IMG/VR virus record: IMGVR_UViG_2541047722_000003
Strand: one strand, 5' to 3'
DNA: 13,144 nucleotides
Source of the DNA: a virus
Lineage: Duplodnaviria > Heunggongvirae > Uroviricota > Caudoviricetes
The notes under the pieces: generated by a model
What the model was told of the DNA's origin: nothing
Databases searched by the model: none
Seen by the model: the letters and a program-made list of their open reading frames with translations, nothing else
Part shown: positions 1 to 13,144 of the stretch, in pieces
Layout: the number at the start of each line of letters is the position of its first letter
Numbering within the stretch: position 1 is the first letter of the stretch
Made by a program: the position numbers and the translations under genes

Positions 1-95
1 AAGCAGAAAAAGCTTATTATGCTTCCATCGGAAACGATGATCTGGCAGCCTGAGTTCACAGATAAAACACTCTCCAGGAAACCCGGGGCGGTTCA
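1..95 (+). mobile_element. Partial IS629-like element (IS3 family), right end only; the body lies upstream of the window
   Basis: Positions 1-95 are identical to 6654-6748, the last 95 bp of the complete IS629 copy in this window, ending in the terminal ...GGTTCA. Phage sequence starts at 96. Confidence 0.9.
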
Positions 96-281
96 CCCTT
101 CGTTTTCGCCATCTTCTTCCGCCTTAGCCACTTTTTGCTTCGTTGCGGTTTCTTCAGGAGTTTTTACCCAACCTTTTTTCAGGTGAGATTTAACTTCTTC
201 GTCATCAACAATGATGTAATCGACAGCAAACTGACCGCAGGTGATCATGTTGCCTGGCTTATAGAGCATTGTTCGTGCCAT
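96..281 (-). pseudogene. Small phage gene downstream of the coat gene, 3'-truncated by IS629
   Basis: ATG at 281-279 preceded by a GGGAGAAG Shine-Dalgarno. The frame stays open to the IS junction and the stop (TGA, 95-93) is supplied by the IS629 terminal bases. The 75-aa tracked ORF (93..320) includes an N-terminal extension that overlaps the terminator and is probably not translated. Confidence 0.5.
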
Positions 282-293
282 TGTCTTCTCCCA

Positions 294-316
294 ATAAAAA
301 TGGGGCCGAAGCCCCA
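294..316 (-). terminator. Rho-independent terminator after the coat gene
   Basis: Perfect 6-bp stem (301-306 / 311-316) with a UUCG tetraloop on the minus-strand transcript, followed by UUUUUAUU (complement of 294-300), directly after the coat stop codon. Confidence 0.6.
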
Positions 317-322
317 CCAAAA

Positions 323-1576
323 TTACTGCCCAGCAATAACGATGCCCGTATATTCAGGAACCAGTACAGAGCAACCGTACAGAGTGGTGAAACGCGCAGT
401 GGTTACGCCTTTGATGTGGTCGAAGGAGTAAGACATGATCAGCGTAGCGCCCTGCTCGGTGGTTGCTGTCATTACCTGTGGACCCTGACCAGTTGGGAAC
501 GCCAGTTTGCCGTACATCAGTTCAACAGAACCATCAGCCCAGAACAGGTTAGCAGGTGCTGCGTTCTTGTTGAGAATGGTGATTGCTGCTGATTCTGCCG
601 GTTTGGCATCGACGTTTGCATATGGACGACTCGCAACATCAGTATTTTCAACAGGGAGAATCTTTGGAGAAATTGTTACGGTAGTTCCGCTAACAGCCAG
701 AACACGGAATACCTGCGGTTGACCGGTGGTATCTTTTGTGATCTGGTGTACGGAATTCACACCGGCAATGGTGAACGCATCACCAACCTGCAAGCCAGAT
801 GCAGATACCGTAATAGTCCCCTGTCGGTTATCAACTGGCATACCATTTGAATCTTTCGCTTCAACCTTGTGTTCAGGTTGGCCTGATACTGTCAAGGATT
901 CAGTGCTTCCTTTCGGTAATCGACCAGAAATATCGGTCTTGTAGCTATCGAAGGACGCAACCGGAGGGATTTGCGCTTTTTCGTATGCTGTCAGGGTTGC
1001 GCCCTGAGCATAGGCACGGTGACCAAGCTCGCCAGCAAGGTCTTTGTAGTTGAAGGGGTTCCAGAAAGAGCGACGGTTGATACCCTGAGGTACACCAATC
1101 GCCGTCATGGTGGCATCAATACCTGCCGCACAGTTCCACAAATCACGGCCCTGTGTACCTGCGGTTGAGTCAGCCATCGTGATCACGTTAGTAGCACGCT
1201 GCGTGACCATGGAAATCAGGTCAGAGTCAATCTGTGCAGCAAGGCGCATACCTGCGGCGCGACCAGCTTCAGTTTTATGTTCCGGATCACGCATTTCACG
1301 CGCATCCAGAGTGTACAGAATGTTTTTCGGCTCCTTGAACACTGAAGGAACAAGGCGCTGAACCAGTGCTGTTGGCGTTTTGCTGCTGAGGTCGAGGCCT
1401 TCCTCAATATTCATGTGGTAATGCTGCGGACGATACAGAACATCACCTGCTCGCTGCATTGCTGTATCACCGGGACGGAATTTTTTAGCGTTACGGGAAA
1501 CTACGCAGGCGGCCTCAAAGCCTTCAACGTAGTTTTCGAACATGATTTCAAGGTCTTTTGCTAATTGGTTAGCCAT
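323..1576 (-). CDS. Major capsid (coat) protein, P22 gp5-like
   Basis: 417-aa ORF with a GGAG Shine-Dalgarno 8 nt upstream. Length and several blocks resemble P22-type coat proteins as I recall them (e.g. AKKFRPGDTAMQR, FWNPFNYKDLAG, RPYANVDAKPAESAAITILN...LFWADGSVEL). It sits in the conserved portal-scaffold-coat order. Confidence 0.8.
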   Translation of the reverse strand: MANQLAKDLEIMFENYVEGFEAACVVSRNAKKFRPGDTAMQRAGDVLYRPQHYHMNIEEGLDLSSKTPTALVQRLVPSVFKEPKNILYTLDAREMRDPEHKTEAGRAAGMRLAAQIDSDLISMVTQRATNVITMADSTAGTQGRDLWNCAAGIDATMTAIGVPQGINRRSFWNPFNYKDLAGELGHRAYAQGATLTAYEKAQIPPVASFDSYKTDISGRLPKGSTESLTVSGQPEHKVEAKDSNGMPVDNRQGTITVSASGLQVGDAFTIAGVNSVHQITKDTTGQPQVFRVLAVSGTTVTISPKILPVENTDVASRPYANVDAKPAESAAITILNKNAAPANLFWADGSVELMYGKLAFPTGQGPQVMTATTEQGATLIMSYSFDHIKGVTTARFTTLYGCSVLVPEYTGIVIAGQ

Positions 1577-1594
1577 GCTTAATGCTCCAATAGG

Positions 1595-2488
1595 TTATTT
1601 TTTTGCCTTTTTAGCGGCGAAATACGGCGTCCAGTCACCAGTTTCCAGCGCCTTGGCTTTCAATTTGTCGAGGTTGTTGATTACTGCGCCGTTGCTCCCC
1701 TTAACCGTCGGGGTTGTGGCTGCCGTGGTTTTTGCTTTTGGCATGATTCTGGCCTTCGATTCGATACGTTCCAGCAGACGACCAATTGCTACGGGGTTGG
1801 TAGCTTCTGCCAGTTGCTTGCGCAGTTCAGCGTTGCGACCAAGCGCCAGAACAACGATTTCCGGCTTCTCTGACTCAAACAGGATCGCGTTTTGTGTCTC
1901 GATGGGGATTTCCTCGAGTACGGCCTGCTCAGCTTCCTGATAGCCAGGAACTTTGAGAGCCTTAACACGTTGCTGATATTTGGATAATCGCTCTTGATAG
2001 GCAGCCTGAAGCTCCTGCTCCTTCTGCTTGCGAGCCATCTCCTGTTGCTGGTACTTGCCATTATCCTCTGCCCACTTAGCCATGCGTTGCTGGTAGATTT
2101 CTTCATCGAAACCGATGTCCTCATCATCCAGTTTTGGCATTCGCGGTGGTTGAGTGATTACCGGCTGCTGCTCGACGGGTTTCTGAGACTGACGCATCAG
2201 CTCTTTCAGCTCGCGGTCTTTCTCTTTAATCGTCTTGCGCAGGTGTTTTACCAGTCCATGCTCAGCGCCATCTTCGCTGGTTGGCGAATCCAGCTTTTCG
2301 TCACCAAAGTAGAATTCCTGTTCTGATTCGTCGTCATCAGTTTCAGTAGCCTCCTCTGCATCATTGCCTGAGGACTCACTGCCATCTTCTGTTTCGACTT
2401 TTTCAGCCAGTTCGACATCATCAGGAATCTGCTCTGACGCGTCGGTTTCGATTTCAACTTCTGGTGTGTTTTCTGCCATCTGGTCCAT
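1595..2488 (-). CDS. Scaffolding protein, P22 gp8-like
   Basis: 297-aa highly charged, E/K/Q-rich protein with an acidic N-terminus and a basic C-terminal tail (KLKAKALETGDWTPYFAAKKAKK). Position between portal and coat matches the P22 order. Confidence 0.65.
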   Translation of the reverse strand: MDQMAENTPEVEIETDASEQIPDDVELAEKVETEDGSESSGNDAEEATETDDDESEQEFYFGDEKLDSPTSEDGAEHGLVKHLRKTIKEKDRELKELMRQSQKPVEQQPVITQPPRMPKLDDEDIGFDEEIYQQRMAKWAEDNGKYQQQEMARKQKEQELQAAYQERLSKYQQRVKALKVPGYQEAEQAVLEEIPIETQNAILFESEKPEIVVLALGRNAELRKQLAEATNPVAIGRLLERIESKARIMPKAKTTAATTPTVKGSNGAVINNLDKLKAKALETGDWTPYFAAKKAKK

Positions 2489-2578
2489 TTGTTACCCCTG
2501 TTTACTCGATGTTCAGCCCATCGGAAGGCAATAGGGTGCCAGGCCTCATAAAGACAGCCATTGCACGTTATGGGTTAA

Positions 2579-4777
2579 TTACTGCTGTGGTTGTTGCTGA
2601 GTTGATTTTTGCAGGATGCTGCTGATGTCCATGCGCTGCGCATGGCCCTGTGCCTGACTTTTCAGGACAAGCTCTGCATCAGCACGGGCATTGTCTCCTT
2701 GCTGTTGCTGGAACTGTCCGAGCAGTTTCAGAGCCTCGCGGATATCAGATTTCTGCTGGCTATCGGCAGATGCGAGGATTTTCACAACATTTGCCGCTGC
2801 AACCTGAGCATCAGTCTGTGCCTGGAATGCTTTAACCTGAATGGCTGCCTGCTCGTTCTGCGCTTTCTGCAATTCAGCCTGACCAGCAAGAAGCTGACCT
2901 TGCGCAGCAACCATAGCCGGATCTGGCTGACTGGCCTGTTGTTGTTTCGCCTGCTCAACCATCTGCTGTTCTTCTGGCGTTCTCGGCTTGATAACTCCAG
3001 ACAGAAGCAACTGATTGCGGTTGTATTCTTTAAGGTCGTCCATCCCTTCGCCGTCCATATTGTCGAGGATCATCGACGATACAAGGTCGTGTTTCGGCGT
3101 TCCGGGCGGGATAAGTGCCAGCATGGAAAGTAACGACTTAACCGTTGCGTCACGGCGAGTAGCGAACGACTGACCGACATCGACAGTCACTTCATAGTTA
3201 CCCTGCGAAAGGTCGTTAAGCGCGATAACCTGCCCTGTCTGACGGTCAACCACTTCACCAGTCATCAGCGCCACGTCATCGCTGCCGTCCTCATTAACGA
3301 TACGCATCGGCGTATCGCTGCCATAGACTTCACGAGCCATAGAAAGCCACACAACGCCAGCGCGACGCATGGATTTAGCCATGTTGTCCATGTAGATATA
3401 GGACTGCGTATCCATCCGGTTAAAGATGCTATCAACGGTATCGGTAGCAACGTTGCTCGGCATGTTCTCAAGCTGCGACGCACCTGTAATTTGCTGAATA
3501 GCCGTTCCGGTGTACTGCAATAGCCCGGCAAGAGCTGGAGGCATTTGTGTCGGAGGCGTATAACTGCTGACCTGAGCCTGCGCAGTAATATCTCCGTTTT
3601 TGTTTTTCAGACTGACCATCGGCAGGAACGCCGGGCGCTTTTTGTTGCGCTCCGCCCAATGAGTGGCGAGAGGACCAGGAATCATGTCAACATCAACTAC
3701 AGGAATGCCATCACCGCCAGCCTGAGTAGCGTTATCTGCAATCATGGAAACCATCAGGTTCTCAAGACGCTGTGCATCCATCGCTTTTGCTGCGTGGCCT
3801 TCGATTCGTTCCTGATTATCAACAAATGAGCGACGTCCATATACCGGGATGAGAGGAATATGTTCGCCCGGAATACGCTTCGGTTCTTCCAGCCATTCAG
3901 CGCCAGACAGAAGGCCGCAATAAACGCGGCGTTTCTTCACCGTTCGCTCGCCAATCAGTTCGAATGCACCATCGGTCAGCTCGTCGACAATATCTTTGAT
4001 TTGCTCTTCATCATAGATTGCCGTTTCTCCGCTAACAGGGTTGCGCCATGCCGTGAGCTTCACCTTCTCTATGCGAACTTCGTAGTAGCGCCCAACATAG
4101 ATGGCATCTGGCGTTGACCAGTCATATTGAGTGCCAGTCTCATCACGAGAAAGGCCTGCCGCGATGGAATCAGGGTATTCAGCCTCGAACGCTTTAGGCG
4201 TCATGGAGAACATTTCCATAGCCCACATAGCATCAGAACGGTCATATTGCTTGCTGTCCTGATCGAAGAAGACGCATGTCGCTGGGTCGTAAACAGGAAG
4301 AAGGCTGATGCGTCGCTGCTCGTTACTTGGGTCCATTTCATCTTCGTAATCGGCACACATGCGGAAACAACCGAATCCGCCCGTTACAGCATCATCAAAT
4401 GCGTTATCACACGCTTCGCCACCTGATGTTTCCTGATAGTCAGCGCGGAATTTGCCGTTCATCTTTTTGGCTAACGCTTCCGATGCCTTGTCATCCTTCG
4501 GCCTGAATTTAACGCTGATGCGATTCTGTCGATACTCGCCAATGATGCGATCACATTCACGGGCAATCTTATTCAGTTCAAAGCGCGGGTAATGCTCAAA
4601 CCTGCCTTCATCAAATGAGTAACCAGCGTTTGTGCTGCCTTCCCACTGTGCGCCGGATACCCGGACGAAACGTTGAGCCTCAATAATCTGCTCACGCATA
4701 TCCTGCGTTGCTGACCAGGCATTATCAAAGTTGCACAGCACCTTGCGATGCCAGTCAGTCATCTTTTTTTCTGCCAT
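2579..4777 (-). CDS. Portal protein, P22 gp1-like
   Basis: 732-aa ORF. C-terminal region PRTPEEQQMVEQAKQQQASQPDPAMVAAQGQLLAGQAELQKAQN closely resembles the P22 portal barrel region as recalled. Size and position immediately downstream of large terminase fit. Confidence 0.85.
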   Translation of the reverse strand: MAEKKMTDWHRKVLCNFDNAWSATQDMREQIIEAQRFVRVSGAQWEGSTNAGYSFDEGRFEHYPRFELNKIARECDRIIGEYRQNRISVKFRPKDDKASEALAKKMNGKFRADYQETSGGEACDNAFDDAVTGGFGCFRMCADYEDEMDPSNEQRRISLLPVYDPATCVFFDQDSKQYDRSDAMWAMEMFSMTPKAFEAEYPDSIAAGLSRDETGTQYDWSTPDAIYVGRYYEVRIEKVKLTAWRNPVSGETAIYDEEQIKDIVDELTDGAFELIGERTVKKRRVYCGLLSGAEWLEEPKRIPGEHIPLIPVYGRRSFVDNQERIEGHAAKAMDAQRLENLMVSMIADNATQAGGDGIPVVDVDMIPGPLATHWAERNKKRPAFLPMVSLKNKNGDITAQAQVSSYTPPTQMPPALAGLLQYTGTAIQQITGASQLENMPSNVATDTVDSIFNRMDTQSYIYMDNMAKSMRRAGVVWLSMAREVYGSDTPMRIVNEDGSDDVALMTGEVVDRQTGQVIALNDLSQGNYEVTVDVGQSFATRRDATVKSLLSMLALIPPGTPKHDLVSSMILDNMDGEGMDDLKEYNRNQLLLSGVIKPRTPEEQQMVEQAKQQQASQPDPAMVAAQGQLLAGQAELQKAQNEQAAIQVKAFQAQTDAQVAAANVVKILASADSQQKSDIREALKLLGQFQQQQGDNARADAELVLKSQAQGHAQRMDISSILQKSTQQQPQQ

Positions 4778-4778
4778 A

Positions 4779-5438
4779 TCAACCTACACCACAAGGAATT
4801 GAGTAACTGGAATAGTCGGGTTGCGCAGCCGACTCCGGGCAATGCATACACATCATCAGCGCATCAGCCAGGTTAGGAGATGGGATACCGAGCTTCTGCT
4901 TCATTTCGACCTTAGTCATAAGCTCCAGTTTCCCGTTATTATTGAATTTGCGCTGAATCTGCGTCAGTTCTGCAAACAGTTTCTCCAGCATCTTCTCGCC
5001 TATCGCTTCTTTGTCGAAGCTCAGCATGTCGTCGGGGTCTGCATACTCACCGTGGACAACCGCCCGATATGTCAGATACAGCCTGTCAGCCAGCGCGTAA
5101 TAGAATTGCGCTCGCTTATTGCGGAATACATCGCCAATAGTGCGAACGTTGTCACCCTGTACGACTTCATCAGCCCATGCTCCGGCCTGATACGGAGCAT
5201 CTTCATCGAATGGCGATTCGCTGCCCTTGAACATCGTGGCGGTAATTTTCTTGCCGGAGAATGCTTCCGTTGTCTGTCTGCGTAGCCCTGCACCGACACC
5301 ATCGCCATCCCACAGGTAATGGTCAGCGCCGTCTTCAATCGCCAGCGAAGTAGCCCAGTCAGCACCCTCGTTGATGTCCATCAGCAGACCTTCGGCAATG
5401 CGCTTAACTACCGAACCGTGACGCGATGCATAACCTTT
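4779..5438 (-). pseudogene. Large terminase subunit, C-terminal fragment, separated from its N-terminal part by IS629
   Basis: Phage-derived reading frame of 219 codons from 5438 to the TGA at 4779-4781. The first 31 residues of the tracked ORF (5439-5531) are read-through into the IS629 left end. The frame is continuous with the 6749..7508 fragment once the IS and one target duplication (1314 bp) are removed. Confidence 0.8.
5435..5438. repeat. IS629 target-site duplication, left copy (CTTT)
   Basis: CTTT immediately precedes the IS (TG at 5439-5440) and CTTT at 6749-6752 immediately follows its last base (CA at 6747-6748). Confidence 0.7.
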
Positions 5439-5492
5439 TGAACCGCCCCGGGAATCCTGGAGACTAAACTTCCTGAGAAAGAGGTAAACAGG

Positions 5493-5819
5493 ATGACTAA
5501 AAATACTCGTTTTTCCCCCGAAGTCCGTCAACGGGCAGTCCGTATGGTTCTGGAAAGTCAGAGCGAATATGACTCACAATGGGCGACAATTTGTTCCATT
5601 GCTCCAAAGATTGGCTGTACGCCGGAGACTCTGCGTGTCTGGGTTCGCCAGCATGAGCGGGATACCGGGGGCGGTGATGGAGGGCTCACCACCGCTGAAC
5701 GTCAGCGTCTGAAAGAGCTGGAACGTGAAAATCGTGAACTGCGCCGCAGTAACGATATCCTTCGCCAGGCTTCCGCTTATTTTGCGAAGGCGGAGTTCGA
5801 CCGCCTCTGGAAAAAATGA
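5493..5819 (+). CDS. IS629 OrfA (transposase N-terminal helix-turn-helix component)
   Basis: 108-aa ORF with a GAGG Shine-Dalgarno. The sequence [22 protein letters not shown]...[33 protein letters not shown] has the leucine-zipper-like end typical of IS3-family OrfA. Confidence 0.9.
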
Positions 5820-6706
5820 TGCCACTGCTGGATAAGCTGCGTGAGCAGTACGGGGTCGGACCGCTATGCAGCGAACTGCATATTGCCCCGTCAACGTATT
5901 ACCACTGTCAGCAACAGCGACATCATCCGGATAAACGCAGTGCCCGTGCGCAGCGCGATGACTGGCTGAAGAAAGAGATACAGCGCGTATACGATGAAAA
6001 TCACAAGGTATACGGTGTGCGTAAAGTCTGGCGTCAGTTGTTACGGGAAGGTATCAGAGTGGCCAGATGCACTGTGGCACGTCTCATGGCGGTTATGGGA
6101 CTTGCCGGTGTTCTCCGGGGTAAAAAGGTCCGTACGACCATCAGCCGGAAAGCCGTTGCCGCAGGCGACCGCGTAAACCGTCAGTTCGTGGCAGAACGAC
6201 CTGACCAGCTGTGGGTGGCTGATTTTACTTACGTCAGCACATGGCGGGGCTTCGTCTATGTGGCGTTCATCATTGATGTGTTTGCCGGATACATCGTGGG
6301 GTGGCGGGTCTCATCGTCCATGGAAACGACATTCGTGCTGGATGCACTGGAGCAGGCGTTATGGGCCCGTCGACCGTCCGGCACGGTCCATCACAGTGAT
6401 AAAGGTTCTCAGTATGTATCGCTGGCCTACACACAGCGGCTTAAGGAAGCCGGATTACTGGCATCAACAGGAAGTACAGGCGACTCGTATGACAACGCGA
6501 TGGCGGAGAGCATCAATGGTCTTTACAAAGCGGAGGTAATACACCGTAAGAGCTGGAAAAACCGTGCAGAAGTGGAACTGGCCACACTCACGTGGGTGGA
6601 CTGGTATAACAATCGACGATTGCTGGAAAGGCTGGGCCATACTCCTCCGGCAGAAGCAGAAAAAGCTTATTATGCTTCCATCGGAAACGATGATCTGGCA
6701 GCCTGA
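5816..6706 (+). CDS. IS629 OrfB (transposase catalytic DDE domain), expressed as an OrfAB fusion by -1 frameshift
   Basis: 296-aa ORF in the -1 frame relative to orfA, overlapping the orfA stop at the A-rich stretch tggAAAAAAtga (5808-5819). Contains DDE-type integrase motifs ([23 protein letters not shown]). Confidence 0.9.
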
Positions 6707-6748
6707 GTTCACAGATAAAACACTCTCCAGGAAACCCGGGGCGGTTCA

Positions 6749-6752
6749 CTTT
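6749..6752. repeat. IS629 target-site duplication, right copy (CTTT)
   Basis: Identical to 5435-5438 and directly abuts the IS629 right terminus. Confidence 0.7.
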
Positions 6753-7508
6753 AGCATCTGGCCCTGTATCTGATGGGTCATGCGCAGAGACAACAGCGCC
6801 TTTCGCTTTCCATCCGAGTTTCTTGTGCGCATCGGTTGCGGCTTCAAGCCATTCACGTTTGATGATTGCCATATCACTTGCGCTTACTGGCTCACCAAGC
6901 CAGATGTGACGATACAGTGTCGGGTTTCTGCGTTTACACTCTTCCATCTCCAGACGGAGAACTTCAGGAAAGTGCGGGTTGTCGGTGTAGTTCACCGTCA
7001 GCAGACAAATATCATCGGGAGGGTTTACTACGAATCGCTGATAGGTATCGTCGAGGATGTTTTTCGGGTTGAAGCTCACCCATATTTCGGAAAATGGCTT
7101 GCGGATGGTTGGTATCAGGATATCCCATGATTCCTTCGTTACCGCTTCCGCTTCCTCCACCCAGCAGATATCAATGCCTTCGAGCGATTTAATCTTCGTC
7201 GGGTTGTTTTTGATGCCGTAGAACATGAACTCAGCATTCGTCCCGAGATGACGAATCATGGAACGCTGAATTTCAAACTCAGCCGTATACCCTTCACGCT
7301 CTATGGTGTCTTCAAGCAGCCGGATTACCGAATCGCTGATACTGTTTTGCAGTTCACGAGCGCAGAGAATACGCACTGGCTGCCGACGCGCCGCTTCAAC
7401 AAGCAGTCTCGCAATTGCCCATGATTTACCGCTACCTCGACCGCCTTTGGCGACTTTGTAGCGATGCGCCTCAATGAACGGTTCAAAGATAGGATTAATC
7501 GAGGTCAT
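6749..7508 (-). pseudogene. Large terminase subunit, N-terminal ATPase fragment, interrupted by IS629
   Basis: ATG at 7508 overlaps the terS stop. Walker A-like motif KGGRGSGKS near the N-terminus. About 253 phage-derived codons, then the frame runs into the IS629 right end (the last 53 residues of the tracked 306-aa ORF are IS-encoded). Confidence 0.85.
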
Positions 7509-7945
7509 TTTCCGAATAGAGTACTCATCGGTGATGTTTCAATCTGGATTGCGCCGCCGTCTTTGCCTGTTAGCTCGTGATCAACCTTGTCGCGCCATTT
7601 ATCCTTCTGTCGGTTCTTAAGCCAGAAGATGGCAGCTGTTGTATCAGGCGGGTAATACTTCTCAAGAGGAGTTTCGACAATTCTGTTTTCAATAACACGA
7701 ATATCGATGTCTGGAGCCACGAAGCCCATAGCGCGTTGATAAAGACGGTCACTAACTTCTGCATCAGCGACGGCCTTACCCTTTTTTATGGACTCCGAAA
7801 ACTCAGGATAATCAAGCTTCCACTTGTTAATAGTTGACTCACTGACTTCGAAGAAATCAGCAAGCTCTGCATCGGTGTAGCCCAGCAAGCACAGTTTGCG
7901 TGCCTGTTCGGCATACGCCTCTTGATACTTTGTTGGGCGCGCCAT
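7505..7945 (-). CDS. Small terminase subunit
   Basis: 146-aa ORF immediately upstream of and overlapping large terminase by 4 bp. The N-terminal segment (MARPTKYQEAYAEQARKLCLLGYTDAELADFFEVSESTINKWK) resembles the helix-turn-helix region of phage small terminase families as recalled. Confidence 0.75.
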   Translation of the reverse strand: MARPTKYQEAYAEQARKLCLLGYTDAELADFFEVSESTINKWKLDYPEFSESIKKGKAVADAEVSDRLYQRAMGFVAPDIDIRVIENRIVETPLEKYYPPDTTAAIFWLKNRQKDKWRDKVDHELTGKDGGAIQIETSPMSTLFGK

Positions 7946-7947
7946 GT

Positions 7948-8190
7948 TTATGCTCCGGTGGTGAACAGGTCTAACGCTTCCTTCGATTTACGCACCGCTT
8001 CGATAGTGCGGGTCGTGATATCTGAATTAGCGCCGCCTGACTGGAAGTGAATTTTGAATAGCTCAAGCTTCAGTTCGTCAGTGCCAATGAACTGAAATGC
8101 TTCCTCTGCGGCTGCGTTCTGGTTCATGACCAGCTTGTAAATCTCTAACTGGAATTTCTGTTCTTCAGTCATGGGAATAATCTCTGCCAT
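7948..8190 (-). CDS. Hypothetical phage protein (80 aa) upstream of terS
   Basis: ORF with a GGAG Shine-Dalgarno 8 nt upstream of the ATG at 8190-8188, tightly packed against terS. No recognisable motif. Confidence 0.5.
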   Translation of the reverse strand: MAEIIPMTEEQKFQLEIYKLVMNQNAAAEEAFQFIGTDELKLELFKIHFQSGGANSDITTRTIEAVRKSKEALDLFTTGA

Positions 8191-8225
8191 TGTTGGCTCC
8201 GTTTATCCGTTAAAAGGGATATCAG

Positions 8226-8229
8226 TTAA
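8226..8229. repeat. IS5 target-site duplication, left copy (TTAA)
   Basis: TTAA at 8226-8229 and at 9425-9428 directly flank the 16-bp IS5 terminal inverted repeats. Fits the known YTAR target preference. Confidence 0.75.
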
Positions 8230-9424
<1,195 letters not shown>

Positions 9425-9428
9425 TTAA
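9425..9428. repeat. IS5 target-site duplication, right copy (TTAA)
   Basis: See left copy. Confidence 0.75.
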
Positions 9429-9445
9429 CTGTGAATAATCCATTG

Positions 9446-9622
9446 TCATTTCCTCGCACGATGTCTTAGCAACCGGATATCCCACAGGTGAGCCGTGTAG
9501 TTGAAGGTTTTTACGTCAGATTCTTTTGGGATTGGCTTGCGTTTATTTCTGGTGCGTTTCGTTGGAAGGTATTTGCAGTTTTCGCAGATGATGTCGGTGA
9601 TACTTCGTCGCTGTCGCCTCAT
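9446..9622 (-). CDS. Small basic protein (58 aa), possibly NinE-like
   Basis: ATG at 9622-9620 overlaps the ninB stop (ATGA coupling) and is preceded by an AGGAGG Shine-Dalgarno. Very basic, with a single CxxC (CENC). Tentative NinE-like assignment rests only on size, position after ninB and vague sequence recollection. Confidence 0.55.
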
Positions 9623-10029
9623 TCGTACCTCCTGTCGGTAAATCTGACACCCTGACCAATAGCCCATGCTGTTGTGTACTCGATCAGACTTGCCATACGC
9701 TTCACACTCATCTGCGCGCTGCTTTCGCGAATGTTGACGTATTCGCCTTCAAGCCCGGGCAAAACATCAGCTTCCTGTTTTGTTGCCACTGCATGACCGC
9801 TGATCAACAAAACCTTCCATTGTTCTGGTTTTAACCATTTATCGCGCCACTGAACTTGCCTAGCGATATCTGCGACCATCGCGTGAAATTTTGCGTTCTG
9901 GTCAAGGTTGCGCTTGTAGTCAGTAATGCGGATGGTGACTGGCTTGTCTTTATCGAGTGGTGTTGCGAGGATGGCATTTATTGCAGCTTGCTGTTGTTGC
10001 TTAGTTCGGAGGAATATTGTTTGCTTCAC
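9619..10029 (-). CDS. ninB: NinB-like recombination protein (lambda Orf family)
   Basis: 136-aa ORF with a GTG start at 10029 preceded by an AAGGAG Shine-Dalgarno. The block [26 protein letters not shown] parallels the SLDQNRKLWACLGDVSRQVEWHGRWL block of lambda NinB as recalled. Position downstream of the replication genes fits. Confidence 0.7.
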
Positions 10030-10040
10030 TGAATACTCCT

Positions 10041-10226
10041 TTATTTTTTATGCCTGTAACCCCATTCTTCCAGCAACCTTGCGGCGTACCACCCAAGAAA
10101 CAAAGGAAAGAACATTACAATGAGATATTTCCCGCCACGGTCAATGTTCGAAATTGACCAGATTACGATGTAACCAGTGCAGGACAGGAATATTACAAAC
10201 CCCAAAAAGCTACTTCGTCGACTCAT
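10041..10226 (-). CDS. Small membrane protein (about 61 aa, two predicted transmembrane segments), function unknown
   Basis: ATG at 10226-10224 with an AAGGAG Shine-Dalgarno 5 nt upstream; the tracked GTG at 10232 is too close to that Shine-Dalgarno. Two hydrophobic stretches (FLGFVIFLSCTGYIVIWSI and YLIVMFFPLFLGWYAARLL) and a charged C-terminus (EEWGYRHKK). Confidence 0.55.
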   Translation of the reverse strand: MSRRSSFLGFVIFLSCTGYIVIWSISNIDRGGKYLIVMFFPLFLGWYAARLLEEWGYRHKK

Positions 10227-10228
10227 GC

Positions 10229-10543
10229 TCACTCCTTCACTTTGATTCCAGCGGCGCGGATAGCCTCTACATCGCTTTCGTATTGCGATTCTGCACCTGA
10301 GTCATAGCCAATGTGATAATCACCGGGAAGTGGGCCTTTCTTTGGCTTTTGCAGCTCAATTTCAATAGCTGCTCTCGATGCCTGCCACGTTTGCCAGTGG
10401 CCTTGAACATCGTCCATCACGTATTGACCACCAATATCACCACTGCCAATTTCATGGTGATTTTCAGGGTAACGGATAAGGTCTGAAGATTCGCCCCCCA
10501 CGTCGTAACCAACTCTCTTCAAACTGGCATCTGCTTTCGTCAT
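10229..10543 (-). CDS. Hypothetical acidic protein (104 aa) with an internal GYD-x-G-(A/G)ES repeat; may be the downstream part of a frameshifted gene
   Basis: ORF with a weak ribosome-binding site whose first 80 nt overlap the preceding Cys-rich ORF in another frame. Contains repeated VGYDVGGESSD / IGYDSGAESQYESD motifs and a net acidic charge. Confidence 0.4.
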   Translation of the reverse strand: MTKADASLKRVGYDVGGESSDLIRYPENHHEIGSGDIGGQYVMDDVQGHWQTWQASRAAIEIELQKPKKGPLPGDYHIGYDSGAESQYESDVEAIRAAGIKVKE

Positions 10544-10646
10544 CTTTCATAAGGCAGTCACATTCAATAAAAATCGGCTCTCCCCAAGGAGTAGAACCTC
10601 CGCTATCACACATTCCTGTGTTATTGCACTTTTGGCACTTGCTCAC
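10464..10646 (-). CDS. Small Cys-rich protein (60 aa), putative zinc-binding, function unknown
   Basis: GTG start at 10646 with a GGAGG Shine-Dalgarno 5 nt upstream. Six cysteines including CQKC and CDC pairs. The 3' end overlaps the 104-aa ORF across a C6/G6 homopolymer (10494-10499). Confidence 0.5.
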   Translation of the reverse strand: MSKCQKCNNTGMCDSGGSTPWGEPIFIECDCLMKDDESRCQFEESWLRRGGRIFRPYPLP

Positions 10647-10658
10647 ATTAACCTCCGA

Positions 10659-10865
10659 TTAACTCACAAAACGCCACGCCACTTTTGCTACGACAACAGG
10701 CATAACACCGATAATCACCCACAGAAAAATGCTACCGAAAAGCACACCAACCAGGTCTTTACCTTCGCCTACCAACCGGACAAAACTGCTGGCAACCACA
10801 ATGAACGTCGCCACCATCCACATAGCACCGAGAATCCTCAATGCAGAAAAAATCAACTCAACCAC
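10659..10865 (-). CDS. Small membrane protein (68 aa, two predicted transmembrane segments), function unknown
   Basis: GTG start at 10865 preceded by a GGGGGAGGG Shine-Dalgarno. Almost entirely hydrophobic (LIFSALRILGAMWMVATFIVVASSF ... VLFGSIFLWVIIGVMPVVVA). First gene after the tR2-like terminator. Confidence 0.5.
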   Translation of the reverse strand: MVELIFSALRILGAMWMVATFIVVASSFVRLVGEGKDLVGVLFGSIFLWVIIGVMPVVVAKVAWRFVS

Positions 10866-10880
10866 GATTTACCCTCCCCC

Positions 10881-10911
10881 AAATAAAAAGGCCTGCGATT
10901 ACCAGCAGGCC
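10881..10911 (-). terminator. Rho-independent terminator downstream of the helicase gene (lambda tR2 equivalent)
   Basis: 7-bp perfect stem GGCCTGC (10890-10896) / GCAGGCC (10905-10911) with an 8-nt loop, followed on the minus-strand transcript by UUUUUAUUU (complement of 10881-10889). Confidence 0.65.
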
Positions 10912-10937
10912 TGTTACAAGCTCAGTGATGTAGATGG

Positions 10938-12314
10938 TCATACGTCAGCCCCTTGTGCATATCGTCTGCCACGCGCAGCAGGTGCATTTGATGCTGTGCA
11001 AATCTGTCTGGCTTCATCCTGGTCACATGCAACAAAGTGTCCGTTGCAGAACCGCTGGTAAACCGTACCAAGTGAGCCAAAACGGTTTTTCGTCACGATG
11101 ATTTCAGCAAATGGCGCGGCGCTACTGTTCTCGTCATATACCGCTTCCCGATAGAGCATGATGATTGAGTCTGCGTCCTGTTCAATGCTTCCTGAATCAC
11201 GCAAATCTGCGTTTGTCGGGCGTTTGTTTGGTCGCTTCTCAACATCGCGTGAAAGCTGACTCAGGGAAATAACCGGTGTTTTCAGGTCTTTCGCCATCGC
11301 CTTCAGGCTTCCGGAGATGTGAGCAATTGCGAGGTCGTTGCGGTCTGCTTTCGGCTTCTCAATCAGGCCAAGATAATCCGCCATGATGAGTGAGAGGTTT
11401 GGATTTTCCTGTTTGTGCCGTTCTGCGATTGAGCGTATTTCTTCGACCGATAATCGCGAGGCATCGACTACCCATACATCCAAATCTGCAAGCTGACTCA
11501 TGCCGTTAGCAACACGTGCCCAGCCCTCGTCATCCATCGATGCAGGATTTCGCAGTACGCTAACCGACATCCTCCCGGCGTTGGCAATGCTTCGCTCTGC
11601 AATCTGCAATGCGCTCATTTCCATTGAGAAAATCAATACCCCGCGCCGGACGTCAGAACCAGGAATAACGCGGCTTGCAACGCCTTCGGCAATCTTCAGC
11701 GCCAGTTCGGTTTTCCCCATACCAGGACGAGCAGCGATTATCACCAGGTCTTCCGCGTTCATCCCTCCGGTGATGGCATCAAGTTCTTCGATTCCGGTCT
11801 TCAGGGTATCGGACTCTTCTCCGTTCCTCAGACGCCTGTCAAGCGTGTCAGTGTAGTCGGTGATGATTTCCCCTAACCGTACAGGTTTAACCTCGTCACG
11901 GGGCTTTCTGATGGCTGAGAGACGTTTTACAAGTTCATCCATCGCCTGACTCGATGCGTCGATGGTTCCGCTTTGGATTGGTTCACGCATTTCATCCATG
12001 ATTTCCAGCACCAGACGGCGGTGATAGTTATCCGCGACCATTCCGGCATATCCCTTCAGGTTTGCGGCGCTCGGGCAGTTTTTGCTGGTCATCAGGATTG
12101 ACGTGAAATGCTCCTCTCCGCACGCCTCGGCAACCATCAGCGCGTCGATTAGGTTTCTGTTTCTCGCCTGCTTCCGGATAACCTCGAAGGCTTTCCGGTA
12201 GAGCGGAATTGAAAACGCTTCCGGCTCCAGCGTTGCAAGAACGTCACTGGCGGTTGGAGTTAATCCACCAATCAGCAGGCCACCGATAACGCTCGCTTCG
12301 ATATCCTGTCTCAT
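10938..12314 (-). CDS. Replicative DNA helicase, DnaB-like (P22 gene 12 type)
   Basis: 458-aa ORF. Walker A ARPGMGKT, then LIFSMEMS, and an [12 protein letters not shown]...[21 protein letters not shown] block typical of DnaB-family helicases. ATG overlaps the stop of the upstream replication gene (ATGA). Confidence 0.88.
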
Positions 12315-13042
12315 GCAATCCCCCTGTCTGCAAACTTCCCTTCCCGAACTCCCGTTAACGAGTCTTCTCTCAGCAGGTAATCAAAATCAGCCGTCCAGCC
12401 CGTGTCGTTGTCTCCGAAGTAAAACGGCTTGGCCTGATGCACAAACGCCCTGACATACGCTCTGAAACCGTCCACGTTTGGCGTTTTCAGTTGCGGGATG
12501 ATTTTCTTCAGGCGGCGTTTTCGTTTCTCGTTGACCGCAACAGCGTGTGGCAGTCTGTCACCGACTTCGGTGTTGTAGGCGTTCAGGAAGGATTCGTAGT
12601 CGATTCGTTCTGCCTTGCGACGTTCAGGTTTAACCTGCCCATCGCCTCCCCCATTGGGGGGTAGGGGGGTATTATTTATATTCTTGTTAATACCTTCTTG
12701 TTCATGATGTGCGGTTGTTTGTGCGGCTTCATGTGCGCTTTCATGTGCGGCATGTACGCTGAAAGCCGCGCTATTGCTGGCTTCATCATGTGCGGCATCA
12801 TGTGCGGTTGTTTGTGCGGCTTCATGTGCGGGTAAATTGTCCATTTTTTGAGCATATTCATGGTAATTTGTGATGGTTATCACACGGCCTTTTTGCTTCT
12901 CTCCATCAATGGAGATCATCCCCTCTTTCACAAAAACCTGAAGCATCCGCTCAACCTGATCACGGCTTGCTGGCTTGCCATGTCTGTCGCATAACTGAAG
13001 ACCTAAATCAGCTGCTGTCACAACCAGTTGACCGGGTTGCAG
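12311..13042 (-). pseudogene. Replication initiator (lambda O / P22 gene 18-like), 5'-truncated by IS629
   Basis: The frame is open from the IS629 junction (13042) down to the TGA at 12311-12313 with no stop; the tracked GTG at 13021 is probably not the native start. Contains an embedded iteron array and an adjacent AT-rich tract, as in the lambdoid ori-within-O arrangement. Translationally coupled to the helicase. Confidence 0.6.
12703..12831. repeat. Putative origin-of-replication iteron array inside the initiator gene
   Basis: Nine copies of a 12-bp unit with core (C/T)ATGTGCGG in two blocks (12703-12759 and 12784-12831), including a 35-bp higher-order repeat (12705-12739 vs 12797-12831, 2 mismatches). 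Followed in the direction of transcription by an AT-rich tract (12671-12700) and a G/C-rich run (12655-12669). Confidence 0.6.
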
Positions 13043-13144
13043 TGAACCGCCCCGGGTTTCCTGGAGAGTGTTTTATCTGTGAACTCAGGCTGCCAGATCA
13101 TCGTTTCCGATGGAAGCATAATAAGCTTTTTCTGCTTCTGCCGG
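13043..13144 (-). mobile_element. Partial IS629-like element, right end in inverted orientation; the body lies downstream of the window
   Basis: The reverse complement of 13043-13144 is identical to 6647-6748 of the complete IS629 copy. Begins with the terminal TGAACC and abuts the truncated replication gene. Confidence 0.9.

Follow-up and report, generated by a model that had tools for sequence, protein, structure and literature searches.

A CUS-3-like Escherichia coli prophage contig with three simple IS629 insertions and an IS5-linked deletion

Results

The 13,144-nt stretch of DNA that we analysed (the window) is very probably a repeat-bounded contig of an ordinary decaying CUS-3-like prophage that carries three simple IS629 insertions and an IS5-linked deletion. 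Its edges are assembly gaps inside IS629 copies and not biological ends, as the window is exactly one contig between two N-runs of scaffold KE699353.1, which belongs to the mate-pair-scaffolded draft E. coli genome GCA_000456885.1. On the segment of this scaffold that we retrieved (L003), the reverse complement of the window occupies positions 4365-17508, flanked by N-runs at 3170-4364 (1,195 N, to the right of the window) and 17509-18908 (1,400 N, to its left). The window begins and ends with identical IS ends of 95 and 102 bp because the assembler stopped at the multicopy IS629, and the tail and immunity genes are missing from it because the contig stops at these repeat-induced gaps.

Next to the right gap, the scaffold resumes with 258 bp of an IS629 left end (IRL), and next to the left gap with 95 bp of one, both 100% identical to the complete copy in the middle of the window. 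Outside these ends it is colinear with the FY26 reference prophage (L001) at 100% identity, matching positions 30963-33873 on the right and 15007-11280 on the left. The genes called beyond the right gap are an N-terminal fragment of rep_O (Phage_rep_O), cII, cro and an S24-type repressor, and those called beyond the left gap are P22_Tail-4 (154 aa), gene 10, DUF2824 and gp7. Since the scaffold is colinear, the window is adjoined by the immunity region as well as by additional genes for head completion and DNA ejection. A 1,310-bp IS629 needs 950 bp in the right gap and 1,120 bp in the left one, while the estimated gaps of 1,195 and 1,400 N exceed these values by ~250-280 bp; such an excess is ordinary for scaffolds and proves nothing, and each gap probably holds just the remainder of one IS629. 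The links across both gaps rest on the read pairs of the original assembler. Recombination between identical IS copies would keep every junction sequence unchanged; judged by sequence alone, an inverted isomer may exist as a minority form, or the scaffolding may be in error.

The only complete IS629-group element of the window, 1,310 bp long, lies at 5439-6748 on the plus strand and contains orfA (5493-5819) and orfB (5816-6706), which overlap. It is flanked by the target duplication CTTT (5435-5438 and 6749-6752), and its 25-nt ends are 92% complementary, which confirmed a ~1.3-kb element with imperfect terminal inverted repeats. The IS3 transposase model NF033516 matches both orfA (profile 1-86) and orfB (profile 93-369, E = 1e-93), the Pfam domains HTH_Tnp_1 and rve are found in these ORFs, and RefSeq copies identical to the element carry a programmed frameshift annotation. 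The published primers IS629-insideF and IS629-insideR match it at 5697-5718 and 6458-6477 with 0 and 1 mismatch, respectively. The window element thus has in common with the IS629/IS1203 group of the IS3 family its length of 1,310 bp, its terminal inverted repeats (TGAACCGCCCCGGG...), the orfA/orfB arrangement with a frameshift, the 3-4 bp duplications, the primer matches and a location within a prophage. Many plasmids and chromosomes carry copies that match it at 100% identity; the plasmid and RefSeq annotations of identical copies read only 'IS3 family transposase', without an IS629 label, and PGAP labels some of its relatives 'IS1203 family'. The name that we use for it is meant at the level of the IS629 group, within which IS629 sensu stricto and its isoform IS1203 would be taken together. 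An isoform of this group at 96.3% identity sits in the corresponding prophage of strain E10. In O157 genomes, 62% of the IS629 copies have been located within prophages or prophage-like elements (PMC3271280).

The two other copies are represented in the window by their right (IRR) ends. The left one, at 1-95 on the plus strand (element positions 1216-1310), is 100% identical to 6654-6748 and abuts the 1,400-N gap; the target-site duplication CCC follows it at 96-98, with the second copy beyond the gap next to IRL, as we determined by reading both junctions of this IS629 against the uninterrupted reference GAGATCACCCTTCG. The right one is inverted, at 13043-13144 on the minus strand (element positions 1310 down to 1209), and abuts the 1,195-N gap; its target-site duplication CAG is found at 13040-13042, again with the second copy beyond the gap next to IRL. 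Congruently, 1-96 is a direct repeat of 6654-6749 with 100% identity, 13041-13144 is complementary to 6647-6750 at 100%, and 1-96 is complementary to 13042-13137. The initial annotation had placed the IS629 ends at 95 and 13043 and considered them identical to the copy in the terminase gene, and our comparison agrees on both points. CTTT, CCC and CAG are each present only once in the uninterrupted reference, so that all three IS629 copies have generated 3-4 bp duplications. All three are simple insertions, and nothing indicates a deletion, an inversion or a composite unit between them.

We then located each insertion within the phage genes. The left IS629 lies in gene 4 (P22_Tail-4, head completion), whose first 5 codons are at 98-112 on the minus strand and whose remainder lies beyond the left IS629 gap; reference gene 4 spans L001 14559-15020 and the insertion corresponds to reference positions 15004-15006. 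Gene 4, and not the small gene downstream of coat that had been reported as truncated, is the gene cut on this side. That small gene (93-281, minus strand) is complete and encodes a 62-aa product identical to the protein of intact prophages, the terminal 3 nt of IS629 (TCA) restoring its TGA stop; the protein, present in thousands of intact prophages, appears in 28,783 index blocks, and its look-up brought up other genomes only. The middle IS629 divides the large terminase gene (terL; L001 19687-21102 in the reference) into an N-terminal part of ~252 codons at 6749-7508 (TIGR01547 profile 1-237) and a C-terminal part, from ~codon 253, at 4779-5438 (profile 256-396), both on the minus strand. 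The N-terminal part reads into IS629 as a 306-aa ORF (6588-7508), and this fusion is on record in one contig only, that of the source scaffold. The right IS629 interrupts the O-like replication initiator gene, as was first proposed, leaving its C-terminal 243 codons at 12311-13042 on the minus strand and its N-terminal 52 codons beyond the IS; the reference gene spans L001 30234-31121 with the insertion at 30963-30965. The earlier description of the genes at the two edges as truncated is misleading, given that both continue beyond the IS copies. 12-bp iteron-like repeats occur in the O-like segment at 12703-12831. When the 243-aa O fragment was looked up, the single match was an unrelated short metagenome contig.

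The remaining phage genes of the window, all on the minus strand, comprise the P22-type major capsid (coat) protein (323-1576, 417 aa, Pfam P22_CoatProtein, 100% identical to the reference), the scaffold protein (1595-2488, 297 aa, from its ORF and the CUS-3 annotation) and the portal protein (2579-4777, 732 aa, ORF with Pfam P22_portal), all three intact, followed by the small terminase subunit (7505-7945, 146 aa, ORF and CUS-3 annotation) and a small DUF2560/hkbM gene of 80 aa (7948-8190). Further along lie ninE (9446-9622) and ninB (9619-10029), with Pfam matches to NinE and NinB and coordinates mapped from L001, and an intact DnaB-type replicative helicase (P) of 458 aa (10938-12314). Terminase_3, P22_portal, scaffold, P22_CoatProtein and P22_Tail-4 appear in the Pfam search in the order of a P22-type head module, and by these sequence features the prophage classifies as CUS-3-like and P22-like (Lederbergvirus).

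Comparison with related prophages supported this assignment. The window blocks 93-5438, 6749-8230 and 9424-13042 are all colinear with the FY26 reference at 100% identity, and between these blocks the window departs from the reference only by the IS629, together with its CTTT duplication, and by an IS5 in place of 5.5 kb. The shared parts are likewise 100% identical in the NCTC11151 prophage, while identity to CUS-3 itself (CP000711.1) is 99.4% over the shared parts, in blocks covering 70% of the window; part of the nin/ninA region of the window differs from that type record. CUS-3 and its ST95-type relatives (APEC O1, S88, FY26, NCTC11151) have the same order of O, P, nin, terminases, portal, scaffold, coat and gene 4. 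Unlike them, the copy studied here is interrupted by IS629 in gene 4, terL and O and is devoid of ~5.5 kb (Rha through ninX) at the IS5. CUS-3 is a P22-like, K1-specific prophage that occupies the interval between dsdC and argW in E. coli RS218; phages like CUS-3 have been described as 'prone to decay', with neuO kept through decay (PMC9659370). In E10 and FY26 the prophage context is argW / intS ... torI / dsdC, with the endosialidase tailspike and neuO present; by analogy with these two reference genomes, the source prophage is probably integrated at argW-dsdC as well.

The IS5 at 8230-9424 (minus strand, transposase at 8376-9392) has the 1,195 bp, the GGAAGGTGCGAATAAG-type ends, the IS5-family transposase (NF033581, E = 1.8e-109) and the 4-bp TTAA flanks (8226-8229 and 9425-9428) of IS5. 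The TTAA flanks fit the sequence YTAR, which we take to be the IS5 target (ISfinder). Unlike those of a simple IS5 insertion, however, they are sites that have 5.5 kb between them in the intact phage; since they are two distinct sites rather than one duplicated site, the IS5 marks a deletion. Window positions 8230 and 9424 equal L001 21824 and 27347, so that ~5.52 kb of the reference has been replaced, with the loss of Rha, Rz/Rz1, endolysin, holin, Q, ninH, rus, hkbD, roi/KilAC, ninF and most of ninX. This IS5-linked loss, on which the initial annotation was silent, is the only real deletion in the region, and the lysis genes are missing because of IS5, IS629 not being responsible.

Finally, we searched 5,426 complete E. 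coli genomes with 120-bp queries spanning the four IS junctions, and all four junctions were absent from them when both sides were required at high identity. For one junction query, 12 places at 81% coverage turned out to be IS-in-IS matches of 88% identity that represent another junction. Matches to the whole window at 91% and 80% (H1 and H2) reflected no more than other nearby IS copies. A terL::IS629 allele common to other assemblies was also considered, since 72 index blocks contain the 200-aa C-terminal ORF; probes for the exact junction gave no match, and mapping showed that the assemblies with this ORF carry a different insertion 30 bp away.

Discussion

Our results outline a simple history for this prophage. 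IS629 very probably inserted three times independently, in gene 4 (codon 5/6), terL (codon ~253) and the O-like gene (codon ~52), each time making its own 3-4-bp target duplication without disturbing the order of the phage genes. In a separate change, an IS5 came to join two TTAA sites 5.5 kb apart, which cost the phage the lysis cassette, several nin genes and Q, its late-gene activator; this probably happened through recombination of two inserted IS5 copies or through a deletion next to an IS5. The resulting prophage is predicted to be unable to replicate, package, activate late genes or lyse.

The bracketing of the window by inverted IS629 ends had initially been read as a sign of IS-mediated deletion or inversion, or of a composite-like 12.9-kb unit. 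In the first case, recombination between IS629 copies would have inverted or deleted prophage DNA, and the window would be a rearranged remnant from which the tail and immunity modules were lost. Three 100%-identical copies, two direct and one inverted, suit such recombination, and the interiors of the flanking copies fall within the gaps, which makes the links dependent on scaffolding. We nevertheless regard this as very unlikely, as on both sides the scaffold follows the order of the intact reference, at 100% identity, every IS629 has matched target duplications in that order (CCC/CCC and CAG/CAG at the edges), immunity, head-completion and DNA-ejection genes stand directly beyond the gaps, and the one deletion of the region has IS5, not IS629, at its boundary. 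That the 12.9-kb segment and two inverted IS629 copies moved together as a composite transposon is scarcely credible. Inverted IS copies do flank a DNA segment, but a composite transposon should show one duplication outside the IS pair and unrelated DNA beyond it, whereas the inner flank of each IS629 here equals its outer flank and the interrupted phage genes simply run on outside, at 100% identity to the reference; moreover, both segment-facing ends are IRR, as expected from two independent insertions in opposite orientation. The other IS ends, their duplications, the continuing genes and the immunity region, whose presence outside the window had been named as counting against an IS629-bounded unit, were all found there, and the idea is therefore unsupported; of the complete prophage looked for alongside them, the lysis genes are missing.

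The window taken alone has just replication, nin and head genes, which could recall a capsid-encoding phage satellite. This reading is practically inconceivable to us: the corresponding parts of a full-length CUS-3-like prophage match this content at 100% identity, the same scaffold carries head-completion, DNA-ejection and immunity genes right next to it, and the module is limited by assembly gaps, where a satellite would be self-contained, with an integrase and ends of its own. The preference already given to a decaying P22-like prophage over a satellite is borne out by the window being, IS changes aside, colinear with an intact CUS-3-like prophage at 100% identity.

The decaying CUS-3-like prophage described here adds one more K1-associated case to its kind, hit at four independent points (the O-like gene, the terminase, gene 4 and the Q/lysis region). 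As earlier work already documents IS629 insertion into prophages, deletions linked to IS elements and decay among CUS-3-like phages, the biological weight of this case is small. Its lesson is one of method: when both ends of a window lie in one and the same multicopy IS, a repeat-bounded contig is the first thing to suspect, and here the inspection of the parent scaffold settled the bracketing question.

A further idea, which we consider rather unlikely, is that IS629-group elements insert into CUS-3-like prophages non-randomly, at local hot spots. If true, this would suggest that the IS629 transposase targets particular regions or structures; as an alternative to targeting, prophage knock-out may have been selected repeatedly while cargo such as neuO was kept. 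Across six assemblies, we counted ~10 distinct IS629-group insertion sites in this prophage type. In terL, two insertions that arose independently share their orientation and are separated by 30 bp, and between arc and a clpP-like gene two isoforms (100% and 96.3% identical to the window copy) occupy sites 1 bp apart in opposite orientation.

Prophage identity and origin of the window edges

Comparing the same prophage in related strains, as the initial annotation had proposed, we found that the three non-IS blocks of the window (93-5438, 6749-8230 and 9424-13042) match the FY26 prophage locus (L001) at 15001-20346, 20343-21824 and 27347-30965, each with 100% identity. The non-IS parts likewise match the NCTC11151 prophage at 100% identity; identity is 99.8% for the copies in APEC O1, S88 and many ST95-type strains and 99.4% for CUS-3, the P22-like Lederbergvirus of E. 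coli RS218. In complete genomes this prophage is located with tRNA-Arg (argW)/intS on one side and torI/dsdC on the other, and carries a tailspike gene (annotated as endosialidase in FY26) and an acyltransferase gene adjoining intS; the CUS-3 site is likewise between dsdC and argW (PMC9659370). The integration site in the source genome was inferred from these references because the retrieved scaffold locus did not include the tailspike/neuO/integrase end.

The ORF that fuses terminase and IS sequence (6588-7508) is recorded in one contig only, KE699353.1 (GCA_000456885.1; 622,599 bp). The reverse complement of the window corresponds exactly to 4365-17508 of the 20.9-kb locus retrieved from this scaffold (L003), where it is abutted by runs of 1,195 N (3170-4364) and 1,400 N (17509-18908). 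The window is therefore a single contig of the scaffold that stops at a multicopy repeat left unresolved by the assembler, which accounts for the identical IS termini of roughly 100 bp at its two edges. The segment bracketed by IS629 ends, as it had been described, is thus a by-product of contig boundaries. The gap estimates, within which the IS interiors are N, exceed the completion of a 1,310-bp IS629 by about 250-280 bp, probably through estimation error.

IS629 copies and their target duplications

The middle copy (5439-6748; 1,310 bp) is internal to the window and has imperfect 25-nt terminal inverted repeats beginning TGAACCGCCCCGGG. Its two ORFs (5493-5819 and 5816-6706) jointly span the IS3-family transposase model NF033516, and primers specific for IS629 (published by Ooka; used in PMC3271280) match it at 5697-5718 with no mismatch and at 6458-6477 with one. 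Judging by its length, inverted repeats, ORFs and primer matches, we accepted it as an IS629-group element, a name at group level that does not tell the isoforms IS629 and IS1203 apart. A repeat scan of the window bore out the claimed identity of the IS ends at both edges with this copy: 1-96 is a direct repeat of 6654-6749 (100% identical), 13041-13144 is 100% complementary to 6647-6750, and 1-96 is complementary to 13042-13137.

Past the window edges, a check that had also been proposed, the scaffold supplies the opposite IS629 ends: 258 bp of left end on the right-hand side, 100% identical to the middle copy, and 95 bp of left end on the left-hand side. The right copy is joined as ...GGCATCTG/TGAACC before the IS left end and GGTTCA/CTGCAACC after its right end, with CAG (window orientation) at both ends and a single occurrence in the uninterrupted reference, GGGTTGCAG/ATGCC. 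The left copy has CCC at both ends, where the reference reads GAGATCACCCTTCG, and the middle copy is flanked by a 4-bp duplication, CTTT (reference AACCTTTAGC). Beyond both junctions the scaffold is colinear with the reference at 100% identity (L001 30963-33873 and 15007-11280), with a rep_O N-terminal fragment, cII, cro and an S24-type repressor gene past one gap and P22_Tail-4 (gene 4), gene 10, a 233-aa gene, DUF2824 and gp7 past the other.

Because the inner flank equals the outer flank for each IS and the same phage DNA lies outside, the three copies look like independent simple transpositions. These same features are incompatible with a composite transposon and rule out the composite-transposon-like unit suggested by the initial annotation. 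Identical IS629 copies could recombine with every junction sequence unaltered, giving a minority inversion isomer, and for this reason the colinear linkage across the gaps depends on the read pairs of the assembler; between the copies the scaffold follows the reference order, which shows no sign of the IS629-mediated deletion or inversion previously considered.

IS5 and the associated deletion

An IS5 of 1,195 bp (8230-9424), absent from the initial annotation, has ends of the GGAAGGTGCGAATAAG type and a transposase matching the IS5-family model (E = 1.8e-109). The tetranucleotide TTAA, which fits the preferred IS5 target, YTAR, adjoins each of its ends (8226-8229 and 9425-9428). In the reference these TTAAs are two distinct sites (L001 21820-21823 and 27348-27351), and therefore about 5.52 kb was lost; the genes removed are Rha, Rz/Rz1, endolysin, holin, the Q antiterminator, ninH, rus, hkbD/ybcO, roi/KilAC, ninF and most of ninX. 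The window shows no real deletion other than this IS5-linked loss. It may have arisen when two inserted IS5 copies recombined with each other, or when IS5 acted intramolecularly on the second TTAA; both routes fit, and we make no choice between them.

Interrupted genes and state of the prophage

The small gene after coat (93-281, minus strand; 62 aa), which had been described as truncated, is intact. The left IS629 lies directly after its last sense codon, and because the terminal trinucleotide of IS629 (TCA; window 93-98 junction) equals the displaced phage bases forming the TGA stop, the stop is re-formed and the ORF unchanged; intact prophages encode an identical protein. The gene cut on the left is gene 4, with its ATG at 112-110 and 5 codons left in the window. 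Beyond the gap, gene 4 is called at 154 aa vs. 153 aa, the gene caller running into the IS left end. The truncation of the initiator on the right held in part: IS629 splits this O-like gene after about codon 52, but the rep_O N-terminal fragment continues beyond the gap. The middle copy splits the large terminase gene at about codon 253.

The retained C-terminal initiator fragment contains two clusters of 12-bp repeats (12703-12831; consensus CATCATGTGCGG / TGTGCGGCTTCA, about seven units), the pattern to be expected if a lambdoid origin with its iterons lay within the initiator gene.

Because the initiator, large terminase and gene 4 are broken and Q and the lysis genes are entirely absent, we infer that the source prophage is incapable of completing the lytic cycle; the earlier view of a defective, decaying prophage holds. 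Overall, this is an ordinary IS-disrupted CUS-3-like prophage; phages of this type have been described as prone to decay (PMC9659370), and in O157 genomes 62% of IS629 copies are in prophages or prophage-like elements (PMC3271280). For a phiTE_015-family gene (10229-10550), the annotation of both reference prophages, FY26 and E10, records a frameshift, and the source scaffold has two separate ORF calls of 104 and 61 aa; this pseudogene therefore appears older than the IS events.

IS629-group insertions in related prophages

A search of 5,426 complete genomes of E. coli with the IS5 left junction and the three IS629 junctions of the window retrieved no genome carrying any of the four. Other assemblies (OZ040768.1, KI538675.1 and two short contigs) carry an IS629-group insertion in terL that has the orientation of the window's copy and lies 30 bp away from it (L005 8665-9974, L007 8608-9974, L012 1-29 and L013 1-139; reference L001 20313-20315). 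Its target duplication is TTA, and it is independent of the insertion in the window. Given some ten insertions across 40 kb of prophage, we estimate the chance of such proximity at roughly 3-7%. Further IS629-group sites in the same prophage of other assemblies are in the coat gene, upstream of ninB, in the ejection-protein genes and in the tailspike gene. Together with the pair described next, these insertions hint at a local target preference in CUS-3-like prophages, with ancestry uncontrolled.

The interval between arc and a clpP-like gene holds different IS629-group isoforms in FY26 (L001 4368-5677; 100% identical to the window copy) and in E10 (L002 10001-11310; 96.3%), oppositely oriented and with target sites separated by 1 bp. 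Their duplications, GCC and CCC, fall within TTATGCCCTGTT, and this interval may be an insertion hot spot.

Follow-up and report, generated by a model that had tools for sequence, protein, structure and literature searches.

An IS629 insertion splits the large terminase gene of a CUS-3/FY26-type P22-like prophage in Escherichia coli HVH 59

The window analysed here, a stretch of 13,144 nt, is an exact substring of scaffold KE699353.1 of E. coli HVH 59 (GCA_000456885.1). It carries prophage genes in the order terS-terL-portal-scaffold-coat, with the coat gene recognized by Pfam P22_CoatProtein (E = 2e-76), and the large terminase gene, terL, is divided by an insertion sequence. The stop of the small terminase gene overlaps the terL start. 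Positions 93-8230 minus the IS share 99.7-100% DNA identity with CUS-3 (Lederbergvirus), and the prophage, judged by this sequence, is P22-like (Lederbergvirus; CUS-3/Sf6 group). The features of the locus and its surroundings are listed below.

1..95, plus strand: right end of a second IS629 copy, cut by a scaffold gap; duplication CCC at 96-98
2579..4777, minus strand: portal gene, directly downstream of terL (Pfam P22_portal, E = 2e-169)
4779..5438, minus strand: terL C-terminal fragment, codons 254-471 plus stop (translation and alignment)
5435..5438: CTTT, left copy of the target-site duplication (AAAG in gene sense; terL nt 757-760), directly outside IS629
5439..6748, plus strand: complete IS629 (IS3 family), 1310 bp (length, ends and identity to known copies)
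5439..5463, plus strand: IRL, left terminal inverted repeat of IS629 (25-nt inverted-repeat pair, 92% complementary)
5493..5819, plus strand: IS629 orfA, 108-aa helix-turn-helix protein (Pfam HTH_Tnp_1, E = 7e-13)
5774..5890, plus strand: ALIL pseudoknot, Rfam RF01497 (120.2 bits against a gathering score of 50)
5816..6706, plus strand: IS629 orfB, 296 aa, DDE/rve catalytic domain (Pfam rve, HTH_21, rve_3)
6724..6748, plus strand: IRR, right terminal inverted repeat of IS629 (inverted-repeat pair)
6749..6752: CTTT, right copy of the target-site duplication, directly outside IS629
6749..7508, minus strand: terL N-terminal fragment, codons 1-253 plus 1 nt (translation; DNA 100% identical to FY26 and CUS-3)
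6588..7508, minus strand: present-day N-terminal ORF of 306 aa, deposited as EQP17964.1
7505..7945, minus strand: small terminase subunit gene (CUS-3 'phage terminase small subunit' at the matching position; DNA 100% identical)
8230..9424, minus strand: IS5, 1195 bp, with TTAA on each side (100% identical to 'IS5-like element IS5 family transposase' records)
13043..13144, minus strand: IRR end of a third IS629 copy, inverted, cut by a scaffold gap; duplication CAG at 13040-13042

The sequence-only reading had described the element in terL as a complete 1310-bp IS629, and this was confirmed by its length, inverted repeats, orfA/orfB pair, ALIL pseudoknot and 99.5-100% identity to known copies. 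Over its full length, 5439-6748 was 99.5% identical to the LC567824 and LC567828 features annotated 'insertion sequence: IS3 family IS629', and it matched many E. coli IS629 copies at 100% identity; relatives sharing 99.7% identity carry the name 'IS3-like element IS629 family transposase', and those at 96-97.5% the name IS1203. The 25-nt terminal inverted repeats match at 23 positions (TGAACCGCCCCGGGAATCCTGGAGA / TCTCCAGGAAACCCGGGGCGGTTCA), forming imperfect ends of the TG...CA type with TGAACC at the start and GGTTCA at the finish. The transposase genes lie on the plus strand, antisense to terL, and orfA and orfB overlap at 5816-5819, with orfB in the -1 frame and the ALIL pseudoknot (RF01497) covering the overlap. 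ALIL is a frameshift-stimulating RNA element in IS3-family transposase mRNAs. Related copies are annotated 'programmed frameshift', and orfB is predicted to be made as an OrfAB fusion via -1 frameshifting. The whole ORFs and ends of this copy are compatible with an active element.

Comparison with uninterrupted sites was made by BLAST against CUS-3 and E. coli FY26. In both cases the segments 93-5438 and 6749-8230 mapped to subject sequence with an overlap of exactly 4 nt, and the uninterrupted site therefore has a single CTTT. CUS-3 and many E. coli chromosomes contain an exact match (100% identity) to an 800-nt in-silico empty site. The 4-bp CTTT target duplication proposed from the letters alone is thus a true duplication rather than a chance repeat, since real empty sites in CUS-3 and FY26 hold one copy. 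IS629 target duplications of 3-4 bp have been reported (PMC3271280), a range that includes CTTT here and CCC and CAG at two neighbouring copies.

When positions 5439-6752 (1314 bp, or 3 x 438) were deleted in silico, the minus strand gained an uninterrupted ORF of 1416 nt (471 codons and a stop), with a junction reading ...SDTGPDAK-GYASRHG..., as had been anticipated for a frame of roughly 472 codons. The restored protein was 100% identical over its 471 residues to phage CUS-3 TerL (ABQ88401.1), so that the earlier proposal of two fragments of one terminase gene holds, and it aligned with intact Sf6 gp2 (PDB 4IDH) in a single contiguous block spanning residues 1-456, differing at very few positions. 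An origin of the fragments from different genes or alleles was ruled out, both being 100% identical to one continuous FY26/CUS-3 gene. Pfam Terminase_3 was detected at residues 15-206 (E = 1.6e-41), a Walker A motif, GRGSGKS, lies at residues 23-29, and a Walker B region, DICWVEE, ends at residue 119. The gp2 nuclease-domain structures 5C10 and 5C12 also aligned to the restored protein (E ~1e-164), in which D244, D296, K428 and D444 are all present; D244, D296 and D444 form the metal-binding triad, and the roles of these residues and K428 are taken from PMC4678813.

Among terminases, the PDB search (E <= 10) retrieved Sf6 gp2 chains and 8DKR and no others, from a copy of the database that may omit P22 gp2. 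A P22 gp2 nuclease-domain structure has been deposited in the PDB. By sequence the terL product is of the Sf6/CUS-3 type (Pfam Terminase_3; PBSX family) and not demonstrably of the P22 gp2 type. The label 'P22-like' given by the sequence-only reading accordingly suits the phage, whose portal and coat are of P22 type, and is not demonstrably right for its terminase.

The break lies between K253 and G254, within the RNase H-like nuclease domain, and parts D244 from D296, K428 and D444. On the N-terminal side, the fragment at 6749-7508, which as given takes in the second CTTT copy, contains the entire ATPase domain together with D244, and the 306-aa ORF joins 253 terminase residues to 53 from the IRR end of IS629 before stopping at 6588. 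The C-terminal fragment holds the rest of the nuclease domain with the other three residues and is without a native start codon. Judged by its reading frames, the terL locus is a pseudogene of the Sf6 gp2-type large terminase family, the single uninterrupted ORF of that family being broken. From structure-function work on Sf6 gp2 we infer that the split terL would be a null gene, because the terminase must cut concatemers and drive headful packaging. The portal gene is in addition exposed to polar effects of the insertion.

Three further lesions were found in the HVH 59 prophage. The second IS629 copy lies in the first few codons of a gp4-family gene and the third splits the replication O gene; their duplications, CCC and CAG, each occur once at the corresponding uninterrupted sites in E. 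coli E10. The IS5 copy sits at a 5.5-kb deletion relative to FY26 that, by the FY26 annotation, takes out Rha, Rz, R, S, Q, ninH, rusA, roi and ninF and cuts ninX. The TTAA pair was ruled out as a plain IS5 target duplication; in FY26 the two TTAA sequences are native at separate positions, 5.5 kb from each other, and IS5 therefore marks a deletion. With three IS629 insertions and the IS5-associated deletion, the prophage carries four IS lesions, and the terL insertion is not the sole one and need not be the first. Since the other lesions are present, excision of the terL IS629 would not revive the phage. The earlier statements that the insertion 'inactivates DNA packaging' and that the gene is 'restorable' consequently apply to terL alone.

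Several observations bear on the age and distribution of the insertion. The flanks carry zero substitutions over 6.8 kb relative to the intact FY26 allele (100% identity, as in all prophage segments shared with FY26), and the insertion is therefore recent. The filled IS629/terL junction was absent from 5426 complete E. coli genomes, and the 306-aa fused product is recorded on one contig only. These data bear out the recent date already suspected, and the insertion is, as far as sequence comparison tells, both recent and strain-specific. The most similar prophages occur in ST95 and avian-pathogenic (ExPEC-type) strains. A 90%-identity cluster around the 306-aa product consisted of contig-end partials of many lengths and was uninformative on IS sites.

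The reading we prefer, at a probability of about 95%, is that an active IS629 transposed into terL of a P22-like prophage of the FY26/CUS-3 type carried by E. coli HVH 59, and none of the observations speaks against the insertion itself. IS3-family elements transpose by copy-out-paste-in through a circular intermediate. On this family knowledge, IS629 would have arrived by the same route, a staggered cut giving the 4-bp CTTT duplication. The outcome is seen directly in the sequence: the element lies antisense to terL between codons 253 and 254 and splits the nuclease domain. The predicted N-terminal product would retain the ATPase domain and D244 and then run through 53 IS codons to a stop, and the C-terminal piece would keep D296, K428 and D444 but have no native start. 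The terL insertion would form part of an IS burst degrading a resident prophage.

It is quite possible, at somewhat short of even odds, that IS629 entered a prophage which had lost viability beforehand, so that the terL insertion would be neutral decay without functional consequence. The first lesion would then have been the IS5-associated deletion (Q, late-promoter region and lysis cassette) or the IS629 in O. The 5.5-kb deletion next to IS5 takes away Q, holin, endolysin, Rz and the Q-to-holin interval, the further IS629 copies disrupt O and the gp4 start, and all lesions lie on a background with zero point substitutions relative to FY26. Because of this same lack of substitutions, however, the lesions cannot be ordered, and without an order the terL insertion could equally be the first. 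Moreover, terL is split whichever lesion led, and strictly no more than this had been claimed by the first reading.

A second proposal concerns the site rather than the event. The start of the nuclease domain in Sf6/CUS-3-type terL (nt ~742-793, ~50 bp) might be a preferred target of IS3-family elements, a true IS629/IS911 hot spot, and the IS-free deletion junctions seen there in Shigella/E. coli remnants might be scars of IS excision accompanied by loss of neighbouring DNA, as promoted by the IS-excision enhancer IEE; we consider both unlikely. IS629 occurs after nt 790, with the duplication TTA, in GCA_964053155.1, GCA_000494955.1, GCA_000460015.1 and four similar contigs, and it is joined after nt 787 in AH19K002; the IS629 copies all have the same orientation. 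Two different terL alleles carry an IS911-like end at nt ~743-745, and deletion fusions free of any IS have their junctions at nt 742, 757 (with microhomology GCTA) and 793, which makes three of the six deletion fusions in the scorable part of the gene. However, there was strong ascertainment bias in how cases were found. The IS cases came through the 200-aa C-fragment gene call, which registers breaks at ~nt 636-814 only, or through a junction query centred on nt 790. The protein search for truncated TerL covered forms above about 450 bits only (N-terminal fragments of at least ~210 aa), giving a censored break-point distribution in which N-terminal fragments longer than about 210 aa alone are listed. 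Other breaks fall at aa 120, 304, 346 and 441. A target motif resembling the IS629 end (containing GAACCG, nt 770-783) was not supported as an explanation of the apparent hot spot, its 9/14 score being equalled by six other terL sites. The complete-genome survey ranked no other IS629-split terL. Its chimeric IS + terL + IS query had a ranking swamped by nearby inverted IS629 pairs and by prophages with IS629/IS1203 in the portal gene and intact terL, and AH19K002, which keeps the N-terminal fragment only, scores too low in it to be ranked.

The window derives from a short-read scaffold of 2013, where both flanking IS629 copies are represented by N gaps. The interior of the resolved terL IS629 could be a consensus of several copies; short-read consensus cannot account for its junctions or its duplication. 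That a scaffolder or gap-filler placed a generic IS629 within a terL gene that is really intact, as the unresolved neighbouring copies might suggest, is highly improbable, since such an artefact would not yield a 4-bp target duplication of IS629-typical size, both junctions read through as continuous sequence without Ns, and analogous real insertions lie 27-30 bp off in finished chromosomes.

Transposition of IS629 into terL is an ordinary event, and the HVH 59 prophage is a textbook case of IS-driven decay. The burst, which placed three copies of IS629 and one of IS5 within about 20 kb, can be dated by identity, with zero point substitutions relative to the intact allele, and the FY26/CUS-3-type prophage of this strain should be unable to form particles. 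There are consequences for annotation, as EQP17964.1 is named a plain terminase large subunit in GenBank and is actually a truncated terminase-IS fusion, and tools that predict prophage completeness could wrongly score this prophage as intact. Wider interest is limited to the possible recurrent IS3-family target in terL, which would need an unbiased survey; if it were true, a single short target would repeatedly set off decay in P22-like prophages across separate lineages.

Compared with CUS-3 TerL (ABQ88401.1) and Sf6 gp2 (4IDH, 5C12), the HVH 59 gene has the same Walker motifs, the same D244/D296/D444 and K428 and the same gene order, and differs in that IS629 breaks it after codon 253; over its last ~15 residues the restored protein follows the CUS-3 C-terminus and not that of Sf6. 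IS629 prefers prophages (PMC3271280). In E. coli O157:H7 and other pathotypes, its insertions into prophage genes differ between close strains (Rump et al. 2011, PMC3271280), and such insertions are also described by Ooka et al. 2009, a study cited in that paper. The terL case resembles the O157:H7 insertions in the element itself (99.5-100% identity), in duplications of 3-4 bp and in its location in a prophage gene. Unlike the EHEC cases, the host is HVH 59, the target is a CUS-3/FY26-type P22-like prophage and the site was seen in one assembly.

Excision of IS629 can be assisted by IEE (Kusumoto et al. 2011, as cited in PMC9943667; Nakamura et al. 2022, PMC9397093), and a gene disrupted by IS629 has been restored by this route, as for lacZ in O121 (PMC9943667, PMC9397093). 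The IEE route would be the only realistic basis on which terL is restorable; restoration in HVH 59 would still leave three other lesions. Among the closest parallels are the nt-790 insertions in OZ040768.1, KI538675.1 and KE701458.1, which involve the same terL allele (100% identical flanks) and an identical IS629 in the same orientation, and in which the split gene gives the same 200-aa C-fragment gene call as in HVH 59. Because they lie 30 bp downstream and carry a 3-bp duplication (TTA) rather than a 4-bp one, these insertions represent an independent event.

The element that interrupts the large-terminase gene (terL) spans 5439-6748 (1310 bp) and has terminal inverted repeats of 25 nt that match at 23 of 25 positions (TGAACCGCCCCGGGAATCCTGGAGA...). 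Its internal features are:

5493-5819, plus strand, ORF with a domain match to HTH_Tnp_1
5816-6706, plus strand, ORF overlapping the preceding one, with domain matches to rve, HTH_21 and rve_3
5774-5890, ALIL frameshift pseudoknot across the ORF overlap (Rfam RF01497, 120 bits)

Since many E. coli chromosomal and plasmid copies are 100% identical to this element and Stx-phage features labelled 'insertion sequence: IS3 family IS629' are 99.5% identical, whereas copies bearing the name IS1203 are only 96-97.5% identical, sequence comparison identifies it as IS629 proper, complete and apparently intact. Length, inverted repeats, two ORFs, pseudoknot and identity thus agree with the complete element described in the sequence-only reading. 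An integrase record from the phage 21 int region (AF017626.1) also holds an IS629 copy 100% identical to that of the window.

CTTT directly flanks both ends of the element (5435-5438 and 6749-6752). In-silico deletion of 5439-6752 (1314 bp) gave a minus-strand ORF of 1416 nt and 471 aa, with the predicted junction ...SDTGPDAK-GYASRHG.... Across its full 471 residues, the restored protein matches the large terminase annotated in phage CUS-3 at 100% identity, confirming that the fragments are halves of one terminase; it aligns in a single block, differing at very few positions, with residues 1-456 of Sf6 gp2 (solved structure 4IDH), and belongs to the Pfam family Terminase_3 (E = 1.6e-41). An 800-nt in-silico empty site found a 100% identical match in CUS-3, and the empty-site query matched 641 of 5426 complete E. 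coli genomes, with 75 records at at least 99% identity. In pairwise BLAST against CUS-3 and E. coli FY26, which carries an intact terL allele, window segments 93-5438 and 6749-8230 mapped to subject segments that overlap by 4 nt and no more; a single CTTT is thus present in the uninterrupted gene, and the repeats are, as proposed, a target duplication. The exact overlap in both subjects rules out a chance flanking repeat, and the same mapping rules out fragments from two different genes.

The break falls between K253 and G254. In Sf6 gp2, D244, D296 and D444 form the triad of the nuclease active site, into which K428 also extends (PMC4678813). The restored protein has all four of these residues, and the break separates them: the N-terminal fragment (6749-7508) carries D244, and the C-terminal fragment (4779-5438) carries D296, K428 and D444. 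The N-terminal product retains the whole ATPase domain and continues for 53 IS codons to a stop at 6588; the C-terminal piece is without a native start. By analogy with the Sf6 work, the split would amount to loss of function, as a terminase without its nuclease would fail at concatemer processing for headful packaging. The earlier claim that packaging is inactivated would hold for the gene only; the insertion is not necessarily the earliest lesion of this prophage. The description P22-like holds for the phage, which has a P22-type portal and coat, and CUS-3 is classified as a Lederbergvirus. The terminase itself is by sequence of the Sf6/CUS-3 type; a PDB sequence search relaxed to E <= 10 returned no P22 gp2 chain among its matches.

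An exact-sequence lookup of the 306-aa N-terminal ORF reading into the element found one contig only, scaffold KE699353.1 (GCA_000456885.1), which contains the entire window without a mismatch; E. coli HVH 59 (4-1119338) is the source of this protein, deposited as EQP17964.1. The filled terL-IS629 junction occurred in 0 of 5426 complete E. coli genomes, and the window and FY26 agree at 100% identity over all three prophage segments that they share, 10.4 kb altogether. These comparisons indicate a strain-specific and recent insertion, the latter as first suggested.

The further IS copies in this prophage are:

1-95, partial IS629; the window starts inside it, at an N gap in the scaffold
13043-13144, partial IS629, inverted; the window ends inside it, at an N gap in the scaffold
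8230-9424, IS5, 1195 bp, 100% identical to annotated IS5

The left IS629 copy breaks the first codons of a gp4-family gene and the right copy the replication O gene; their duplications, CCC (96-98) and CAG (13040-13042), each occur once only in E. coli E10, which has both empty sites. The left insertion, at a site that originally read ...ATCACCC..., abuts a 62-aa ORF upstream of gp4 (93-320, minus strand), although the ORF product is unchanged because the terminal TCA of the element re-creates the TGA stop. At the IS5 position FY26 has 5.5 kb of extra DNA, and the interval deleted here, by FY26 gene content, comprises Rha, Rz, endolysin, holin, Q, ninH, rusA, roi and ninF, one end falling within ninX. 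The TTAA flanks of IS5 (8226-8229 and 9425-9428) are each native to a different end of this interval, two distinct sites that rule out a simple target duplication; IS5-IS5 recombination or intramolecular transposition could have caused the deletion. Because the prophage carries four IS lesions, on a background without point substitutions relative to FY26, excision of the terL element would restore the gene, as had been argued, but not the phage. Between ninB and a dnaB-like helicase gene lies a phiTE_015-family gene (10229-10543 and neighbours) that carries a frameshift according to the FY26 and E10 annotations; the window shows 100% identity there, and this defect is therefore older than the IS burst.

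Many other contigs have the same 200-aa gene call that the C-terminal piece gives here. Inspection of these and of follow-up search matches gave the following break points, in terL gene coordinates (L-numbers denote loci compared):

after nt 790, IS629, identical copy, same orientation, TTA duplication (nt 788-790): OZ040768.1, KI538675.1, KE701458.1 (L005/L010, L007/L012, L013)
after nt 787, IS629, same orientation: AH19K002 (L009)
nt ~743-745, IS911-like end, ~15 bp upstream of the window's site: L016 (GCA_003298275.1 and 12 similar contigs), L017
nt 742, IS-free deletion fusion to gp20: L022/L023
nt 757, IS-free deletion fusion to gp7, 4-nt microhomology GCTA: L018
nt 793, IS-free deletion fusion to a DUF2824 gene: L019 (Shigella sonnei)

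The insertions at nt 787 and 790 affect the same terL allele as here, 27-30 bp downstream of the position hit in the window, and are independent events; the far side of the AH19K002 copy joins gp10, the portal, scaffold, coat and gp4 genes having been lost. The element at nt ~743-745, found in terL alleles of 100% and 96.7% identity, is of the IS3 family and different from IS629, and the contigs end within it; judging by the sequence of its end and the start of OrfA (MKKRNFSAEFKRES...), we take it to resemble IS911. Two ~97%-identical alleles, from Logan SRR2407772 (L014, gene calls of 232 and 200 aa) and ENA ERZ28762469 (L015, 243 and 200 aa), are split without an IS, by a point mutation or 1-nt indel, and are further independent pseudogenes. 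In related P22-like prophages of other E. coli, IS629 or IS1203 lies in DNA-ejection, coat or portal genes, as in E10 (L003, 6395-7608) and L007 (coat gene), and IS elements have repeatedly struck the head and ejection module in these prophages.

The IS-free fusions end 0-3 nt from the three sites of IS insertion and may be scars left where an IS was excised together with adjacent DNA, by the kind of excision that depends on the IS-excision enhancer (IEE): IEE-dependent excision of IS629 produces adjacent deletions via microhomology-mediated joining (PMC9943667), which would fit such fusions. Their ending near IS sites may also be coincidence. That the cluster marks an IS3-family hot spot is unlikely: independent IS629, IS911-like and IS-free break points do fall in the same stretch, but every route by which cases surfaced was biased toward this part of terL, other breaks lie at aa 120, 304, 346 and 441, the IS-end-like target motif in terL is not special, and a complete-genome survey for terL insertions was uninformative. 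Since prophage genes are a well-documented target of IS629, with duplications of 3-4 bp (PMC3271280), the terL insertion is an ordinary event of an already known kind.

What the first reader, a model, noticed from the sequence alone, without database searches (positions are those of the whole stretch)
10041..10865. Tightly packed four-ORF cluster of small membrane, Cys-rich and acidic proteins between the tR2-like terminator and ninB
Four small genes lie directly after the tR2-like terminator and before ninB. Two are predicted two-transmembrane proteins (68 aa and about 61 aa) and they bracket a 60-aa six-cysteine protein and a 104-aa acidic protein with an internal GYD-x-G-x-ES repeat. Three have strong Shine-Dalgarno sequences (two with GTG starts) and near-zero spacing, so they look like real co-transcribed genes. 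I could not assign any of them to a known family. This ren/ninA-equivalent slot is variable in lambdoid phages and often carries exclusion, toxin or anti-defence morons. Acidic small proteins can act as DNA mimics and small membrane proteins as abortive-infection effectors, but nothing in the sequence proves either.
Basis: partly seen in the sequence, partly recalled or inferred. Interest (0 to 1): 0.65.

Follow-up and report, generated by a model that had tools for sequence, protein, structure and literature searches.

The report
Three small prophage genes, one broken
The "four-gene cluster" is really three small accessory genes of unknown function in the usual variable slot of a decaying lambda/P22-type prophage; the "cysteine-rich" and "acidic" ORFs are two halves of one gene split by a one-base insertion, so the finding is ordinary.

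Summary
All genes lie on the minus strand between a DnaB-type helicase gene with a tR2-like terminator (10889-10912) and ninB. The ORFs exist, but the four-gene reading is wrong. The 60-aa and 104-aa ORFs are halves of one 138-aa gene (B). It is split by one extra base in a G-run: C6 at 10494-10499 on the + strand, against five in phage phiv205-1. Removing one base restores a protein identical to the phiv205-1 product. RefSeq annotates this gene as a frameshifted "phiTE_015 family" pseudogene. About 30 independent complete E. coli genomes carry the same allele, and about 170 carry the in-frame one, so it is an inherited mutation. The "GYD-x-G-x-ES repeat" is partly an out-of-frame artefact. 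Gene A (68 aa, phrog_1165) and gene C (61 aa from ATG 10226, an orphan family, dN/dS about 0.2) are real two-helix membrane proteins. B belongs to Pfam PF26207, which is uncharacterised and highly mosaic, and carries an N-terminal CxxC...CxC zinc-knuckle module. No promoter-like site, defence-system match or solved-structure analogue was found. A, B and C assort semi-independently among lambdoid phages. The host prophage is itself dead: IS5 has deleted its Q and lysis genes, and an IS3-family element interrupts its terminase. Function is unknown; these are probably non-essential delayed-early accessory genes. Interest is low.

The parts
10938..12314 (-). DnaB-type replicative helicase gene, the upstream neighbour and last replication gene of the early-right operon
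   Evidence: Pfam DnaB_C E=9.5e-78 and DnaB E=4.5e-13; phrog_19; RefSeq 'replicative DNA helicase'.
10879..10912 (-). tR2-like intrinsic terminator: 8-bp stem with 6 GC pairs, then a TTTTATTT tail
   Evidence: Terminator scan. The homologous site is annotated as terminator tR2 in HK620 and Sf6.
10858..10941 (-). NinA-like 27-aa mini-ORF. It overlaps the helicase stop codon (ATGA), spans the terminator hairpin and overlaps the start of gene A.
   Evidence: The translation [27 protein letters not shown] is identical to HK620 NinA. Whether it is a real gene was not tested.
10659..10865 (-). Gene A: 68-aa protein with two hydrophobic helices, GTG start, GGAGGG Shine-Dalgarno site 6 nt upstream
   Evidence: phrog_1165 E=6.7e-36 over its full length. 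193 protein clusters, nearly all 68 aa. RefSeq WP_000229808.1, hypothetical. Hydropathy. Narrow family: 17 representatives at 50% identity.
10229..10646 (-). Gene B, a pseudogene here. The ancestral product is 138 aa: a zinc-knuckle N-terminal extension joined to a PF26207 (Phage_phiTE_015) domain. It now reads as a 60-aa ORF (10464-10646) plus a 104-aa ORF (10229-10543).
   Evidence: Alignment to phiv205-1. The repaired translation is identical to QGF19944.1 / P0001. RefSeq marks it 'frameshifted'. phrog_343 hits on both halves. PF26207 hit precomputed; family name.
10494..10499 (-). Frameshift site: a G6 run on the coding strand (C6 on the + strand), where in-frame alleles have G5
   Evidence: One search shows the single-base difference; of 205 E. 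coli genomes with this segment, 30 match the window exactly and at least one more (S88) keeps its length, so about 31 in all carry G6; the rest are one base shorter. G5 to G6 is 32 to 2 across the fetched loci (almost all IMG/VR viral contigs, plus four annotated reference loci).
10554..10646 (-). N-terminal CxxC...CxC zinc-knuckle module of gene B (residues 1-31), GTG start with a GGAGG Shine-Dalgarno site
   Evidence: 53-66% identical modules are fused to unrelated proteins in the lytic phages Seurat, PAK_P3 and Peggy. Weak hits to phrog_3956 and phrog_19867.
10041..10226 (-). Gene C: 61-aa protein with two hydrophobic helices. Its ATG lies 2 nt after the stop codon of B, with AAGGAG 5 nt upstream.
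   Evidence: Intact in all 8 fetched loci that carry it, in several different gene contexts. A 72%-identical 61-aa homologue sits 20 nt after a DnaB gene, with dN/dS 0.20. Not annotated by RefSeq in the four records inspected; annotated in two phage records.
9619..10029 (-). ninB (Orf-family recombination mediator), the downstream neighbour
   Evidence: Pfam NinB E=4.6e-53; phrog_72.

Best explanation
This region is the ordinary, highly mosaic accessory slot at the start of the nin region of a P22-like (Lederbergvirus-type) lambdoid prophage. It holds three small genes, not four.
- Gene A: 68 aa, two hydrophobic helices.
- Gene B: ancestrally 138 aa, a zinc-knuckle extension joined to an acidic PF26207 / phiTE_015-family domain. 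Here it is inactivated by a +1 insertion in a G5 run.
- Gene C: 61 aa, two hydrophobic helices.

Shown:
- The frameshift.
- Its inheritance across about 30 E. coli genomes.
- Family memberships.
- Purifying selection on C.
- Lack of any sigma-70-like promoter site.
- The position directly behind the tR2-like terminator.
- Semi-independent assortment of A, B and C.

Inferred:
- The genes are transcribed only as part of the pR delayed-early transcript, when N-type antitermination reads through the terminator.
- They are translated by coupling, given the 2-12 nt gaps and Shine-Dalgarno sites embedded in the upstream genes.
- A and C insert into the inner membrane as N-in/C-in hairpins, because the positive charges sit at the termini.
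- B was a cytoplasmic zinc-binding protein whose hypervariable tail contacts some host or rival-phage component.
- Like other nin genes, they are non-essential lytic-cycle accessories, most likely acting in host takeover or inter-phage competition.

In this particular prophage B is dead. The element as a whole is defective, so the cluster is probably a relic.
For: - Frameshift: one search shows one extra C at 10494. One search shows the repaired product is identical to the phiv205-1 138-aa protein. One search shows the halves hitting consecutive parts of phrog_343. Searches show RefSeq 'frameshifted' / 'phiTE_015 family protein'.
- Real mutation, not an error: searches find the identical allele in about 30 independently sequenced genomes (ATCC 11775, APEC O1, S88 and others). 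The in-frame allele is in about 170 genomes and in 32 of 34 fetched loci, almost all viral contigs.
- Family of B: PF26207 is precomputed on all 120 listed relatives and named Phage_phiTE_015.
- Gene A is real.
- Gene C is real.
- Terminator present and no promoter-like site.
- Mosaicism: A-like DNA is in 539 genomes, C in 195, the B core in 205, and the whole block in only 55.
- Nin genes are tightly packed, non-essential and drawn from a pool of 30-50 genes: PMC8022706 and PMC5630979.
- Defective prophage: (IS5 replaces about 5.5 kb including Q and the lysis genes; a second insertion lies in the terminase gene).
Against: - No expression data were available, so transcription and translation of A and C, and the 138-aa versus 106-aa start of B, remain inferred. 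RefSeq annotates the shorter start.
- Function is not established for any of the three genes.
- A and B are adjacent more often than full independence would suggest: 65 of 79 B loci, and a PF26207 gene lies near 4 of 6 distant A homologues. Some functional coupling therefore cannot be excluded.
- The truncated 60-aa zinc-knuckle peptide could still be made and could be active.
Confidence: 0.82

Rival explanations
1. One reading: four separate co-transcribed genes, including an independent 60-aa six-cysteine protein and an independent 104-aa acidic protein with an internal repeat.
For: Both ORFs are open in the window. The 60-aa ORF has a strong Shine-Dalgarno site.
Against: - The ORFs overlap by 80 nt, and the 104-aa start has no Shine-Dalgarno site.
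- Removing one base fuses them into a protein identical to that of a 99.9%-identical phage.
- About 170 of 205 genomes carry the fused form.
- RefSeq flags a frameshift.
- The first copy of the repeat is out of frame.
Confidence: 0.03
2. The G6 run is a programmed frameshift or phase-variable switch. It would let the prophage make either a short zinc-knuckle peptide or the full protein.
For: The mutation lies in a homopolymer, the classic substrate for slippage. Both G5 and G6 alleles exist in nature.
Against: - G6 was seen together with 100%-identical flanking DNA in one prophage type in related strains (mostly O1/O2:K1 and avian/extra-intestinal pathogenic isolates). This fits a single inherited event.
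- A run of 5-6 G is short for efficient slippage.
- No stimulatory structure or Rfam element was found in this region.
- The same prophage carries other frameshifted or partial genes.
Confidence: 0.04
3. The extra base is a sequencing or assembly error in a homopolymer, and gene B is intact in the real genome.
For: Homopolymer indels are common errors on some sequencing platforms.
Against: The same G6 allele appears in about 30 complete genomes from many laboratories, years and platforms. These include Sanger-era genomes APEC O1 and S88.
Confidence: 0.03
4. A, B and a small downstream membrane protein form one functional module. In this view a membrane hairpin works with a cytoplasmic protein that has a hypervariable recognition tail, for example in superinfection exclusion, abortive infection or anti-defence. 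The cluster would then be a system rather than a chance neighbourhood.
For: - A sits directly upstream of B in 65 of 79 B loci and 47 of 80 A loci.
- In a distant phage, an A homologue that only a profile search recovers (E about 1e-4) overlaps a PF26207 gene by 4 nt.
- 4 of 6 distant A homologues have a PF26207 gene in the same operon.
- B is followed by unrelated small hydrophobic proteins in three phages.
- B has a hypervariable segment between conserved junctions.
Against: - A occurs without B in 33 of 80 loci. B occurs without A in Sf6, Stx2-1717 and Hafnia phages.
- Spacing and order vary: up to 4 genes lie between them, and the order is reversed in L017.
- C is present in only a small minority of loci.
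- Both families are simply common residents of the same slot, so co-occurrence is expected.
- PADLOC gave no hit.
- The lineage of the window tolerates loss of B.
Confidence: 0.1
5. A or C is a lysogen-expressed moron that protects the host, acting as an exclusion protein or a membrane toxin of an abortive-infection system.
For: Small inner-membrane proteins encoded by prophages can block phage DNA entry (general knowledge, for example HK97 gp15 and T4 Imm). Both A and C have two hydrophobic helices.
Against: - There is no promoter-like site in 9400-11300 on either strand.
- The genes sit behind a terminator in the lytic early operon, with no terminator of their own.
- Neither has a PADLOC hit.
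- Neither shows similarity to a known exclusion protein in Pfam, NCBIfam or PHROGs.
Confidence: 0.08

Closest known systems
Pfam PF26207 (Phage_phiTE_015), phrog_343; Shigella phage Sf6 gene 48, HK022 gp59, 933W L0091
   Same: Gene B, once repaired, is a full-length member. The conserved junctions SRxQFE, W..WQASRAAIE and AGxKVK are all present. It occupies the same position between the replication genes and ninB.
   Different: Here it is frameshifted. It also carries a 33-aa zinc-knuckle N-terminal extension that most members lack. The family itself has no known function and no analogue among solved structures.
phrog_1165 (HK022 gp58, HK75 and mEp235 hypothetical proteins)
   Same: Gene A matches end to end at 85-97% identity, with the same length and the same position just after tR2.
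   Different: Nothing notable. The family is uncharacterised and almost confined to enterobacterial lambdoid prophages.
Lambda ren / ninA and P22 / HK620 ninA (occupants of the same slot)
   Same: Same genomic slot after tR2 and before ninB. A 27-aa ORF identical to HK620 NinA overlaps the terminator.
   Different: A, B and C matched no Pfam or NCBIfam model at all, so no Ren or NinA model either. They are alternative occupants of the slot, not homologues.
DnaJ-type CxxCxGxG zinc-finger motif
   Same: The N-terminal module of B has CxxC...CxC. Relatives read CxKCxG[TS]G.
   Different: Only one such unit is present, and the window copy reads CQKCNNTG. There is no Pfam DnaJ zinc-finger hit. Metal binding is untested.
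Small phage inner-membrane proteins (T4 Imm, HK97 gp15, class II holins such as S21)
   Same: Similar size (60-70 aa) and two predicted transmembrane helices.
   Different: No sequence similarity. A and C are not in the lysis cassette; the holin of this prophage type lies elsewhere. A lacks a charged C-terminal tail. They are not expressed from their own promoter. The resemblance is one of shape only.

Membership tests
Pfam PF26207 Phage_phiTE_015 (gene B) | Significant match to the family HMM | tested here: met
   A precomputed PF26207 hit is on record for P0001, which is identical to the repaired B, and for all 120 listed relatives. RefSeq calls the locus 'phiTE_015 family protein'. The local Pfam copy lacks this model, so a direct scan returned nothing.
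Pfam PF26207 Phage_phiTE_015 (gene B) | Intact reading frame giving a full-length domain | tested here: not met
   A +1 base in the G-run at 10494-10499 splits the gene. RefSeq marks it as a pseudogene.
phrog_343 (gene B) | Match along the length of the profile | tested here: met
   The 60-aa half covers profile positions 26-55 (E=0.0032). The 104-aa half covers positions 53-125 (E=6e-23). The two matches are consecutive.
phrog_1165 (gene A) | Full-length match | tested here: met
   E=6.7e-36, residues 1-68 against profile positions 1-68 of 68.
Known anti-phage defence systems (PADLOC-DB) | Match of any component to a defence-system model | tested here: not met
   No families at E<=1 for A, repaired B or C.
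Moron (independently expressed prophage gene) | Own promoter and own terminator flanking the gene | tested here: not met
   No sigma-70-like site in 9400-11300. The only terminator lies upstream of the cluster. This was a consensus scan only and is not proof of absence.
Class II holin / pinholin (A or C) | Two transmembrane helices, a highly charged C-terminal tail, and a position in the lysis cassette next to the endolysin | tested here: not met
   Both have two hydrophobic segments. However, A ends ...AKVAWRFVS, with only two positive charges. The holin, endolysin and spanin genes of this prophage type lie about 4 kb away. No holin families were hit in Pfam or PHROGs.
DNA-mimic anti-restriction proteins (Ocr / ArdA type) for B | Strongly acidic surface together with a fold or sequence related to known mimics | tested here: not met
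DnaJ-type zinc finger (N-terminus of B) | CxxCxGxG repeats that bind zinc | tested here: inconclusive
   There is one CxxC...CxC unit. Relatives have CxxCxGxG, but the window copy reads CQKCNNTG. No Pfam hit. Metal binding cannot be tested with these tools.
Lambda Ren / NinA | Sequence similarity to Ren or NinA | tested here: not met
   A, B and C gave no Pfam or NCBIfam hits. Only the separate 27-aa ORF at 10858-10941 equals HK620 / P22-type NinA.

The most novel reading that the evidence does not exclude
The phrog_1165 membrane hairpin (A) and the PF26207 protein (B), perhaps with a variable small membrane partner such as C, could form a previously unrecognised two- or three-component phage module. 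B's swappable core and hypervariable tail would set the specificity towards a host defence or a rival phage. The zinc-knuckle extension would be an add-on shared with lytic phages.
Probability: 0.1. Interest if true: 0.55.

Novelty: already known. Interest (0 to 1): 0.17.

Why it matters
It matters mainly as a correction. An apparent pair of unusual small proteins, one cysteine-rich and one acidic with a repeat, is an artefact of reading a pseudogene in two frames. The locus is already catalogued: Pfam PF26207, phrog_343, phrog_1165, and a RefSeq 'frameshifted' annotation. Three modest leads remain:
- PF26207 is a very widespread and strikingly modular phage family with no known function and no structural analogue.
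- It is often adjacent to one specific small membrane protein.
- The orphan gene C was not annotated in the RefSeq records inspected, yet it is under purifying selection.

None of these bears on a long-standing open question.

Tried and rejected
- Pfam, NCBIfam and PADLOC scans of A, both halves of B, repaired B and C gave nothing meaningful.
- A PDB sequence search with the B-family profile, and with the Seurat zinc-knuckle protein, gave nothing.
- The AlphaFold model of the 138-aa B was poor (pLDDT 55.6) and was not used for fold search.
- A weak Glyoxalase_4 hit and some 'VOC family' names on 87-aa members fall below the Pfam cut-off and were not supported by the fold search. Rejected.
- A and C as paralogues: hhalign probability 0.7%. 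Rejected.
- B related to the ead/Ea22 genes of the same prophage: no BLASTP similarity. Rejected.
- Rfam and repeat scans found no RNA element or repeat in the cluster.
- Literature searches for phiTE_015, PF26207 and nin-region membrane proteins, plus a check of the Silas et al. accessory-gene screen, found no functional data.
- The source strain could not be identified. No complete E. coli genome has the IS5-ninE junction of the window.
Full report
**Anatomy**

Everything in the finding is encoded on the minus strand. Reading in the direction of transcription, the features are:
- A DnaB-type helicase gene at 10938-12314 (Pfam DnaB_C E=9.5e-78).
- An intrinsic-terminator hairpin at 10889-10912 with a T-rich tail. 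The homologous site is annotated tR2 in HK620 and Sf6.
- ORF A, 68 aa, at 10659-10865.
- A 60-aa ORF at 10464-10646.
- A 104-aa ORF at 10229-10543.
- A 63-aa ORF at 10041-10232.
- ninB at 9619-10029 (Pfam NinB E=4.6e-53).

Simple hydropathy also confirms two hydrophobic segments in the first and last proteins.

**The central correction: two of the ORFs are one broken gene**

- The 60-aa and 104-aa ORFs overlap by 80 nt in different frames.
- In PHROGs the 60-aa ORF matches positions 26-55 of phrog_343 and the 104-aa ORF matches positions 53-125 of the same profile. They are consecutive parts of one family.
- Phage phiv205-1 is 99.9% identical over this region and annotates a single 417-nt gene there.
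- A base-by-base alignment shows only two differences inside the cluster. One is a substitution at 10015. The other is an extra C in the run at 10494-10499: six in the window, five in the phage.
- Deleting one C gives a 138-aa product identical to the phiv205-1 protein and to database protein P0001.
- RefSeq annotates the same locus in E. coli ATCC 11775 and S88 as a frameshifted pseudogene. Newer annotation runs name it 'phiTE_015 family protein'.
- The 104-aa ATG has no ribosome-binding site.
The ancestral frame reads SWLRRGG there. The repeat is therefore not a property of the real protein.

**Is the extra base real?**

The 906-bp block is 100% identical in at least 27 complete E. coli genomes from many laboratories. 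These include the type strain ATCC 11775, APEC O1 and several O1/O2:K1:H7 isolates. An 81-nt probe centred on the run matched 205 genomes. Thirty were identical to the window, and S88 kept the same length with one substitution. The other listed matches were one base shorter, meaning the in-frame G5 allele. Across the fetched loci, almost all of them IMG/VR viral contigs, the ratio of G5 to G6 was 32 to 2. This fits one inactivating mutation inherited within a resident prophage lineage. It does not fit a sequencing error or a programmed shift. That the carriers form a single clade is my inference from strain names and was not tested.

**The host element is decaying**

The window is 100% identical to the ATCC 11775 prophage over 9424-13042, but it differs in two places:
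- An IS5-type element at about 8231-9423 (transposase at 8376-9392, DDE_Tnp_1) replaces about 5.5 kb. In ATCC 11775 that stretch holds ninX, ninF, an antirepressor gene, rusA, ninH, Q, the holin, endolysin and spanin genes, and rha.
- A second, IS3-family element at about 5439-6748 splits the large terminase gene. It encodes HTH_Tnp_1 and rve products and contains the ALIL frameshift pseudoknot at 5774-5890.

The ATCC 11775 copy also carries other frameshifted or partial genes. No complete E. coli genome in the collection shares the IS5-ninE junction.

**Gene A**

- It matches phrog_1165 end to end (E=6.7e-36).
- It has 193 close protein clusters, nearly all exactly 68 aa, in Escherichia and Salmonella.
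- An exhaustive profile search of 1.8 billion representatives found only 17 hits. A handful are distant 63-68-aa relatives that keep the pattern of two helices, a short G..D loop and a C-terminal PV.V.KFAW.FI motif.
- It has no hit in Pfam, NCBIfam or PADLOC.

**Gene C**

- The best start is ATG 10226. It lies 2 nt after the stop codon of B, with AAGGAG 5 nt upstream, and gives 61 aa.
- The family is tiny: four clusters.
- C-like DNA is in 195 of 5426 E. coli genomes and in 4 of 50,697 phage records.
- RefSeq does not annotate it in the four RefSeq records inspected.
- The ORF is intact in all eight fetched loci that carry it, downstream of different genes.
- A 72%-identical 61-aa homologue lies 20 nt after a DnaB gene in an unrelated contig. 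Against that homologue dN/dS is 0.20. I therefore regard C as a real gene.
- A and C are not detectably related (hhalign probability 0.7%).

**Gene B**

All relatives carry a precomputed Pfam hit to PF26207, which is named Phage_phiTE_015. The local Pfam copy lacks this model. The family is strikingly modular:
- An optional N-terminal extension: the zinc knuckle, an unrelated MRWAIKH... module, both, or none.
- A conserved junction SRxQFE.
- One of at least four unrelated core segments.
- An invariant W..WQASRAAIE motif.
- A hypervariable tail of 20-45 aa, in a dozen or more versions.
- A conserved end, A(I)..AG(I/L)KVK. In the window this end contains the ribosome-binding site of the next gene.

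The zinc-knuckle module has the consensus CxKCxG[TS]G...GGVQPWGEPI..ECDC, with four conserved cysteines. At 53-66% identity it is fused to quite different proteins in the lytic phages Seurat, PAK_P3 and Peggy. That argues the GTG-initiated 138-aa form is the true product, rather than the 106-aa form that RefSeq annotates.

**Is it a cassette or a system?**

- In E. coli genomes, A-like DNA occurs in 539 genomes, the B core in 205 and C in 195. The whole block is present at 80% coverage or more in only 55.
- Of 80 IMG/VR loci found with A, 47 have B next to it and 33 go on to ninB without B.
- Of 79 loci found with B, 65 have A upstream. The rest have a DUF7301 gene, another small gene, or nothing.
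- C follows B in a minority of loci.
- Sf6, Stx2-1717 and a Hafnia phage have B without A.
- Among six distant A homologues, four have a PF26207 gene in the same operon. One is directly adjacent, one has a single gene between, one has four genes between, and one has the reverse order.

I read this as two common residents of the same recombination-prone slot. It matches published descriptions of nin genes as tightly packed, non-essential in the laboratory and drawn from a pool of 30-50 genes (PMC8022706; PMC5630979). A looser functional link between A and B is not excluded. I give it about 10%.

**Likely mode of action**

The shown facts are a terminator directly upstream, no promoter-like site on either strand in 9400-11300, and 2-12-nt gaps with embedded Shine-Dalgarno sites. 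From these I infer the following:
- The genes are delayed-early genes, expressed from pR only when antitermination reads through tR2. They are not lysogen-expressed morons.
- A and C are probably N-in/C-in hairpins in the inner membrane, because the positive charges sit at the termini.
- B was probably a cytoplasmic zinc-binding protein with a variable interaction surface.
- Their roles are most plausibly accessory, in host takeover or inter-phage competition. Nothing in the data picks a specific target.

In this window B is inactivated and the prophage cannot complete a lytic cycle.

**Verdict**

The locus is already catalogued, although it is uncharacterised. Interest is low.

Noticed in passing
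window 8231-9423 (transposase ORF 8376-9392, minus strand): An IS5-type element sits right after ninE. Compared with the otherwise identical ATCC 11775 prophage, it replaces about 5.5 kb holding ninX, ninF, an antirepressor gene, rusA, ninH, Q, the lysis genes and rha. The prophage cannot lyse. No complete E. coli genome in the collection shares this junction.
   Followed up: partly
window 5439-6748 (ORFs 5493-5819 and 5816-6706, plus strand): An IS3-family insertion splits the large terminase gene into two ORFs at 4779-5531 and 6588-7508. It encodes HTH_Tnp_1 and rve products. Rfam finds its ALIL programmed-frameshift pseudoknot at 5774-5890 (120 bits).
   Followed up: partly
window 10858-10941, minus strand: A 27-aa hydrophobic ORF identical to HK620 NinA. 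It starts in an ATGA overlap with the helicase stop codon, runs through the tR2-like hairpin and overlaps the start of gene A. Whether it is translated, or is just the terminator read as codons, is unknown.
   Followed up: partly
window 10554-10646; L011 1204-1743, L012 1171-2382, L013 1366-1779: The CxxC...CxC zinc-knuckle module at the N-terminus of gene B recurs at 53-66% identity in unrelated hypothetical proteins. These belong to the lytic phages Seurat (179 aa), Pseudomonas PAK_P3 (403 aa) and Cronobacter Peggy (137 aa). It looks like a promiscuous mini-domain.
   Followed up: partly
alignments A1 and A5 (PF26207 relatives of window 10229-10646): PF26207 proteins are built from swappable pieces: at least 4 unrelated cores and a dozen or more hypervariable tails. 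Short, nearly invariant junctions (SRxQFE, WQASRAAIE, AGxKVK) separate the pieces and look like recombination linkers.
   Followed up: partly
window 10041-10226; L004 about 12012-12197: Gene C is not annotated in the four RefSeq genomes inspected that carry it. It is nevertheless conserved, is preceded by a good Shine-Dalgarno site, and shows dN/dS 0.2 against a 72%-identical homologue. It is probably a missed small membrane-protein gene.
   Followed up: yes
L004 (E. coli ATCC 11775 prophage) 20090-21843: Even in its 'intact' ATCC 11775 copy, the same prophage carries further damaged early-left genes: a partial DUF2737 gene, a partial ead/Ea22-like gene and a frameshifted DUF4752 gene. This fits long residence and decay.
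   Followed up: no
L021 534-1188 (Hafnia phage Meifeng): Two PF26207-like genes lie in tandem (123 aa and 97 aa), so the family can duplicate within one phage.
   Followed up: no
window 1045-5438 compared with 6749-8230 and 9424-13042: The capsid-to-terminase segment is 99.68% identical to ATCC 11775, whereas the other two shared segments are 100% identical. The divergence along the prophage is slightly uneven.
   Followed up: no

What the first reader, a model, noticed from the sequence alone, without database searches (positions are those of the whole stretch)
10464..10546. Two overlapping ORFs joined across a C6/G6 homopolymer: possible frameshifted single gene
The 60-aa Cys-rich ORF and the 104-aa acidic ORF overlap by 80 nt in different frames. 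The downstream ORF has no convincing Shine-Dalgarno and its frame closes only two codons upstream of its ATG. Both frames cross a run of six C (10494-10499). A 1-bp length change there would fuse them into a single protein of roughly 137 aa with an N-terminal Cys-rich domain and an acidic repeat-containing C-terminus. This could be a slippage-generated pseudogene, a phase-variable switch or a sequencing error; a genuine overlap is also possible.
Basis: seen in the sequence. Interest (0 to 1): 0.45.

Follow-up and report, generated by a model that had tools for sequence, protein, structure and literature searches.

The report
Frameshifted small prophage gene (phiTE_015 family)
The two overlapping reading frames are the two halves of one small prophage gene of unknown function, split by one extra G in a run of Gs; this is an ordinary inherited frameshift mutation that public annotation already flags.

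Summary
On the minus strand, a 60-aa Cys-rich ORF (10646..10464) and a 104-aa ORF (10543..10229) overlap by 80 nt in different frames. Both cross a G6 run (C6 on the + strand, 10494-10499).

Phage phiv205-1 and 12 complete E. coli genome records carry the same segment with G5. There it is one 138-aa ORF, and that exact protein is on 142 public contigs. All sampled homologues (Pfam PF26207 Phage_phiTE_015, phrog_343, HK022 gp59) read ...SWLRRGG|ESSDL... straight across the site, with GGAGG or GGCGGT in place of the run. The family profile maps in order onto the two window ORFs.

So G6 is a derived +1 insertion. It truncates the protein at residue 51 plus 9 out-of-frame residues. The 104-aa ORF starts at a fortuitous out-of-frame ATG with no Shine-Dalgarno.

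G6 occurs in 34 complete genome records, at least 30 of which share one near-identical P22-like prophage. This includes Sanger-era genomes. That argues against sequencing error, phase variation and a genuine overlap.

NCBI's PGAP annotation pipeline already marks the locus "phiTE_015 family protein, frameshifted". The gene's function is unknown. Low interest.

The parts
10229..10646 (-). Whole frameshifted gene. It is a Phage_phiTE_015 (PF26207 / phrog_343) family gene with an N-terminal Cys4 module. The intact G5 allele encodes 138 aa.
   Evidence: phiv205-1 annotates one 417-nt CDS on the otherwise identical sequence. The exact 138-aa protein P0001 is on 142 contigs. phrog_343 matches the fused protein at residues 27-138 in one stretch, E=3e-31. 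PGAP marks the G6 allele 'frameshifted'.
10494..10499 (-). G6 run (C6 on the + strand). This is the frameshift site, with one G more than the in-frame allele.
   Evidence: Alignment A1 shows that the only difference from phiv205-1 and APEC E19035 in 221 nt is one G in this run. HK022, NCTC11121 and NRZ96052a have GGAGG, and a distant homologue has GGCGGT; all are in frame.
10551..10646 (-). N-terminal Cys-rich module (residues 1-32). C4, C7, C29 and C31 are conserved (CxxC...CxC), so it is a probable zinc-binding knuckle.
   Evidence: Comparison with the distant homologue P0026/L014 gives 12 identical, 12 synonymous and 8 non-synonymous codons, with the four Cys kept. The same module forms or lies near the N-terminus of unrelated phage proteins: Seurat gp78, PAK_P3 gp127, Peggy gp160.
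10652..10656 (-). Shine-Dalgarno GGAGG, 5 nt upstream of the GTG start at 10646.
   Evidence: Read directly from the sequence. The alternative ATG at 10550, which PGAP uses, has no such site.
10464..10466 (-). Premature TGA stop reached in the shifted frame. It follows 51 native residues and 9 out-of-frame residues (RIFRPYPLP).
   Evidence: In alignment A3 the 60-aa ORF diverges from the family directly after ...WLRRGG.
10541..10543 (-). Fortuitous out-of-frame ATG that opens the 104-aa ORF. Its first 17 residues (MTKADASLKRVGYDVGG) are not native.
   Evidence: In homologues the same nucleotides are read in the other frame as DESRxQFEESWLRRGG. Differences from HK022 upstream of the run (GAG/GAA, TTA/TTG, GGG/GGA) are silent in that frame; in the 104-aa ORF's frame GAG/GAA and TTA/TTG change R to K and Y to C.
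10229..10493 (-). Native C-terminal 87 codons plus stop (ESSDLIRYPENHHE...AIRAAGIKVKE). In this allele they are out of frame with the start codon.
   Evidence: The 104-aa ORF, residues 27-104, matches phrog_343 positions 53-125, continuing from the 60-aa ORF's match to positions 26-55.

Best explanation
This is one gene, not two. It lies in the early nin region of a P22-like (Lederbergvirus-type) E. coli prophage, between the replicative helicase gene and ninB.

The intact gene encodes a 138-aa protein. It has an N-terminal four-cysteine module (probably zinc-binding) and a Phage_phiTE_015 core of unknown function.

In the ancestor of this prophage lineage, the codons CGT GGG GGC GAA (R-G-G-E) formed a G5 run. 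One extra G was added, most plausibly by replication slippage (inferred).

What the sequence shows directly:
- Translation from the GTG at 10646 now leaves the native frame after Gly51 and stops 9 codons later.
- The remaining 87 native codons can be read only from an accidental out-of-frame ATG at 10543. That ATG has no ribosome-binding site.

What I infer:
- The C-terminal part is probably made poorly or not at all.
- The locus is therefore a pseudogene, or at best a truncated Cys-module peptide.

The mutation arose once and has been inherited with the prophage. The gene is dispensable for prophage maintenance.
For: 1. G5 alleles identical apart from the run give one ORF. These are phiv205-1 CDS QGF19944.1 (417 nt) and APEC E19035. 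The exact 138-aa protein is on 142 contigs.

2. All homologues aligned read ...SWLRRGGE(S/E/A/T)SDL... across the site. This holds for HK022 gp59, NCTC11121, NRZ96052a and 50 or so database proteins. S38, R39, F42, E43 before the site and W84, W87, S90, R91 after it are invariant in the same polypeptide.

3. phrog_343 maps positions 26-55 to the 60-aa ORF and 53-125 to the 104-aa ORF. It maps positions 28-125 to the fused protein in one stretch, E=3e-31.

4. Substitutions against HK022 upstream of the run are synonymous in the 60-aa ORF's frame; two of the three are non-synonymous in the 104-aa ORF's frame.

5. GGAGG lies 5 nt before the GTG at 10646. There is none before the ATG at 10543.

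6. Distribution: 34 complete genome records have G6 and 12 have G5. 30 of the 34 G6 records share the window-type prophage at 99.2% identity or more, all but one of them at 99.8% or more. The G5 contexts I compared carry the segment in other mosaics: five complete-genome loci and phage phiv205-1 by sequence, three further genomes by annotation. These mosaics have a different helicase and different nin genes. In the IMT5155 type the shared block is 1518 nt with only 1 SNP and the 1 gap.

7. PGAP independently labels the identical locus 'phiTE_015 family protein / hypothetical protein, frameshifted'.

8. A sibling prophage in MS20654 lacks the whole cassette, which shows it is dispensable.
Against: - No expression or proteomic data are available. 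Weak translation of the 104-aa ORF cannot be excluded, nor can occasional +1 slippage on GGG-GGG-C that would recreate the native protein.
- The direction of change (G5 to G6) is inferred from outgroups and parsimony, not observed.
- Only about 100 of the 349 matching E. coli records were listed individually. A rare G5 within the G6 prophage lineage, or a second independent G6, could have been missed.
Confidence: 0.9

Rival explanations
1. Phase-variable (contingency) switch. On this reading the G tract changes length reversibly at high frequency and turns the 138-aa protein ON (G5) and OFF (G6).
For: Both tract lengths exist in nature on an otherwise near-identical 1.5-kb block, with 1 SNP and 1 gap. 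Homopolymers are the classic substrate for such switches (established knowledge).
Against: - The tract is only 5-6 nt. Known homopolymer contingency loci typically have 7-8 nt or more (established knowledge).
- 30 or more genomes carrying the same prophage all have G6, and no examined G5 copy lies in that prophage. Tract length therefore tracks prophage lineage rather than varying within it.
- Most homologues have no run at all, with GGAGG or GGCGGT instead.
- The gene lies in a region expected to be repressed in lysogens, where a host-level switch would have nothing to act on (inferred from lambdoid gene order).
Confidence: 0.03
2. Recoding. On this reading the G6 allele is still decoded into the full-length protein, either by +1 ribosomal slippage of tRNA-Gly on GGG-GGG-C or by transcriptional slippage. 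It would then be a low-dose allele rather than a null.
For: A +1 shift of peptidyl-tRNA-Gly from the first GGG to the overlapping GGG re-pairs perfectly, and would then read GGC GAA TCT, which gives exactly the native ...RRGGESS... (read from the sequence). GGG is a fairly rare codon in E. coli (established knowledge).
Against: - The site is not conserved. Every other family member encodes the junction in frame without a slippery run.
- No Shine-Dalgarno-like stimulator lies directly upstream of the run.
- G6 is confined to one clonal prophage lineage.
- The annotation pipeline treats it as a frameshift, not as programmed.
Confidence: 0.04
3. Two genuine overlapping genes. On this reading the 60-aa Cys-rich protein and the 104-aa protein are both functional and independently translated.
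For: Gene callers in many records call the 104-aa ORF; its exact product is on 454 contigs. Both ORFs are open in 34 complete genome records.
Against: - No homologue outside this one lineage has the arrangement.
- The first 17 residues of the 104-aa ORF and the last 9 of the 60-aa ORF have no counterpart in the family.
- The ATG at 10543 has no Shine-Dalgarno.
- The family profile runs continuously across both ORFs.
Confidence: 0.02
4. Sequencing or assembly error in a homopolymer.
For: Homopolymer length errors are common in some sequencing technologies (established knowledge).
Against: 30 complete genome records are 100% identical over the 501 nt, and 4 more differ by one SNP; all 34 have G6. 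From my knowledge of these assemblies, they span Sanger (APEC O1, S88), PacBio (NCTC11151) and hybrid methods. The G6-derived product is on more than 550 contigs.
Confidence: 0.01

Closest known systems
Phage_phiTE_015 family (Pfam PF26207; PHROG 343; NCBI 'phiTE_015 family protein'), for example HK022 gp59 (AUM59827.1), Sf6 gene 48 and phiv205-1 QGF19944.1
   Same: The core sequence SRxQFEESWLRRGGExSDLxRYPENHHE...VQGHWQTWQASRAAIEIE...AIRAAGxKVKE is the same. So is the genomic position, between the replicative helicase gene and ninB in lambdoid and P22-like phages.
   Different: The window copy is split by a +1 G insertion. It also carries a 32-aa Cys4 N-terminal module that HK022 gp59 and most family members lack. 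The family has no known function.
Ordinary homopolymer-slippage frameshift pseudogenes in prophages
   Same: A single-base length change in a short mononucleotide run, a premature stop, clonal inheritance, and a location in a decaying prophage. This window also has IS insertions in the terminase and replication genes and a 5.5-kb deletion of the Q and lysis region.
   Different: Nothing substantive. The frameshift predates the IS damage, because apparently complete sibling prophages such as NCTC11151 already carry it.
Homopolymer contingency loci (phase variation), for example poly-G tracts in Neisseria, Haemophilus and Campylobacter
   Same: A G tract inside a coding region, with both in-frame and out-of-frame lengths found in nature.
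   Different: The tract is far shorter (5-6 nt). No within-lineage variation was seen. The tract is absent from most homologues.
Programmed +1 frameshifting (prfB/RF2 type)
   Same: The out-of-frame continuation could in principle be reached by a +1 slip on a run that allows tRNA re-pairing.
   Different: There is no conservation of the shifty site, no in-frame stop at the site, and no upstream Shine-Dalgarno-like stimulator. Homologues are encoded in a single frame.

Membership tests
Phage_phiTE_015 (PF26207) / phrog_343 | Significant sequence match to the family profile over the core | tested here: met
   For phrog_343, the repaired 138-aa protein scores E=3e-31, the 104-aa ORF 6e-23 and the 60-aa ORF 3e-3. 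All homologues carry a precomputed PF26207 hit, and that family is named Phage_phiTE_015. The local Pfam and NCBIfam copies returned no hit to this family, so the Pfam assignment rests on the precomputed hits of homologues and on PGAP's label.
Phage_phiTE_015 (PF26207) / phrog_343 | Core encoded as one uninterrupted reading frame | tested here: not met
   In the window the core is split between two frames at the G6 run. The locus is therefore a disrupted member, that is, a pseudogene.
Frameshift pseudogene | An intact allele or orthologue exists that differs by an indel not divisible by 3, and homology continues in the other frame | tested here: met
Frameshift pseudogene | Loss of the protein product | not testable with these tools
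   This needs proteomics or ribosome profiling. The only sequence-level argument is that no Shine-Dalgarno precedes the ATG at 10543.
Phase-variable contingency locus | Long, hypermutable simple-sequence tract (typically 7-8 nt or more for homopolymers) | tested here: not met
   The tract is G6 here and G5 in intact alleles.
Phase-variable contingency locus | Tract length varies among closely related isolates of one lineage | tested here: not met
   30 genomes with the same prophage (99.2% identity or more) all have G6. The nine G5 contexts examined or compared (eight genomes plus phage phiv205-1) are in other mosaic prophages. Within-culture variation could not be tested.
Programmed ribosomal frameshift | Slippery site and two-frame organisation conserved across homologues | tested here: not met
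   Homologues have GGAGG or GGCGGT and a single frame.
Programmed ribosomal frameshift | Stimulatory element (an upstream Shine-Dalgarno-like sequence or a downstream structure) | tested here: inconclusive
   No Shine-Dalgarno-like sequence was seen by eye directly upstream of the run. Downstream RNA structure was not analysed.

The most novel reading that the evidence does not exclude
The G6 allele may not be a null. One route is occasional +1 re-pairing of tRNA-Gly on GGG-GGG-C, which would restore exactly the native sequence. The other is non-covalent cooperation between the 60-aa Cys-module peptide and a weakly initiated 104-aa fragment. On either route, the widespread ST95-type prophage lineage (my attribution of the strain names, not tested here) would keep a reduced-dose or split version of the phiTE_015 protein, and the frameshift would be tolerated or even selected.
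Probability: 0.05. Interest if true: 0.35.

Novelty: already known. Interest (0 to 1): 0.1.

Why it matters
It matters mainly for annotation.

- The 104-aa 'hypothetical protein' is deposited hundreds of times, for example as APEC O1 ABJ01766.1 and S88 CAR03809.1. It is an artefact of a frameshift, and its first 17 residues are not native.
- The RefSeq model for the intact allele, WP_024189664.1 (106 aa, ATG at window 10550), probably lacks 32 N-terminal residues. These form a conserved Cys4 module that follows a good ribosome-binding site.
- The G6 insertion is a convenient clonal marker for one P22-like prophage lineage. I take the carrier strains to be K1/ST95-type E. coli from their names, but did not test this.

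Biologically it is a routine example of decay in a non-essential nin-region gene of unknown function.

Tried and rejected
- **Function from profile libraries.** The local NCBIfam and Pfam scans of the repaired protein and both ORFs gave nothing useful; the only hit was a sub-threshold Phage_tail_2 match at E=0.15. PADLOC gave no hit.
- **Function from solved structures.** Searching PDB sequences with the single protein and with a 53-sequence profile returned only chance PsaA matches at E near 1, or nothing.
- **Structure prediction.** AlphaFold2 with a 53-sequence alignment gave mean pLDDT 56 and pTM 0.39, mostly helices (37-51, 71-93, 118-131). I judged this too unreliable for fold search, so no fold search was run.
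- **Literature.** A search for phiTE_015, PF26207 and HK022 gp59 found no papers.
- **A suspected second G6.** NRZ96052a (hit H44) matched with equal query and subject lengths. Alignment showed GGAGG in frame, so the equal length was an artefact of the BLAST boundaries.
- **Whether the Cys-rich part is a separate gene.** Rejected: no stop separates it from the core in two divergent phages, its codon substitution pattern is that of coding sequence, and it forms or lies near the N-terminus of unrelated proteins elsewhere.
- **Promoter scan of 10000-11000.** No sigma-70-like site was found that could drive the 104-aa ORF separately.

Full report
**Observation**

The genes in this part of the window lie on the minus strand. 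The ORF listing gives a 60-aa ORF at 10464..10646 with a GTG start (MSKCQKCNNTGMCDSGG...WLRRGGRIFRPYPLP). It also gives a 104-aa ORF at 10229..10543 with an ATG start. They overlap by 80 nt, and the second frame is +1 relative to the first.

Both cross a run of six G on the coding strand, which is C6 at 10494-10499 on the + strand. The 104-aa frame is closed by TGA two codons before its ATG. The 17 nt before that ATG hold no Shine-Dalgarno-like sequence. The GTG at 10646 is preceded by GGAGG at a 5-nt spacing.

A G6 run is not unusual in itself: the window has 3 against 3.8 +/- 2.4 in shuffles. Removing one G fuses the frames into a 138-aa ORF; adding one would not.

**Comparison with near-identical sequences**

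A 501-nt query (10200-10700) finds phage phiv205-1 (MN340231) at 99.8% identity, with the match one base shorter. It also finds 46 complete E. coli genome records with the full segment: 34 of the same length and 12 one base shorter.

Alignment shows that the sole difference in 221 nt is one G in the run. The window and isolate AF6 have G6; phiv205-1 and APEC E19035 have G5.

- In phiv205-1 the G5 sequence is annotated as one 417-nt CDS, QGF19944.1.
- In G5 genomes PGAP annotates a 106-aa protein, WP_024189664.1, from the in-frame ATG at window 10550.
- In genomes identical to the window, PGAP annotates a pseudogene: 'phiTE_015 family protein, frameshifted' or 'hypothetical protein, frameshifted'.

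**Comparison with more distant homologues**

HK022 gp59, E. coli NCTC11121 and NRZ96052a share the sequence from window 10526 downstream. They read ATG GAC GAA TCA AGA AAG CAG TTT GAA GAA AGT TGG TTG CGA CGT GGA GGC GAA TC. TCA GAC CTT. That is MDESRKQFEESWLRRGGESSDL, in one frame, with GGAGG where the window has GGGGGG.

The differences from the window upstream of the run (GAG/GAA, TTA/TTG, GGG/GGA) are silent in the 60-aa ORF's frame. In the 104-aa ORF's frame GAG/GAA and TTA/TTG would change R to K and Y to C.

A protein search with the repaired 138-aa sequence returned 160 relatives, all with a precomputed PF26207 hit. The exact 138-aa protein is on 142 contigs. PF26207 is named Phage_phiTE_015.

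In alignments of 19 and 53 of these proteins:
- the junction motif WLRRGGE(S/E/A/T)SDL is continuous in every full-length member;
- residues on both sides of the site are invariant (S38, R39, F42, E43 and W84, W87, S90, R91);
- the window's two ORFs each align only up to, or only from, the run.

PHROG 343 matches the repaired protein in one stretch: residues 27-138 to profile 28-125, E=3e-31. It matches the two window ORFs over consecutive profile segments, 26-55 and 53-125.

The ancestral gene therefore spans the site with five bases, and the window carries a +1 insertion.

**The N-terminal Cys-rich part**

Family members differ at the N-terminus:
- none (HK022 type);
- the Cys module (window type);
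- an unrelated MRWAIKHKS... module;
- both modules (P0026, 161 aa).

Against P0026's gene (locus L014), the 32 codons of the Cys module are 12 identical, 12 synonymously different and 8 non-synonymous. C4, C7, C29 and C31 are conserved, and no stop precedes the core. The junction there is CGC GGC GGT GAG, with no run.

tblastn finds the same module in otherwise unrelated phage proteins: Seurat gp78 (179 aa; 63% identity over residues 3-37 and nothing beyond), PAK_P3 gp127 (403 aa) and Cronobacter phage Peggy gp160. In the first two it sits at the N-terminus; in Peggy gp160 it starts about residue 46.

Together with the GGAGG before the GTG at 10646, this supports the 138-aa form with a shuffled Cys4 N-terminal domain. 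The CxxC...CxC pattern suggests zinc binding, which is an inference. The 106-aa RefSeq model is therefore probably too short.

**Error, switch or fixed mutation?**

G6 is present in 34 complete genome records, including APEC O1, S88, ATCC 11775 and NCTC11151. The exact 104-aa product is on 454 contigs, with SNP variants on 86, 19, 18 and fewer. Sequencing error is excluded for practical purposes.

A whole-window search shows that 30 of the 34 G6 records carry the same P22-like prophage at 99.2% identity or more, all but one of them at 99.8% or more. None of the 12 G5 records appears among the 60 best matches.

The eight G5 genome records I examined, and phage phiv205-1, hold the segment in other mosaics. 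These have a different helicase, a different O gene and different nin genes. With the IMT5155 type the shared block is only 9424-10941, with one SNP and the one gap.

Tract length therefore follows prophage lineage and does not vary within it. A 5-6-nt tract is also short for a contingency locus (established knowledge). This fits one slippage event followed by inheritance. Only about 100 of the 349 matching records were listed individually, so rare exceptions cannot be ruled out.

**Context**

The window is 100% identical to the NCTC11151 prophage in three blocks: 93-5438, 6749-8230 and 9424-13042. It differs as follows:
- an IS3-family element, which I identify from memory as IS629-like (1310 bp, 25-nt inverted repeats), at 5439-6748 inside the large terminase gene;
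- an IS5-family-type element (DDE_Tnp_1 plus DUF772 transposase) at about 8231-9423, which replaces 5.5 kb carrying ninX through Q, the lysis genes and rha;
- further IS629-like ends at both window edges.

The prophage here is defective. The frameshift is older than this damage, because the apparently complete NCTC11151 prophage already has it. A sibling prophage in MS20654 lacks the whole cassette between the helicase gene and ninB. The gene is therefore dispensable, as expected for nin-region genes (the viable lambda nin5 deletion; established knowledge).

**Function**

Function is unknown.
- The local Pfam and NCBIfam copies, PADLOC, PDB sequences (single protein and profile) and the paper library gave nothing.
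- The AlphaFold2 model was too poor for fold search: pLDDT 56, mostly helical.

**Mechanism, with status**

Shown:
- There is one extra G relative to intact alleles.
- The native frame is lost after Gly51, and a stop follows 9 codons later.
- The 104-aa ORF begins at a non-native ATG.

Inferred:
- The insertion arose by replication slippage on a G5 run. That run was itself created by the synonymous GGA to GGG state of the first Gly codon.
- The C-terminal 87 residues are not made, or hardly made.
- The mutation arose once.

Not excluded: low-level +1 re-pairing of tRNA-Gly on GGG-GGG-C would regenerate the native sequence, and the two fragments could still act together. I give this about 5%.

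**Verdict**

It is an ordinary pseudogene in a decaying prophage and of low interest.

Noticed in passing
window 5439-6748: A 1310-bp IS3-family element, which I identify from memory as IS629-like. It has 25-nt terminal inverted repeats (TGAACCGCCCCGGGAATCCTGGAGA) and two ORFs, 108 aa (HTH_Tnp_1) and 296 aa (rve). It is inserted in the large terminase gene and splits it into 6588..7508 and 4779..5531.
   Followed up: partly
window ~8231-9423: An IS5-family-type element with a 338-aa DDE_Tnp_1 plus DUF772 transposase and 24-nt inverted repeats. It sits where the NCTC11151 prophage has 5.5 kb carrying ninX, ninF, KilAC, DUF1364, rusA, ninH, Q, holin, endolysin, a lysis protein and rha. This looks like an IS-associated deletion that makes the prophage defective.
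   Followed up: partly
window 1-92 and 13043-13144: Both window ends are termini of further IS629-like copies. The one at 13043 interrupts the replication (O-like) protein gene. With the internal copy, that makes three copies of this IS in or next to 13 kb of prophage.
   Followed up: no
window 10551-10646 (-); loci L016, L017, L018: The 32-aa Cys4 module (CxxCNxTGMxDSGG...ECDC) recurs in otherwise unrelated proteins of distant phages: Seurat gp78, Pseudomonas PAK_P3 gp127 and Cronobacter phage Peggy gp160. It appears to be a small, mobile, probably zinc-binding domain with no Pfam model in the local copy.
   Followed up: partly
window 10550 (-) versus 10646 (-): RefSeq models the intact allele from the ATG at 10550 (WP_024189664.1, 106 aa). 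A GGAGG-preceded GTG at 10646, the codon-level conservation of the upstream 32 codons, and the phiv205-1 annotation all favour a 138-aa protein. The RefSeq start is probably wrong.
   Followed up: yes
homologues P0026, P0044-P0063 (alignment A3); locus L014 3001-3486: Members of the phiTE_015 family carry interchangeable in-frame N-terminal modules: none, the Cys4 module, a MRWAIKHKSGR...IVEEV module, or both in tandem. It is unclear whether these are real domain fusions or upstream small genes that have lost their stop codon.
   Followed up: no
window 10041-10232 (-): A 61-63-aa hydrophobic ORF (MSRRSSFLGFVIFLSCTGYIVIW...). AAGGAG lies 5 nt before its ATG at 10226, inside the end of the phiTE_015 gene. 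phiv205-1 annotates it in part, but PGAP does not. It has no family hit. If its translation is coupled to the upstream gene, the frameshift could affect it.
   Followed up: no
window 10889-10912 (-): A terminator-like hairpin (AGGCCTGC...GCAGGCCT followed by a T-run). It lies directly after the helicase gene and before the 68-aa gene, at the position of lambda tR2 (compare the Sf6 annotation).
   Followed up: no
window 12656-12661 and 12664-12669: Two further G6 runs on the + strand, 2 nt apart, within the replication-protein gene on the minus strand. I did not check them for length variation.
   Followed up: no
locus L019 (E. coli MS20654) 19597-19872: A sibling prophage with the same helicase and late genes lacks the whole cassette of the 68-aa gene, the phiTE_015 gene and the 63-aa ORF, and has a different ninB allele. 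This marks a mosaic boundary at the helicase stop, around window 10941.
   Followed up: partly

Follow-up and report, generated by a model that had tools for sequence, protein, structure and literature searches.

The question raised by this locus is whether a cluster of short repeats, embedded in the disrupted replication gene of a prophage, is the place where replication of that phage began. An earlier note, made from the sequence of the window (the whole stretch of viral DNA analysed here, 13,144 bp), had read these repeats as a candidate lambdoid origin. Our analysis strongly suggests (with a probability of about 0.85) that positions 12669-12831, on the minus strand, are the replication origin of a CUS-3-type P22-like prophage, within the stretch of an O-family initiator gene that codes for the linker. 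For lambdoid phages, an origin inside the initiator gene is textbook knowledge, and this arrangement is already well known. The type of repeat is new to the literature that we found: our search returned nothing specific on the CCGCACA repeats or on an origin of CUS-3, and the CUS-3 record annotates none. The repeat type is widespread, occurring in CUS-3-like phages, in many Stx2a-converting phages and in prophages of at least 12 Enterobacterales genera.

A repeat array in a disrupted initiator gene

The array lies in a lambda-O-family initiator gene, of which the 3' 243 codons and the stop are present (12311-13042, minus strand). This fragment is 100% identical to codons 73-315 of CUS-3 O, and 97.5-98.5% identical to O of the phages HF4s, Gally and JEP4 and of 48 Stx2a-converting phages. 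The full gene has 315 codons; the missing codons 1-72 encode the first part of the DNA-binding domain. CUS-3 O, the full-length homologue, matches the Pfam family Phage_rep_O (PF04492) over residues 20-132 (E 3e-15; 56.9 bits against a cutoff of 28.7) and also the PHROG “replication initiation O-like”, while NCBIfam and PDB sequence searches with the full-length protein found nothing. The truncated open reading frame of the window has no Pfam match, because half of the domain was lost with the insertion. Residues ~143-192 are encoded by the repeats, which are thus placed between Phage_rep_O and the C-terminal domain. Overlapping the initiator stop codon by 4 nt is an intact, P22 gp12-like gene for a DnaB-type replicative helicase (10938-12314, minus strand), which we infer to be the partner of the initiator's C-terminal domain.

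At 13043 the initiator gene gives way to the end of a 1310-bp IS3-family element (13043-13144, plus strand; inverted repeat TGAACCGCCCCGGG...), which is identical to the copy at 5439-6748. The initiator had been described as 5'-truncated by IS629. An IS3-family element does stand here, and codons 1-72 are gone on this side of it, as is the upstream promoter region of the origin; however, the window ends inside the element, and the gene may equally well be interrupted rather than truncated. The name IS629 fits in both length and family. A search of 5,426 complete E. coli genomes found no copy of the junction between the element and O (12880-13144).

The prophage is P22-like and heavily decayed. 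The IS3-family element is present in three copies (1-96, partial; 5439-6748, full; 13043-13144, partial) and bounds the window at both ends. The full copy interrupts the gene for the terminase large subunit, where it is flanked on both sides by the same 4 bp of CUS-3 sequence (21509-21512), and an ALIL frameshift pseudoknot (Rfam RF01497) lies within it at 5774-5890. Where CUS-3 has its lysis genes, Q and most nin genes, there is an IS5-like DDE transposase gene (PF01609, DUF772; ORF 8376-9392, minus strand, within 8231-9423), and CUS-3 22990-28441 is absent. Between a ninE-like remnant and the helicase gene, positions 9623-10909 have no CUS-3 alignment at megablast level and hold a different set of nin-region genes. 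With lysis, Q and most nin genes gone and O codons 1-72 missing, the prophage is decayed, its initiator is inactivated, and the origin is a relic.

The array itself (12703-12831, minus strand) comprises eight 12-bp units, four on either side of a 33-bp spacer. Their core is the 7-mer CCGCACA (TGTGCGG on the plus strand). In gene orientation, the promoter-proximal block (12784-12831, minus strand), whose units are presumed initiator-binding sites, reads CCGCACATGAAG (12831-12820), CCGCACAAACAA (12819-12808), CCGCACATGATG (12807-12796) and again CCGCACATGATG (12795-12784). The AT-tract-proximal block (12703-12750, minus strand) reads CCGCACATGAAA (12750-12739), GCGCACATGAAG (12738-12727), CCGCACAAACAA (12726-12715) and CCGCACATCATG (12714-12703). 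The spacer (12751-12783, minus strand) consists of AAGCCAGCAATAGCGCGGCTTTCA, which carries the motif CCAGYAATGRCGCGGCT, and ends in a ninth, degenerate unit, GCGTACATG (12759-12751). All units are head-to-tail direct repeats without dyad symmetry; a repeat search found no inverted repeats within the array, and the two blocks are 81 bp apart from start to start.

These coordinates refine the earlier description of the array. The nine units in two blocks are better given as eight good units and one degenerate copy. The distance of about 92 bp between blocks corresponds to a segment of 35 bp, 97% identical, that both blocks contain at an offset of 93 bp, but the gap between the blocks themselves is 33 bp. 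The 9-mer core originally proposed, (C/T)ATGTGCGG, has an exact match in only four units, and the 7-mer describes the core better.

We find that clustering of the core is pronounced. Seven of the eight exact copies of CCGCACA in the 13,144-bp window fall inside 124 bp of the array, and CGCACAWRA occurs six times against 0.76 expected, a count reached in 0 of 200 shuffles. The array is an iteron cluster well beyond chance, as in a lambdoid O-gene origin.

Past the array, in the direction of transcription, an AT-rich stretch is followed by a G/C run, as had been reported; the gene is on the minus strand. The AT-rich tract (12669-12702, minus strand; GAACAAGAAGGTATTAACAAGAATATAAATAATA in gene orientation) is the presumed DNA-unwinding element and also the junction of the N- and C-terminal modules discussed below. 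Positions 12669-12710 are 78-81% A+T, and by nearest-neighbour energy every 30-mer and 40-mer elsewhere in the window is more stable (z 4.3 and 4.2, respectively). Thus, a prediction of unwinding places the lowest duplex stability directly beside the array. The G/C run (C6-TA-C6-AAT-G5 at 12646-12669, minus strand; C5-ATT-G6-TA-G6 at 12648-12669 on the plus strand) encodes PLPPNGGG. It had been proposed as part of the origin; we assign it to the C-terminal, P22 gp18/HK97-type module, of which it is the opening part, and not to the iteron module. It shows no special structure: as a single-stranded DNA hairpin, its predicted folding is no stronger than that of shuffled sequence (z -0.21).

Repeat specificity and the case for an origin

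Homologues of the gene were taken from 7 phages and from 36 genome loci across Enterobacterales, and their linkers were laid out from the I-T-N-Y anchor. In the repeats of these homologues (L011-L038, compared with the window), two core classes can be told apart: 23 loci have CGCACA, and nine have CGCGCA in most units and CGAGCA in some. Core type is largely uniform within a locus, and the difference between the classes is synonymous. The core class pairs without exception with the residues at positions 82 and 100 of the initiator (A82/D100 with CGCACA, S82/H100 with CGCGCA), a co-variation that rests on few independent changes, in repeats that can homogenise by recombination. Two loci of different class, L024 (G class) and L006 (A class), have the first half of the N-domain in common, and only the helix-turn-helix half tracks the repeat class.

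An AlphaFold (AF2) model of a single-block variant predicts a folded N-domain up to residue ~137 (pLDDT 67-88), a disordered region at 138-186, with pLDDT below 30 in the repeat-encoded linker, and a helical C-domain. Residue 82 lies in a helix at 82-87 and residue 100 at the start of a helix at 99-111, and a beta hairpin or wing spans 115-129. In this predicted form, the model shows the N-domain to be a winged helix-turn-helix. A Foldseek comparison of the model with the PDB returned non-significant matches only (best E 0.066), mostly to winged-helix proteins, which is a weak hint. We suggest a candidate recognition rule, by which D100 or H100 pairs with A or G, respectively, at core position 4; the rule is directly testable by mutagenesis.

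Initiators with more distant N-domains (47-52% identical) keep the two-block layout and have other 12-bp units (e.g., CCATCCGATGAA, GTCGAA/GACGAG, GAGGTAACAAAC, and CCGATACAC), with other residues at 99-100. The iteron sequence is specific to the N-domain and is inherited with it.

The same association is seen in the way that these genes are recombined. HK97, P22-like phages and other phages match the window only from 12685 downstream, at 96.8% DNA identity through the helicase gene. Klebsiella and Yersinia phages match only 13042-12675, at 79% and 73%, respectively; past 12675 they carry a lambda-type C-terminal half, which starts with a near-copy of the lambda ori palindrome GAGAATTCTGGCGAATCCTCTGAC and is followed by a lambda-P-type loader gene. 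In the genome loci, this N-domain with its repeats is combined either with a PF06992 lambda-P-type loader or with a DnaB-type helicase. Mosaic junctions fall at 12675, 12685 and 12703. So the N-domain and repeats form one module, and the C-domain and its partner another, joined at the AT tract. This is as expected if the repeats are the target of the N-domain.

Several observations therefore count for the origin reading. The host gene belongs to the O family, a helicase gene lies next to it, and the repeats have the same position as in lambda, HK97/P22 and phage L. Selection at the DNA level (described below), the co-variation of core and helix-turn-helix, the modular exchange, and the placement of the least stable AT tract count in the same direction.

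Under the origin reading, and by analogy with lambda (PMC7466680), the winged-helix N-terminal domain of the initiator would bind the eight head-to-tail CCGCACA units. The direct-repeat geometry makes head-to-tail binding probable: the N-domains probably sit head to tail at 12-bp intervals, with successive proteins spiralling around the helix. The resulting complex of initiator and array would destabilise or open the adjacent AT-rich tract, and the C-terminal domain of the initiator would recruit the DnaB-type helicase that the phage itself encodes just downstream. For lambda, work cited in PMC7466680 gives two iterons plus the AT tract as enough for unwinding. This makes it plausible that natural single-block variants of the array are also working origins.

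What the window preserves, then, is a prophage in which an insertion sequence has put the replication module out of action. Since codons 1-72 of the initiator have been removed, the origin cannot be fired by a cis-encoded protein. Its description as orphaned in the earlier note agrees with our analysis: the IS3-family element disrupts the initiator and leaves no intact copy encoded in cis. It is unlikely, if conceivable, that the orphaned origin is not inert. It might act as a decoy that titrates the initiator of related phages and slows them, or it might fire in trans and amplify the surrounding chromosome. For this, the eight intact units and the unwinding tract would have to be recognised by the initiator of an incoming or co-resident phage of the same specificity. 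Candidates are the CUS-3-like isolates and the 48 Stx2a-converting phages, which have O genes 97.5% identical and identical cores.

The repeats could also be bound by the initiator mainly for autoregulation or copy control, by titration or handcuffing, with initiation taking place elsewhere in the phage genome. Both roles, replication and copy control, are served by the repeat arrays of iteron plasmids (PMC4980987, PMC5397158). We nevertheless regard this explanation as improbable, because the array directly adjoins the least stable duplex of the window and the order is that of the lambda ori, iterons and then AT tract. Moreover, the chimeras with a lambda-P-type loader have the near-copy of the right-hand palindrome of lambda ori, GAGAATTCTGGCGAATCCTCTGAC, after the array, and no second cluster of the core is present in the window or in the CUS-3 genome.

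Less probable again is that the initiator is uninvolved, and that the repeats are bound by some other phage regulator or by a host factor, or exert their effect as RNA. A second factor could be indicated by the central spacer, which is kept independently of unit type. Its motif CCAGYAATGRCGCGGCT (window 12760-12783; L048:3678-3706) is present in every O subfamily examined, even with unrelated units, including the linkers of L007, L008 and L040-L046 and that of phage L (23% protein identity). The motif does not co-vary with the A/G core class, and its wobble positions vary. Its conservation may reflect a peptide motif or the site of a factor shared by origins of this class. The idea that the spacer holds an inverted degenerate unit (CCGCGCC, other strand) as a further initiator site was rejected on the same absence of co-variation. 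The units, however, do co-vary with the initiator's own helix-turn-helix residues and with N-domain subtype, which argues against a protein other than the initiator. Scans of the array region found no Rfam family and no promoter-like site, and terminator-like sites were no more frequent than in shuffled sequence, none being convincing. There is no DnaA box within 3 kb of the array; the sole DnaA-box-like site in the window is at 9430. We thus favour the initiator as the protein that reads the repeats, and an origin as their function.

DNA-level constraint within the linker

A 12-bp unit is also four codons, and the array is translated as a repetitive Ala/His-rich linker, just as the earlier note had given it. 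We find repeats in every homologous initiator gene, at exactly the same position; none lacks them, and such a lack had been named as evidence against an origin. In homologues with at least 66% N-domain identity, the units occupy fixed codon positions, counted from the I-T-N-Y anchor. The promoter-proximal units lie at positions 15, 19, 23 and 27; the 3+3 form has units at 15, 19, 23 | 38, 42, 46, and the 4+4 form at 15-27 | 42-54. The step between the blocks is always 45 bp.

The conserved bases of the units include wobble positions and span codon boundaries. The base before the Ala codon (unit position 1, the wobble position of the preceding codon) is C in 206 of the 206 in-register units from 32 distinct loci, which are related, so that the counts are not independent events. 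The codon that ends in this invariant C encodes any of eight amino acids (P, A, S, T, G, N, C or Y). Little or no variation is seen at unit positions 1, 2 and 5, while positions 8-12 vary freely. The Ala codon of the units is GCA in 149 and GCG in 41, and never GCC or GCT, whereas the N-domains of the same genes use all four (GCT 103, GCC 88, GCA 83 and GCG 61). For His/Gln, 197 units use CAT or CAA and three use CAC. Invariant wobble positions combined with variable amino acids are the opposite of what selection on the protein would leave, and a purely coding-driven repeat is excluded on this ground. On the sequence comparison, then, selection at the DNA level acts on the 7-bp core. The encoded linker is predicted to be disordered and can tolerate such a constraint. 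What looks like an Ala/His-rich “low-complexity” linker in these initiators is in fact a DNA element, a point that matters for genome annotation.

Close homologues from E. coli, Salmonella and E. albertii prophages (P0001-P0073) differ almost only in repeat copy number. Proteins with one block are 264/284 aa (three units) or 268 aa (four units) long, those with two blocks 295/315 aa, with three 326/346 aa, and with four 357 aa; an expanded left block gives 319 aa. This pattern points to frequent unequal recombination within the array. Since close homologues with a single block of three units exist, the two-block form is not obligatory.

It is very unlikely that the array is only a coding-driven expansion, that is, a flexible Ala/His-rich linker produced by replication slippage in functionless DNA: a unit length that is a multiple of 3, a linker predicted to be disordered, and a copy number of one to four blocks in close homologues would all be expected from slippage or unequal crossing-over, but the C is kept in 206 of 206 wobble positions despite eight residues, Ala is never GCC or GCT, the choice of GCA or GCG is near-uniform per locus (one exception each in L006 and L029), the unit tails and their encoded amino acids vary freely, and N-domain subtypes have unrelated units at the same position.

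Relation to known phage and plasmid origins

Iteron-plasmid origins typically have direct repeats of 17-22 bp outside the rep gene, together with DnaA boxes. The array of the window differs from an origin of the RepA, pi or TrfA type in each of these respects, with 12-bp units inside the gene and no nearby DnaA boxes.

The likeness to the lambda ori is closer. Lambdoid origins have iterons and an AT tract in the middle of O, where each iteron is an inverted repeat bound by an O dimer (PMC7466680). The lambda record annotates four ori iterons inside gene O, followed by an AT-rich stretch and a palindrome, and our repeat finder recovered these as 20-bp units spaced 20, 24 and 23 bp. The earlier note had compared the array to this arrangement. 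The comparison holds for the place inside O and for the adjoining AT tract, which are shared with the HK97/P22 type as well, but not for the geometry of the units. In both lambda and the window, the repeats lie inside a PF04492 initiator gene, between the DNA-binding and C-terminal domains, and are followed by an AT tract. In both, repeat specificity travels with the N-domain, and the Klebsiella and Yersinia relatives join a CGCACA array directly to a lambda-type C-terminal half. However, lambda has four ~19-bp inverted-repeat iterons, while the window has eight 12-bp head-to-tail units with a 7-bp core, arranged in two blocks that lie 45 bp apart on the two sides of a conserved spacer. Four to six such inverted-repeat iterons, about two helical turns apart, are thus not what this array contains, and with 12-bp units that lack dyad symmetry, the lambda binding mode cannot simply be copied. 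The partner also differs: a phage DnaB-type helicase in the window, and a P-type loader of host DnaB in lambda.

Lambda-type iterons are also found in the Stx phages 933W and P27, which have six; their copy number in O varies, and the length of the protein linker varies with it (PMC7466680). This copy-number variation parallels the one-to-four-block variants of the window's array, although the iterons of the Stx phages are palindromic and their O and P proteins are of lambda type. A paper on phage epsilon34 was rejected as a precedent because it concerns a lambda-type O.

P22 gene 18 and HK97 O are the nearest relatives of the C-terminal half. From the AT tract on, this half and the helicase gene are 96.8% identical to those of the window, and gene order is the same. 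In the N-domain, in contrast, there is no relationship at the DNA level, and the four repeats, each of ~18-20 bp, are palindromes with lambda-like spacing: HK97 gene O, which is of the P22 gene 18 type, has four 18-bp palindromic units ATTAGCCAAGTCGGCTAA in the same place, spaced 20, 24 and 23 bp. Repeats of the P22 gene 18/HK97 type were noted earlier (PMC8022706).

The array geometry resembles that of phage L more than that of lambda. Gene 18 of phage L contains a putative ori of six imprecise 11-bp repeats, TGTCCAACGGA (GenBank MW013503 rep_origin; PMC8022706), an origin that is itself a prediction only. As in the window, it lies inside an O-like gene with a DnaB-like helicase gene next to it, and it consists of three units, a spacer containing CCAGTAATGACGCGGCT, three further units and an AT-rich tract, 22 bp of which are common with the window. 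It differs from the window in its period (11 bp rather than 12), in its unrelated core and in its 3+3 units, and the two proteins are 23% identical. The bipartite layout of the phage L type, with a spacer carrying CCAGTAATGRCGCGGCT, is found in the window (12703-12831 and 12669-12702, compared with L048:3651-3780), where the spacer reads CCAGCAATAGCGCGGCT, with two differences. Thus, with a core of its own and a period of 12 bp, the array of the window joins the phage L-like bipartite class as a further member.
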